From Escherichia coli (GTDB taxonomy: Bacteria; Pseudomonadota; Gammaproteobacteria; Enterobacterales; Enterobacteriaceae), in NCBI RefSeq assembly GCF_041248615.1, contig NZ_CP158426.1: DNA of 64,000 nucleotides; one strand, 5' to 3'. This document shows, piece by piece, positions 1 to 64,000 of the stretch. Every line of letters begins with the position of its first letter. Position 1 is the first letter of the stretch. The notes beneath the pieces were generated by a model. The model was given only the letters and a program-made list of their open reading frames with translations, ran no database searches and was not told the origin of the DNA. Both the position numbers and the translations under genes were made by a program.

Positions 1-77
1 GCATGGCTATGGATTGATAAATGATATCAAAACGTATCAGCTAGTTTCCACGGTTAGAGAAGATGGCTATTATACTT

Positions 78-107
78 CAGAAACGGAACAACAGCGTTCC
101 GTTTCTG
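78..107. repeat. Perfect 12-bp inverted repeat with 6-nt loop (CAGAAACGGAAC-N6-GTTCCGTTTCTG)
   Basis: Read directly from sequence; lies upstream of the first operon; no clear T-run so not a classical terminator. Confidence 0.5.
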
Positions 108-389
108 ACGGACTGATTCTTCCGTAAATTCAGGTGTAAATCGTGGTGTGCCCATACGCTCCTCCTATGCTCAAACTATAGGGCAGGATCGTCTACCGGG
201 GTGGGGTCAGTCCACCAATGACTGAGAGGTGTCTGTTAAACCCGTGGCGATTCAGACATTACTCTTCCTATGTACACTGGAGTAGATTGAATAATCATAT
301 AATAATCAATCGGTTGAAATCATTTAGGGCTTTTGTATTAATAGTATTGAGATGGTTTGGTCATGGTTCCAGTTCATAAGGAAATAGTT

Positions 390-1442
390 ATGGGAATTAG
401 TGTTCGAGTCTTGCAAGCAAATCATGGTGATTGTTTCTTAGTTAGTTATAAGAGCTCAGATAGTGTTTACAACTTGCTAATTGATGGTGGTAATAGCGCC
501 ACATTTATGTTTGGGGCTCAAGGGCGCTACAGTGGTGAGCTTAAATGTGTACTCGATGATTTGAAAAAAGAAGGTCAGAAAATTGACTTGGTTATCTTAA
601 CCCATATAGATGATGATCATATCGGTGGTTTGCTTAGGGCTTTTGAAACACCAGGTTATCTATGCCAAATGGCTTCTTCTATCTGGTTTAATTCTTCAAG
701 ATTTATCACCAAACATTTTAAGGTTGATGAAATTTCAGACAATGATGTCTGTCTTCAAAGTAACTCAACGCAGACAAGTGCTAGGCAAGGGAAGAAACTG
801 GAAAACTTACTTGATGAAATCAATTGCGAACGGCAACCCATAGTTATTGCGGGGCAGAAGTTTACAAGGGGTCCGTTCACATTCACGATCTTATCCCCTG
901 AAGAAGATAATCTACGTAGCCTTCTTCATAAGTGGCCAGATGAGCCAGATCCGGTTACGACATCCGGTGCTTCAAGGGATTATGGAATGAAATTTGAGGA
1001 TATTTTGTCTAATGATAAATTCCAGAGTGATCAATCTGTTTATAATGGTAGCTCAATTGCTTTCATCCTTGAAGCTGATGGTAAGGCTATGCTCTTTTTG
1101 GGCGATTCACATGATGAAAATATTGTCCGTAATTTACGATCTCTTGGTTTTAATGAAGGTAACAAGCTCAAACTCGACCTCGTGAAAATTTCTCATCATG
1201 GTAGCCAGTATAATACTAGCCCTGAATTTTTGTCGCTCATAGATGCGCAAAACTTCATTATATCCACTAATGGGAGTAAGCACGGACTTCCTGATAAGAG
1301 AACTATTGCACGGATTTTATCTTCAGGAGAAGGCAAAATCGGCTTCAATTATTCGCACATTATCCAGGAGATGCTTCACGAAAATGAGGTTCCATTGTAC
1401 TCTTCTCGCCTGGTAGCATTAAATGGAGAAATTAGGCTATAA
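390..1442 (+). CDS. Metallo-beta-lactamase-fold hydrolase (ComEC/Rec2-like MBL family)
   Basis: ORF track 357..1442; ATG at 390 preceded by AGGAAA; motifs LVILTHIDDDHIGG (variant of HxHxDH) and KISHHGSQYNTS typical of MBL-fold enzymes; AT-rich. Confidence 0.7.
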   Translation: MGISVRVLQANHGDCFLVSYKSSDSVYNLLIDGGNSATFMFGAQGRYSGELKCVLDDLKKEGQKIDLVILTHIDDDHIGGLLRAFETPGYLCQMASSIWFNSSRFITKHFKVDEISDNDVCLQSNSTQTSARQGKKLENLLDEINCERQPIVIAGQKFTRGPFTFTILSPEEDNLRSLLHKWPDEPDPVTTSGASRDYGMKFEDILSNDKFQSDQSVYNGSSIAFILEADGKAMLFLGDSHDENIVRNLRSLGFNEGNKLKLDLVKISHHGSQYNTSPEFLSLIDAQNFIISTNGSKHGLPDKRTIARILSSGEGKIGFNYSHIIQEMLHENEVPLYSSRLVALNGEIRL

Positions 1443-1443
1443 A

Positions 1444-2727
1444 ATGACCGCTTCAAATTTGATGGCTTCTAACGCAGTGATCGTGAACGAGGGCAGTGGT
1501 GTTCTTGTTAATGCGATGACTCAAGATTATTCATACGTACTCACAGCAAAACATGTGTTAGCGAAATCAGGTAGTCAAAATATCGTTACTAATCAATATG
1601 GTAACAGTCTTAGAGTGCTTGATGTATTGGTGGGTCAGGAAGAGCATTGCGACTGTGCTGTAATCAAAATTGAATATGTACCAACTGTTGCTCAGCAGTC
1701 CTTCCCTGCAATAGCATTACCCAATTCGGCTTTGCTAAAGTTTGTTGGTTTTCCGGGAACCGAGAGACTAAGCGCTACCCCGCTGAAAATCTATGATGGG
1801 CATGTAACAGATGTAAGGGAGGGGCTGATTAGCTTCACGATAGAAGGCAGTCCCTCAAAAACCGCAATCGATGGAATGTCTGGCGGTGGAATGTATTACA
1901 TAGTTAATGAACATCCCCTCCTTGTTGGTGTAGAATTTGGGATGGACAGTATTCGTCAAGATCTACAATATGGACGTATACAATGTAAAAGTTTAATTGT
2001 TTTTGAAGAGATAATTAATTTAAACAGTGCTGCTCCAATGGTTCCCGCTTATTTGGAGTGTTTTTCACGCTTAAAAGAATATATCTTCGATTTTAATGTT
2101 GTTGATAAAAATAGAGTTCTGAATCTGAAAAACGCATTAAATATTTTTGCAGATGAACTTATAGACAAAGGTATGCCACCACCATTTGAATTAATGTCCA
2201 AATACAAAACTGATTTGTTAGTAGGTCCATATCAAGTTGACGATGTTAAAAATAAAGAATTATGGGTTGCATATTTTGAATTTCTGATAATTTGCGCAAT
2301 TCTTGATAATGTAAGTATTGCCAATAGTTCTTATATAGAAAGTTTAGAGCGGCGTAGGAGAATTCTTTATACTCCGGATGGAAGTAATTGGGTCGGAAAG
2401 CTTGATGTAATCTTAAAAGTTGCTCGAAAGTTATTAGATAAAGATGGCATAGTAATTGTGGCATCTCCAGAAAATGGAGCCGAATTATTACCGGATGATT
2501 TTGAAGTCGATAGGGTTATAAGGAATATTGCGCGAATCGCTAATTCAGGTCCACTTGCTCCTATCGATCAAGTTGAAAAAGAGATGTATAAGAGTTTTGT
2601 ATTAACGCATCTTGAAGGGCTGAGAAAAAAATGTGTTATAAACAAAGAGAGAATGTATGCAGAAGTTGAAGCTGGCTTAGACCAACTTCAGACGTTTAAG
2701 GAAAGCTTTAATGAATTTATTAAATAA
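1444..2727 (+). CDS. Trypsin-like serine peptidase with uncharacterised C-terminal domain
   Basis: ORF track 1423..2727; ATG at 1444 directly after upstream stop (TAA 1440-1442); candidate triad His (LTAKHV), Asp (CDCAVIKI), Ser (GMSGGGMYY); about 240 aa C-terminal extension of unknown fold. Confidence 0.7.
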   Translation: MTASNLMASNAVIVNEGSGVLVNAMTQDYSYVLTAKHVLAKSGSQNIVTNQYGNSLRVLDVLVGQEEHCDCAVIKIEYVPTVAQQSFPAIALPNSALLKFVGFPGTERLSATPLKIYDGHVTDVREGLISFTIEGSPSKTAIDGMSGGGMYYIVNEHPLLVGVEFGMDSIRQDLQYGRIQCKSLIVFEEIINLNSAAPMVPAYLECFSRLKEYIFDFNVVDKNRVLNLKNALNIFADELIDKGMPPPFELMSKYKTDLLVGPYQVDDVKNKELWVAYFEFLIICAILDNVSIANSSYIESLERRRRILYTPDGSNWVGKLDVILKVARKLLDKDGIVIVASPENGAELLPDDFEVDRVIRNIARIANSGPLAPIDQVEKEMYKSFVLTHLEGLRKKCVINKERMYAEVEAGLDQLQTFKESFNEFIK

Positions 2728-3262
2728 AGAATTTGATTTGGAATTTCTTAAATCTAGATTTTCTGATGCAGATTTCTATTTTTTTGTTTCTAATGATGAC
2801 TCATCTTATATTTCATGCGTAGCATGCTATTGTGAGAGCGCTAATTACGTGGTTGCGAATTGGACAGCGATTCAGAATTATTTATCTGCTTACTACCAAC
2901 CGAAGGATGAATTAGCTCTTTGGAATATATATTTAGTTTTCTTTTGTTCCGAAAAATTACCGATTTGGGATAAGTACCTTATAGATAATGATAAGTATTC
3001 TGTCAGAAAATTAATTATTGACGGGTTAACTACTCTGCCAAGTATTTCCGAAACTGTAACTTTTCTGAACAATCATCTGCTAGGCGCAGACCTAGAATTA
3101 ACTGAAATAGAGGAGAAGAAGGAGATAGAGTTATCATTAATTGAGTATATAAGTGGAACTCCTTTAGATTCAAAGGTTGAGTCGAGAGATGAGCGTATGA
3201 GCAGAATTGATAAAATTATTAATCTAGTGAGTTCAAATAAAAATGAAAATAAAAAAAGTTGA
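2711..3262 (+). CDS. Hypothetical protein, 183 aa, middle gene of candidate operon
   Basis: ORF overlaps upstream gene by 17 nt and downstream gene by 20 nt (translational coupling); no recognisable motif. Confidence 0.5.
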   Translation: MNLLNKEFDLEFLKSRFSDADFYFFVSNDDSSYISCVACYCESANYVVANWTAIQNYLSAYYQPKDELALWNIYLVFFCSEKLPIWDKYLIDNDKYSVRKLIIDGLTTLPSISETVTFLNNHLLGADLELTEIEEKKEIELSLIEYISGTPLDSKVESRDERMSRIDKIINLVSSNKNENKKS

Positions 3263-6200
3263 AATAGAAGGCTTTCGAGCATACAGATTCAAGGAAGATG
3301 GTACTTTCGATTTTACAAATAAAGATGATACGCCATCCAATTTTGTAGCGATCTATGCACCCAATGGCTTTGGAAAAAGTTCATTCTATGATGCGGTTGA
3401 ATGGGCTATTACTCATAATTTAGATAGATTTGCGGGTGAATATAATAAAAAAAATTATGAGCAAGCTGCCAGGAGCACGAAAGAGGACGGTGTTGCACAA
3501 AAAATACTACGTAATAAAGATGTACCAGACAATATTCCTACTCGTGTAACAGTTTTCACTACTTTACCAACTCCATTCGAACAAAGTTTAGGAACAGTTC
3601 GTTCTGATTCTAGAGATATAAGAATCGGCGAGAATAAAAATAAAATCAATGGCTATTTTAGAAAAGTGGTTCTTAGTCAAGATGAAATAGACCGTTTTTT
3701 AAAAGAAGCAAAGCCGCAAGATCGTTATAAGATGTTTATGGAGAGTTTTGGAGGTGAATGGGAAAAGGCGAGACAAGAGCTAACTATACTATTGAATGAC
3801 AATAAGGCGGTTTTGTTAAATCTCGAAAAAAACAAAAATGAACTTCAGGAACAACTAGATCAGCCTGTTGATGCGTCAACATTCATACAATTTAATAAAA
3901 TAGCATCTGAACTTGTAGCAGAAGGTGAAAGTTTACCATTAGTAGATGAAACAACTATAGTTAATACACAGCATGAGCTTTTGGAAAAAATAATCACAAG
4001 AAGTCACGAAATAAATTTTTCCTTAAACAAGAAAAAAATATTGAGAGATTCGATTTCTGAGTATATTTTAAAATTTCCTGATATCAGTTTTCGTACAACC
4101 CAGATTATCGAGAAAAAGAATAGACTAGAAAAAATAAATAAAGGGATAGAAGATGTCGGTCGTTATAAGACATTTCAGTCTACTCTTGAAAAACTGACTA
4201 TCGAAAAGAAAAAGATAAGTCAGAGCTTAAATTTTATAGAAGAATTAGATGGTTTATCCCAAGAGTTTTTAAGCTTGGAATTTAACTTGGAATCAGCTCG
4301 AAAGAAACATAGAGAGATTTCATATAATTATGAAAATGAAAAAACTCTCCTTGATAATTTATTCCAAACAAGAAACCAAAATGATGCTGATTTATCTTCA
4401 ATTGACAAGCGATGCTTATCTATACGTTCTACGTTAGAAAACGCTACGGTTACTTATTCTAATATATCTAATATACAAAATAAAATTTTAAATATAGTTT
4501 CTACGCAAACAGAATTAGAGCACAAACTTAATCAAGTTAGATCCGAATACCAAAAAAACAAATCCGAATTAAACAAAGTATCAGATTTAACAATAACCGC
4601 CAAATCATTACTTTCATCAGACTTAAGTCTAATTGATTTATCTTCAGATTTATTAAAAGAACTAAACAACTTATCGCAAGAACTAAATATATTGGTCCTA
4701 CATGATCAATCAATTCATAACACACAAGAATCTCTTTCTGCACAAATGGGAGTTCACGAACGTCTAATTGCATCGGGCCTTGAGTACTTAAGTTTATGGC
4801 CGACTAATATATGTCCTTTATGTCACAAGCCGCATGACTCTGAGTCCTCTCTTAGAGAACAAGTAACAAATACTGACGTAATATCCATGCTTAGTAAAGA
4901 GAATGCAGCTAAGCTCGAGATATCCTCAAAACGGCGGTCAGAGTTAAATGGCAAGATAGAATCCATCGTACAGAAAGCCCTTGAAATTAAAATGAGTAAA
5001 CTTGAGGTATTAAGTAAAAAGGTCAATCAACAAGGAAATGAGATACATCGAGAAGAACAGCACTATACAGCTCTTTTAGCAGAAAAACAGTCTGTCCAAA
5101 ATCAGTTAAACGAGTTGCAGAAGGCTGTAGCTGGACTAACTAAAGATGAATTATTAGCTCGCTTAGATGCTGAACTTAAAGAATTAGAGGCCAAGAAAAA
5201 TGAAGTGATAAAAAACAAGCTGACCTTGACGAAAAATATTAACGTTAAAAGAACGTTGATTACAGAGTTAAGTGGGGCGATCAATTTACTTAATACGCAA
5301 ATTCATGAAATGATGTCATCATCTAACTATTTAAAAACAAAAGCTTACTCTGAAGAAAATGGCTTGTCATCGGAGTTTTTGAAAGAACATTATGATGATA
5401 AACGCCATTTTTACCTTAAAAATATAAATGGACTCAATTTTGAGATTAATAATATTACCAGCCAATTAAATGATCTTCAGAAAGCTATGATAGCCGATGA
5501 AATGTGGCTGGATTATGAAGAAATGATTTCTGAAAAAGAGAATTTCGAGGATTATATTTCTAAATCAGAAGCGGTTTTACAATCTTATTCATCATTATTA
5601 AAGCAGCATTTTGAACTACCAAAATATGAATCTTTAGTTGAATTGAAAGATTTCCTGATAAGCTCACTTGATAAAGAAACTAGGCTTTATAATGGTCTAG
5701 AGGAACGGCTTGGAAAATATAATTTATTATCAGAACTTTTGAAAACAGCAGAGTCGTTTGTAAAAAGTATTAAGTTGCAGAATGATATTAATGAAACCTT
5801 AGGTCTTATAGAAATAAGAAAAGAAGTTGATTTAGCTCTGACTAAGGAACGAAATCAAGTAATAGAGGAACTTAGAAACTTGATAAAATCTTTCTTTTAT
5901 GAGGAACTCATTAATTCTATTTATAAGAGAATAGATCCACATCCATCACTTAAGAAAGTGGTGTTTCGCCCAGATTTTGACTCATCAGATAAACCTGGTC
6001 TTAATATAGTTGTCAGTGATGAAAAAGGTGATATGGTATCTCCAATATTATTCTTTAGTGCAGCGCAATTAAATATTCTAAGCCTTAGTGTCTTTTTAGC
6101 AAGTGCTTTGCATGCAAAAGATGATAATGGAAATGTAATTGATGTGATTATGATTGATGATCCAATTCAATCAATGGATTCAATTAATATCCTATCCACA

Positions 6201-6380
6201 ATTGATCTTCTTAGAAGTATTACCGTTAGATTCAACAAACAAATAATAATATCAACACATGACGACAATTTCTTTGGCTTGCTCCAACGTAAAATCCCTT
6301 CGGAAATATTGGGTGCCAAGTTTCTTAAATTGGAGAAATTTGGGGTTGTAGTGCCTGTTGATGATTTAAATAATACATGA
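3243..6380 (+). CDS. SMC/Rad50/RecF-like ABC ATPase with long coiled coil and central CxxC motif
   Basis: N-terminal Walker A YAPNGFGKSSFYDAVEWAI; long K/E/L/Q-rich coiled-coil middle; CPLCHKP near centre; C-terminal signature-like FSAAQLNILSLS, Walker B VIMIDDP, His-switch ISTHD. Confidence 0.8.
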   Translation: MKIKKVEIEGFRAYRFKEDGTFDFTNKDDTPSNFVAIYAPNGFGKSSFYDAVEWAITHNLDRFAGEYNKKNYEQAARSTKEDGVAQKILRNKDVPDNIPTRVTVFTTLPTPFEQSLGTVRSDSRDIRIGENKNKINGYFRKVVLSQDEIDRFLKEAKPQDRYKMFMESFGGEWEKARQELTILLNDNKAVLLNLEKNKNELQEQLDQPVDASTFIQFNKIASELVAEGESLPLVDETTIVNTQHELLEKIITRSHEINFSLNKKKILRDSISEYILKFPDISFRTTQIIEKKNRLEKINKGIEDVGRYKTFQSTLEKLTIEKKKISQSLNFIEELDGLSQEFLSLEFNLESARKKHREISYNYENEKTLLDNLFQTRNQNDADLSSIDKRCLSIRSTLENATVTYSNISNIQNKILNIVSTQTELEHKLNQVRSEYQKNKSELNKVSDLTITAKSLLSSDLSLIDLSSDLLKELNNLSQELNILVLHDQSIHNTQESLSAQMGVHERLIASGLEYLSLWPTNICPLCHKPHDSESSLREQVTNTDVISMLSKENAAKLEISSKRRSELNGKIESIVQKALEIKMSKLEVLSKKVNQQGNEIHREEQHYTALLAEKQSVQNQLNELQKAVAGLTKDELLARLDAELKELEAKKNEVIKNKLTLTKNINVKRTLITELSGAINLLNTQIHEMMSSSNYLKTKAYSEENGLSSEFLKEHYDDKRHFYLKNINGLNFEINNITSQLNDLQKAMIADEMWLDYEEMISEKENFEDYISKSEAVLQSYSSLLKQHFELPKYESLVELKDFLISSLDKETRLYNGLEERLGKYNLLSELLKTAESFVKSIKLQNDINETLGLIEIRKEVDLALTKERNQVIEELRNLIKSFFYEELINSIYKRIDPHPSLKKVVFRPDFDSSDKPGLNIVVSDEKGDMVSPILFFSAAQLNILSLSVFLASALHAKDDNGNVIDVIMIDDPIQSMDSINILSTIDLLRSITVRFNKQIIISTHDDNFFGLLQRKIPSEILGAKFLKLEKFGVVVPVDDLNNT

Positions 6381-6406
6381 TTTATTTAGTGTGTTAACCA
6401 TAAAAT

Positions 6407-6440
6407 AAGAACTGGGCCAGTGACGACCCAGTTCTTATTT
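6407..6440 (+). terminator. Hairpin terminator after ATPase gene
   Basis: AAGAACTGGG-N10-CCCAGTTCTT followed by ATTT, 27 nt after stop at 6380. Confidence 0.5.
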
Positions 6441-7696
6441 ATAGGGGAACCTATTTTTATCGCAATAAATTAAGAGCGAAGATATGGTGAAAATTGTTAA
6501 AATATGAATTTTTTTAATTTTTTATCTAAAGCCCCTGTTTTCATTATCGTATAAATCAATCTGGACGATTTGTTCTTCAGGTGCAAGGGTATCCGCAAAC
6601 TAGCGCAGGCTATCACCGCCTATAAGCTCCAGAATATGATCAAGTCCATGCCCTCCTGACAACCCAATCGCCTGTAATGACCATTCAGGAATGATTTGCT
6701 CTTTTGATGACTCAACCACAAATGTATCGAGCTCAGTCTTTGCTTAGAGCAGAATTTGAGCCCAAGACTTCCACTCGTATCATCGTAGGTCAGCGTTTCT
6801 CAGAAAATAACCCATGTAACCACGGCATCCGTCTCCGAATGTTATCCTAGAAACAATATTGAGGGGGGAATGTAGAATCATAACCTCTGAATTAACGTAG
6901 ATTAAATCATTCGATCTAAATCAGAGCATTCATAGTGATGGTACACTCAGCACCAGACAAAGATCTCTAGGGGTTTGTTCTAATAAACATGGCCCTCATT
7001 CCTTCTGGTGAAATTCGGAATCTGATTGCGTAGGATAATTACATCCAGGAATCGGGCTAGCATTACAGCCCCCTAAGGGTGTTGTTTGCAACGGTTCATG
7101 TTTGTCTGAGTAACTATATTCCTGAATGTGTTGCTCCGAATTTACGGATTGCCTTGCAGAAAAGGGCTGTTCTGGCGTTGTGCTTTGAAAGGCGTACACC
7201 TGAGGAGCACAGAGCCACAGGAAGGGCAGTAGGGTGCAGCGGGCGAGTACATTCATATATTCTCCAGACAGAATTCATACCAATTATATGATATGCCAGA
7301 TTGACTCAATAAAGCGTTAACGAAGAACGAAAATATAAGACCAGGTATAGAACTCGACATGCCGATAGTCGCCGGGAAATATCGTGGCCAGATTTTTTGT
7401 TAATGCTCATAGTCAGGCAACAAGGGTCGCTGCAGTAATGACTTCTGAACCTTATAACAAATTTCGGCACGACACTTTTATCATCTTTTTCATAATAAAA
7501 CCTCCGTTTTTGTTTTAATCGTCCTCCGGATGTTTCGGACATTGGATGCCCGTAACATCCGGAGGCTGCGGGTGCGGGCGGCAAAGAGCCCGTGAAGATG
7601 CCCGGAATGAATGGCAAACCCCCTCAGGAATGAAGAAAATACGCAATCAATGCTGGGGTGCTTTGTTGATCACTTTTACTGAAGTACTTTTCTATC

Positions 7697-8416
7697 TCAG
7701 AAGTAGGTTGTCCAGAAAGAGGAAACTGGCATCGCCAGTACCAATGCAGGAAGCATACTGGCTACCGGGAAGACCTTGATACCGGAAATACGCAGGCCGG
7801 TCGCCACCATTAGAACGCCACCCACAGCTGAAAAGTCGGCCTGCATGGCAGGCGTGGTCAGGGGCAATATATATATCGCGCTGTAGGCGAGTGCTAACTG
7901 AATGATAAGCTGGGGGAAAGCGACTAATGCCACGGCGTAACCCAGGGTTGTGGCAAAAATGAGGGCGGTCAGCAAATCCAGGAACGCTTTCGCGATAAGG
8001 ATACTCGAGTCCCCGGTCATGCCTTCGTGCATCGCACCAAAAATACCGGTGCCACTGGCACAAAAAAGGACGATGATCGCCACATAGTTTTGTAAAAACT
8101 GCGCCTGTGAGTCTTTGTCTCCGGGATCGCTTTTCACGACGAGCTCCACCAACCCACGGGCTTGTCCGCCCAGGTGGCTTATCCCTTTTTCCAGATAGCA
8201 GAGCTCGCCCACCAGTGTGCCGAGAAGGACCGATAGAACCATGACGGGCATATGGCTGACACTTGTCACAAGGACGATCCCCATACACAGGGAGGCAGCA
8301 CCAAAAATGAGCGGCATTGAGGTACGTAACCTTTCAGGTAGACGTGAGCTAATGATGGCTCCTGCCATCCCGCCGATCACGACGGCAGAGCCGTTGAACC
8401 ATGGGCCTGTAATCAT
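7697..8416 (-). CDS. DUF554 family inner-membrane protein (YqgA-like)
   Basis: Hydrophobic 239-aa ORF; recalled similarity to E. coli YqgA including NYVAIIVLFCASGTGIFG and ILPLTTP; overlaps UbiX-like stop by 4 nt. Confidence 0.7.
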   Translation of the reverse strand: MITGPWFNGSAVVIGGMAGAIISSRLPERLRTSMPLIFGAASLCMGIVLVTSVSHMPVMVLSVLLGTLVGELCYLEKGISHLGGQARGLVELVVKSDPGDKDSQAQFLQNYVAIIVLFCASGTGIFGAMHEGMTGDSSILIAKAFLDLLTALIFATTLGYAVALVAFPQLIIQLALAYSAIYILPLTTPAMQADFSAVGGVLMVATGLRISGIKVFPVASMLPALVLAMPVSSFWTTYF

Positions 8417-9027
8417 AGCGATTTACTCCTGTTATTCAGGTTGGGAGTTTCACCCCAGCGCGGCAATGTGTCGCAATCAAGGTCGAGTAAACTCAGCGCC
8501 CGCGCAACACTATGAGCGAAGATGTTCTCAGTACTTGCAGGGCGTGCATACCAGGCAGGTACGGGTGGAAAAATGATGCCGCCGGTTTCGGTAACCTGAA
8601 GCATGTTACGAAGGTGCCCGGTATGCAGCGGCGTTTCCCGTACCATCAGAACCAGCCTCCGGCGCTCTTTCAGGGTCACATCGGCTGCCCGCACCAGCAA
8701 ACTGTTGGTTAAGCCCGCCGCAACAGCGGCGAGGGTGTTCATAGAGCAGGGGACAATCAACATCCCGGATGCCCTGAACGAACCGCTGGCGATGTCGGCT
8801 GCAATATCATCAAAGGGATAAATTACATCAGCCAGCTTATGAACGTCGTCTTCTGACAAAGTGGTTTCCAGACTGCGGGTCAGATGAGCGGCAGGAGAAA
8901 TCACAACGTGACTTTCCACGTTAAGTTGTCGCAGATAACGCAGGGCCTGCACTCCATATAAAAAACCGGATGCACCACTGATCCCAATGATGACGCGCTT
9001 GCGAGGAGAACATTCAGATGTCGACAT
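8413..9027 (-). CDS. UbiX/Pad1-family flavin prenyltransferase
   Basis: N-terminal VIIGISGASGFLYG motif typical of UbiX; 204 aa; directly downstream of UbiD-like gene. Confidence 0.85.
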   Translation of the reverse strand: MSTSECSPRKRVIIGISGASGFLYGVQALRYLRQLNVESHVVISPAAHLTRSLETTLSEDDVHKLADVIYPFDDIAADIASGSFRASGMLIVPCSMNTLAAVAAGLTNSLLVRAADVTLKERRRLVLMVRETPLHTGHLRNMLQVTETGGIIFPPVPAWYARPASTENIFAHSVARALSLLDLDCDTLPRWGETPNLNNRSKSL

Positions 9028-9037
9028 TATGGCGTCC

Positions 9038-10522
9038 TCAGTACTTGAAGTTATCCGGGAGGAAACGACTGATCTCGACCTCCATGAATTCGCTGCGGCG
9101 AAACTGGCCTTTCATCGTGAACGGAACGGTACAGTCGAAAATAGTTTTACAGGCGATCCCGTGGTCGCGGACGGAGTAACTAAAAGCCGGGTCAGAGGAC
9201 GGATCGAGGGGATGGCACCTTACGCCGGGTATGAACACCGTGCTGATATCCCCCTGATAGCGTGTCGTCATTGCCCATATCACGTCATTGAGATCGAAAA
9301 TATCCACATCGTCATCAACCAGAATCACATGCTTGAGTTCCGAGAATGCGGAGAAGGCCAGAAGAGCCGCCTGGCGCTGACGACCTTCATCGTTTGGCAG
9401 ACGTTTTTTCACCTGCAATACGGCAAGATATTTTCCGGTCCCGGGTGACGGGCAGTGAACATTTTGCACAAAGCCGGGAAGGGCGCGCTCCACCAGTTGC
9501 AGAATACTGGCCTCGGTGGGGATCCCTGCCATATTGGTATGCTCGTCACTTGGACCAATGCAGGTCTGTAGAATTGGGTGACGGCGGTGGGTGATGGCTT
9601 TCACTTTTATCACTGGCACCATTTGCTGTGCCTGTCCGGTATAGCCGGGGAATTCCGGCATGGCTTTACCACTGTTGGTATTTTGATCCTCCCTGACCCG
9701 ATAGTTAGGAATGAGTTCCCCCTCGATAACGACTTCGGCGTTCGCAATGGCCCGGGCATTCACGGTCAGACACTGGCACAGCTCAACAGGCTGTTTACGC
9801 AAGCTCCCTGCCACTGACAGTTCGTCAAAACCAAGTGGAGTTGTGGGCGGTTCGAAGCAGGCACCGATTTCAATGGCTGGGTCAACACCAATGCTGATCG
9901 AGATGGGAAGTGGGGCCCCATCTTCCTCTGCTTTCTGACGGAACAAATCCAGATGCCGACCGGGAACGAAGTACATGGATATTTCATCCCTGTTTTGCAC
10001 GCACAGTCGGTGAATAGTGATGTCATGCTCGCCGGTATGTGGATCGGCGGCGTAGCACATACCGAGAGTGAAGTAAGGACCGGCATCCTCCGGCGTATTC
10101 GTGGGTGCTGGCAGGATATTGAGGATACTGAAATCCGGATCGGATGCCAGATGGACTACTTCCTGACAGACGGCATTTTCCTGCGGAATAACGACAGGAC
10201 TTATCGGGGTGCTTACCGCGTCTTTCAGTAAAAAGGCCAGCTTATCGGGTGTGGTATCCAGTAGCCGGGCCACGCGTTTTCGCGAGGCGAGAAGACCTAT
10301 CAGCACTCGCATATCGGTATAGCCTTTAATCCGGTTAAAGAGCATGGCTGGACCGATACGAGTCGGACGCATGACCGTACCGTGTGCCCCAATGTAGCGG
10401 TACACCCCTGACAGTTCTGCACTTGGATCAACGGGTTCATCGGTTTCGATAAGCTCATCATCAAACTTGCGCAGTACGGCCAGCGCACTGCGTAGGTCAG
10501 TCACTTTTTGTGTTTGAGACAT
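9038..10522 (-). CDS. UbiD-family (prFMN-dependent) decarboxylase
   Basis: 494-aa ORF with UbiD-like size and sequence character; paired with UbiX-like gene as in non-oxidative aromatic acid decarboxylase operons. Confidence 0.8.
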   Translation of the reverse strand: MSQTQKVTDLRSALAVLRKFDDELIETDEPVDPSAELSGVYRYIGAHGTVMRPTRIGPAMLFNRIKGYTDMRVLIGLLASRKRVARLLDTTPDKLAFLLKDAVSTPISPVVIPQENAVCQEVVHLASDPDFSILNILPAPTNTPEDAGPYFTLGMCYAADPHTGEHDITIHRLCVQNRDEISMYFVPGRHLDLFRQKAEEDGAPLPISISIGVDPAIEIGACFEPPTTPLGFDELSVAGSLRKQPVELCQCLTVNARAIANAEVVIEGELIPNYRVREDQNTNSGKAMPEFPGYTGQAQQMVPVIKVKAITHRRHPILQTCIGPSDEHTNMAGIPTEASILQLVERALPGFVQNVHCPSPGTGKYLAVLQVKKRLPNDEGRQRQAALLAFSAFSELKHVILVDDDVDIFDLNDVIWAMTTRYQGDISTVFIPGVRCHPLDPSSDPAFSYSVRDHGIACKTIFDCTVPFTMKGQFRRSEFMEVEISRFLPDNFKY

Positions 10523-10651
10523 TACGTTTTCCTCAGTAAGTCGCCGGGAGACAGCATGCCCGGTGTGCTTTTATCTTCATCCTGCAGGCAATCACAGGAC
10601 GAGCCGTTACATCACTGACAGTATGTGAGGCAACATAAATCCCCGTCTAAT

Positions 10652-10675
10652 CACATTAACGACGTTTTTAATGTG
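10652..10675. promoter_or_regulatory. Interrupted palindrome CACATTAA-N8-TTAATGTG, candidate LysR-type regulator binding site
   Basis: Located in divergent intergenic region between the UbiD-like operon and the LysR gene; dyad of the kind used by LTTRs. Confidence 0.4.
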
Positions 10676-10710
10676 GGATTGTTATCGAAAAATAGTGATT
10701 GGAGGAACGT

Positions 10711-11592
10711 GTGGACTATCGGTATTTGCATGCATTTGTGGTGCTTGCCAGAGAACTGCATTTTGGAAAAGCCGCACTGCGGCTCAACATCACGCAGCCA
10801 GCCTTAAGCCGTCAGATTAGAGTGCTGGAAGATCAGCTTGGCATGGTGCTATTTACGCGTGATCGTCGTCATGTGGCGCTGACTGTGGAAGGAACTCAGC
10901 TTGCAGCGGAGGCGCGGAGCGCCGTCAGTCATTACGAAAAAATGCTGAGCCGTGCGAGTAGCCTTCGAAAAGGCTATAAAGGACAACTCATACTGGGTTA
11001 TGTCGGATCTTCCATTCTTGATCCCGCCCTGACACGGTTAATCACCTGTTTTCGCGAGACTAAACCGGATGTTGAGATTGTTATTGAGGAGCACAACGTT
11101 GACGAACAGCTCACCCTCCTGCTCGACCATCAACTGGATATGGGGCTGCTCCGATCGCCTGTTCCGCATTTTGCCAACCTGGACTACGTGGATATCGCCA
11201 CCAGGTCACTCATCGCCGCAGTACCGCACACGCATCCGCAGGCAGGAGTCGGTAAAATAGAGCTGGAGACGTTGTCCGGGGATACATTTATGATCCAGAA
11301 AGATCCGCCCGGGGTCGGGCTAGGCTGGTCTGCATTACATGCCTGTGAGATGGCCAGTTTTGTCCCACCCAAAATCTATTTTACTCGCGATGTTGCGGTG
11401 GCTATTGGCATGGTGTCGATGGGAATAGGAGTTACGCTGGTGCCAGAAACCCAGCGTTCTGTAACGTTGCCTAATGTCTGCTACTGCCTGCTGCACGATC
11501 CCGAGGTCACAACGACCTTAACGCTTTGCTGGCCGAAATTCAGGAAAAGCAGGGAATTGATAGAGTTTGTACGCTCTTTAACGCTTGGTTGA
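10711..11592 (+). CDS. LysR-family transcriptional regulator
   Basis: N-terminal HTH LHFGKAALRLNITQPALSRQIRVLEDQLG; GTG at 10711 with GGAGG 5 nt upstream (ORF track starts at TTG 10699); divergent from decarboxylase operon. Confidence 0.85.
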   Translation: MDYRYLHAFVVLARELHFGKAALRLNITQPALSRQIRVLEDQLGMVLFTRDRRHVALTVEGTQLAAEARSAVSHYEKMLSRASSLRKGYKGQLILGYVGSSILDPALTRLITCFRETKPDVEIVIEEHNVDEQLTLLLDHQLDMGLLRSPVPHFANLDYVDIATRSLIAAVPHTHPQAGVGKIELETLSGDTFMIQKDPPGVGLGWSALHACEMASFVPPKIYFTRDVAVAIGMVSMGIGVTLVPETQRSVTLPNVCYCLLHDPEVTTTLTLCWPKFRKSRELIEFVRSLTLG

Positions 11593-12133
11593 ATCTTAAG
11601 AAGCTGCAGTTGAGTCATAGCCAGCGATCAAAATTGAGAAGACAAAACCGGGGAGAGGTGCCCGCAGTTTCTGCCCCAGCTCCCATCTTCAGGAAGATGT
11701 GTTTCAGGAATGCATTCGTGATGCTGGGGATAGCGGCAAGACGATTTTCTCATCGGGTAACTCTGCGGTATCGGAACAGTTGACGACGGCAGGGTGGTGA
11801 ATGGGAACCTCAGGATGAAGCGCTCGGGCAAGAGGGATGGACTGTGCTGAAGAGAACACTGACAGAACGAGCATGATGCTTGCAAAAAGGGGACTCTGGA
11901 TATTCATTGTTTATCTCCTGATGATATTCATCGCTCCAGAGAATACGCTTGCCACTCTTTTTATTTGTTTTCCTGAATTAAAAATGCCCGGTTTTATGTG
12001 GTTCTTCCGTAAACGTTATTACATTAATTAACATCTAGTTTCTATCTCCGAAATGAGGTAAAAAAATAATTGTCGTGGTTTTTATCAAACAAATTTACCG
12101 GCAGCTCAGATCCGAACTAATACCTGGAAATTC

Positions 12134-12182
12134 AAACCCCAAACCCCAAACCCCAAACCCCAAACACCAAACCCCAAACACC
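12134..12182. repeat. Tandem heptanucleotide repeat (AAACCCC/AAACACC) x7
   Basis: Read directly: four AAACCCC, then AAACACC, AAACCCC, AAACACC; complementary strand is (GGGGTTT)n. Confidence 0.9.
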
Positions 12183-12412
12183 ATTTCACCGCTGGCGTGT
12201 AAGGGGCTCTATATCTGTTTATTCAGGGATAGTTTTTTCTCCCGTGTGATTTCCGTTCATGTATCTGCTTCCGGTTAATCGTTTCCCAGCACAACCCGTC
12301 CCGCAAGGGTAAATGGCACGCCTGCTGCGCCCTTGCGGGATGGAACGATGCCGGGAAAGCGAACCGTCAGGCGATACGAAGACGAAAATCACACCACTGA
12401 CGGAGAAAAAAA

Positions 12413-13357
12413 ATGACTATGTCCCTGCATACCAAGATAAGTGCCCCTAACACGACAGCGGCGACCAGCGTATCCTCGCTGGATCTGTCAGGCTCCTCAA
12501 AAACGAAATGTTCAACAGCCAGAACCGATATTTATCAGACTGTTACCGACAGCATAATTGCGGCGCTGGAAACCGGAGTAAAACCTTGGGTGTGTCCTTG
12601 GCAGCGAGCTCCCGGTATGTCCGGTTTACCGTCCAATTACGCCACTGGTAAGGCTTACAGCGGAATGAATATCATGTTGCTTTGGTGCAGCGCGTCAAAA
12701 CAGGGATTCTGTGATTCACGCTGGATGACCTACAAACAGGCAAAAGCGGTAGGTGGGCAGGTGCGCAAGGGAGAACACGGCACTACCGCGATTTTCTATA
12801 CCACGCTGGAAAAGGAAAATGATAACGGAGAAACTGACTATATTCCTATGCTGAAAGCATTCACTGTGTTTAATGTTGAACAAATTGACGGTTTACTCCT
12901 GAGTGATGATGCCGTTTTTCCGGCAGAGATCTTTGAGCCATTACCACGTGCAGAAGCACTTTTTCGTAGTAGCGGTGCAACCATTATTGAAAAAGGACAG
13001 AATGCTTTTTTTACACCATCAACCGACGAAATTCGCTTACCTGAACGGTATCTTTTTATTGATGCTGCTAATTTCTACGCAACCGGCCTGCATGAGCTCG
13101 TTCACTGGAGTGGGGCAAAAAGTCGGCTGAACCGTGAAATGAAAGGGAAATTTGGCAGCGAGGGGTATGCGTTTGAAGAGTTGATCGCTGAGCTGGGGAG
13201 CGCATTCCTGATGGCGGATCTGGGGATAGTTGGAGAAGTTCTGCATGACAGTTATATCGCTTCCTGGCTTAAAGCACTGAGGAATGATAAACGCTATATT
13301 TTCAAGGCCGCCAGCGCGGCATCGAAAGCACATCGCTATTTGATGGATAAAAGCTGA
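12413..13357 (+). CDS. ardC: ArdC-like antirestriction protein (ssDNA-binding N-domain plus zincin-like metallopeptidase C-domain)
   Basis: DIYQTVTDSIIAALETGVKPW N-terminal ArdC-type motif; HExxH motif GLHELVHWSG in C-terminal half; hairpin after stop. Confidence 0.75.
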   Translation: MTMSLHTKISAPNTTAATSVSSLDLSGSSKTKCSTARTDIYQTVTDSIIAALETGVKPWVCPWQRAPGMSGLPSNYATGKAYSGMNIMLLWCSASKQGFCDSRWMTYKQAKAVGGQVRKGEHGTTAIFYTTLEKENDNGETDYIPMLKAFTVFNVEQIDGLLLSDDAVFPAEIFEPLPRAEALFRSSGATIIEKGQNAFFTPSTDEIRLPERYLFIDAANFYATGLHELVHWSGAKSRLNREMKGKFGSEGYAFEELIAELGSAFLMADLGIVGEVLHDSYIASWLKALRNDKRYIFKAASAASKAHRYLMDKS

Positions 13358-13651
13358 GTAGCAAAAAGCCGCAAAGGAATGCGGCTTAATGGGCTGGGGG
13401 TACTAAACCAGTAAAGGTTTAGTCAGTAATATTAGTGAAGCAGAGCAAGTATCGAACAGTCATATTCCTGTAGTGGTATTAAGACAACCTTAAGAAGGGA
13501 CTGATGTATAGCTACTCTTGTATACCCATCCATGGAAAATTCGGTTGTATTGCCGGGTTGATATGTGCAGGTTGGTCCCGACCCAAGAAGTTTTTACTGT
13601 GAAAATTGTCAAACTATATCAATGTGGTAACAGCTTCTCTTGTCCCTTTGG

Positions 13652-14002
13652 TTATTTCAAATTGGACCGGGCTATCTGTTGCAACACGGTTGCTCTGCTT
13701 GAAACAGAGTTAACATATGCAACATCAGATACTTTGAGTTTGATCAGATCATAGCCTCGTAGCTTACTGTCCAAGGTCATATTGAACAGAGTTAAATCGC
13801 GCATTTTACCTTCCATTTCAAGCCTGATTCGGATCCCCCCTGATATGAGATATCTGAAGTGGTCTTTTTGGTCAGTGATACTTACAATACGGTCTTTGTC
13901 CCACGGTGACGTGTTCATACTCAAAGCTCCTGTAATGTTGGAGATTTGAGCATGGTTATCCCTCATGAGCGAGGAACGGACAATGTCCCTTGCGCGATCC
14001 AA
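13652..14002 (-). CDS. Hypothetical protein, possible recombinase-like remnant
   Basis: 116-aa ORF; weak resemblance (LRGYDLIKLKVSDV) to tyrosine recombinase core motif; no clear start context. Confidence 0.25.
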   Translation of the reverse strand: MDRARDIVRSSLMRDNHAQISNITGALSMNTSPWDKDRIVSITDQKDHFRYLISGGIRIRLEMEGKMRDLTLFNMTLDSKLRGYDLIKLKVSDVAYVNSVSSRATVLQQIARSNLK

Positions 14003-14200
14003 GATTGATTTTTCTTATTAAATTAAGCTATGGCTGACCTACGAACGATAGGCAAAATGCTCCTAAAGCTACGGCTTATGACAGTAAAAAACATATTGAT
14101 AAAAATCTGAGCTGGTTTAGAATGCTATAATGGAATAATTATTTATTTTCGGCCTTCAGTTTGATCATTTTTAGAAATCACCCTTTTGAAGGAATCTACA

Positions 14201-14995
14201 ATGGAATCAGAAGAAACGAAAGAAGAGAGTTATCAACAGCGTTCGGAGTTTATCAGAAAAATAATTCAACAGCCTGTTGAGGGTGTCATATCTTCATGCA
14301 CTATACCAAAAAAAATAATTCAATTTTGGGATTCATCCAATACTATCCCTAATGATGTCAGACATTGCATGAAATCATGGCGTATCTTAGAACCTTTTGG
14401 GTATGAGTATTTACTATATGATTTCGTTAGCGCCCAAGAATTTATTAAACATAATTTGGGTGAAACATACAGTGAAGCTTTTGCCAAGTGTACTCATCCT
14501 GCTATGCAATCAGATTATTTCCGATTATGTTATATCTCGGTAAACGGGGGATTTTATGTTGACACTGATGATGTTTATCTGGGTAGTGAGATAAGTAGTT
14601 TTTTCACGGATGATAAGTTAAAAATACAACCTTTATGCTACGATATTTCCACCGATTCTATGATTCCACCAGAAATTTTTACAAAGGAAAATACTTATGA
14701 AGAATCTTGGATTTTTTATTTCAACAACAACCCGTTAATTGCTCCGCCTCATCATGTTATCATTGATAAGGCACTAGAGCAATCCACATACTTACTTAAT
14801 AAATCAAGCTATCCTCTCACAGATATTCAGTCAACAACTGGTCCTGGTAATCTATCTAAATCTATTTTCTCGTGTCGCGAGGAAATAGATTTATTATCCC
14901 AGATTACGGTAGTATCAAACTGGCAAGATATTGCAGAAACTAAGTGGGATTTAGAATACAGAGCTGATTCTAGAAATTGGCGCTTGATGAATTAA
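14201..14995 (+). CDS. Glycosyltransferase with DXD motif (Gly_transf_sug-like)
   Basis: IIQFWDSSN...CMKSW and GGFYVDTDDVY motifs; ATG 14201 with GAAGGA upstream (track start is TTG 14186); AT-rich. Confidence 0.65.
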   Translation: MESEETKEESYQQRSEFIRKIIQQPVEGVISSCTIPKKIIQFWDSSNTIPNDVRHCMKSWRILEPFGYEYLLYDFVSAQEFIKHNLGETYSEAFAKCTHPAMQSDYFRLCYISVNGGFYVDTDDVYLGSEISSFFTDDKLKIQPLCYDISTDSMIPPEIFTKENTYEESWIFYFNNNPLIAPPHHVIIDKALEQSTYLLNKSSYPLTDIQSTTGPGNLSKSIFSCREEIDLLSQITVVSNWQDIAETKWDLEYRADSRNWRLMN

Positions 14996-15010
14996 CATGG
15001 ATTTTTAATA

Positions 15011-17212
15011 ATGAACATTAAAAATAATTTGAAAGGTATTAGCCGTTTTTTTTATTCTTTTTACTTACGCTCTCGGTTACTTCTCCCAGCGCAAAAATCA
15101 TCGACCTTTAATACATTAAATCAGAATGAAGGCGTTATTAGCAGGATTTACGCTATAAACTTAGAACGGGAAGCGATTAGATGGGCAGATTTAAATAAAG
15201 AACTGGGTAAAATACTAGATAAATCTAATAAAAAATTAACGAGCCAATTAACCAGATTCTCTGCTATAAACGCCAAAGAAATGTCAGACATTCTCAATGA
15301 GGAAGAGGTTATTCCTTATTATACTTTAGCAGACCAGTTGTACGTTGACCCTCAACCAAAAATCTTACCCGATAAATTTGATCTCGATGTCCCTATAAAA
15401 ATGAGTAAAGCGGAAATTGCTGTAGCATTATCGCATCTAAATGTTATTAGGCTTGTTGCAGAAGGTTCTGATGCATATGCTTTAGTGCTTGAGGATGACG
15501 TGTATTTTGAAAGAGATTTTGCCAAAACCTTAGATGCTGCTTGGTCTGAAATGATTCAAGCTGACAGATCTTCACCTGGTTTTGATATCTTATATTTGTC
15601 ATTTAAAGAGGTTATGAATGGCGCGAAAAAGAAAATTATTTCGAAAAGCATATTTAAACCAGAGCGAGGGTTATGGTATTTTTCAGGATATGTATTATCT
15701 AAGAAAGGAGCAAATAAAATCCTCTCACTCCTCCCAACTTATGGACCAATTGACTTATGGATAAATCATCAATTTGAGAAACTCGATGTGAGGGCAGTAT
15801 ATAAGTCGATCATTTCTCAGAGGTTGGATTTTAACTCTTCAAATTCCTATTCAATATTACCTACCTTAGTGAAGATTGGTATTATTGACAATGAAAAAGC
15901 TTCCAGTTTTAATGAACTTCCAAATTATTGGCCTGTTTTTGCATTTGGTGTAAGTGGTTCGGGTATTTCTTCTTTGGGTATGGCACTATCAATGCTTGGC
16001 TATAAGTGTTGTAGTGATATTGATAGACTTCCCAATGCAGACTTAAAAAATCTATTAAGTAATTCAGAGCAGAATGAATTCAATGCTTATGTAAATGTTG
16101 GCTGTCTCAGTAAGTATATCGGCATATTAAAAAAACAATATCCAAAAGCAAAATTTATAATTACCACGAGTGAATCAAAAGAAATCGAAGATGTTATTTT
16201 TAATATAATTGAGGAGATCGTTGATACTGACTATGTTGTATTGCATTCAGATGAAAAAAACAAATGGAAGGTTATATGTGAATACCTTCAATGCCCACCA
16301 CCTATTTCAGCGTACCCAGAAATGGCTGACATTATTCCTAGGCAGATTATAGATATCACCAGTGCAGCACAAATCAATAATTCAGAAATTAACATGATAC
16401 ATGACATTTCCCCTTGGATATTAGAAAGAAAGAATTTTTCAGGAAATGGTTTTTTTATAAAAGATAATCCGAAGAGAATTGAAAAAGAGCTTGCTGATTT
16501 CTTCATTAATGATTCACTACAAAATATTAATAATAACTATTGGGAAATTCGCGATGATACTTTCCCTGGAAATCTTGGACTGTTTCGACCTCAAAATGTG
16601 ATTCAAAATGATATTAGTGGTTTAGGTCTTGTAGTTAAGGAGGAACAGTTAGGCGTTAGAGAGTTTAGTGCTGCTGCGATTTCAAGTAGAATGAAGTTCC
16701 TATATGGCCGATTTGAAGTGTCCCTACGAGCGGCAAATGTTGCAGGGATAGTAACCGGCTTCTTTTTACATAGAGATTCGCCTCGTCAAGAAATCGATAT
16801 TGAGTTTGTTGGAAATCGATCTGATCATATGTTGATCAATGTTTTTTATAATCCTGGTGATGAAGGTGCAAAGTTTGATTATGGATATCGTGGTACACCA
16901 ACTCTTATTCCTTTAGGTTTTGATGCTTCTGAAGAGTTTCATGATTACATGATTGAATGGAGTCCTGATGAGATAAAATGGTTTGTGGATGGAGTTATGG
17001 TTTATCGTAGAGGAGTTTGGGGGCCTACACCTATACCTCATTTACCCATGACCCTTCATGCTAACACTTGGCCAACCCGTTCCAAGGAACTGGCGGGACG
17101 TCTCCACACGCGTTCCTTACCCTGTATCACTTATATTAGGAAAATATGTATTGATGCAACAATGGATGTTAATAATCCAAAATTAAATGACCAGACAGTA
17201 GTGGCTGGTTAA
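15011..17212 (+). CDS. Multidomain protein: GT25-like glycosyltransferase N-domain, central region, GH16-like C-terminal domain
   Basis: N-terminal RIYAINLEREAIRW and LVLEDDVYFE resemble family 25 glycosyltransferases; C-terminal EIDIEF matches the GH16 ExDxxE catalytic motif; 733 aa; AT-rich. Confidence 0.65.
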   Translation: MNIKNNLKGISRFFYSFYLRSRLLLPAQKSSTFNTLNQNEGVISRIYAINLEREAIRWADLNKELGKILDKSNKKLTSQLTRFSAINAKEMSDILNEEEVIPYYTLADQLYVDPQPKILPDKFDLDVPIKMSKAEIAVALSHLNVIRLVAEGSDAYALVLEDDVYFERDFAKTLDAAWSEMIQADRSSPGFDILYLSFKEVMNGAKKKIISKSIFKPERGLWYFSGYVLSKKGANKILSLLPTYGPIDLWINHQFEKLDVRAVYKSIISQRLDFNSSNSYSILPTLVKIGIIDNEKASSFNELPNYWPVFAFGVSGSGISSLGMALSMLGYKCCSDIDRLPNADLKNLLSNSEQNEFNAYVNVGCLSKYIGILKKQYPKAKFIITTSESKEIEDVIFNIIEEIVDTDYVVLHSDEKNKWKVICEYLQCPPPISAYPEMADIIPRQIIDITSAAQINNSEINMIHDISPWILERKNFSGNGFFIKDNPKRIEKELADFFINDSLQNINNNYWEIRDDTFPGNLGLFRPQNVIQNDISGLGLVVKEEQLGVREFSAAAISSRMKFLYGRFEVSLRAANVAGIVTGFFLHRDSPRQEIDIEFVGNRSDHMLINVFYNPGDEGAKFDYGYRGTPTLIPLGFDASEEFHDYMIEWSPDEIKWFVDGVMVYRRGVWGPTPIPHLPMTLHANTWPTRSKELAGRLHTRSLPCITYIRKICIDATMDVNNPKLNDQTVVAG

Positions 17213-17490
17213 TCATTAGAGTGAAAAGTAAATATTAGTAAGGCACTGGTAAAAATGTAGACACTATCAGTGCCTTAGTAGTTATCCCTCTGGATGGTTT
17301 TTTGACAATAATTTCCGTTTCTGGCACGGAACGGACAGAAAGCAGGGCCACCAAATCTCTCACGAGCCAAAAACCTAAATTATGATCTGACAGATACATG
17401 TATCAATGAAACTGTCGCTGTCAGATCAATTACGCCTTACTATCTGAAAATTATTTGATTTTCTGCATCGTGCATTCAAATTAACAATGT

Positions 17491-18342
17491 TCAGGAGGCA
17501 TAAACTGAAAGGAGTTCTTTAGCTGCCAATTGACCAAGTGCGTTGGCTGCAAAAGGACTGTCACCTGTCAGTACCTTACGATCTTTGTATACGCTTCCTT
17601 TAATATCATCATTAACAATATTCATCCCCATTTGCTTAAGTGCATCGCCAAAATACCATGTGAGATGGCCCGGCATATAACCAATGTCAGGCGTCTGCTT
17701 ATCAGCTGAATCAGGGAAAGCGCAAATAGAATACTCTTTTAGAGGGTTTTCACCATTGCGCAGCGAAAGGAATGCTGCTGGGCCATGGCAAAGGGATATG
17801 ACGAAGCGGTCATTGTCCATGAACCAGCGAAGAGTATCGGCTACTGCGCTGCTTTCTGGCAGCCCAATCAGTGCGCCGTGGCCACCAGGAATAAACACGG
17901 CAGCATATTCACTTTGCTTGTTCAGGCTATTCAATACATCAGACAATTTTTCAGGATTTTGGAACTTGTCTCTATACCGGCTGAAAAATGGCATAACTTT
18001 CTCATCCTTGTGCGGCATGGCCCAGTATTCGAACTTTGTCATGTAACCTGAGATTGTCGCAATGTCAAAATCAAAACCAGCAGCATGCAGGTGATACATT
18101 GGAATAAGCGTTTCAACAGGATGGTTTCCCGTTGAGAACAGAGCCCCGCTATCAGTCATCAGGTAACGCTCATCCGCAGCGATGACCAGCACCTTCTTCC
18201 CTCCCATGCACTGTTTGGGATAGTCGTAGTCACTAAGGTCAGATACGGGGCTGGTAAACTGACTAAGGGAATAGTCAGAGGGGAAAAATGCGTTTTCTTC
18301 AGCATGATCCACTTTCGGATGTTTACTTTTATCATTTGTCAT
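17491..18342 (-). CDS. hchA: Hsp31 / glyoxalase III (DJ-1/PfpI family), divergent HchA homologue
   Basis: 283-aa product from MTNDKSKHPKVDHAEENAFFPSDYSLSQ; strong but not identical similarity to recalled E. coli HchA (KFEYWAMPHKDEKVMPFF, FVISLCHGPAAFL, TGDSPFAANALG); track ORF 17491..18504 extends upstream into the IS2 flank. Confidence 0.85.
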   Translation of the reverse strand: MTNDKSKHPKVDHAEENAFFPSDYSLSQFTSPVSDLSDYDYPKQCMGGKKVLVIAADERYLMTDSGALFSTGNHPVETLIPMYHLHAAGFDFDIATISGYMTKFEYWAMPHKDEKVMPFFSRYRDKFQNPEKLSDVLNSLNKQSEYAAVFIPGGHGALIGLPESSAVADTLRWFMDNDRFVISLCHGPAAFLSLRNGENPLKEYSICAFPDSADKQTPDIGYMPGHLTWYFGDALKQMGMNIVNDDIKGSVYKDRKVLTGDSPFAANALGQLAAKELLSVYAS

Positions 18343-18514
18343 TACGTATTCCTCGTTGATTGGTGTTAACTCTCTTTCTCGGGCCTGAATTCGCCTGTTA
18401 TATGGGCGACCAGGATAGCCTGATAGACTGGCCCCATGAATCTCCAGACAACCAATATCACTTAAATAAGTGATAGTCTTAATACTAGTTTTTAGACTAG
18501 TCATTGGAGAGCAG

Positions 18515-18880
18515 ATGATTGATGTCTTAGGACCGGAGAAACGCAGACGGCGTACTACACAGGAAAAGATCGCTATTGTTCAGCAGAGTTTTGAACCGGG
18601 AATGAAGGTCTCCCTTGTTGCCCGGCAACACGGTGTGGCAGCCAGCCAGTTATTTCTCTGGCGCAAGCAATACCAGGAGGGAAGTCTTACTGCTGTGGCC
18701 GCAGGAGAGCAGGTCGTTCCTGCCTCTGAACTTGCTGCTGCCATGAAGCAGATTAAAGAACTCCAGCGCCTGCTCGGCAAAAAAACGATGGAAAATGAAC
18801 TCCTTAAAGAAGCCGTTGAATACGGGCGTGCAAAAAAGTGGATAGCGCACGCGCCCTTATTGCCCGGGGATGGGGAGTAA
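18515..18880 (+). CDS. insC: IS2 transposase OrfA (InsC)
   Basis: [29 protein letters not shown]... matches recalled IS2 InsC; ATG at 18515 inside track ORF 18470..18880. Confidence 0.9.
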
Positions 18881-19743
18881 GCTTAGTCAGCCGTTGTCTC
18901 CGGGTGTCGCGTGCGCAGTTGCACGTAATTCTCAGACGAACCGATGACTGGAAAGATGGTCGCCGCAGCCGTCACTCAGATGATACGGATGTGCTTCTCC
19001 GTATACACCATGTTATCGGAGAGCTGCCCACGTATGGTTATCGTCGGGTATGGGCGCTGCTTCGCAGACAGGCCGAACTTGATGGTACGCCTGCGATCAA
19101 TGCCAAACGTGTTTACCGGATCATGCGCCAGAATGCGCTGTTGCTTGAGCGAAAAACCGCTGTACCGCCATCGAAACGGGCACATACTGGCAAAGTGGCC
19201 GTGAAAGAAAGCAATCAACGATGGTGCTCTGACGGGTTCGAGTTCCGCTGTGATAACGGAGAAAAACTGCGAGTCACGTTCGCGCTGGACTGCTGTGACC
19301 GTGAGGCACTGCACTGGGCAGTCACTACGGGCGGCTTCGACAGTGAAACAGTACAGGACGTCATGCTGGGAGCGGTGGAACGCCGCTTCGGCAACGAGCT
19401 TCCGGCGTCTCCAGTAGAGTGGCTGACGGATAATGGTTCATGCTACCGGGCTAATGAAACACGGCAGTTTGCCCGGATATTGGGGCTTGAACCGAAGAAC
19501 ACGGCGGTGCGGAGTCCGGAGAGTAACGGCATAGCAGAGAGCTTCGTGAAAACGATAAAGCGTGACTACATCAGTATCATGCCTAAACCAGACGGGTTAA
19601 CGGCAGCAAAGAACCTTGCAGAGGCGTTCGAGCATTATAACGAATGGCATCCGCATAGTGCACTGGGTTATCGCTCGCCACGGGAATATCTGCGGCAGCA
19701 GGCCAGTAATGGGTTAAGTGATAACAGGTGTCTGGAAATATAG
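18838..19743 (+). CDS. insD: IS2 transposase OrfB (InsD), DDE integrase domain
   Basis: Overlaps insC 3' end in a different frame as expected for IS3-family frameshifting; sequence matches recalled IS2 OrfB. Confidence 0.9.
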
Positions 19744-20342
19744 GGGCAAATCCACCTGAGTAGTGGTAGTCTCTTCCATACGGTTGCGTACGTATCTCAG
19801 GTGGTTTGCTACAGCATGCGGAGATAGTCCCAGTAAACCAAGAACCACTTTAGCTTTTGATGACTCATACCCCCAATCTGAACACTCCTTTAATACCCAT
19901 ATTGCCGAATACAGGAATCATAATGTCGTGCAAAATACCACTAACAAAATTATGACAATTTAATAACTTTGAACGTGGCTTTGTGTTCCAGTTTTATGCC
20001 AGGAGAAATCATTCGATATCTTTATAAAATATCGTTCTAACTGTAAGTAATTAATATGATTTTTCTCATAAAAAAACTTAAAATCAGTTAACTTCAGCCC
20101 GGAATATGCGTTCACTGAGCGGCCTCTTCATGAACGAAACCGAGAAAAAATAGGCTACAGTCACAACCACACTGTAGAGCAACTTCTCTCACGTGCTGTT
20201 TCAGAGAATAGATCTTCTTGCATCTGAAGAATGGTATCCAGAGCTATCCTGATCACCCCTGAATGCAATAGTTGCGTATACTAGGCGCATGACAGAATCA
20301 TAAAATGAGAGCTATCCCTTATTATCATGACTTCAGTAAAAT

Positions 20343-21098
20343 TTAAATTTGCATTGAGGTAGCGATATCGAGACGTTGCAGTTCGTCAATCGTGTAGATG
20401 CGGAACACATTCCTGTGGCGGGTTTCCAGTGGGATGTGTTGATGATTCACGATGACGTACTGGATGCTGTCAAACAGCCGTTCAAGACCGAGTTTTTTTT
20501 GCGGGTCTGGCACAATATAAAAAACGTAGATCCAGTCTTTACGCGTTCGGGCCAGTAAATGACTGGCTATGATCGACTGGTAACGGGCTTTGGTTTTCAG
20601 ATGGCGCTCGGTCTCGATGGCGATCACCGTGCCGCTGGGGAGGGCAATTAGCCCGTCCGGGCGGTGACTGACCTGATAACGACTCAGGAAAGTTGTGCGA
20701 TCGCCATGTATCCAGCCGCATGCGCCTTTTTTTTCGAGGATGATCCGCGCCATCTGATTATCAAGGTGATGTTCCAGCGTCCAGCCTGTGAGTTTTGAAG
20801 GCTCAAACCGGGCCGGGAAAATTTCATCATCAGGCTGTATTACGACCGCCAGCCCGTCGTTGGTTATTCCCCACAATGAAATTTTCTTCGTACGTGATAC
20901 CAGGACGTGTTTTTGTATTAACCCCATTCCCTCAACTTTTGAAAGCAGGGAATACAGTGATTTATGATCCCTGAAGCCGAACAGCAGCATCAGTGTTGTA
21001 AAATCACTGTACGTTTCTTCTTTCAGGAAATTCAGCAGTCGTATTATCTTCTCGCGATGTCGGGTCTGGCGCTCGCGGTATGCGGTGATAAGCATCAT
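20343..21098 (-). CDS. Hypothetical mobilization protein, possible MobC-like small relaxase
   Basis: 251-aa ORF 8 nt downstream of coupling-protein gene; function inferred from position only. Confidence 0.35.
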   Translation of the reverse strand: MMLITAYRERQTRHREKIIRLLNFLKEETYSDFTTLMLLFGFRDHKSLYSLLSKVEGMGLIQKHVLVSRTKKISLWGITNDGLAVVIQPDDEIFPARFEPSKLTGWTLEHHLDNQMARIILEKKGACGWIHGDRTTFLSRYQVSHRPDGLIALPSGTVIAIETERHLKTKARYQSIIASHLLARTRKDWIYVFYIVPDPQKKLGLERLFDSIQYVIVNHQHIPLETRHRNVFRIYTIDELQRLDIATSMQI

Positions 21099-21106
21099 TT
21101 CCCCTT

Positions 21107-23032
21107 CTAAAAGTTCAGTAACGAGGGATGATCCTCTTTACCTGCACCTGCACCTGCACCTGCACCTGCACTTGTTGTTGTGTGTTTCTCGTCCGGCTTG
21201 TCAAAAAAGAGATCGGGTTGTGTTGTCGTGATAACTGATGTTGATGACGGTCCGGATGACATTTCTTCCTCGTCAAAATTCAGGGCAATGTTGACTCTTG
21301 CGGCGGTGGCGGCAACAGCGGGCGATACGGCACAGATCGCCAGTTCCCTTTTTTTAACCCTGATGGGAGAAATTAGTGAAGCAGAGGGGAGGGCTTTGGT
21401 GGTGAATATAAAACTGACAAAATCAGGCAGGTTCAGCACCATATTACTGTCGATAAAGAAACGCTCGGCCTGCCTGATGGTGCGTTCACTATCGATAGTC
21501 TCTGTCAGCACCGCATCTGTTTTGGCTTTGCGGACTTCGTCATCGACTAATATGGTGCCTGACATTCTTGCCACCCAGTCAGCGGTATCAGGGTCCATGA
21601 CACGATAAACCAGCTTGAATTTGGCATTCTCCACAACTGCACCCACCACGGCATCGCTTTTCAAATCCGCCGGGCAATCTTTTAAATCGGCAATGGATTG
21701 GTGGTCCATAATAATGTGTACACCTTTATCCCGTGCCGCACCTAAGCCTTCCAGCGCAGGCTTGGATAAATGGTATTTCAGTTCGGAAAGGTAAATAGCA
21801 ATAGGGCGGGGTGTGTGGTTTACCCGATCGCGCCTTTCTGCCAGCTGGTACAGGCGAACCAGCAGCATGCGCTGAGCGGTAATAATTTTGCTGTTGCGCA
21901 TCGAGCCAATCACATAGCAGCAACCACCGTTATCAAATATTGTATTGAGGGAAAATCCTGCCGGTGCATTGATGGCATTGAGTAAGGCCAGCTCCTCAAT
22001 TTTCCCGAAAAAGGCTTTTATCTTATCAGCGATACTTTGGACGTATTCCCCGTTATACACATCCCGAATGGTTGAGGTCGTATTACGGGCGACAAATTGT
22101 GCAGCTATTCGGGCTGCTTTGCGATCGTCAATGCGATAAAAGTCAGACTCTTGTCCTTTCTCTGCCAGACTGAAACCCGCGACAAAAAGTTCTTCCAGTT
22201 CATCAGCGGTGATATCGTTAATCAGGTTTAGCTGGTATGCCTGTTTCCTCAGGTCAATTAGGGCAAAGGATTTCCCTGCATCCTCGCAGGCTTTCCGGTA
22301 AAGGTGTGGGGCCCACTCATCATCTTTGGGGTCCATAACAAATACGCCTTCACCGGCCAAAATACTCTGATAAAGTAATATCCCGGTGGCCACCCCTTTA
22401 CCGGCCCCCGTGGTCCCGATGATATCGGCATGTTGTTTTTGCCAGTCTTTTAACGGCAGGTACATCGGCTGTTTCATTCTGTTCATGCCGATAAAAATAC
22501 CTTTACTCAGGTTAATATAATCCTCCGGGTTATAGTGCAATGTTTCCGGTAGCAGCGATTTCACCGTTCGGACATCAGTACGTAATTCCCTTTCCAGAGT
22601 GGTTTTTCTGACGAACCGACTTTTTACTTTATCGAGTTCAGGTGTTAACACCCTGCGCAGAAGAATATGGAAAACAAAACCGGCTGCGGTAGAGGTAATC
22701 AGTATCAGCCAGGAGAGGACAGTATTGCTGGTGGCTATCTTTATTCGGTATATCCATTGAAATAATTCGTTCACCACGGGCGCTATTGTGCCAAACAAAA
22801 AGCACAGTATGGAAAAAACTATCACCAGCTTTTTCCATAAAGGGGCTTTGAGTCGTTCATCGCTTTTCATCGACGCGAAGAATGGCATGGTCAGCCCTGA
22901 GAATAGCGCCAAAATAGGTTGATGCTGGTGCATAAAAACGAGCAGTCCCAGCATGCCGTCCACTATCGGTGATAGTGAAACGATCAGCTTATTTAACACC
23001 ATAATGCTTCCTTTATCGGCCATTCGCCCCAC
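21107..23032 (-). CDS. Type IV coupling protein (VirD4/TraD/MobB-like)
   Basis: N-terminal TM helices; Walker A GTTGAGKGVATG; 641 aa; C-terminal Gly-Ala repeat. Confidence 0.85.
   Translation of the reverse strand: MGRMADKGSIMVLNKLIVSLSPIVDGMLGLLVFMHQHQPILALFSGLTMPFFASMKSDERLKAPLWKKLVIVFSILCFLFGTIAPVVNELFQWIYRIKIATSNTVLSWLILITSTAAGFVFHILLRRVLTPELDKVKSRFVRKTTLERELRTDVRTVKSLLPETLHYNPEDYINLSKGIFIGMNRMKQPMYLPLKDWQKQHADIIGTTGAGKGVATGILLYQSILAGEGVFVMDPKDDEWAPHLYRKACEDAGKSFALIDLRKQAYQLNLINDITADELEELFVAGFSLAEKGQESDFYRIDDRKAARIAAQFVARNTTSTIRDVYNGEYVQSIADKIKAFFGKIEELALLNAINAPAGFSLNTIFDNGGCCYVIGSMRNSKIITAQRMLLVRLYQLAERRDRVNHTPRPIAIYLSELKYHLSKPALEGLGAARDKGVHIIMDHQSIADLKDCPADLKSDAVVGAVVENAKFKLVYRVMDPDTADWVARMSGTILVDDEVRKAKTDAVLTETIDSERTIRQAERFFIDSNMVLNLPDFVSFIFTTKALPSASLISPIRVKKRELAICAVSPAVAATAARVNIALNFDEEEMSSGPSSTSVITTTQPDLFFDKPDEKHTTTSAGAGAGAGAGKEDHPSLLNF
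21137..21166. repeat. Hexanucleotide tandem repeat (CACCTG)x5 within coupling protein C-terminus
   Basis: Read directly; encodes (Ala-Gly)n on the minus strand; in-frame repeat. Confidence 0.85.
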
Positions 23033-23270
23033 GACATCGCCCCCTCAATTCGCCCCACGGTGTTGGGCGAAAAGCTGGGGTGAAAGCAGGGGCAAACAGA
23101 GGTGGCTGCGGTGCAGCCATGTGCCGGTAGATAGACTTTCCGGCCCGAAACGACGTGCACCAGTTCATGCGGGCTGGACGCCCTTATTGCCTGGCGCATG
23201 GGGGTAATGGCGTGGCTGTACGCCGCGCCAAAACCCCCAGGGTCAACGGCGGCACACCGTCGCCCGCTAC

Positions 23271-23633
23271 GCGCGACCAACCCCTTTAAGACGCGCGTTT
23301 CGCCTGTTTTTTTCTCGCAAGCTCCAAAAAACGGGAACGCTGCTTTAAAGGGGTTGGTCGCGCCTGATTGGTAATATCCCCGCTGGGGCGGGAAATATTA
23401 CCTGGCTTGACGGTGTGCGGGGCAAGCCCCCCACAAAAAACGGCACGTGGGCGTGCCTTTTTGCTCGCTGGGGCGGCAAAATTTTTGCGGCTCCCCCGGC
23501 CTGCTTAATTCGCTGTGGGCGAATGTGCGCAGATGGATGCGGTACCTGAAAATTAACAATTTCTGCGAAATTGAATTTTCTGTCCGCGTTCCACTGGCTT
23601 ATTTCACGGCTTAACAATTTCTCCGAAATTGAA
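23271..23633. other. Candidate oriT / relaxosome assembly region with inverted and direct repeats
   Basis: 20-bp near-perfect inverted repeat (23271-23290 vs 23344-23363); two copies of TTAACAATTTCNCGAAATTGAA (23553-23575, 23611-23633), each containing dyad CAATTTC-N3-GAAATTG; lies between coupling protein gene and T4SS genes. Confidence 0.5.
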
Positions 23634-23709
23634 GCCAGAAATTAGCCAGCCTCAACCCCGCCGTCTGTCAGTCTGTGGCGCTGTGAGGCATAGTGTAATG
23701 TCCGGTGGT

Positions 23710-24015
23710 TCACACCTGTTCGCGATATATTTCAGCCCGGCATTCCTGTTCAGCCTTTAATACCTCCCGGTAGGTTTCATCATCGACTTTCGTTCCCTGA
23801 TTTTCGGCGTATCGTCTGAGTTTGTCAGCATCCTGTTCATTAAGACGCGAAAGATGATGTCGCAATAAACTGATCAGTCTACTTTCATAGATCTCATAGT
23901 AAAGGCCGCATCCCTGATTCGCTTCCTCAGAGAACTTTCTGTACACGGCTCCGACCGATATTCTGTCATGATGCATTGAGTGGATGTTGGAAATAAAAAG
24001 GTTTTCTTTATCCAT
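23710..24015 (-). CDS. Hypothetical protein, 101 aa
   Basis: ORF only; charged and helical in character. Confidence 0.45.
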   Translation of the reverse strand: MDKENLFISNIHSMHHDRISVGAVYRKFSEEANQGCGLYYEIYESRLISLLRHHLSRLNEQDADKLRRYAENQGTKVDDETYREVLKAEQECRAEIYREQV

Positions 24016-24063
24016 ATTTATTTCTCCCCAAAAAAAGGTACTAACATAATGGCCGGGGGGTTA

Positions 24064-24366
24064 TTATCCTCTGAGCCTACCAAATCTGGACAGGATTTTA
24101 TTCACCGCCTCTGGGTCGGCACTGGCACATTCTCCGAGGAAAGCTTTTCTGGCATTCAGTGTATGACCGGGTAAAAATCCGTGTTTATTCTTTTTGACGA
24201 TATTAAAGAAAGTTTTTTCAGCTGAATGGCACTCACTCCCTCCACTGTTTCCGGTCGCTTTCCCGTACATACAAAGCACGACTTCGCATGGGTCAGAGGC
24301 GAAGCAATAAACAGGGAGCACAATGGCAATGCACAGCATTACCGTCGCAATGGAGGCGTATTTCAT
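24064..24366 (-). CDS. Small secreted Cys-containing protein (T4SS-associated)
   Basis: N-terminal signal-peptide-like hydrophobic segment MKYASIATVMLCIAIVLPVYCFA. Confidence 0.5.
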   Translation of the reverse strand: MKYASIATVMLCIAIVLPVYCFASDPCEVVLCMYGKATGNSGGSECHSAEKTFFNIVKKNKHGFLPGHTLNARKAFLGECASADPEAVNKILSRFGRLRG

Positions 24367-24410
24367 GATGAAGTCCTTACCATAATTTCTGTACCAGGAT
24401 ATCGGTATAT

Positions 24411-24806
24411 TTAATGTGAAAAATAAATATAGGTATCGCTACACGTCAGGCACTGAGTTGCAGGTTGATATTCAATAACACCATTTGCGCCATGCTGGCG
24501 AAGCCAGCTTGTTGCAGTAAAGAATGCTGTGCCTGATGGTGCAGCAACAACAATACGCGTCGAATGCGCAACTGCGTAAAATACGTCGGGGGTCCAAAGT
24601 GTCTCGTTAAACTGCGTTGAGTGAACGGACAATAACCACTTCCCATTAACGATTGGGGAAGGATTAATAACGGGGGTGTCATTCCATTGCGATAAATTGA
24701 TATTCACTGACTCGCCCGATTTATCCCATTCAACAGATACCGGTGGGGGTGGTGACGAACAGCCGGTAAGCACCATTAAAAATAACAGTATATTGATGGT
24801 TTTCAT
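24411..24806 (-). CDS. Lipoprotein, 131 aa
   Basis: Signal peptide with lipobox LTGCSS; start overlaps virB11 stop by 1 nt. Confidence 0.6.
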   Translation of the reverse strand: MKTINILLFLMVLTGCSSPPPPVSVEWDKSGESVNINLSQWNDTPVINPSPIVNGKWLLSVHSTQFNETLWTPDVFYAVAHSTRIVVAAPSGTAFFTATSWLRQHGANGVIEYQPATQCLTCSDTYIYFSH

Positions 24807-25849
24807 TATGCTTTCATCTCCTCGAAGAAGGCATTACGGTGCAGTGGCCGGAAATAGATATCATTCATTCGGCGCACGTTGCCGTCTAAATCAATACTGA
24901 CAATAACATCCAGACTGTCCAGCACTTTGCGTAACATAAACGTGTAGGGCAGCCGGGCGCATTGTGGGTTTTCATAACAGCGAGTAATAAAACCGTCTAC
25001 CGCTTCTATTGCTGAACCCGCATGCAGGGAAGTCATACTGCCTTCATGGCCGGAGCCGGTTATTTTGAGAAAATCCCAGGCTTCACCACCGCGCACTTCG
25101 GTTAACAATATACGGTCGGGGTTCATGCGATAATTCCAGCGCAGAAGACTGGCTGGCGTCACAATCGAGCCTTTTTCATCTGCTGATTCGGACGGATAGA
25201 AGAGGTGGACATAGTTTTTATGAACAAAAAAGGTGATTTCCGGATTATCTTCAATGGTCGTAATACGCAAATGGCGAGGAATAAAACCAATCAGCATCTT
25301 CATGTAGGTTGTTTTCCCGGTACCGGTTTCCCCGGCCACCGCGATAGTTTTACCGTACTCCACGCACTTCTCCATAAAGCGCGGGATATCTTTGGCGGTA
25401 TACAGGCTCAACAATTCCTGATCGTGCGTCTGGGTGGTTTCTGAGCCCGTCACCCTGTTATAAAAACCGGCGTCGATATAGCTCTGGTGGGGAATTTGTA
25501 CCTGTGACGGCTTTCGGATAGTAATGGAGACGGTGTTGCGCTCACAGGCCGGAGGGACAATAACCTGACAACGTTCACCGGATTCCAGCGTGGCTGACAG
25601 CCCCGGTTTGATATCTTCAATATTGTCGCAGTGATGCTTTGCCAGGCATCTGGCGAAGTTGTAGCACCCCTCATAATCCAGCGAAACACTGTGCAGCTCC
25701 CAGATACCATTAATTTTGGTAAATAGCTCGCCCGGGCGGTTGACGGCGATTTCTGTTAGTCCAGGATGAGCAATAAAATCGCCAAAAAATCGCTGTGTAT
25801 AGCGATCGAGAGAGATGTTTTTCATGTGATATCCTTGTATCGGATACAT
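24806..25849 (-). CDS. virB11: VirB11-family T4SS ATPase
   Basis: Walker A VAGETGTGKTT; size and position at end of virB operon. Confidence 0.9.
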   Translation of the reverse strand: MYPIQGYHMKNISLDRYTQRFFGDFIAHPGLTEIAVNRPGELFTKINGIWELHSVSLDYEGCYNFARCLAKHHCDNIEDIKPGLSATLESGERCQVIVPPACERNTVSITIRKPSQVQIPHQSYIDAGFYNRVTGSETTQTHDQELLSLYTAKDIPRFMEKCVEYGKTIAVAGETGTGKTTYMKMLIGFIPRHLRITTIEDNPEITFFVHKNYVHLFYPSESADEKGSIVTPASLLRWNYRMNPDRILLTEVRGGEAWDFLKITGSGHEGSMTSLHAGSAIEAVDGFITRCYENPQCARLPYTFMLRKVLDSLDVIVSIDLDGNVRRMNDIYFRPLHRNAFFEEMKA

Positions 25850-25862
25850 TTGTGGAGGGAGT

Positions 25863-26870
25863 ATGTCGAAGACGAAAGTACTGTTCGCTTATTGCCATGA
25901 ACTCGGGCGCTGTTTGTCCATTGATGAAGCGCGAATGGAATTTTTTTCCAGAAAGCCGGAAGAAAGGAAGCGGTTCACTTTTTCATGTAGCGATCGCAAC
26001 TGTGATGTCACCATTAGCGGTGTTAACTATCACGTCAAAGCTGAAGATGGTGAGAAATTCAAGGCTGCGCACTTCCGTTCACCTCATCCTCACAAGTTCG
26101 GATGTGAATGGCTCGAATTCACCGAGGATGCGGATCAGGACCGGCGTCCAGACGAGTCAGAGGCTGATTTCACAGAACGAAAAGCAAAGCAAAAGCTGAC
26201 GGACTATATCAACTGCTTTGACCCTTCAATAGATGATCCTGATGGCGAACCATCCGATCCCGTGAAGCTTGTTACGCCTGTTCACACAAGAAAAACTGTC
26301 GGGGATGATGATAAAACGGGTACAAATGAAGAGCCCCGCTGGAGTCGCTACACGCGAACCAACCAGCTTCAGCGACTTATCGACACATGGCAGGAAGCGA
26401 AAGAAACGCTGCCTCAGGATGAGTTCCGGGCGTTGAGACTCAGGATCATGCACCATGATCAGGTCTATCTACATGAATATATAACGCATATACAGCGTGG
26501 ATTGGCTAATCCGTATTCGGGCGTCATCTATGGTGGTGGGACCCTAATGCATCGGTATGGTCGGGGTTTTCTGATTAATTTCTTTGATAAACATGAGGGG
26601 AAGCCTGTTCGCCTGTATGTCAGTAAAGATCTGATGGCGAAAGGACGGTTTGGTCATTATATCGATGAGATTCTGGACACTAAAAACGTCAGATATTTCC
26701 GTATATTTTTACTCAATCCGGTTGTTTCCGAACGGGAAAACAGCACAGGAAAAAGCGTTATCAACCTTGAAATATCAAAGCTGCGTCAACTGGCTATTTA
26801 CTACGAACTGAACTCCAGCAGAGAAGATGAATCTTCATCGGTGGAGACGGAGGGGGAAAGTCCGGCGTAG
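25863..26870 (+). CDS. Hypothetical protein, 335 aa, Cys/His-rich N-terminus, antisense to T4SS operon
   Basis: Long ORF on opposite strand between virB11 and virB10; N-terminal Cys/His cluster (CHELGRC, CSDRNC, HPHKFGC); acidic C-terminus. Confidence 0.5.
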   Translation: MSKTKVLFAYCHELGRCLSIDEARMEFFSRKPEERKRFTFSCSDRNCDVTISGVNYHVKAEDGEKFKAAHFRSPHPHKFGCEWLEFTEDADQDRRPDESEADFTERKAKQKLTDYINCFDPSIDDPDGEPSDPVKLVTPVHTRKTVGDDDKTGTNEEPRWSRYTRTNQLQRLIDTWQEAKETLPQDEFRALRLRIMHHDQVYLHEYITHIQRGLANPYSGVIYGGGTLMHRYGRGFLINFFDKHEGKPVRLYVSKDLMAKGRFGHYIDEILDTKNVRYFRIFLLNPVVSERENSTGKSVINLEISKLRQLAIYYELNSSREDESSSVETEGESPA

Positions 26871-27187
26871 CGGGCTAATGTTGTCACAAGAATGAGTATA
26901 TCGGTGACGTCAGGCAGCGATATCTGCTTATGTGCCAGCCGGATATCGTCCGGGGAAAAAGGCGGTGCATCCAAAGGGCCTTCACTGATGGTGATACAGA
27001 ACGGTTGCTCTTCTCCTGAGTCAATACTGAGTTCTATCAATGCGCCCCCGGCACGATAGCATGTCATGACTATTCTTCTGATTCCGGTAAGGTGTGACAG
27101 TAAGTCGTTGACGACAGCGTTGCTGAAATCGTCCCTTACGATGACGTCTGTCGCCGTAACACCAAACAAAAACTTTCGATTACTCAC
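26801..27187 (-). CDS. Hypothetical protein, 128 aa, coupled to virB10
   Basis: Start overlaps virB10 stop by 8 nt; 3' end overlaps the convergent 335-aa ORF by 70 nt, so one of the two calls may be wrong. Confidence 0.35.
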   Translation of the reverse strand: MSNRKFLFGVTATDVIVRDDFSNAVVNDLLSHLTGIRRIVMTCYRAGGALIELSIDSGEEQPFCITISEGPLDAPPFSPDDIRLAHKQISLPDVTDILILVTTLARYAGLSPSVSTDEDSSSLLEFSS

Positions 27188-28430
27188 TCTTCATCCTCAG
27201 CGTGTAGATGCCTGAAAAATCAATATCCTGCCCTGTGACCAGGTTGATGATTTCACCCTGATTTTTGTAGAGCGTCGGTGGGATATTAATGCTGTTTTCC
27301 AGCGTGGTACGTGCCATATCCGCCATAGCCTGACGGCTGTTTTCTGTATAGTCGGTATTCCGATCTTTCTGACCGGCGCTGTTGGATGCCCATGCCCCAA
27401 TATCAGGGATCATACCGACCAGTAATGCACCTCCAAATCGCTCCCTGAAATGCGAGTCTATCCAGCCATCAACGCCAGCCTCGCCCAGTTCTCCGGCAGC
27501 ATTCGTATCGACCAGCGGAATATCAAGGAAAGGGGGCTGGCGGGTACGCAGTTTCGTGATGATGATGAATGCGCGTCCCTGTCCATGCGTCATTCCTGTT
27601 TCTGCACCAGTCTGGTACATCCCCGTGGCGGTGGTCCCTTTTTCTATCAGCTTTGTATTACCGCTGGCGCTCCAGATGTCTTCGGCGATCGTGCAGCGGA
27701 TTTTTCCAGCCCGATCTGAGACAAAACGGTAATCCAGTGAGCAGGGAATAGCGGTATTTTCCGGCACGTACAGATCGGGATTATAAGGAATTCGCCGGAC
27801 CGCTGTCGGGGACTGTTCCGGCTGTGGCGACGAGGTGTTTAGCGGCTGACCGGTATCAGAATATTGTGTCTCTGACGGCTGTCTGGCTGAGGATGCCTGC
27901 GTCATTTCCTGATACCGGGTCCGTACCGGATTTCGTACCGCTGAACCTGAACCCTCCCGGCGCACCAGAAAACGGGCTTTATCTAAGTCGGGCAGAGCCT
28001 CCGATCCGTTGGGTGTCGTACTACCAGGGTTGTTGTCCGCCGGTTCTGGTGTTTTCGCGTCGATATAGTGCGTACCCAGATCGGTACGCTGTCGAGAATC
28101 GGTCCGATCTGTCGGGGCCACAGTTTCCTGAGGCTTTTCTTTACCTGGCTGCCAAAGAAGATTGTGGTATATCCAGTTACCCCCCCACGCCAGTGCAATC
28201 AGGGCAACGGCAGCGAATGCCAGAAAAGCGGTGGCTTTCCCCTGCTGGCGCTTTTTCAGTTTATTGACAGCCGGCTGTATTGGATCGTTATTGTCATCAT
28301 CCTGCCAGGTGTGAAGCACAGCTTCACGCTTTGCGCGGGCCTCGCGCTCAAGCGCAGCAATATCATCATCCTTCTGTGTCGGACAGGACCTGGATTCATC
28401 TGGCACAGGATGCAGATGTTCGTCATTCAT
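27180..28430 (-). CDS. virB10: VirB10/TrbI-family T4SS protein
   Basis: N-terminal TM anchor, Pro-rich linker, conserved C-terminal domain; position in operon. Confidence 0.85.
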   Translation of the reverse strand: MNDEHLHPVPDESRSCPTQKDDDIAALEREARAKREAVLHTWQDDDNNDPIQPAVNKLKKRQQGKATAFLAFAAVALIALAWGGNWIYHNLLWQPGKEKPQETVAPTDRTDSRQRTDLGTHYIDAKTPEPADNNPGSTTPNGSEALPDLDKARFLVRREGSGSAVRNPVRTRYQEMTQASSARQPSETQYSDTGQPLNTSSPQPEQSPTAVRRIPYNPDLYVPENTAIPCSLDYRFVSDRAGKIRCTIAEDIWSASGNTKLIEKGTTATGMYQTGAETGMTHGQGRAFIIITKLRTRQPPFLDIPLVDTNAAGELGEAGVDGWIDSHFRERFGGALLVGMIPDIGAWASNSAGQKDRNTDYTENSRQAMADMARTTLENSINIPPTLYKNQGEIINLVTGQDIDFSGIYTLRMKSE

Positions 28431-28449
28431 GTGTACAGTTCCTCAGCTG

Positions 28450-29349
28450 TTAATTGGTTGCGGTTTTTACCACTCGCTCAACTTGCGGGGAGACTGTGGC
28501 ACCATCTGCGACCTGAACCCTGCCGAAACCACGATTTTCCAGGCCGACCACAGCGCCACCGGAACGGAGGACCAGACGGGGGGTAACTTCCTGAATAACC
28601 AGTACGGTGAAGTTGCCTTTCCTGCGGACACTGCTGTTAACCACATGCTCCTGGCCGTTTAGCTCTTTTGTCAAAGAGGGAATGGATTTGGCTGGGGAGA
28701 AGCCCACGAACGTAAAGCGACCATCGTCATAGGCGAAGTCCGGAACGATACGTGTGCTATTGCTCCCCGGATATTTGAGATAGTCCCAGTTTCGTGGCGT
28801 CTGCGCGGCGTTAAGAGCCTGCTGGATATCGGCCTGCTGTTGTTTCTGCTCCCGTTCCCGCGCTTTGGTTGTGACTTCACGGCCCGATTTTTCGTGTGCT
28901 TCATCGGGATAGCGATAACTCACCTGAAAAGCAGGCTGCTGCGATGATTTTTCATCGATGACGTTTAGCTCGACGTTATACAGCCGCCGAGTGGTAACGA
29001 TTAGCATGTTGGTATGCCAGTCGTGACTGTTGGGAGGAATGACCACCTGCGCTGTATTACCGTCCACTCCGGGGGCACCCTGAATCAGGGCTACCGGGCG
29101 GATACTGACCCGGTTTGCGTCTGTTGTGGCTTCCCATGCGTCCTCAAAACCTGGTTTAGCACTGATAACCGCTTCGTCATTGTCAAAGATGAGCGTGGTT
29201 ACGAAACCGGGTCGGGTATTGACGACAGTGACGTTAAACGGGTTATAGACAACCTGCTGGAGACGGGCGTCGTAGCGGCTTGCTTGTGGTATTGCAGCAC
29301 CCCAGGCTATACCGCACATCGCCAGTGCGAAAAGGATGATAATTTTCAT
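28450..29349 (-). CDS. virB9: VirB9/TrbG-family T4SS protein
   Basis: Signal peptide; size and synteny; 1-nt overlap with virB8. Confidence 0.85.
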   Translation of the reverse strand: MKIIILFALAMCGIAWGAAIPQASRYDARLQQVVYNPFNVTVVNTRPGFVTTLIFDNDEAVISAKPGFEDAWEATTDANRVSIRPVALIQGAPGVDGNTAQVVIPPNSHDWHTNMLIVTTRRLYNVELNVIDEKSSQQPAFQVSYRYPDEAHEKSGREVTTKAREREQKQQQADIQQALNAAQTPRNWDYLKYPGSNSTRIVPDFAYDDGRFTFVGFSPAKSIPSLTKELNGQEHVVNSSVRRKGNFTVLVIQEVTPRLVLRSGGAVVGLENRGFGRVQVADGATVSPQVERVVKTATN

Positions 29350-30032
29350 TATTCAACTCCTCTGATTTCACGATCTGCCTGCCAACTTGTCACCGTAAAA
29401 CCGAACGGGTTAACTTCCCGCTCTGTATCGCTCATTTCCTTACTTGGGTCGGAGTGGAATGTCAGGTGGGCATCCCAGTATTCTGTACGCGTACTGCTAT
29501 CAGCGAGGCGGCGGATAGTTTTTTTGTAACGGAGGGTGGCGACTTTATCGGGGGCAGTGCCTTCGGTGATCTGATTAGACAGGATGTCGATATGTACGGT
29601 GTGGGCCTCATTCTGGTACACCTTATCCGGGGCGTCTTTTCCTGAATAAAGTGCCAGATAATCATCATTAACCTGAGGGCTGTTATAGACCTGTACCGTT
29701 GAATAATCGTCCTGTAGGGCAGGGTAAATGTAACGTTCACGCACTCTGACGTAACTTGAGGTCATCGCCTTCTGATAAGCTTCTTCCGCTGTCAGACTCG
29801 TTTGTGACGCTCGGGTGACGTGTTCCAACCGTCCGGTATGATTATCAACAGCATACAGCTCAATAACTGTCTGTTTCAGCGGTAATATCAGCACCACAGT
29901 GGTGAGTGCCAGTATGGCAATGAGTAAGCCCGCGCCACCAACCATAAATCCCGCCTTCGTGGCGCGTTTGTCCCGCTCAATCATTTTCTGCTCAAAGGTG
30001 CGGGAATCAGCAATGATTGACTGTTCACTCAT
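29349..30032 (-). CDS. virB8: VirB8-family T4SS protein
   Basis: Single N-terminal TM segment; size and synteny. Confidence 0.8.
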   Translation of the reverse strand: MSEQSIIADSRTFEQKMIERDKRATKAGFMVGGAGLLIAILALTTVVLILPLKQTVIELYAVDNHTGRLEHVTRASQTSLTAEEAYQKAMTSSYVRVRERYIYPALQDDYSTVQVYNSPQVNDDYLALYSGKDAPDKVYQNEAHTVHIDILSNQITEGTAPDKVATLRYKKTIRRLADSSTRTEYWDAHLTFHSDPSKEMSDTEREVNPFGFTVTSWQADREIRGVE

Positions 30033-30162
30033 GATTGTTTAACTCCGCCATCATCTGAGGCGTGTTTACCGGGATGCCATTCCCACTAAAGGCCAGGGGA
30101 TGGGGTGACTGTGCACAGCCGTAAAGCGCGCACAGTAAAATCAGCGCAATCAAGCGTTTCAT
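30025..30162 (-). CDS. virB7: VirB7-like small lipoprotein, 45 aa (not in ORF track)
   Basis: Hand-translated MKRLIALILLCALYGCAQSPHPLAFSGNGIPVNTPQMMAELNNHE; lipobox LYGC; stop overlaps virB8 start. Confidence 0.5.
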   Translation of the reverse strand: MKRLIALILLCALYGCAQSPHPLAFSGNGIPVNTPQMMAELNNHE

Positions 30163-30245
30163 GGGATGTTTCCTCAGTGGGTTGGATAGAGGGTAGTGTT
30201 AGCGCCGGGGGGATTGACGGAAATAGTATGCAAGGGATGACAAGT

Positions 30246-31310
30246 TTAACGATGAAATTTCTGAACGGTTGTTTCTCTTGATTTTGCCAGCCGTCGGGCC
30301 TCGTTCCTGGCGATCATTTGCTCAATGGCATACTTACGTGCCTGAGCAGCTCTGTATCCCGGGCCGCTGCCGGGTTTATCTGTACTGGCATCTCTCCATC
30401 CCTGAAGATTGTCCTGAATTGCGCGGTTTGTCTGCTTCCCGGCTCCTGCGGCTAATTTCCCTGCACCAAACGCCGCTGCGCCTATACCCACGGCGGACAG
30501 TCCCTGCATGGAGACAGTCGCTCCCGCCCCGGCTAGTGCTCCGGCCAGTTTTGCGGAAAGGTATACCATTATTGCCGCGCAGACCCCGGCGAGACAGACC
30601 TGAGCGCCTAGCTCCACAATATTAGATTGTGCAGATATTTGTGTGGCAATATCTAAGCGGGAGTTTAAATAATTAACGACCACTCGTAGCGACAATGCAG
30701 AAAACAGAACCGTTAATATGGCTGCGAAAATATTTTGCAGCCAGTTGTTAAACATGGGACGTAAAAAGCCATACATGAGACAAAAGATGAAAACGGGGGC
30801 TGTGATGCTGAGCAGCAAAACCATGACCTCTGCGATCATTGCAACAAAGGCTGTAATAGTCATTAAAACGAATATCCCAAGCCACACATAAAATTGAGCT
30901 GTGATGCCCTCGTCTTTTATGTACGTTGAATTATCCATGTCGTGTAACGTTTTGCCTAATACCTTCGCTTTATCCCATAAGCTATCCAGTAGTTGCCATA
31001 TATTATCGTTGCCGGAAAAGCCGTCTTTTAAGCCATTGATAGCGTCAATGACCCCGTCGAGATAACCGCTGACATTGGCCACAAAGGACAGGATGATGGC
31101 CATTCTTATGATGTCCCACATGACGTCCTCCATGGGTGCGGACAACTTACCTGCCAGGCTCTGGTATCCACGCCACATGATATAAAGTGTCGCTGACGTT
31201 GCCGCCAGTCCCAGCATCATGGCGGAGTATGACATCATCAGTCCCTTTGTTGCGTCGGTGACTCCCCCTATCAGGTGTTTTTCAACACCGATAAATACAC
31301 CACCAGGCAT
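30246..31310 (-). CDS. virB6: VirB6/TrbL-family polytopic membrane protein
   Basis: Multiple hydrophobic helices; Gly/Ala-rich C-terminal region; synteny. Confidence 0.8.
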   Translation of the reverse strand: MPGGVFIGVEKHLIGGVTDATKGLMMSYSAMMLGLAATSATLYIMWRGYQSLAGKLSAPMEDVMWDIIRMAIILSFVANVSGYLDGVIDAINGLKDGFSGNDNIWQLLDSLWDKAKVLGKTLHDMDNSTYIKDEGITAQFYVWLGIFVLMTITAFVAMIAEVMVLLLSITAPVFIFCLMYGFLRPMFNNWLQNIFAAILTVLFSALSLRVVVNYLNSRLDIATQISAQSNIVELGAQVCLAGVCAAIMVYLSAKLAGALAGAGATVSMQGLSAVGIGAAAFGAGKLAAGAGKQTNRAIQDNLQGWRDASTDKPGSGPGYRAAQARKYAIEQMIARNEARRLAKSRETTVQKFHR

Positions 31311-31320
31311 ATTAACCTCA

Positions 31321-31548
31321 CTATGAATTCAGGTTGGGAGTGGGGGCATTTAACTGTTGAATCTGAAAATGAGCTTCATTGGCATTTTTACAGTTTTCAG
31401 AGGCATCGCCGGTTTTCAGGCATTTTTCATATACTGTTTTCAGCTCATCGGGATGATCTTTGTACCACTGGGTAGTTTTGGTTTCGTCTCTGCAGCCGCA
31501 AATGATGAGGAATAAAATGGACAGGAACGAAAGGGTTAATAAACGCAT
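31321..31548 (-). CDS. Small lipoprotein, possible entry-exclusion protein
   Basis: MRLLTLSFLSILFLIICGC signal/lipobox; located between virB5 and virB6; internal start of track ORF 31321..31608. Confidence 0.5.
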   Translation of the reverse strand: MRLLTLSFLSILFLIICGCRDETKTTQWYKDHPDELKTVYEKCLKTGDASENCKNANEAHFQIQQLNAPTPNLNS

Positions 31549-31559
31549 GTGAAACTCCT

Positions 31560-32267
31560 TTAACGGTTTAAATCGGAGGTTGGTGCAGTTAACTGCTGCT
31601 GGTTCCACTGTTTGAGACGCTCATCCTCCAGCACTTTCCCGCGTTTTTCTGCCGCCTTCACACTCATTTCCCATTGATCAGTGAGCGTGTTCAGCATCAC
31701 TGATTTCAACTGAATACTGTTGGCAAGGTCCAGCGACTCCTTTGAGTCTTTAGAGAGTGCAATCCGGTTTGAAAGATTATTGATCTCACCCAATGTTTGG
31801 CTGACCTGATCCTGGATCTCGTCAGTCTGCTCAAACTGAATTGCCTTATTGATAACCTGTTGTTTGCAGATATCGGCATAGCTTCCGGACTGCGCCGCGT
31901 TGCACGTATCGAAAACCCGGTACTTTGCGTATAGCGCATCGAACTGCCCGGCGATGCCACCAGAAAGTAGCAGGTCGTTGAGTGTCTGGCCCGGCTTACG
32001 CAGTTTTTCCAGATCTGATTTAAGACTCTTCGCCTGATCAACGAAATCAACAATATTCCGTACACCGGTGGCCGTTGCTAACTGGTCTTTATATGCCTGA
32101 ATTTGGCTCTCATAATGCTGCGCTGTTTGTATCCAGCGTTGTGCCTCTTTCAGCCATTCGAGCTCACGTAGTGGGTCAGCATCCACCAGAACAGGGATAC
32201 CTGCGTGTGCCATCGGGCTGATGATCACACACGCAATAATTAATGCATGAAAACGCCGTTTCATCAT
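31560..32267 (-). CDS. virB5: VirB5/TrbJ-family minor pilus protein
   Basis: Signal peptide MKRRFHALIIACVIISPMAHA; coiled-coil content; synteny; start chosen downstream of virB4 stop. Confidence 0.7.
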   Translation of the reverse strand: MMKRRFHALIIACVIISPMAHAGIPVLVDADPLRELEWLKEAQRWIQTAQHYESQIQAYKDQLATATGVRNIVDFVDQAKSLKSDLEKLRKPGQTLNDLLLSGGIAGQFDALYAKYRVFDTCNAAQSGSYADICKQQVINKAIQFEQTDEIQDQVSQTLGEINNLSNRIALSKDSKESLDLANSIQLKSVMLNTLTDQWEMSVKAAEKRGKVLEDERLKQWNQQQLTAPTSDLNR

Positions 32268-32284
32268 GAATCTCCTGTGGATTT

Positions 32285-35029
32285 TCAGAGTGCCTGAGCC
32301 AGGTAAGTATCCAGCCATTCATGGGGCTGCATTCCTTCCCGGTAGAGAGAGTCGAAGATTTCCAGGTTGTCGGCGCTGCCGCTCATGACTTTTGTGTACC
32401 TGCCGATCCCGGAAAGATCGAGCGTCACACGTGCAGCAAAACGCTTTATGTCGCCACGTCTAAATTGATTTTTTACCACTACGTACTGACGGGCCTGAGG
32501 ATCCAGGGCTTTCACGACGTCGAACACTTCCGGCTCAAACTTCATTCCGTCGACATAGTGTTCCCTGTCAGCACTGGGGTTGGCTGCCAGGATCTGCGTG
32601 CCGCACTGCTCAATCACGGCAGGCGCAATTTCATCCCTGATGATCTCCGCCGGGGACTGTGTTCCAACAACCAGCATCCCGTTTAGCTTGCGGATAGTTT
32701 TCAGTCGGTTATAGGCGAAATCCTTAAAAACCGGATCCCGTAGCCATTTCCAGAACTCATCCATGAAGATAACCAGTCGACGTCCGTCGAGTAGGCTGGT
32801 AATGCGGTACAGCAGATAAAAGGAGATCGGTGCGCAGATATTCGTATCGTCAAGAAACTCTGTGCCGTCAATGCCAAAGTTATCGCAGCGACTGATATCG
32901 AAGGTGTCTGATGCGTTATCAAACACCCAGCCAAACTCGCCACCCTGCGCCCACTGTGACAGGCGAATACTCAGGCCATTCTCCTGGGCTTCTCGGGTCG
33001 CAGGCTCCGGAAGATTCTCCAGTAAACGGGTGATCCCATGAATACGGTACTGTGGTTCATTACCGATCACCGCCAGTATGGCATCATTTAGACGTCGTTC
33101 ATTGCGGGGCGTGATGGTCGCACCGTTACGCGTACACAGCAGTTTCATCAGCTGACTGATAAAACTGATATTGCGTTTCGTGGGCGATAGCGAAAATGGG
33201 TTCCACCCGGTGGGCTCTCCATGTGTAATACGGTAATAACGGCCTTGCAATGCCCGGATATTCATTTCAGCGCCACGATCCTTATCCAGATAAACGGTTG
33301 TCAGTCGTTTGGTTTTTGCGTCGGGAGAAAAACTCTCCGTACGGCTATATTTCTGCTGCATGTTTTCCAGAAACGTCATGAGCATGGTTTTACCCGAACC
33401 GTTGGTACCGAGAATGCAGGTACTGGCTGGATTCTTCTCGTTGAATTCATCCTTATCCGCCAGCGTATTGTGAAGGTTCAGATAGTATCCATCCCCTGAT
33501 GGGGCACGCAGTAAGGCCATCGCATCCCCCCAGGGCGCATTATCGCGCTTGCCGGGATAGAAATTGTGTAGCGAAGCCAGCTCGACAAAATTCTGACTGC
33601 TCAGCTCACCCTTGCGGGGCCGCAAATGATAATTGCCAGGCAGTTGCGCCATATACCCGGCTGAAAGAGAAAGCGCGGCGGGAACCGATATAATGCCGAG
33701 GTTGTTCAGGGCATTGCTGATTTCGCTGGTATCGGCTACCAGACTATCCAGCGTCTGGGAAAACACCATGATGGAAAAATGGTGTTTTCCATACGCAATT
33801 TTTCCCGATGTCAGCAGGTCAAGCGCCACATCCAGATCCAGCCGCTGAGACACCGCATCATCATCTGAACTCATTAACAGACGTCGGGTGCGTTTGATGG
33901 CCTTCCGGGCTTCTTCCCGTGACATGCAGGTGTAGGACTGTGTGATGACATAATCACAGGGGGCATAAAGCAGAGAATCCATCATTCCAGTTGCTGTTTC
34001 TTCAGGGAACTCTTTAACTTCCAGACCCCGGAAATACTGGGTGCCGCCGGTATGGTTTATCTGTCCAGACTCCCCGGAGAAAAACAGCGCCGCCGATCCC
34101 ATGACGGAATATGCAGGAGCACGGGTGACGCGGATCCTGCGCCATTGGTGCGTCAAGAGATACTCGTAAAAGGATAACTGGGAGGAGAATACCGCCTGTT
34201 CTTCGCTGAAAGTACCAAGAGAGTGTGCGGCGTAGCGTGACAGAGCGGTATCGAGGGTACCTTTAATTTCCAGCATCCCCTGCAACACACCGTCAAGCTC
34301 TTTCAGTTTCTGGCCGTCTTTCATACGCCGGTGTCCGGCTTTTTCCAGACTGGCAAAAGGGCGGTAGCAGGCAGTCAGGAACAAGCGGTTACGGCGAAAC
34401 GGGTTAGCCTCCAGCGAGGCATAATACAGACGGCTGACTTCATCAGCGTAAGGGTTGCCGGATACCTTATGTAGCGAATCGGTAAATGGCTCCCTTACGT
34501 TATGGATATAGAAGGTGACCGGCATCCCCTCGAAAGAGCGGATAATTCCGTGCAACTGGTTACGGTCAATATTGAGCGTTTCTTCTGATTCACAATCGAA
34601 CGGAGTGCCCGTCAGTTCCCAGGTACAGTAGAGGTCACTATTGGGTGAGCGGACGACATGTTGATGAATATGCGATGAATACGGAATGTATTTCCTGAGC
34701 GTGGCACTCTGATTCAATTTCATGACGTTGAGAAACTCCGTGATATCAACAGCATCATGCTCAATGGGCATAAATGCTGTTGCGCCAAATAGACGGTTTG
34801 CCGCAGGTTTTCCTCTTGCCCTGAGCCAGACGGCTATCAGGCTGAACCGCATGGGTTCATTCTTGGTAAGCGATTTCATCAGCAGAAATTCAATCGGGAG
34901 TAGGGCGAGGAAAGCGACGGAGGTCCAGACAGCAATGATGATGGTGATACCCGTGACAGCCAGTAGAGGCACCATCGGCACTCCCCATAGTGCCGCCGGA
35001 CGTCTCATTGCCTTAAGCAGCTTTGCCAT
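32285..35029 (-). CDS. virB4: VirB3-VirB4 fusion T4SS ATPase
   Basis: 914 aa; N-terminal TM VirB3-like segment; large ATPase body; synteny. Confidence 0.9.
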   Translation of the reverse strand: MAKLLKAMRRPAALWGVPMVPLLAVTGITIIIAVWTSVAFLALLPIEFLLMKSLTKNEPMRFSLIAVWLRARGKPAANRLFGATAFMPIEHDAVDITEFLNVMKLNQSATLRKYIPYSSHIHQHVVRSPNSDLYCTWELTGTPFDCESEETLNIDRNQLHGIIRSFEGMPVTFYIHNVREPFTDSLHKVSGNPYADEVSRLYYASLEANPFRRNRLFLTACYRPFASLEKAGHRRMKDGQKLKELDGVLQGMLEIKGTLDTALSRYAAHSLGTFSEEQAVFSSQLSFYEYLLTHQWRRIRVTRAPAYSVMGSAALFFSGESGQINHTGGTQYFRGLEVKEFPEETATGMMDSLLYAPCDYVITQSYTCMSREEARKAIKRTRRLLMSSDDDAVSQRLDLDVALDLLTSGKIAYGKHHFSIMVFSQTLDSLVADTSEISNALNNLGIISVPAALSLSAGYMAQLPGNYHLRPRKGELSSQNFVELASLHNFYPGKRDNAPWGDAMALLRAPSGDGYYLNLHNTLADKDEFNEKNPASTCILGTNGSGKTMLMTFLENMQQKYSRTESFSPDAKTKRLTTVYLDKDRGAEMNIRALQGRYYRITHGEPTGWNPFSLSPTKRNISFISQLMKLLCTRNGATITPRNERRLNDAILAVIGNEPQYRIHGITRLLENLPEPATREAQENGLSIRLSQWAQGGEFGWVFDNASDTFDISRCDNFGIDGTEFLDDTNICAPISFYLLYRITSLLDGRRLVIFMDEFWKWLRDPVFKDFAYNRLKTIRKLNGMLVVGTQSPAEIIRDEIAPAVIEQCGTQILAANPSADREHYVDGMKFEPEVFDVVKALDPQARQYVVVKNQFRRGDIKRFAARVTLDLSGIGRYTKVMSGSADNLEIFDSLYREGMQPHEWLDTYLAQAL

Positions 35030-35039
35030 AGATAACCTC

Positions 35040-35333
35040 TCAGCTCATCAGCAGTGCGCCGATTTCACTGCCTCCACCAATCAGGATGCCGCCAATGATG
35101 ATGTAGGCGCACTGGGACAGGCTTTCGCCTTTCCAGAGTGTCTTGTAACCTACCCAGATCACGGCCACGGTAATGGTGATGGCCGCCAGGCCATTAAGGC
35201 CGGTGGCGACTTTTTCCATCACGGTATTTGCGCGTTGAAAGCCATCGGCAAAAACCGGAGGTACAGAACAAACGATGAGTGCAAATGCGGAAACATGACT
35301 GAAAGCGGCCTTAAGTTTGCAGCAAAGTGTCAT
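35040..35333 (-). CDS. virB2: VirB2-family pilin
   Basis: 97 aa with two hydrophobic segments; position after virB1. Confidence 0.7.
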   Translation of the reverse strand: MTLCCKLKAAFSHVSAFALIVCSVPPVFADGFQRANTVMEKVATGLNGLAAITITVAVIWVGYKTLWKGESLSQCAYIIIGGILIGGGSEIGALLMS

Positions 35334-36088
35334 TATTCTTTCTCCTCACGGGGTGACAGGGAGAGGCTCCGGCGCAATGACGGCGTAGAGATCTTTTCTA
35401 TGGCAATTTTCTTCTGGCGGAATTTTGAGGGGACGCCACGAACCACGCCCTTCGGCCAGATCACGCAGGGACGTAACTGGTCACCTGCAGGCGTAGGCTT
35501 CAGGAACGGCGGGGGTGTCAATTTATCCTCGTGGGTTCCGGGTACGGCATAGTGGGGAGCAGCAGCGTAACCGATTCGTTGCACATAGCTGGTTCCGGAA
35601 AAAGCCGCTTCCGGCTGTTCTCCGGTACGGAAATTGCCGGAGTAGTAGCAACTCAGTGCTCTTTTCAGCGAGCCGCCGCGTCGGTAACAGTCGTTGAGGA
35701 TGTGTTCGAAAACAGACAAATTGGTACAGGGATCAAGCAGCTCAGAGGCTGTCACACCGTAATGATGGAAATTGGTGCTGGTAATTTGCATCAGCCCCAC
35801 AGAATAACGGCGGCTCTGCGCCATAAGGCGACCTATGATTCGCTCGGCTCTTTCCCGGCTGGTGGGCTGATGAGAAATGATTTTATTGTGACCGAAGGTG
35901 CCTGAGCCCTTTGGGATAATTTCGGCGATCGCATAAGGGTTAAAATTGGACTCCACCCTTACGACGTCGAGTGCTGTGGACGGATGAATGCTGGTGGCAC
36001 ACTGCATGGCCACCGCCAGAAAGGCAGATGTGGAAAGCATAGTAGCCTCGGGAATGCGGGCAGCGTACATAGCCAAAGAACCATGCAT
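35333..36088 (-). CDS. virB1: VirB1-family lytic transglycosylase (SLT domain)
   Basis: SLT motifs VESNFNPYA and GLMQIT; first gene of operon; exact start uncertain. Confidence 0.8.
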   Translation of the reverse strand: MHGSLAMYAARIPEATMLSTSAFLAVAMQCATSIHPSTALDVVRVESNFNPYAIAEIIPKGSGTFGHNKIISHQPTSRERAERIIGRLMAQSRRYSVGLMQITSTNFHHYGVTASELLDPCTNLSVFEHILNDCYRRGGSLKRALSCYYSGNFRTGEQPEAAFSGTSYVQRIGYAAAPHYAVPGTHEDKLTPPPFLKPTPAGDQLRPCVIWPKGVVRGVPSKFRQKKIAIEKISTPSLRRSLSLSPREEKE

Positions 36089-36677
36089 GCTGAGGGAAAC
36101 TTGAAGGGGTAATGTGTGGTTTCGAGATTGTGAGCACTTTGCGCCGGATTTCCGAAGCCATAATAAAGGGTTTCATGAGATATTCTTTACAGGGCTTTTG
36201 ATTCGGGTAAATGCGGCACTAATGTTTTTGAAGTAGATGTTTTATTTCAGCGTGTCTGTTGAAAATTCAAGACCGACAAAATGATGTCACTTGGTTTTAT
36301 CTGGATAGTCTCTAATCAAAATAATAATTAATGGGTCACATCCCAATTCTGCATTCCGATTTCAACGGGTCAGCGAGAACATTCAGCGGCACACTGAATT
36401 AAGGTTGTGTGATAGCCTGATATAAATTATTAAAGAACGGTGCTCGACCAGGCTGAATAAATGCCTAACTGTCAGGTCGATGAGCAGAAACACTATCAGG
36501 ATGGATTTAATTAATATAAATTGGAATGATAAAGTGAAAATGAAATGATAAGAGTTTTTCGGGGATGAATTTTAGTAGTGTAAGGGGAGGGGGATATAAT
36601 CGATGATTGTGTTTGTACTAATAGTGAAATATAAAGACGTGCGGGGTTTTAATTCCCTGCACGCCTTACTGTTAACA

Positions 36678-36887
36678 TTAGCGTTTACGTCGTTCAAGCA
36701 TTTCCTGGCATTCTCTACACGTTGTTACTCCTGGCAGAGTGTGCCTCCGCTTTTCAGGAATTGGTCTACCGCAGAACTGACAGTGATACAGGGAAGGTGT
36801 TGCTGCTGGTTTGAAACGGCTTTGTTCAATCATTTCCTCCAGACGTTGCTCATTGAATTCCTGGTCGCGATCAACTTCGTCAGGCAT
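36678..36887 (-). CDS. TraR/DksA-family C4 zinc-finger protein
   Basis: CQFCGRPIPEKRR...CRECQ four-Cys motif; start at internal ATG of track ORF 36678..36944. Confidence 0.6.
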   Translation of the reverse strand: MPDEVDRDQEFNEQRLEEMIEQSRFKPAATPSLYHCQFCGRPIPEKRRHTLPGVTTCRECQEMLERRKR

Positions 36888-36888
36888 A

Positions 36889-37461
36889 TCATGTCCTCCT
36901 GTCTGTCCTTCCCTGCTCGCAAAATGTGATTCGGTTACACACAACAGTGAGTGAGGGGGGATTGGGCTCTGAGGCTAACTCTTCGGTGATCTGCATCATG
37001 ATGTTAATTGCTTCATTAGCATCAGGACTTTTCCCTTTTAACGCCTTCCATCGGCACCATATTGTGGCATCCATGGTTTCATCAGGAAGAGGTGAGCGTC
37101 CATACGGTACAGAGATGCCCTGTAATCTGCGGTTGAAACAGACATCGTTGGAAGTAAGACCAAAATAATGCTTTAGTAAGGCTATAGATCCACCTAACCG
37201 GATCGCCCGATTAATTTGCTGATGATGCTGGGTTTCAGTACGTGCTCTTTCCAGCTGTTTGCGTAAAATGTCATGGTGAATTTTGACTGTAATAAATGAT
37301 GCGGGAGAGTGGCAGATGTTCAATAATACATCAAGTGGTAACTGACTGATTTCGTTTATTTCTTCAAGAGTAAATCCAAGTGTTTCACCATAAGATAAGT
37401 CACCATCCTTCAATGCATAAATTACATCCGTGAGTACGTAATAATTCAGCAAGGGAAACAT
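36889..37461 (-). CDS. Hypothetical protein, 190 aa
   Basis: ORF only; between alpA-like gene and traR-like gene. Confidence 0.45.
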   Translation of the reverse strand: MFPLLNYYVLTDVIYALKDGDLSYGETLGFTLEEINEISQLPLDVLLNICHSPASFITVKIHHDILRKQLERARTETQHHQQINRAIRLGGSIALLKHYFGLTSNDVCFNRRLQGISVPYGRSPLPDETMDATIWCRWKALKGKSPDANEAINIMMQITEELASEPNPPSLTVVCNRITFCEQGRTDRRT

Positions 37462-37478
37462 AAGTTATCTCTCTTATC

Positions 37479-37664
37479 TTAGCGGTTAGCTAATTTACAA
37501 TTAATCCATTCGTCAATCTCCGACTCGAGCCAGGCTACGCTGGCTGGGCCGATTTTTATTGAGAGTGGGAAACGCTTGTCTTTCATATACAGATAGATTT
37601 GTGAGCGTTTAAGACCTGTTTTTTGCTCGACCTGTCTGAGGCGTAATAATTGATGAGATGGCAT
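37479..37664 (-). CDS. alpA: AlpA-family phage/ICE regulatory protein (excisionase-like HTH)
   Basis: 61-aa product with LRLRQVEQKTGLKRSQIYLYMKDKRFP typical of AlpA family. Confidence 0.8.
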   Translation of the reverse strand: MPSHQLLRLRQVEQKTGLKRSQIYLYMKDKRFPLSIKIGPASVAWLESEIDEWINCKLANR

Positions 37665-37798
37665 TTGTTCCTCCAGGGGCTTATGGCATTGCTATCATAA
37701 AGGAACACAGAATGATGTTTAGATAAAGACAGTGAACCCGTATTACGACATTATTCACCCGTAATACGGATCTCAGAGCTATATACACGAAGGATGTA

Positions 37799-38752
37799 CT
37801 ACTTCACCGTAGTTTTAAACGATAAAGGGGAGCCACGCTCCAGCGCCGTTTTTAGCGTATCACCGCTGAGATGATCGGTGATACCATCAGAGATTGCCCA
37901 TTCCTCAAATATAGACAAGAGTTTGTAGGGTTGTTTCACCAGAGGGCGTATATCATCATTATGATAACAGGCTAGCCAGAACAGCCGGGATAAGGGCGTA
38001 GATATTCTCGTCGGAGATAACTTGGGGTTTTTGTCACTGGTTAGCTTTTCTATCAATCTCTCAATTTCAACACATTTGATAACGAAAAAAGCATCTTGTG
38101 GCAAGTCATGCATTGGGAAGTAGCATGGATCCGCATAGTCCCGCTTTTCATTCCGCAAGGAAGACTCTTTTATTATAGAGGTGGTTTCATTCGATAAGTA
38201 TTTTATCTTGCTCTGAATTTGTTCTTTCCATGATATTTTATTGAAAAGTAAGAAAAGTTCATTTCCACTCGTAACAGTGATGCCAAAATTAATGGTGTCA
38301 GGATTATCAATAGGTAGTGGCATGCTGAGCGAGTCTGCTAGATATCTTTGTATGATAATGTATTCAAATCCAAATAGGTTTGTGTCCAAAATATTCCTGC
38401 GAGATGAAAAGTAATCTCCTTCAGTAGATATGATAAGGTTCCTATTATTTTTGAAACAATGTTTATCAAGAAAGCAGAGTCTCTTTAGCTCTGAATTGTC
38501 CAAGGTAGATATTTTTACTTTTTCTCCATTTTTAGTTATTTTTCGTAATGTCACCGGAGACTGGAAGTAAATGGATAGATTGATTTGCCCATACAGTGCA
38601 CAGCGATATATTGTACTTTCTGTAATTGAAGTATCGAATGTCTCATTAATCACTTGCACAGCTTCGTGTATTGTTAACCAGTTTTTTGCCATAAGCTTGA
38701 GATTGCTATTCCAGGACATAAGTGATTTTCCTTCATTTATTTTCTTTGGCAA
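37799..38752 (-). CDS. Hypothetical protein, 317 aa, AT-rich cargo
   Basis: ORF only; very AT-rich codon usage distinct from flanking T4SS genes. Confidence 0.5.
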   Translation of the reverse strand: MPKKINEGKSLMSWNSNLKLMAKNWLTIHEAVQVINETFDTSITESTIYRCALYGQINLSIYFQSPVTLRKITKNGEKVKISTLDNSELKRLCFLDKHCFKNNRNLIISTEGDYFSSRRNILDTNLFGFEYIIIQRYLADSLSMPLPIDNPDTINFGITVTSGNELFLLFNKISWKEQIQSKIKYLSNETTSIIKESSLRNEKRDYADPCYFPMHDLPQDAFFVIKCVEIERLIEKLTSDKNPKLSPTRISTPLSRLFWLACYHNDDIRPLVKQPYKLLSIFEEWAISDGITDHLSGDTLKTALERGSPLSFKTTVK

Positions 38753-38987
38753 TTATCTGATGCCATAAGTTAATTGATTGCTATCAATGTGAGAAATACC
38801 TCAGCGTTTATAGACATGCGAGGTTCAGAAAAATAAATTATCTTATTGATATTTCTTCTTTATAGCTTGTAAGTGGTAGTCGCCAATGATGCAAGGGAAA
38901 GGGTCTTTATGGGCATATATCCTATCCGTTAATTTCAACCATGTTCTGTTGTCCAGAGTCAGAATACATCTAACTCTGGATACGTTT

Positions 38988-40037
38988 TCACCAGTGATAA
39001 CTTATCCCTGTATCAAGTTTATCTGCACAGTCAATCCCTGCAGGGCTATTTCTGACGTTATTAAATTTATAATCTAAAAATATCTGCATATTTTTGTTGA
39101 AGTAGTAGCTAAAGCCTATTTCTTCATAATCCAGCACTCGGGTTCGTTGGCCAGCGATTGTTTGCGTCAGGTGAGTGTAACCAATGTTGGGCTGAAATCT
39201 GTCGGTCAGCATATACTTAGCCAGGGCTTCATAGCTGAAGGAGTTGGTATTATTGTTGCGAGGTTGGGGGTTGATAGCATTATTACTCTGCGTGAAAACA
39301 GTGGCCAGATAAAGTTTTTTGCTCTGGTACTTGACCCCCTCTGCGAAAGTTCGAATATTTTTTTTGTAACCGGCATTTTGTTGCTGTGAAAATGTGGTCT
39401 CGGAAGATGACGCAGCAAAAATTGCACTGAGCTTTGGCGTAAAGAACCAGGACAGCGAAGTACCAATACCATTGCCGTTCTGTTGTCTTAAGGTACGATT
39501 CTCGTTGTTACTTTTGAACTGGTATTGCATCGCTAATTTCACTGTCTGTTGAAAGACCGAAAATTTTTTTCGCCACGTAATAAGATCAAGGGCTCGGCCA
39601 CGCATGAAGTTGTCAATGTAGTTATAGGACATTTCCCTGAATAAGGGAGAGCGGTCTGTTATTGAGGTAACGTCGTACAGTACCCCCCAGTTCCGACCGA
39701 TATCAAGGCTTCCCCAGTACGGGTTGTCTACACCCAGAAACGCTAGCCGGGTTGCATTTCTGCTGGCATCTGATGCACTAACCGTATATTCCCAATGAGC
39801 GTAGGTTTGCCAGTTGTGGGTAAGTTCATGCTTCCCAATCAACCCAAAATAGAGATAGCTACGATCGCCATCATCTTTTATGTTATTACTGGTAAAACGT
39901 CTCGCAATAATAGTGCCATAAAAATCGAGACTTTTACCGTCCTGGTTCAGAACGTTGACCGCAAAAGAGTAGGGTGAGAAGAGTAGTGTGATTGATATAA
40001 AATAATAGCGTAAGTAATGCAATGTCATGATAAACAT
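38988..40037 (-). CDS. Outer-membrane beta-barrel porin-like protein
   Basis: N-terminal signal peptide; alternating beta-strand pattern; aromatic C-terminus. Confidence 0.55.
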   Translation of the reverse strand: MFIMTLHYLRYYFISITLLFSPYSFAVNVLNQDGKSLDFYGTIIARRFTSNNIKDDGDRSYLYFGLIGKHELTHNWQTYAHWEYTVSASDASRNATRLAFLGVDNPYWGSLDIGRNWGVLYDVTSITDRSPLFREMSYNYIDNFMRGRALDLITWRKKFSVFQQTVKLAMQYQFKSNNENRTLRQQNGNGIGTSLSWFFTPKLSAIFAASSSETTFSQQQNAGYKKNIRTFAEGVKYQSKKLYLATVFTQSNNAINPQPRNNNTNSFSYEALAKYMLTDRFQPNIGYTHLTQTIAGQRTRVLDYEEIGFSYYFNKNMQIFLDYKFNNVRNSPAGIDCADKLDTGISYHW

Positions 40038-40133
40038 CCCTAAAGATGGCTCAGCATCTGAATGGTGGCAGGGTGGACAATTTACCGCGACATATGCTCA
40101 TTGCTTAAATCCAATGGAATGAGATTATTATCG

Positions 40134-40970
40134 TTATGCTGAAGCGTTTTGTTTATGGCTAAAATAACTGATGATGCCATTAGAAATGGCGGATGCAATT
40201 TTGTTGCGGAATGCTGTTGTGCCTAATAATTTCTCCTCCTGTGGGTTGGTGATAAAAGAGGTTTCAATCAGGACAGATGGGATATAGGGTGATTTAAGTA
40301 CGGCAAAAGCTGCCTGTTCTGTATGGTTTGAATGCATATGGTGGACAGGAGAAATATGGTGAACTATATGTGATCCCAGTAAAAGACTTTCCCTGATGGT
40401 TTCAGTCTGTTCAAGATCGAAGATGATTTTGTCGAGATACTTGTCTCTGTGAATGATTCGTTTTCCTGCAATATTATCAGCAGCATTCTCACTTTTAGAT
40501 AGATACCTTGCCATAGCGCTGCTGGCTCCCCGTGTTGAAAGTGCAAAAACGGAAGCGCCATGGGCTGCAGGACTTGCGAAACCATCGGCGTGAATGGACA
40601 TAAATAGATCGGCTTTGTGTGCGTGAGCAATCTGTACGCGATCGTATAGTGGAATAAATGTGTCATCCGATCGCGTCTGGAGTGCATTAATACCGTGGCT
40701 ATTGAGAATGGCTTTTATCTTAGAGGTAATATCCAGTACTACATGTTTTTCCAGCGATCCTTCACAACCCACTGCGCCGGAATCAATACCCCCGTGTCCA
40801 GGATCTAGCATTATCGTAAATTTGCTACGCCCATTTGTTGGGAGGGAGGAATGCTTATGACTTAGCTGAGGTCGCATATGTGCATATGTCAGCGGTATAG
40901 CCAGTGTATTGGCTGCGAGGGCCGCTAAACCAGTAAGAATAAGTTTTCGCCGGGTAATGTTGGTGTTCAA
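40134..40970 (-). CDS. N-acetylmuramoyl-L-alanine amidase (Amidase_3 family) with Tat-like signal
   Basis: RRKLILTGLAALAA twin-arginine signal; FTIMLDPGHGGIDSGAVG and SIHADG motifs. Confidence 0.85.
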   Translation of the reverse strand: MNTNITRRKLILTGLAALAANTLAIPLTYAHMRPQLSHKHSSLPTNGRSKFTIMLDPGHGGIDSGAVGCEGSLEKHVVLDITSKIKAILNSHGINALQTRSDDTFIPLYDRVQIAHAHKADLFMSIHADGFASPAAHGASVFALSTRGASSAMARYLSKSENAADNIAGKRIIHRDKYLDKIIFDLEQTETIRESLLLGSHIVHHISPVHHMHSNHTEQAAFAVLKSPYIPSVLIETSFITNPQEEKLLGTTAFRNKIASAISNGIISYFSHKQNASA

Positions 40971-41412
40971 TGTTGACGCCTCATGCTGAATGATTTGTTA
41001 TGTTATAACGTTATGAATTATTTAAGGTCGAGGACTTGAATGTTATTTTTTGTTGCTTCGGGTTACTTAATATTAATCATTGGAAAATCACGAGGCTCCC
41101 AATGTATTGATAAATTGGATTTTTAATACCCATCACTACCTCTCATCGCTTGAATCATGATGACATCAGGCGTCCAGGTATGATCGTAATCTGCAAGAGC
41201 ACTGCTGATTAGCCTTTGTCCCATCTGTTTACTTTAAATCCTGAATTATCAAACAGGACAATGGAGTCCTGCTGGAAACATATTGATATAGATCCTTTCA
41301 AAAGATAATTATTCTCATTATTATTGGTTATGTTATAACGTAACAATTGAGGGTGTGCCGAGATTTAGAATGAGTCTATCCATTATTCGATGACTTATTC
41401 TGGGGAGGAATT

Positions 41413-42795
41413 ATGTCAACTGAACATATCAAAGAAGAAAAACTCAACATTGGTGCTGTGCTGGCTGTATCACTTAGTACAGTGATTGCGATGCTGGACA
41501 GCACTATCGCAAATGTTGCCTTACCTGTTATTGGCAAAGATTTTGCCGTCTCAGAAGCTGCATCCATCATGATAATCAATGCTTACCAGTTTGCTGTGGT
41601 CGCTTCATTGCTGGTATTCGCTGCATTGGGAGGCAAAATAGGTAACAAACGTATTTTTATTCTTGGAGTGATTTTTTTTGCGCTTTCCTCGTTAGGATGT
41701 GCACTTTCTGAAACACTGATGATGCTGACGGCTTTTCGCGTCATTCAGGGCTTTGGGGCTGCGGCCATTCTAAGTGTGAATGCGGTGTTGATTAAAGAGA
41801 TCTATCCTGCCCGGTTGTTAGGTCGTGGATTGGGGATTAATGTAATGGTGGTCTCTGTTTCCGCAGCGGCGGGCCCGTCAATTGCTTCAGCTATTATGTC
41901 AGTTGCGAACTGGAACTGGTTGTTTTCTATTAATGTACCGATCGCTTGTATTTCATTGCTGCTCTGTATTGTATCGTTCAAATCGACGCAACGTACCGAA
42001 AACCGGTTTGATAAAGCGGGTGCGTTGCTGGTTTTCCTGACGTTCGCTTCGTTTTCAACGATGATGCTGGGTCTGGCGAGGAACAACGTGTTAGACGTTA
42101 TCCCAAGCTCGATTATTCTTGTCGTGCTGGCAATCACTTTGTATCTGAATCAAAAAAGAAAGATTACTGATGCTTTGATCCCGGTTGCGATATTTCGCAA
42201 CAGGACATTTTCTCTGTCGTTATTAATGTCTTTGTTATCATATAGTACGCAGTTACTGGCATATGTCTCCTTACCATTTTATTTTCATAATGTATTAAAC
42301 CGCAATGTCGTTGAAATTGGCATGCTGTTAACGGCATGGCCGCTGGCGACAATGTTGACGTCATTGGTCGCGGGTGAACTAATCAAAAAGTTCGAGCCCA
42401 ACCTGGTAGCATTTACCGGACTATTACTACTTTTGATAGGCACTCTTTTAATGACATGGCTGCCCGTACAACCCTCGAATCTGCAGATCCTCTGGCGGAT
42501 CGCTATTTGTGGTTTTGGTTTTGGACTATTCCAGTCCCCTAATAATTTTCTCATTATGACTTCGGTCCCACATGAAAATAGCGGTATTGCCAGCGGATTA
42601 TTAGGCAGTTCACGTCTGATTGGGCAGATTATTGGTTCTGTGCTGGTGGCGTTTTTCTTTAATAACTTTGGGCGTAATGTAACAAATATTAGTCTTTTTG
42701 CCGGAGCATTGTTCTCATTTATGTCTCTGGCGGTGAGTTATCTCCGCTATAAATCTGCTTCTCATGACGTTGGTTTTGTTAAGAAAGTAATATAA
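41413..42795 (+). CDS. MFS transporter (DHA2-like, 14-TMS type)
   Basis: 460 aa; multiple TM helices; MFS motifs around LDSTIANVALPVIGKDF. Confidence 0.85.
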   Translation: MSTEHIKEEKLNIGAVLAVSLSTVIAMLDSTIANVALPVIGKDFAVSEAASIMIINAYQFAVVASLLVFAALGGKIGNKRIFILGVIFFALSSLGCALSETLMMLTAFRVIQGFGAAAILSVNAVLIKEIYPARLLGRGLGINVMVVSVSAAAGPSIASAIMSVANWNWLFSINVPIACISLLLCIVSFKSTQRTENRFDKAGALLVFLTFASFSTMMLGLARNNVLDVIPSSIILVVLAITLYLNQKRKITDALIPVAIFRNRTFSLSLLMSLLSYSTQLLAYVSLPFYFHNVLNRNVVEIGMLLTAWPLATMLTSLVAGELIKKFEPNLVAFTGLLLLLIGTLLMTWLPVQPSNLQILWRIAICGFGFGLFQSPNNFLIMTSVPHENSGIASGLLGSSRLIGQIIGSVLVAFFFNNFGRNVTNISLFAGALFSFMSLAVSYLRYKSASHDVGFVKKVI

Positions 42796-42854
42796 GTCTT
42801 TCAATAAAATAATCATGTGATGCTATTAAATTACAATTCATTTAACTCATTGAG

Positions 42855-43943
42855 GTGCTAAGTATGCTTAATGGAAAAATATTATTCTCATTATTCATAT
42901 CATCGATAATATTATTATCAACGGCAAGCTATGCCAATAGTAGTGAGGTGAGTAAGACGATAAATGACCAAAATATGAAAAATACTGAAGAAATACCCAT
43001 AAAATTCAACCGTATTATTATCACCGGCAATTGCCCCTTTGGTGTAATTATGGCAAATGATTTGGCATATAAACATGTTGTGGGCGTAGGACCTTGGGCT
43101 TTTCTGCATTCAAACATGAAACTTCTCAAGGATATGAAGCCAGATATCGACCGTATCACTACTGACTTTATTAATAAAGACTATGTTGTAAATATGGAAT
43201 CCTTACTAAATTTACAACCAGATATTATTTACTATTATGGTAAAAGTCAGAATGATAATCTGCAGCGGGCAGGGATCCCAACTATTAATCTTGATGCTGG
43301 TGGTGACACGAAATTTGAGCCAGTAGTAACGCAAACGTATTGGGAAAACGAATTTAACCAGACGCTTGGTTTACCTCACAGTCACAAATTTTCGGATGCA
43401 TGGAAGAGAAGCCTCAATGAGGCAAAACCATATGCCGAGAAGATCAAATCACAACATATTCGGGCATTATATCTTGAGCAGAGTGATGGGAAAGAGCTCA
43501 AGGTGAGTGGGCCGAAAACATATGGTGATACCTATCTTAAGATGGCGGGGATGGAAAATGTAGCAAGTGATCTGGTGGTAAAAGGGGATGCTGGCAGGTA
43601 CATTAATGTTTCAATGGAGCAAATAATTCAGTGGGATCCCGATGTTGTATTTGTGGTCTTTGGTAGCGCGAAGGATATTCTTAATAATAAAAATCCCGGG
43701 CAAGATTGGCATAATGTTAAAGCATTCAAAGATGGGAAAATATTTTCTACACCCGTAGGACTACATAATTGGGGAGGATTGTCTGCTGAGACTTCGCTAT
43801 TACCATTGTTTATGATTAATAAATTTAACCCTGACTATATAACAGATGCAGAATTGAAAGTTGCAACGCGGTTACACTATAAAAAAGTGTTTGATTATGA
43901 AATTCCGGACGCGCTATTAACCGATGAGTTAAGACAGCGGTAA
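42855..43943 (+). CDS. ABC transporter periplasmic substrate-binding protein (iron-siderophore / B12 / heme type)
   Basis: Signal peptide; followed by FecCD-type permease and ATPase genes. Confidence 0.75.
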   Translation: MLSMLNGKILFSLFISSIILLSTASYANSSEVSKTINDQNMKNTEEIPIKFNRIIITGNCPFGVIMANDLAYKHVVGVGPWAFLHSNMKLLKDMKPDIDRITTDFINKDYVVNMESLLNLQPDIIYYYGKSQNDNLQRAGIPTINLDAGGDTKFEPVVTQTYWENEFNQTLGLPHSHKFSDAWKRSLNEAKPYAEKIKSQHIRALYLEQSDGKELKVSGPKTYGDTYLKMAGMENVASDLVVKGDAGRYINVSMEQIIQWDPDVVFVVFGSAKDILNNKNPGQDWHNVKAFKDGKIFSTPVGLHNWGGLSAETSLLPLFMINKFNPDYITDAELKVATRLHYKKVFDYEIPDALLTDELRQR

Positions 43944-43986
43944 TAAAGTAATTCGGCGAATAGGTTTTTATTTTTAAAGGTTAGTT

Positions 43987-45000
43987 ATGCAGGAAAGACA
44001 AAAATACCGCATGCTGATGTGGATTTCAATCGTATTGTTACTGATTGTGGCTATGATTTCTTTGTTCATAGGTCGCTATACATTATCTATCCCCGAAATA
44101 ATGACGGAGGTATTACATGATAATGGTCACCGTTGTTTGAGCGCAGGATTCTCGGTTATATGCAATCTACGGTTGCCAAGGATTATTGCCGTCATGATGG
44201 TAGGGGCAGGGCTATCAGTAGCAGGCGTGACGTATCAAGCGGTGTTGCGAAATGCACTGGCTAGCCCGGATGTGCTCGGTACATCTTCCGCCGCAGCGTT
44301 CGGCGCAGCACTTGGGATACTGCTAGGTTTTCCACTACAACTCAGCGCTTTTTCCTCTTTCTTCTTTGGCATTGTCAGCCTTTTATGCGTGATGGGACTT
44401 TGCCATTTCAAGAAAAACAATGGGGAGCTCACGACTATCCTGTCGGGCATCATAGTGGCTTCGGTGTTTATGTCTTTTGTATCAATCATTAAATATGTTG
44501 CCGATCCACAGGACGAACTCCCGGCTATCGTCTTCTGGCTTATGGGGAGTTTCGCTTCTCTGGTCAAAGAGCAGGTTTATGGACTCATCCCGCTATACAT
44601 CATTTGTTATCTGGCTATTTACAAACTTCGATGGAAAATCAATGTGTTGTCTTTGGGAAATGATGAGGCCAAAATTGCTGGAATGAACCCACAATTGTTG
44701 AATACAGTTTTGCTAATCACAGCCTCAATTTTGGTGGCAGCATCAGTCACCATCGCTGGCGTGGTGGGCTGGGTTGGTCTGGTTATCCCGCATCTGGTTA
44801 GAACGCTGGTCGGGTACAACCATAGCAAGCTGATCCCGGCTTCGGCTGTATGTGGTGCGTTGTTTTTATTGGTCATCGACAACATTGCCAGGACCCTGAC
44901 TTACGCAGAGATCCCCATTGGAATACTTACTGCTCTGGTTGGTGCGCCTTTATTTGCTGTACTGTTCATCATGAGTAACCGATATGATCGAAGTGAATAA
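43987..45000 (+). CDS. ABC transporter permease, FecCD family
   Basis: 337 aa polytopic; FecCD-like conserved region; overlaps ATPase gene start. Confidence 0.85.
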   Translation: MQERQKYRMLMWISIVLLLIVAMISLFIGRYTLSIPEIMTEVLHDNGHRCLSAGFSVICNLRLPRIIAVMMVGAGLSVAGVTYQAVLRNALASPDVLGTSSAAAFGAALGILLGFPLQLSAFSSFFFGIVSLLCVMGLCHFKKNNGELTTILSGIIVASVFMSFVSIIKYVADPQDELPAIVFWLMGSFASLVKEQVYGLIPLYIICYLAIYKLRWKINVLSLGNDEAKIAGMNPQLLNTVLLITASILVAASVTIAGVVGWVGLVIPHLVRTLVGYNHSKLIPASAVCGALFLLVIDNIARTLTYAEIPIGILTALVGAPLFAVLFIMSNRYDRSE

Positions 45001-45739
45001 TCTGACGTTCGCATTCAAAAAGAGTAAAACTGCCTTTAACAATATCAGCTTCTCCATTGATGAAGGTGAGGTACTGTGCGTATTAGGACCGAATGGTGTT
45101 GGCAAAACAACATTGCTTAAAACGGTTACCGGTCTGTATCAACCGGTTAGTGGCTCATGTCATATTGGCCGAGTGGGAAACCGGAAAGCTCGTATGGCGT
45201 ATGTCCCGCAGGCCAAACGTGTTCACTTTTCTTACAATGTACTCGATTTCATCTCCTTTGGGTGCCCATTACGGGGCGGAATGCTGGCATCTCCTGGGGC
45301 GAGGGACATCGAAAAAGCGGCGCGAATATTGTCGGGACTTGGCGCTTCATATCTTGCAACCAAAGACGTTAACCAGATAAGTGGAGGTGAACTACAGATG
45401 TGCTACATCGCGAAGGCGCTGGTCTCAGAGCCGGACATCCTTGTGCTTGATGAACCTGAATCAAATCTTGATTTTAATAATCAGTCTCTCATTATCAATT
45501 GGTTGCACACGTTGTCGCGAGAGAAAAAAGTTACTATTATCCTGAATACGCACTTCATCAATCATGCAAATAACATTGCAGATAAATGTTTGCTAATGGG
45601 AAAAGATAGTTACTGTTTTGGAACAACACAGAGTGTCTTACAAGAGTCTCTCCTCGCCGATTATTTCCATGTTCCCGTTAAACGCTGTCATTTTGAACAC
45701 AAAGGAATACAGAAAGAATCATTTATTGTTGCAGTGTGA
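44984..45739 (+). CDS. ABC transporter ATP-binding protein
   Basis: Walker A GPNGVGKTT; signature ISGGELQM; Walker B ILVLDEP. Confidence 0.9.
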   Translation: MIEVNNLTFAFKKSKTAFNNISFSIDEGEVLCVLGPNGVGKTTLLKTVTGLYQPVSGSCHIGRVGNRKARMAYVPQAKRVHFSYNVLDFISFGCPLRGGMLASPGARDIEKAARILSGLGASYLATKDVNQISGGELQMCYIAKALVSEPDILVLDEPESNLDFNNQSLIINWLHTLSREKKVTIILNTHFINHANNIADKCLLMGKDSYCFGTTQSVLQESLLADYFHVPVKRCHFEHKGIQKESFIVAV

Positions 45740-45934
45740 TAGGTAGCCAATATCGCAGAGAAAATAAGAATTGAGGAATTGTTTATTGCGAAACCGTGCG
45801 AGTAGATGGTAATTCTGGTAGGAATATCATTTACGATTGATCAATTTTCCCACGGACTATATGCGATAAAATAACTTTGTCGATGCATGAAATAGCAGCT
45901 TCATTTTGTTAAAAGTAATAATAAAGGTGTAATT

Positions 45935-46552
45935 ATGATTAAAAAATTCGTTGAAGAATATCTTAATCAGATCTACATAAAAAAATACTCAATTATTACT
46001 ATTAATTCTCTTGATGAAGCTTCAATTATATCTAATATGCCTCATTGTTGGGAGCGTGATTTTCTGAAAAGAGAGCTGCATCTTCGAAGTGATATTGTAT
46101 TGAAAGCTAGAAGTAAAATAACCCCCTTCAAATGGTCTTCTGTAAATGGTAATAATGAAGATCTTAAGGCTTTATCCAATAGGTATAATATTAGCAATGG
46201 GGTGACTTTTGTTATAAAAATAAAACATGATGTCGTGATCTTCACGATGTACTACAATGAGGATGATGAGGATTTCATAAGATACTACTCTAGAAAGAAA
46301 CATAAAATATTGTATGATGTTATGAGTCTTTTTGAATCCCATTATGAACAAACACCCAAACATGTATTCACTGTACGAGAAAAGGAAGTTATGAATTTGC
46401 TGAAGTTTGGAAAAACTTATATTGAAATAGCATTTATTCTTGGTGTAAGTGAAAGGACCGTCAGATTTCATATCAATAATATTCTTGATAAATTGAATGT
46501 GACATCAGTTCGTTATGCGATCTTTAAAGCAGCTTCCGAAGGTTTGATCTGA
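45935..46552 (+). CDS. LuxR/FixJ-family HTH transcriptional regulator
   Basis: C-terminal LuxR-type HTH REKEVMNLLKFGKTYIEIAFILGVSERTVRFHINNILDKL; AT-rich. Confidence 0.75.
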   Translation: MIKKFVEEYLNQIYIKKYSIITINSLDEASIISNMPHCWERDFLKRELHLRSDIVLKARSKITPFKWSSVNGNNEDLKALSNRYNISNGVTFVIKIKHDVVIFTMYYNEDDEDFIRYYSRKKHKILYDVMSLFESHYEQTPKHVFTVREKEVMNLLKFGKTYIEIAFILGVSERTVRFHINNILDKLNVTSVRYAIFKAASEGLI

Positions 46553-46572
46553 CAAGGTTTTCCTTGTCAGAT
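46545..46572. terminator. Perfect hairpin GATCTGACAAGG-TTTT-CCTTGTCAGATC at luxR-type gene 3' end
   Basis: 12-bp stem, 4-nt loop overlapping the stop codon. Confidence 0.6.
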
Positions 46573-46578
46573 CATCTA

Positions 46579-46836
46579 TCAATGACGATAGAATTCTGAA
46601 AGGCGTAATCTCAAGCCATCGGTATCAAATCCATGCGCCCGAATGTGTTCTTCTGGGGTCCAAAATTGTCTGAGCTCCTTTGGTTTTGCACCAATGGACA
46701 AGATTCTGTGAGGTATATCGGACAATGCCTCACCTATAGCATGAATTGTCGTTCCTTCTAGGTATGGTTAACCTAGCCGGTTTATTACTACATGTCGTGG
46801 CAACTCCAGCGGAGTACATAATAGTCCATTCAGCAT
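46579..46836 (-). pseudogene. Short interrupted ORF (about 85 codons with one in-frame TAA), possible gene remnant
   Basis: Hand translation MLNGLLCTPLELPRHVVINRLG*PYLEGTTIHAIGEALSDIPHRILSIGAKPKELRQFWTPEEHIRAHGFDTDGLRLRLSEFYRH; protein-like but interrupted. Confidence 0.3.
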
Positions 46837-46883
46837 TGTTACTTTTTGTGAACTAGACTGGAAAAGAACTGGGTCAAATCACA

Positions 46884-48158
46884 TTAAATGAAGATACGTA
46901 GGCCGACCGCCGCCAGATGATCTGATACATTATATGACGCATCAGTGTTACCGCTTGCTTTCTCATAACCGTATTCAATATAGGTCACTGCGTTTTTCCC
47001 CAGCCAGTAATCGGTACCCAGCGTGGTGGACTGGAAGTGTTGACCGTCCATCGCATCACCGCCTTCGGTCCAGTCAAAGTTGGCATAGACGCTCCACTCA
47101 GGGGTAATTTTGAACTGTGAGGCATATTCCAGACCCAGAATCGTTTCTTGGTCGTTAGTCTGTTTGCTGGCGCCGCTGGTTGCTGCCTGAACGTCATCAA
47201 CTTTGTTGATATAGTAAGTCGCTTGCGCGCCGTTATACCAGGTGAAACTATCAAAGCTGGTTGTGTACTTAGCGTTCATCCCCATCGAATAGGTATTACC
47301 GTCATATGAAGGGCCGGTCACCGTTGTAACTGGAACAGTACCACCGTGCGGACCTATGGGCACATCCGTGGTTATGGTACCCTGATTGACAGAATAGTTG
47401 TTATAAGCTGCCGTACCGGAAAGTGAGAAACCATTATCGAAGCGATATTGTGCTGCTAACGCAGCGCCGCCGTGAACAGTCGCGGAACCATCGTGGTACG
47501 CATCATGCATATCCGGTCCGTTGCCGTAACCGCTGCCAAAACCAATTTTATCGACATCGTCATTCCCTTGGCCCATTACACCCACCGTGAAGGCCTTGGT
47601 GTTGTAATAATAAATAACAGCCGAGTTAATAATATCGGTCGACATACCAGTGGTATCATGTTTGGCTTTGCCACCGTATGCATAGGTGGTATCAATTCCC
47701 AGCCCCCAGTCGGTTGGGGAATATTGCTTACCGAAAGTCACCACCCCATATTCATCATTACCTATCCCCGCATACGCCTGACGGGTATAAACATCGTTAC
47801 CCTGATTATCAGTTGCGGAATCCAGACCGTGTATGCCAGTTTCATAATAACCTGCTGCGTAATAGCCTTTGTCATTAATATTGTGTCGTAGTGCGACACC
47901 CAGACGTGAGTCGTTGTTTTGTATATTATGTTCTACACTGTGCGCTGAATCGTTCTTTGCCATGAGACGTAAGGATCCCATAACTGAAATGGCTGTATCA
48001 TCATTTTGATAAATCATCTCCCCCTTGGTCTGTGTAGCAGTATATGCTGGAGCCGTATGTTCCCCGCTACTCACCTGTGCACAGGCAGGTGCGACTATTG
48101 CTGCAGTAATAAGCGGAGCAACAATAAATGGTTTAAGTCTTATATATTTTACGTGCAT
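46884..48158 (-). CDS. Outer-membrane porin-like beta-barrel protein
   Basis: Signal peptide MHVKYIRLKPFIVAPLITAAIVAPACAQ; Gly/Tyr/Asn/Thr-rich barrel-like composition; start at internal ATG of track ORF. Confidence 0.7.
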   Translation of the reverse strand: MHVKYIRLKPFIVAPLITAAIVAPACAQVSSGEHTAPAYTATQTKGEMIYQNDDTAISVMGSLRLMAKNDSAHSVEHNIQNNDSRLGVALRHNINDKGYYAAGYYETGIHGLDSATDNQGNDVYTRQAYAGIGNDEYGVVTFGKQYSPTDWGLGIDTTYAYGGKAKHDTTGMSTDIINSAVIYYYNTKAFTVGVMGQGNDDVDKIGFGSGYGNGPDMHDAYHDGSATVHGGAALAAQYRFDNGFSLSGTAAYNNYSVNQGTITTDVPIGPHGGTVPVTTVTGPSYDGNTYSMGMNAKYTTSFDSFTWYNGAQATYYINKVDDVQAATSGASKQTNDQETILGLEYASQFKITPEWSVYANFDWTEGGDAMDGQHFQSTTLGTDYWLGKNAVTYIEYGYEKASGNTDASYNVSDHLAAVGLRIFI

Positions 48159-48422
48159 AGAAACCCCATGATCATTGTTTAAGTTCATTTTTAGAGTGTT
48201 TTTTAAATATGGAGAGTCTATTAAAAGCTTTTGAATATAAAATAAAACTGTCAGTTCTGACAGGAGTGTTTTTTATTTTCAATTAAATTATTAAGCATTT
48301 TTTCGGAGATGTGGGTTTTTTACACGGTATTAGCGAAACGGTTTGCCATGTAGTTTGGACAAAGTAAAAAGCCGCATCAGTCTGCACTGATGCGGCTTTG
48401 ATTTGTCAGGGTGACTAAATCA

Positions 48423-49694
48423 CTAGCCAGCTTGAAGCGTCGTTTTTCCTCTCCCCAGTATGTAGGGCGGTACATAGGATTTGCGGCAAGTATCCAGATA
48501 ATCCGACCACCACTGCATCATTGCCTTTCTTGCTTCCAGATGCTCTGCTCTGTGAATATATGCCTGGCGTACGGAGTTACGTTCCTGGTGGCTCATTTGC
48601 CGTTCAACAGCATCCTGTGACCATATACTGGATTCCATAAGGGCACTGCATGCCATTGTCCTGAAACCGTGACCACAGATTTCCATTTTCGTATCCCAGC
48701 CCATCAGGCGTAGCGCCTTGTTCACCGTATTTTCACACATGGGTTTATACGGATTATGGTCCCCGGGGAACACGAGTGCATTATCTCCTGAGATATCCTT
48801 AATCTTTTTCAAGATCGCGATCGACTGTTGTGAGAGGGGTACGATATGAGGCCTGCGCATTTTGGCACCACGACCAGAGTAACGCACGCCTTCAATAGCT
48901 TCGCGCGTGGCGGGTATTGTCCAGACCTGGTTTCCGAAATCAATTTCATGCCAGCGGGCAAAACGCAATTCACTCGAGCGAATGAACAGATGCAGTGTTA
49001 GCAGGATGGCAAGGCGAGTGAGTTCACGGCACTGCTGAAAACTCTCAATGCTCTCAAGCAGTTCTGGAAGACGCTCCAGTGGTAGAGCGGGGTAGTGTCG
49101 TTTTACTGGTGGAGCCGTCACTCCGTCAAGGTTTGCTGCCGGATTAAAATCGATTAATCCATGATGCACGGCGTAGCGCATGATATTCCGGAGGTGCTGG
49201 CGTGTACGGGATGCAACTTCCAGGAGACCCTTTTCCTCAATTCCTTTTAATAAAGTGATGAAATGGCGGGGTTTCAGTTCTGAAACTGACATGGTGCCAA
49301 TGACTGGGAAGATATGATTATTCATGCTGGCGAGCAAACGGTCGGCGGTGTTCTCTGACCATTTTTTATTGCTCTTGTGCCATGCAAGTGCAACGTTTCT
49401 AAACACTTTCTTTGGCATGCGAGAACTGCGTTCGGCTGCTCGCTGCTCTGCTGGATTGATGTTCAGTACCAGCATTTTGCGAATACCTTCACGTTGACTA
49501 CGGGCGTCTGAGAGGGAGATGACTGGGTAGGCACCGAGTGCAATACGTGATTCTTTACCCTTAATACGGTACTTGAGATACCAGTGACGTGAACCGCCAG
49601 GTTTGACCAAGAGATACAGACCGTGGGAATCGGAAACTTTAAAGGGTTTATCAGATGGTTTGAGACTGCGGATTTTGGTGTCGGTAAGAGACAT
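48423..49694 (-). CDS. int: P4-type tyrosine integrase (tRNA-adjacent)
   Basis: 423 aa; N-terminal arm-binding-like region, C-terminal catalytic domain; 161 nt from tRNA-Asn 3' end. Confidence 0.9.
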   Translation of the reverse strand: MSLTDTKIRSLKPSDKPFKVSDSHGLYLLVKPGGSRHWYLKYRIKGKESRIALGAYPVISLSDARSQREGIRKMLVLNINPAEQRAAERSSRMPKKVFRNVALAWHKSNKKWSENTADRLLASMNNHIFPVIGTMSVSELKPRHFITLLKGIEEKGLLEVASRTRQHLRNIMRYAVHHGLIDFNPAANLDGVTAPPVKRHYPALPLERLPELLESIESFQQCRELTRLAILLTLHLFIRSSELRFARWHEIDFGNQVWTIPATREAIEGVRYSGRGAKMRRPHIVPLSQQSIAILKKIKDISGDNALVFPGDHNPYKPMCENTVNKALRLMGWDTKMEICGHGFRTMACSALMESSIWSQDAVERQMSHQERNSVRQAYIHRAEHLEARKAMMQWWSDYLDTCRKSYVPPYILGRGKTTLQAG

Positions 49695-49855
49695 ATGGGG
49701 TCACTCCATAATAGAACGAACCGGACCCCAGATTTGACCACCAATTTTTCCCGATGCGGAGGATAAAATCAAAATGCATCAGGAGAAGTTTTCACGCTAA
49801 GCTGTTGTATTAAAACCATAGAGGCATTAATGAATGCTGCACGAAAACAAGAATT

Positions 49856-49931
49856 TGGCTCCTCTGACTGGACTCGAACCAGTGACATACGGATTAACAG
49901 TCCGCCGTTCTACCGACTGAACTACAGAGGA
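49856..49931 (-). tRNA. asnT: tRNA-Asn (anticodon GUU)
   Basis: Reverse complement reads TCCTCTGTAGTTCAGTCGGTAGAACGGCGGACTGTTAATCCGTATGTCACTGGTTCGAGTCCAGTCAGAGGAGCCA; matches recalled E. coli tRNA-Asn; next to mtfA as at the E. coli asnT locus. Confidence 0.95.
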
Positions 49932-50031
49932 ATCGTGTGAACGGGGCGCATATTACTTAGCGGTACCTTGTCTGTCAACACTAAATTTCATAAGCCATTT
50001 CAATTGGTTAATTAATCTGCAAAGTTGTTAA

Positions 50032-50829
50032 TTAATGAACATTCGTCGCCGAAAACGAGTCTGTATCATTAGCGTGATGCAGTCTCTGCAAAGGATCTTG
50101 TTGATAAAATTGGCAGAAACGTTGCCACAATGAAGGGAAACGAGGAGCAAAAAGTTCTGGGGCGCTAAAGAAATATTCAGAAAGTACGGCAAAACACTCA
50201 GCAGGATCACTGGCAGCATAAGCATCGATGCTCGCCGCATTCTCGCCAACTAATTCGATTTCTTCCTGAATGTTGTTCATTGCAGCATGAAGATCGTGTT
50301 CCCAGCTAGCAACCTCACGCAACGGAATAAAGGGAACTCCGCTGGCGCGATCGCCGTTACGGGTGTCCAGCTTATGAGCGACTTCATGAATAATCAGGTT
50401 AAAACCAGAAGCATCAAAAGAATCTTGTATATCCAACCAGTTCAAAACGATAGGCCCTTGCTGCCAGCTCTGACCTGACTGAACAATACGTTGGTTATGC
50501 ACCAGACCGATATCGTCTTCCCATTCGTCATCGACCACAAATGGCGCAGGATAAATTAAGACTTCATGAAAACCATCCAGCCATTCCAGTCCTAACTCCA
50601 GAACGGGCAGGCAAAATAGAAGTGCTATCCGGCAGCTTCTTAATGAATCCAGTTCAAAGCCCTGTAAAGGAACAAGCCGCTTTTGCTGTAAAAAACGTTC
50701 GGCAAGAGTGACTAATTTGCTTTGTTCCTGTTCCGTCAGACACGTTAAAAGGGGGATCGATAGTGCTTCCTGCCAGGGAAGGGCAGTTTGATGTGCTGAT
50801 TCTTGTACTTTCCAGGGCCACTTAATCAT
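50032..50829 (-). CDS. mtfA: Mlc titration factor A (zinc-dependent peptidase MtfA)
   Basis: 265 aa from [13 protein letters not shown]; HEVAH zinc-binding motif; conserved position between serU and asnT. Confidence 0.9.
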
Positions 50830-50922
50830 CGTTTTGCTCGCAAACTCGTCACTTGAACAAAATTGCACGGACAGGGACTGTTAAAATGCCAAATTTCCTG
50901 GCATCATGGCAACCATCTGAAC

Positions 50923-51012
50923 GGAGAGATGCCGGAGCGGCTGAACGGACCGGTCTCGAAAACCGGAGTGGGGGCAACTCCACCGGGGGTTCAAATCCCC
51001 CTCTCTCCGCCA
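50923..51012 (+). tRNA. serU: tRNA-Ser (anticodon CGA)
   Basis: 90-nt GGAGAGATGCCGGAGCGGCTGAACGGACCGGTCTCGAAAACCGG...CCCCCTCTCTCCGCCA with long variable arm. Confidence 0.9.
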
Positions 51013-51064
51013 AAATTCAATCACTTACACATCATTAAGTCAGTGACAAAAATCACACTTGGAA

Positions 51065-52090
51065 TTACTTGGAATATTTTCTTGGAATATTTTCAGGTAA
51101 CGGGACATCAAGTGTTGGTGAAACTTTAACCTTCCTGTCATAGATTAGCACTTGCCCTTCGGTTTTGTGACCAGAGAAAAGTTGCTTATCCCGGCTGCTT
51201 CCTTCATAGTCTGAAATTCCTTTCGCCTTCAGATCATGAAAGGTGAAGTCGGTTAAAATACCTGAAATTTTTCCAGCACGATTTCTTGCATCTACCCACA
51301 TTTCGTTAAAGCCTTTGTACATATATCGGTTGCCGTATTGATTGCTGATCACATAGGCAGATTTTGGTAACTGTTTTGCTTTTTCGATCGCTGCCTGTAA
51401 TCGTGGACTCCATGCTTTTATCTGTTTTTTTCCGGTTTTCCCTTGCTGGATGAATATCCCGTCGTTTCCAATCTGTTCCCATTTCAGCGATAACACATCG
51501 GAAACCCTCGCTGCACACAGATAGGCAATTTCCATTGCGATAAAAACAGGAAGAGGTGCAACGCTTAATACTGCCTGGTATTCTTTGTCGGTTACATATC
51601 GTTCGCGGTTTTTGGCCTTGAATTTACTTACACCTGCACATGGGTTAGCCTTCACGTACCCTCGCTCATACCCCCAACTGTAAACACGGGACATACTGCT
51701 TTTTTCATGGTTGGCTTGCGTTTTACTCTGCTCCCCTCTTTTGTCCATGTATCGACGGATGTGTTCTGGTTTTATGGAATCCGCTGGTACCTTACCGAAT
51801 ACGGCAAGCAACTTTTTTTGATGTTGCAGATAATCTTTTTGTGTTCTTGGACTAAGGTCACTGTAATAGGCGCTGGCGAGGAATTTTTCCCACAAGCGAC
51901 CGAATGTCATTGCACGATCGCGATTATTTACAGTTTCCTCATACTTTTTCCATAAAGCAGCTAAACCATCCTTGATGGCGGTTAGTGTGACAGATTCTCT
52001 GGATGTTGGTTTCCATACATAACTATATTTATTTGGGTATACATTTGGAGGTAATTTTTCGTGTTCAGGATTTTTCCTTCGTCTTCCCAT
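51065..52090 (-). CDS. int: Phage tyrosine integrase (lambdoid prophage, serU-adjacent)
   Basis: 341 aa; 52 nt downstream of serU 3' end; followed by excisionase. Confidence 0.9.
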   Translation of the reverse strand: MGRRRKNPEHEKLPPNVYPNKYSYVWKPTSRESVTLTAIKDGLAALWKKYEETVNNRDRAMTFGRLWEKFLASAYYSDLSPRTQKDYLQHQKKLLAVFGKVPADSIKPEHIRRYMDKRGEQSKTQANHEKSSMSRVYSWGYERGYVKANPCAGVSKFKAKNRERYVTDKEYQAVLSVAPLPVFIAMEIAYLCAARVSDVLSLKWEQIGNDGIFIQQGKTGKKQIKAWSPRLQAAIEKAKQLPKSAYVISNQYGNRYMYKGFNEMWVDARNRAGKISGILTDFTFHDLKAKGISDYEGSSRDKQLFSGHKTEGQVLIYDRKVKVSPTLDVPLPENIPRKYSK

Positions 52091-52293
52091 CAGATCGCAC
52101 CAAAATTCGGCTCTACCTCGCGTGGTGGTAAAGTTTTATTGCAGGTAAATAGATCCCGGCTGACAATCGGTTTGCCACTACGATTGGTATAGAACGGAAG
52201 CCCGTTTTCCATTAACCATTTTCGCTGGTGGCTTGCATATTTGCAGCCCGTTAATATTAGCAATTCATCTTCGGTTAAAAATAAGCTGCTCAT
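52090..52293 (-). CDS. xis: Excisionase-like protein
   Basis: 67 aa; immediately upstream of integrase with 1-nt overlap. Confidence 0.65.
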   Translation of the reverse strand: MSSLFLTEDELLILTGCKYASHQRKWLMENGLPFYTNRSGKPIVSRDLFTCNKTLPPREVEPNFGAI

Positions 52294-52351
52294 AGCTATA
52301 TCTCATAACCGCCGCTAACTATATACGGTTAGCGGCAATTAGGGTTGAACA

Positions 52352-54793
52352 TTAAAAATCAGCCTGACTCGGGATCAGTTTTTGCCAGATAGCTGAAACG
52401 TATTTTGCCTGGTAACGAGCGTCATCAAGTGCATTATGGCGCTCACCTTCGAATGGAATAGCCGTTCTGGCATCGAAGTCTATGGCTTTCCCCAGCTCAA
52501 CGATTGTGCGTACATCGCGATCGTTGTAGTAACGCCACGGGCAGGGGATCCCCTGCCGTTCGTATGAACGGCGCAAAATCGTGTTGTCGAAGTTGGCTCC
52601 ATTTCCCCAAACCTGAACAAAAAATTCACCGGAGTTTTCGTCGATAAATTCCCGCAATTGTAACAGTGCATCATCTAACGGGATTTCATCGGTCATAATG
52701 GCAGATTGCGCTTCGCGTGATTGCTTAAGCCACCATTTAATGGTGTCCCGATCAATGACTCCGCCAGCAGTTTCCAGATCGATAGTCTTACTAAATTCCG
52801 GTCCCATATCTCCGGTTTGCGGATCGAAAAATATTGCACCTATTGAGATGATCGGGGCATCAGGATTTTTTCCCATGGTTTCAAGGTCGATCATTAGATG
52901 GTCACACGTCCTGCTGGTGGATGTGATTTCGTGATGACCGTTCACCTTAATTGGGTGATCTGCCGTCTCGCCAGTTTTATTATCGCTGGCGTGATGCTGA
53001 TTGCCGCCAGGGTTCTCCTTGTGTGGATGTTCAGCGCCTTCCATTTCCTCCGGATCATTTTCCTGAACTTCAACCTGATTCTCTTCATCGAATGTTTCCT
53101 GGTATGTTGCGTCGCCCATCACCGCGCCACAATCAGGGCAGTTGCCGCCACCGCTCTGACCGCAGGCGGTGCAGACTTTTTCCGGTTCCTGTTGCGCTAC
53201 TGGTTCGGATTGTTTCGTTTCTGGCTCGTTTTGTAACGCATTTGGGCTGTTTTGTTCCGCTTTTTGGTCGTTCCGTTCCGATTCATGCTGGTTCTGGTTC
53301 ACAGAATCGCGAGTCTGGATCCCCTTGACCCATTTCGGATCATTAGGGTCGCTAATCCCCTCAACAAATTCACCACGCGATACAGCAAGTAACTTATCGG
53401 CGTCAGGCTGGCTGATATTGGCTGCCTGCATAATTTTGTTTACTTCGTCAGCGGTGACTTTTACTTGGTTAGCGGAACTCACCTGCGACTGAGCATCCAG
53501 CGACTGCGCGTTCTGGCCATGTTCAGTTGTATCCGGTTCCATTGTTTCAGTTGTTGCCTGTTCACCTGCCATTGCGTCAGATGGTTGTGGTTTTTCTTCT
53601 TCTGTTTCACGCTCAGTAACCACCTCGCGGTTAATTTCTTCCAGGATATCTTTTTCCGGCGTATGCCGGGCAGCTGTGAGAGTTTCCTTGCTGGGGTTCT
53701 CGTGATCAGTTTCCGTCAAATAGGCGTTGATATACCCCTGAAGGCGTCCCGGGTAGTGATAAAATTCAGGGTGTGCGCTTCGGATAAGTGCAAAAATAGC
53801 GGCGCGGGAATAGTCCAGAATACCCGGGGTTGCACGAAGTGCTGCGGACCATTCTTTGAACGGACTTTCTTTGTTCAGGACTACTTCTTTTGCGCGACGA
53901 TAAACGCTGCCCGGAATTTCATAAATATTAAAATCCATCGGAAGTGTGGCTGCTGCAATCTCCACATCCAGTGTGTCGAGGGTGTGTACTAAATTCGGAT
54001 TGCGATCGGTTTTGTTCCCACCGCCAGCATTAGCACCGGAAGCCGTGCGGGTGATGCGTGAAACACGATTTCCTTTCATCCACTCTTTTGTCAGCAGACC
54101 CCGATCAGTGTAGTCAGCGTCCAGGTATGCTTCGAAAAAAGCAGTTATTAGTCCCAGGTCTGAATTACCAGGATTAGGGAAAACTTTGTCAGTGTCACGA
54201 ACCAGTTTGTGGAGGTCGCGAATCTCCAGCGAGTCGAGCAGACTGGTTTTATGCGAAATAGCCAGGGCAGTAACAGCCGGTAGTTCTTCAGCCCGTGCAA
54301 TGTGTAATGCCTGGAGTTCGTCGCGTGAAACGTGCGTTACTGGTTTTTCGCTGCCGTGTTGAGCAAGCCAACGAATGGGCAGTTCCTGACCGGAGACAGG
54401 CAGAAGCATGCTCTCCTCAATCTCAGTCATGTCTTCGCCGTTGATGTTGGTATTGTCAGTGCTGGCTGGTTTGTCCTGAACAGAGGGGGAAGGGCCGATA
54501 AATGTCATTGTGATGCCATCTTTCCCGCCTTTTTCATAGCGGTTGCAGAATTCAGTATCAAACACGCCTTCTGGCGGAAGGTCGTCAACAACGGGCAAAT
54601 TGACGCGGACGGGTTTTTTAAAGTCGTCTTCATCATAATCGTTGTCATCCATTGCGGTAATGCAGCGGGAGATTGCAACAGATAATTTTTTTGCTGTAGT
54701 CCAGTAAAAACCACCTTTAATTCCCAGGCGTTTTCTTACTTTGTCATTTTTTGCTTCGCAATATAGTGCAAATTCTTCTTTATCAGTGCTCAT
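52352..54793 (-). CDS. Prophage exonuclease with C-terminal DEDD-type 3'-5' exonuclease domain
   Basis: C-terminal motifs [32 protein letters not shown] (DnaQ-like Exo I-III); central zinc-ribbon CTACGQ...CPDCG; 813 aa. Confidence 0.65.
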
Positions 54794-54886
54794 TATTGGT
54801 AAACCTCATCACAGATTTAAGGGTGAACAAATCTCTGCCATTGCTGACATATAAGAATGAAACTGGATATTTATTACGGTGCTGTT

Positions 54887-55078
54887 TTAAAATCCTGCCG
54901 GGATTTCGTTATTATCCTGGTGAATAACTTTATCGACCGGATAACAGTTGCCTGGAATTTTCTGTTCGGTTGCTGCTGCCATACATTCCTGCTTTGTTCT
55001 GTGAACACTGACTGCAATATCAACTGGCCCTCCGGAAACAAGAAAAACCGTCAGAATAAGTGCAAATACTGGATTCAT
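54887..55078 (-). CDS. ydfD: YdfD-like small prophage protein
   Basis: 63-aa product from MNPVFALILTVFLVSGG; ATGA overlap with dicB stop. Confidence 0.6.
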   Translation of the reverse strand: MNPVFALILTVFLVSGGPVDIAVSVHRTKQECMAAATEQKIPGNCYPVDKVIHQDNNEIPAGF

Positions 55079-55263
55079 TGTGCACATCCTTTTGGCATCA
55101 GACGTAAACGGGCCAGCATTGAAACAATGCATACTTTATTTAATAACTCCCGTTCGTGTTTTCTTTTGTTAATGGCATCTTCAGTAAATACAGGATTACT
55201 GATAGTGACACCAATTTCAAAACAACCTTCAGACGTATTAACGTTTGGTAATAACGTTTTCAT
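55075..55263 (-). CDS. dicB: Cell division inhibitor DicB
   Basis: 62-aa product MKTLLPNVNTSEGCFEIGVTISNPVFTEDAINKRK...MLARLRLMPKGCAQ matching recalled DicB. Confidence 0.8.
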   Translation of the reverse strand: MKTLLPNVNTSEGCFEIGVTISNPVFTEDAINKRKHERELLNKVCIVSMLARLRLMPKGCAQ

Positions 55264-55437
55264 TATCGCGCCCTCAACAATGAGTTTTGTGATGCGGTGC
55301 CTGGTGCCTCCAGGTGACGTTAACCAGTTAACAATTAACGCCGGATACAGAGAATCCACCCATAACACTGTTTTTGGTTTTAACTGTTCCGCGTGCGCTT
55401 AGCCGCATTCACCGCATCACAAAATTCACTTTAAAAA

Positions 55438-55490
55438 GGGCGGCAGAGCAGTCACGGAGTAAAACTGATACCGCCAAACGTCACCAGAAA
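55438..55490 (-). ncRNA. dicF: DicF small regulatory RNA
   Basis: Minus-strand sequence TTTCTGGTGACGTTTGGCGGTATCAGTTTTACTCCGTGACTGCTCTGCCGCCC followed by a T-run; matches recalled DicF; lies between ydfC and dicB. Confidence 0.8.
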
Positions 55491-55830
55491 ATTGATAACA
55501 GAGGGCGTTGCAGCGGGGTTGTCACTTAAGCGTATGGTCAACCTGACAACCCGGTGTCCTCAACGGGGAAGGAATAACCCCGCCATACTTACCGCCGCGC
55601 CATTTCGCGGAGTGCCACAACCGGAAGCGCACGGTCGACGAAAATTTAACGACAGGCTATCTATGAACCAGCTACCTCGCCGTGCGCTTTCGCGTTATGG
55701 TCTGACTTTTCAGGGAAATATCCTTTCAGTAAACTGTCAGTGCCGGATGCTCACCCGTGTCCGGCGCACGCACTCCACCTCACCCGTGGAGAACTCCTTA
55801 ATTACCAACCTTAGCTTCGTTGGTTAGCTA

Positions 55831-56049
55831 TTAACGCGGGTATGTAATCATTCTGGCAATGCTTAATGCCGCTGCTTTTTCCAGATTGGTGATATCCTGC
55901 TCCAGAGCGGACAGATTTTCAGCCTGCTTAGCCCTGGCTTCATTAGCCCATTTCAGATCCTGCGCTGCATTAATTTTCTGGCGCATCCACTCATAAAGTT
56001 CATCATCGGTATAGTCTGGCGCGATTATGACGGGTTCTCGTTTCTGCAT
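55831..56049 (-). CDS. ydfC: YdfC-like prophage protein
   Basis: 72-aa ORF upstream of dicF in the dicB operon. Confidence 0.6.
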   Translation of the reverse strand: MQKREPVIIAPDYTDDELYEWMRQKINAAQDLKWANEARAKQAENLSALEQDITNLEKAAALSIARMITYPR

Positions 56050-56078
56050 ACTGATTCCTCGCGGTGCTACTTCGCTTA

Positions 56079-56207
56079 TCAGCCGTTAGATTTTGCCGAG
56101 CTGGAAAGCGCCTGTTTAAACTCACTGAAGCTGAGAGCTTCTTCGCCTTCGGCAAGGTCTTCGAAGTATTCTTCGTAAGCCTTTTCCATGATTGTGTCGA
56201 AATCCAT
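56079..56207 (-). CDS. ydfB: YdfB-like small protein, 42 aa (not in ORF track)
   Basis: Hand-translated MDFDTIMEKAYEEYFEDLAEGEEALSFSEFKQALSSSAKSNG. Confidence 0.5.
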   Translation of the reverse strand: MDFDTIMEKAYEEYFEDLAEGEEALSFSEFKQALSSSAKSNG

Positions 56208-56208
56208 A

Positions 56209-56364
56209 TCACTCACCTGAGTTTCTTTCCAGCCAGCGACGGGCACCATTTTCGGTTTTAAACGTTTTGCTTTTGGTATACGTCATCGCGGTGAACGTGC
56301 CGTCCTGGTTGGGAAACACGCCGTACACCAGAGATTCGTTGTTGCCAAGATCGATAGTATCCAT
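56209..56364 (-). CDS. ydfA: YdfA-like small protein, 51 aa
   Basis: Internal start MDTIDLGNNESLVYGVFPNQDG within track ORF 56209..56445; start choice uncertain. Confidence 0.45.
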   Translation of the reverse strand: MDTIDLGNNESLVYGVFPNQDGTFTAMTYTKSKTFKTENGARRWLERNSGE

Positions 56365-56629
56365 GCTGACCTCATTTCCCCTTAACGCCGGGGTAGCGGA
56401 ACAAAAACCTGCTGCATAGTTATTAAAGTTGAACCCTGCCGTCATGTTCTTACGCCTCGGGCTGGCTACTTAACCCCTGACCACTGCCTGGTAACTCGAA
56501 GTATTGCCCTGCATTCTGTGGGGCGGGGTGGGTTGGTATGAAAAGAAGGATACCCATAGGTATTTAAAAAGTAAATACCCATGGGTAACTTTTTGCGGTG
56601 TCTTAACTGGTGACTAGTTGTTTGGTGAG

Positions 56630-57049
56630 CTATGATGCGTTTTGTGCTTTCTTTTTACGGATTTCTTCGTAGATCATATTGTAATACTGTTTTTTCTCTT
56701 CAAGAGTTTTTAATAAGTTATCCGCTTCACTTTCTGGCAGTTCGTCTAAGAGATCTAAAAAAATACGTTGTCGTGGCGTTAGAACCCTTGTTTCATAACT
56801 GGAGGCTGTGTTCGTTGATGATGAAACGATACCATCCATCCATCCCCGGGGTAACCCAAAGGACTCTTCGATAATCTCCACCATATCATCAGCGATCCGT
56901 TTTTTTCCCTTTTTCCCCTCTGGGTACAACATTCTTGATACATAAGAAGGCTCGCGCCCGATCTTTCTGGCCACGTTAACCGCTTTACCATCGCATTTCT
57001 CATCACGAATTTTGATGAGTTGCTGTCGTCTAAATTCATATTTGTCCAT
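56630..57049 (-). CDS. Prophage repressor-like HTH protein (XRE/CI-like)
   Basis: 139 aa; HTH-like NVARKIGREPSYVSRML; divergent from Cro-like gene. Confidence 0.6.
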   Translation of the reverse strand: MDKYEFRRQQLIKIRDEKCDGKAVNVARKIGREPSYVSRMLYPEGKKGKKRIADDMVEIIEESFGLPRGWMDGIVSSSTNTASSYETRVLTPRQRIFLDLLDELPESEADNLLKTLEEKKQYYNMIYEEIRKKKAQNAS

Positions 57050-57149
57050 AGGTAAATAATAGATGCGATTACCGCAAGGTAAACAACCTGTGGGTATTGA
57101 CTTTTGTTTACCTGCGGGTATTCTTTACTGTGTTTACTAAGGAGTAGCT

Positions 57150-57431
57150 ATGGAAGAATTAAGAATATTTCTCAATTCTCTTTCGTCAGATGAACAGCGT
57201 ATGTTTGCATGCGAGTGTGGTACCAGCATCGGTTATCTAAGAAAGGCATTGAGTAAAGGTCAAGTGTTAGGGGCATCGTTATGTGTCCTTATTGAGCGAG
57301 CCAGTAATGGTGAAGTTACACGTCAGCAACTAAGGCCTTTTGATTGGATGAATATTTGGCCCGAGCTGGAAGATACCAAAACGTTAACACAACCACTTTC
57401 TAGGAGCTTGATTCATGAAAATCAAGCATGA
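57150..57431 (+). CDS. Cro-like / YdaS-family small regulator
   Basis: 93 aa; divergent from repressor; followed by YdaT-like gene, as in Rac-type immunity regions. Confidence 0.55.
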   Translation: MEELRIFLNSLSSDEQRMFACECGTSIGYLRKALSKGQVLGASLCVLIERASNGEVTRQQLRPFDWMNIWPELEDTKTLTQPLSRSLIHENQA

Positions 57432-57840
57432 ACACATCCGCATGGCGATGAATGCCTGGGCGCATCCGGACGGTGAAAAAGTTCCGGCAGCTGAAATAAC
57501 CAGGGCTTATTTTGAACTGGGTATGACGTTCCCAGAACTGTATGACGACAGCCATCCGGAAGCCCTGGCTCGCAATACCCAGAAAATTTTCCGCTGGGTA
57601 GAGAAAGACACCCCTGATGCAGTTGAAAAAATTCAGGCGTTGTTACCAGCGATCGAAAAGGCAATGCCACCTTTGCTGGTGGCCAGAATGCGCAGCCACA
57701 GTTCAGCTTATTTTCGGGAACTGGTGGAGACGCGGGAGCGACTGGTGAGAGACGCTGATGATTTTGTCGCAGTGGCAATCGCCGGTTTCAATCAGATGAA
57801 CCGTGGTGGCCCGGCAGGAAATGCTGTGGCAGTACATTGA
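57415..57840 (+). CDS. YdaT-family prophage protein
   Basis: N-terminus MKIKHEHI resembles recalled YdaT; 141 aa. Confidence 0.6.
   Translation: MKIKHEHIRMAMNAWAHPDGEKVPAAEITRAYFELGMTFPELYDDSHPEALARNTQKIFRWVEKDTPDAVEKIQALLPAIEKAMPPLLVARMRSHSSAYFRELVETRERLVRDADDFVAVAIAGFNQMNRGGPAGNAVAVH

Positions 57841-64000: not shown

Follow-up and report, generated by a model that had tools for sequence, protein, structure and literature searches.

The dicBF operon analysed here is most probably (probability about 0.87) an early-left operon of the PL type, a Qin module in a lambdoid prophage at tRNA-Ser that is held off by the adjacent 139-aa repressor and has a Kil-like effect on derepression. In its make-up it is an ordinary dicBF operon, fully intact and of the kind well known from E. 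coli prophages and already described in the literature, and its repressor is heteroimmune relative to K-12 DicA. The value of the analysis lies mainly in annotation: it is now fixed on which strand a toxic prophage module lies, where its boundaries are and that it is intact, and a dicBF copy is seen to be wired to a heteroimmune repressor that has so far been annotated just as "hypothetical".

The operon and its prophage

Within the window, by which we mean the whole 64-kb stretch of DNA analysed, the genes lie in the Qin-type order ydfA, ydfB, ydfC, DicF, dicB and a ydfD-like gene, all on one strand (Table 1). The preliminary description had listed ydfA-, ydfB- and ydfC-like ORFs, DicF with a T-run, dicB and a ydfD-like gene with a stop/start overlap, and every one of them was found, on the minus strand, which it had not specified; the overlap is an ATGA shared by the dicB TGA and the ydfD-like ATG. 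Its range, 55075-56364, correctly covers ydfA to dicB, but it stops at the dicB stop codon and so excludes the ydfD-like gene. When the operon was aligned to K-12, its claim of intactness also held: neither DicF nor DicB is disrupted, and all five small ORFs have the K-12 lengths, with 0, 1, 0, 2 and 9 amino acid differences in the above order. DicB matches Pfam PF05358 (E 5e-40, 135.4 bits against a cutoff of 27) and NCBIfam NF049927 (134.3 bits, cutoff 100), both over positions 1-62 of 62 in an uninterrupted 62-aa ORF, and 60 of its 62 residues (97%) are identical to K-12. The two substitutions, Q36H and I44V, are a caveat on carrying over the K-12 function.

Table 1. Features of the operon and its surroundings, in window coordinates
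Feature	Position	Strand	Remarks
tRNA-Ser(cga)	50923..51012		adjoins integrase end of prophage
DUF4224 (xis-position) gene and tyrosine integrase	51065..52293	-	left end of prophage
Exonuclease	52352..54793	-	813 aa; full-length counterpart of truncated K-12 ydfE
ydfD-like gene	55078..54887	-	63 aa; 9 differences vs K-12; Pfam DUF1482
dicB	55263..55075	-	62 aa; Q36H and I44V vs K-12
DicF-dicB spacer	55279..55430	-	conserved, structured; sub-threshold Rfam STnc100 match
DicF sRNA	55490..55438, 53 nt	-	Rfam RF00039; T5 run at 55437..55433
ydfC-dicF spacer	55491..55830	-	5' precursor region of DicF; 97.7% identical to K-12
ydfC	56049..55831	-	72 aa; 0 differences vs K-12
ydfB	56207..56079	-	42 aa; 1 difference vs K-12
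ydfA (DUF1391)	56364..56209	-	51 aa; 0 aa differences vs K-12
Leader	56365..56540, about 175 nt	-	predicted start to ydfA ATG
OL-like operator pair	56547..56587	-	TACC-N4-GGTA at 56551 and 56576, 25 bp apart
Candidate PL promoter	-35 TTTACT 56575..56570, -10 TATCCT 56552..56547	-	near-identity to PR-like promoter
Prophage repressor	56630..57049	-	139 aa; PGAP label: hypothetical protein
PRM-like promoter	57083..57056	-	overlaps OR-like cluster
OR-like operator cluster	57070..57120	.	TACC-N4-GGTA at 57070, 57085 (1 mismatch), 57109
PR-like promoter	TTGACT 57097, TATTCT 57119	+	overlaps OR-like cluster
Divergent cro-like gene (93 aa) and cII-like/YdaT-family gene (141 aa)	57150..57840	+	

A near-complete lambdoid prophage at tRNA-Ser, with genes for immunity, replication, Q, lysis, an HK97-type head and a lambda-type tail, has the operon as its early-left unit. 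The 813-aa exonuclease probably follows as the next gene of this leftward unit and would be co-transcribed with it. This layout is that of the lambda PL operon with kil and of P22 immC, in which the repressor gene likewise lies between OR and OL with a divergent cro/cII pair, and the leftward early operon encodes a small division inhibitor and then recombination, exonuclease, xis and int genes. Unlike lambda and P22, the prophage here has no N homologue, its leader shows no boxA/nut-like site by eye, its repressor lacks an S24 domain, and division would be blocked by an sRNA and DicB instead of Kil.

The closest relative in make-up is the operon of K-12 Qin (ydfABC-dicF-dicB-ydfDE under DicA/DicC), which has the same gene order, ORF lengths and DicF and, as here, lies directly downstream of an immunity repressor gene of the same orientation. 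However, the repressor, the cro-like gene, the operators, the promoter and most of the leader of Qin are unrelated to those in the window; homology starts 38 nt before ydfA, so that just the last 38 nt of the leader are in common with K-12 (mosaic junctions), while the leader as a whole is common to most other dicBF loci. The Qin operators are of the TGTTAG..CTAACA type and not TACC-N4-GGTA, and with promoter and operator DNA unrelated to K-12, DicA/DicC control through their own operators does not apply here. Qin is moreover a cryptic remnant with a truncated downstream exonuclease, whereas the prophage here is near-complete and its exonuclease full-length. Prophages of EHEC O157:H7 and other E. 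coli have multiple dicF/dicBF copies, and the operon here is one more case of that module, in a different lambdoid prophage. The operon is 100% identical in strain 201609, from which the window departs beyond 59.5 kb (BLAST), and positions 51000-64000 were matched at 100% in strain SJC33 and four other genomes. The complete ydfABC set, present here, occurs in just 50 of 106 surveyed IMG/VR loci.

The adjacent repressor and its putative operators

As judged from sequence comparisons, the repressor is a chimera that consists of a CI-type DNA-binding head (aa 1-74) and a DicA-like tail (aa 86-136), with no S24 peptidase domain. Its family was settled by a homologue search and not by Pfam or solved-structure searches: no Pfam match, Peptidase_S24 included, appeared even at E up to 5, and a sequence search against solved structures returned winged-helix matches alone, all non-significant (E 0.08 and above). 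The protein matches PHROG 5736 "transcriptional regulator" (E 4e-70). Its aa 1-88 are 75% identical to the S24-type repressor P0047, and the head also resembles many homologues of 221-242 aa that carry PF00717, while aa 86-136 match DicA positions 81-131 with 33% identity over 46 aa. We ruled out that the repressor is DicA itself, because the similarity is limited to this 46-aa C-terminal stretch and the score against NCBIfam NF007257 (DicA; E 2.8e-5, 23.9 bits) is under the cutoff of 101. It has the N-terminal DNA-binding domain of CI/LexA-type (S24) repressors but not their C-terminal S24 self-cleavage domain, and with its short length, its lack of a cleavage domain and its DicA-like C-terminal region it agrees with the short, antirepressor-controlled type (DicA/Gifsy). 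From members of that type, GfoR/GfoA and DicA/Rem, which are also short, S24-free and DicA-like in their tails, it differs in that its N-terminal domain is an S24-type CI head and not the HTH_3 of DicA, and in that no antirepressor was found in the prophage sequence examined. The repressor is a heteroimmune chimera distinct from DicA, so K-12 findings on control by DicA, DicC and Rem are not simply transferable and should not be assumed, although those on the operon products should carry over.

The preliminary description had also suggested that the operon is repressed by this neighbouring protein, and comparison now lends that suggestion strong support. The exact motif TACC-N4-GGTA occurs six times in 64 kb, and four of these sites, plus one with a single mismatch, fall within the ~160 bp flanking the repressor gene (Poisson P about 3e-11), where they are clustered over the PL- and PR-like promoters. 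The PL region nearly duplicates the PR region, and in each of them one operator overlaps the -10 and another abuts the -35. The same motif, OL pair and spacing, and -35/-10 layout were found at Salmonella (L005-7) and Klebsiella (L008-10) loci, whose repressors have the N-terminal domain in common with the 139-aa repressor and differ from it in their C-terminal domains and downstream genes; motif and DNA-binding domain thus co-occur. TACC-N4-GGTA is therefore the likely operator of the 139-aa repressor. The assignment opens to cheap tests an immunity type that about 15% of complete E. coli genomes carry, O157:H7 genomes included (PMC5069750 Fig. 9). The PL hexamers are weak, agreeing at 8 of 12 positions and scoring under the promoter-scan threshold; transcription of the operon would start near 56540. 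A put- or nut-like structured RNA in the PL leader was considered and rejected, because the leader folds no better than shuffled sequence (z = +1.1), has no Rfam match and shows no boxA by eye.

Predicted control and alternative readings

We infer the following course for repressor binding, start site, processing and phenotypes. In the lysogen, the 139-aa repressor would occupy the TACC-N4-GGTA operators over the leftward -35/-10 and over PR/PRM and thereby silence the operon. Once derepressed, it would give a polycistronic RNA that starts near 56540; part of the transcripts would stop at the DicF terminator and be trimmed by RNases E and III to the 53-nt DicF, which would base-pair with ftsZ and other mRNAs, while read-through transcripts would allow translation of DicB and YdfD. 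DicB together with MinC would block septation, DicB would also inhibit ManYZ, and YdfD would act as a lysis protein; transcription would probably run on into the exonuclease, the xis-position gene and int. The expected outcome is that division is blocked in a Kil-like manner, with toxicity if the block lasts. For K-12, published work describes how the repressor next to dicBp represses it, and also processing, toxicity, filamentation and protection from phages (PMC10448788, PMC5069750, PMC6832061), and because DicF is identical and DicB 97% identical, the toxicity and the effect on phage susceptibility may be carried over by analogy from that work.

Three other readings have to be weighed against repression of a phage operon by its neighbour. 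The module may, like that of Qin in K-12, be a domesticated remnant that serves the host, kept for phage exclusion by DicB and regulation by DicF with no working phage programme, and we give this a modest chance. It agrees with the retention of the operon, as similar DNA, in 4763 of 5426 complete E. coli genomes, often in multiple copies, and with the host benefits (PMC6832061) and stationary-phase accumulation of DicF (PMC10448788) in K-12. NCBI PGAP flags the integrase as frameshifted, so that the prophage may lack full activity; however, the integrase ORF is 341 aa long and matches the catalytic-domain profile, a full set of genes for immunity, replication, Q, lysis, head and tail is present, and the same operon is carried by isolated temperate phages. 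A remnant and a phage operon are not mutually exclusive.

The other two readings concern the control of the operon. The palindrome pair at 56551-56587 could be no operator but the intrinsic terminator of the repressor gene, which would leave the operon free of the adjacent repressor, and indeed the scan lists a minus-strand hairpin of 16 pairs with a T-rich tail, 43 nt past the repressor stop codon. We regard this as very unlikely, since each arm is a 12-bp palindrome that is also present three times at the PR/PRM region and the flanks duplicate the PR -35/-10 layout. Furthermore, the Salmonella pair lies ~760 bp from the repressor gene, past two opposite-strand genes and still ahead of the leftward genes, and the Klebsiella pair precedes an N-like gene. 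Very unlikely as well is that DicF and/or dicB are driven by an internal promoter of their own, independent of the immunity region. In its favour is an earlier description, cited in PMC10448788, of a promoter upstream of dicB, but primer extension and Northern blots in K-12 showed none (PMC10448788), the operon spacers are 97-98% identical to K-12, and no promoter-like site was detected on the minus strand from 54700 to 56540 at the scan threshold.

If the adjacent repressor controls the operon, the induction signal would probably be an antirepressor and not RecA-stimulated self-cleavage, by analogy with DicA and Rem, because the repressor has no S24 domain. The prophage part of the window has just three LexA sites with one mismatch, all of them inside coding regions, and no LexA box of exact consensus; L003, which stops among the tail genes, has no exact box either. 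The prophage sequence covered, which stops short of the right prophage end, also yielded no antirepressor candidate; at the position equivalent to rem, which is present in Qin, no Rem homologue but a gene for an unrelated 130-aa lipoprotein was seen. A speculative and rather unlikely proposal is that the repressor is a natural domain swap whose DicA-like tail, if it is what antirepressors such as Rem recognise, could put prophages of different immunities under one induction signal; were this true, a co-resident Qin-like element could switch on the dicBF operon without RecA cleavage. That the head, coming from SOS-cleavable CI repressors, sets the immunity specificity (TACC-N4-GGTA) in such a swap is a suggestion we hold just as doubtfully.

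DicF and the spacers around it

DicF scored 76.7 bits against Rfam RF00039 (gathering score 48, E 3.6e-15) over model positions 1-52 of 52, and in the alignment it is identical to K-12 DicF through the T5 run and beyond. The terminator stem is paired in the covariance-model alignment with T5 next to it, although a simple terminator scan did not flag it, because the stem is interrupted. In K-12, DicF pairs in antisense with the ftsZ mRNA leader and represses it with the help of Hfq (PMC5069750), and solely from the 100% identity of the two RNAs we infer that the DicF here could do the same. K-12 DicF is cut from a 5' precursor region in the ydfC-dicF spacer, as processing data have shown (PMC10448788); the spacer here gave a fold z of -2.5.

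On the other side of DicF, the DicF-dicB spacer can form a long-range duplex of ~21 bp around ~110 nt. Membership of this spacer in STnc100 (RF02076) was rejected, as the match has 38.8 bits against a gathering score of 47 (E 2.6e-6) and covers positions 21-154 of 206 only. That the structured element directly 3' of DicF is nonetheless a divergent relative of the STnc100/PasD prophage sRNAs, and one that moves together with DicF and not with dicB, is a further, rather unlikely proposal.

The operon and its K-12 counterpart

A run of small minus-strand genes is visible at 53500-57500 by sequence reading and ORF listing, and the ORFs, Rfam and an alignment with Qin as present in a K-12-derived genome bear out the gene set named in a preliminary description, namely ydfA, ydfB, ydfC, DicF, dicB and a ydfD-like gene. 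That description was right on the genes but lacked the strand, and its range of 55075-56364 covers the operon down to the dicB stop codon, so that the ydfD-like gene falls outside.

Features of the prophage part of the window
Feature	Position	Strand	Remark
tRNA-Ser(cga)	50923..51012		first in listed gene order
integrase	51040-52090	-	341-aa ORF in window; frameshifted according to PGAP
DUF4224 gene			between integrase and exonuclease genes
exonuclease	52352-54793	-	813 aa; between DUF4224 gene and ydfD-like gene
ydfD-like	55078..54887	-	63 aa, 9 differences from K-12
dicB	55263..55075	-	62 aa, 2 differences from K-12 (Q36H, I44V)
spacer element	55279-55430	-	predicted duplex arms near 55410-55430 and 55279-55299
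DicF	55490..55438	-	53 nt
ydfC	56049..55831	-	72 aa, 0 differences from K-12
ydfB	56207..56079	-	42 aa, 1 difference from K-12
ydfA	56364..56209	-	51 aa, 0 differences from K-12
candidate PL, -10 TATCCT	56552..56547	-	
candidate PL, -35 TTTACT	56575..56570	-	
TACC-N4-GGTA, operon side	56551, 56576		
repressor	56630-57049	-	139 aa, annotated hypothetical protein
TACC-N4-GGTA, cro side	57070, 57085, 57109		
FRG-domain gene	59702-61036	-	444 aa
hok/sok	61662-61986	+	hokD annotated at 61831-61986
lipoprotein gene	62130-62522	+	predicted, 130 aa

The reported overlap between the dicB stop and the ydfD start is present as ATGA. DicB matched Pfam PF05358 and NCBIfam NF049927 over the full length, both over cutoff, while family scans placed YdfA in DUF1391 and the YdfD-like protein in DUF1482. 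At gathering thresholds Rfam returned a single DicF (RF00039; 55489..55438, minus strand; 76.7 bits versus a gathering score of 48, E 3.6e-15, full model covered), and both its 53 nt and the downstream TTTTTAAAGTGAATTTTG, the T-run of the preliminary description, are completely identical to K-12. The suggested alignment check for a disrupted DicF or DicB found the former identical and the latter at its 62 aa with two substitutions; in the two non-coding spacers, identity to K-12 is 97.7% and 97.1%. The operon observation is confirmed.

Because of this sequence identity the product functions are carried over from K-12. DicF represses ftsZ, xylR and pykA and is toxic when overexpressed (PMC5069750), DicB guards against phages that use ManYZ (PMC6832061), and YdfD is cited as a lysis protein in PMC10448788.

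Probable control by the adjacent repressor

The 64-kb window contains six exact copies of the 12-bp palindrome TACC-N4-GGTA. Four of them, and a further site with one mismatch, fall within two short regions on either side of the gene for the 139-aa repressor. At the exact-site rate outside the two regions, these 160 bp should contain about 0.005 exact sites (P about 3e-11). The cro-side sites overlap a PR-like promoter (plus strand, TTGACT-16-TATTCT) and, on the minus strand, a PRM-like promoter; the operon-side region near-duplicates the PR-like promoter, as seen in the aligned sequences (PR, GGGTATTGACTTTTGTTTACCTGCGGGTATTCT; PL, GGGTATTTACTTTTTAAATACCTATGGGTATCCT). In the candidate PL one palindrome overlaps the -10 element and the other abuts the -35 element.

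We compared this layout with three Salmonella and three Klebsiella contigs, which encode two S24-type homologues of the repressor. The palindrome was found on both sides of the repressor gene in all six loci, and the leftward sites were always paired at a spacing of 25-26 bp, with the same -35/-10 pattern embedded, so that the layout is kept despite differing C-terminal domains and downstream genes. The operon-side pair reads as a hairpin in a terminator/promoter scan and could be taken as merely the terminator of the repressor gene, but in Salmonella two opposite-strand genes separate the pair from the repressor gene, which argues against this reading. As to gene content, one Salmonella locus has Lambda_Kil and pentapeptide genes in its leftward operon, whereas the Klebsiella operon has an N-like gene; in two of the Salmonella loci a ParE toxin gene separates the repressor gene from OL.

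The operators of the 139-aa repressor can be assigned with confidence at the level of prediction, and the operators, the PL/PR duplication, the six-locus comparison, the mosaic junctions (below) and the lack of internal promoter-like sites together give strong in-silico support to the earlier suggestion that the operon is under this adjacent repressor, which would act on transcription from the promoter upstream of ydfA. A promoter scan found no promoter-like site inside the operon on the minus strand, and K-12 experiments likewise found no internal promoter (PMC10448788). In K-12, deletion of dicA raises transcription from the promoter upstream of ydfA 22-fold, and derepression leads to filamentation via DicF and DicB (PMC10448788).

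The repressor falls in PHROG 5736 ('transcriptional regulator', E 4e-70) and has no Pfam match, whereas DicA has a clear HTH_3 domain. Its identification as DicA was rejected, because only a C-terminal stretch aligns (residues 89-134, 33% identity, E 1e-7) and the NCBIfam DicA model matches residues 86-136 far under its cutoff (E 2.8e-5). In a homologue search, residues 1 to ~74 shared 64-82% identity with the N-terminal ends of numerous repressors of 221-242 aa, each with a Peptidase_S24 domain, in Salmonella, Edwardsiella, Yersinia, Klebsiella and Pantoea; the match to the DNA-binding head of S24/LexA-type CI repressors is at about 75% identity. Family scans found no S24 domain in the 139-aa protein. 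Since the head matches S24-type repressors, the tail matches DicA and no Pfam domain is found, we infer that the repressor is a chimera of an SOS-cleavable CI-type DNA-binding head and a DicA-type tail, without the cleavage domain. In place of DicA, a heteroimmune chimeric repressor would control this copy of the operon.

We found no exact-consensus LexA box in the prophage part of the window, nor in the 49-kb locus of strain SJC33, which ends within the tail genes. At the slot equivalent to that of the antirepressor gene rem in Qin, Rem is absent; the predicted lipoprotein encoded there (MKKLVLVAGVMIATVMLGGC...) has no Rem similarity. It is unlikely that the DicA-like tail makes heteroimmune prophages answer to a shared antirepressor.

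Mosaic junction and distribution

Most other genomes and phages share sequence only leftwards from about 56528-56544, a sharp junction exactly at the inferred PL transcription start; in most other dicBF loci and phages the 175-nt leader is shared and the operators and repressor are not, while in K-12 the shared part of the leader is limited to the 38 nt directly before ydfA. Judged by these junctions, the immunity cassette, together with its operators and promoter, is swapped as one block in front of a transcribed module that is conserved. Close to the full length of this immunity module (the repressor gene plus the regions on either side) was found in 821 of 5426 complete E. coli genomes.

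Megablast of 54880-56450 detected operon-like DNA in 4763 of the same 5426 genomes, at a median of two and a maximum of ten places per genome, with one place covering at least 80% of the query in 2490. The operon is also found in 60 deposited phage records, isolated temperate and Stx-converting phages among them (DicF is annotated explicitly in one), and the exact 38-nt DicF core in at least 120 IMG/VR contigs. Among the 106 DicF contigs with enough flank, ydfA, ydfB and ydfC were all present in 50, and the upstream repressor was the one described here in 14, true DicA in 5, DicA-like in 19, a 39%-identical relative in 10, and other or undetected in 58. The wide spread among different prophages has been described (PMC5069750), and the operon, whose configuration is very common, is a textbook prophage module that RefSeq and Rfam already annotate.

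The spacer between DicF and dicB contains a conserved structured element with a predicted long-range duplex of ~21 bp. In an alignment of 49 distinct variants the duplex is kept almost entirely via G-U changes with very few pairs broken, and at one pair (columns 18/156) 2 sequences have a compensatory change; part of the interior can be replaced. Because variants with other genes in place of dicB break directly after the 3' arm, the element travels with DicF, not dicB. By its length the duplex would be an RNase III substrate and may correspond to the K-12 site of this enzyme. An alternative DicF 3' end made by RNase III is cited in PMC5069750. At relaxed thresholds Rfam matched STnc100 at 55426..55286 (38.8 bits versus a gathering score of 47, E 2.6e-6, model positions 21-154 of 206), which is under threshold, and family membership is not claimed. 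STnc100 has recently been linked to PasD prophage sRNAs (bioRxiv 10.64898/2026.05.13.724894).

Prophage context

The window is E. coli DNA; its region 51000-64000 is 100% identical to SJC33 and four further complete genomes, and gene order was taken from the SJC33 RefSeq annotation together with family scans. The element is a near-complete lambdoid prophage, in which the operon occupies the place of lambda's PL operon. The integrase gene adjoins tRNA-Ser and, despite the PGAP flag, still matches the Phage_integrase catalytic-domain profile. The exonuclease has an N-terminal region like Exonuc_VIII and, at the C-terminus, an Rv2179c-like 3'-5' exonuclease domain; its gene is intact, whereas the K-12 counterpart is the truncated pseudogene ydfE. 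The operon follows, from the ydfD-like gene to ydfA, and then the repressor gene. On the strand opposite to the repressor lie cro-like, cII-like/YdaT-family, replication initiator and DUF977 genes; next along are the FRG-domain gene, hok/sok, the lipoprotein gene, DUF968, RusA and Q, and past the window end tRNAs, lysis genes, terminase, an HK97-type head and a lambda-type tail.

Strain 201609 has a 100% identical operon, but its sequence departs from the window past 59.5 kb, and a QueH gene there replaces the FRG-domain gene. The latter, which lies on the minus strand with the replication genes on one side and hok/sok on the other, resembles an exchangeable moron and is possibly a defence gene. 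The neighbouring hok/sok is a type I toxin-antitoxin locus, with sok matching RF01794 at 111.7 bits.
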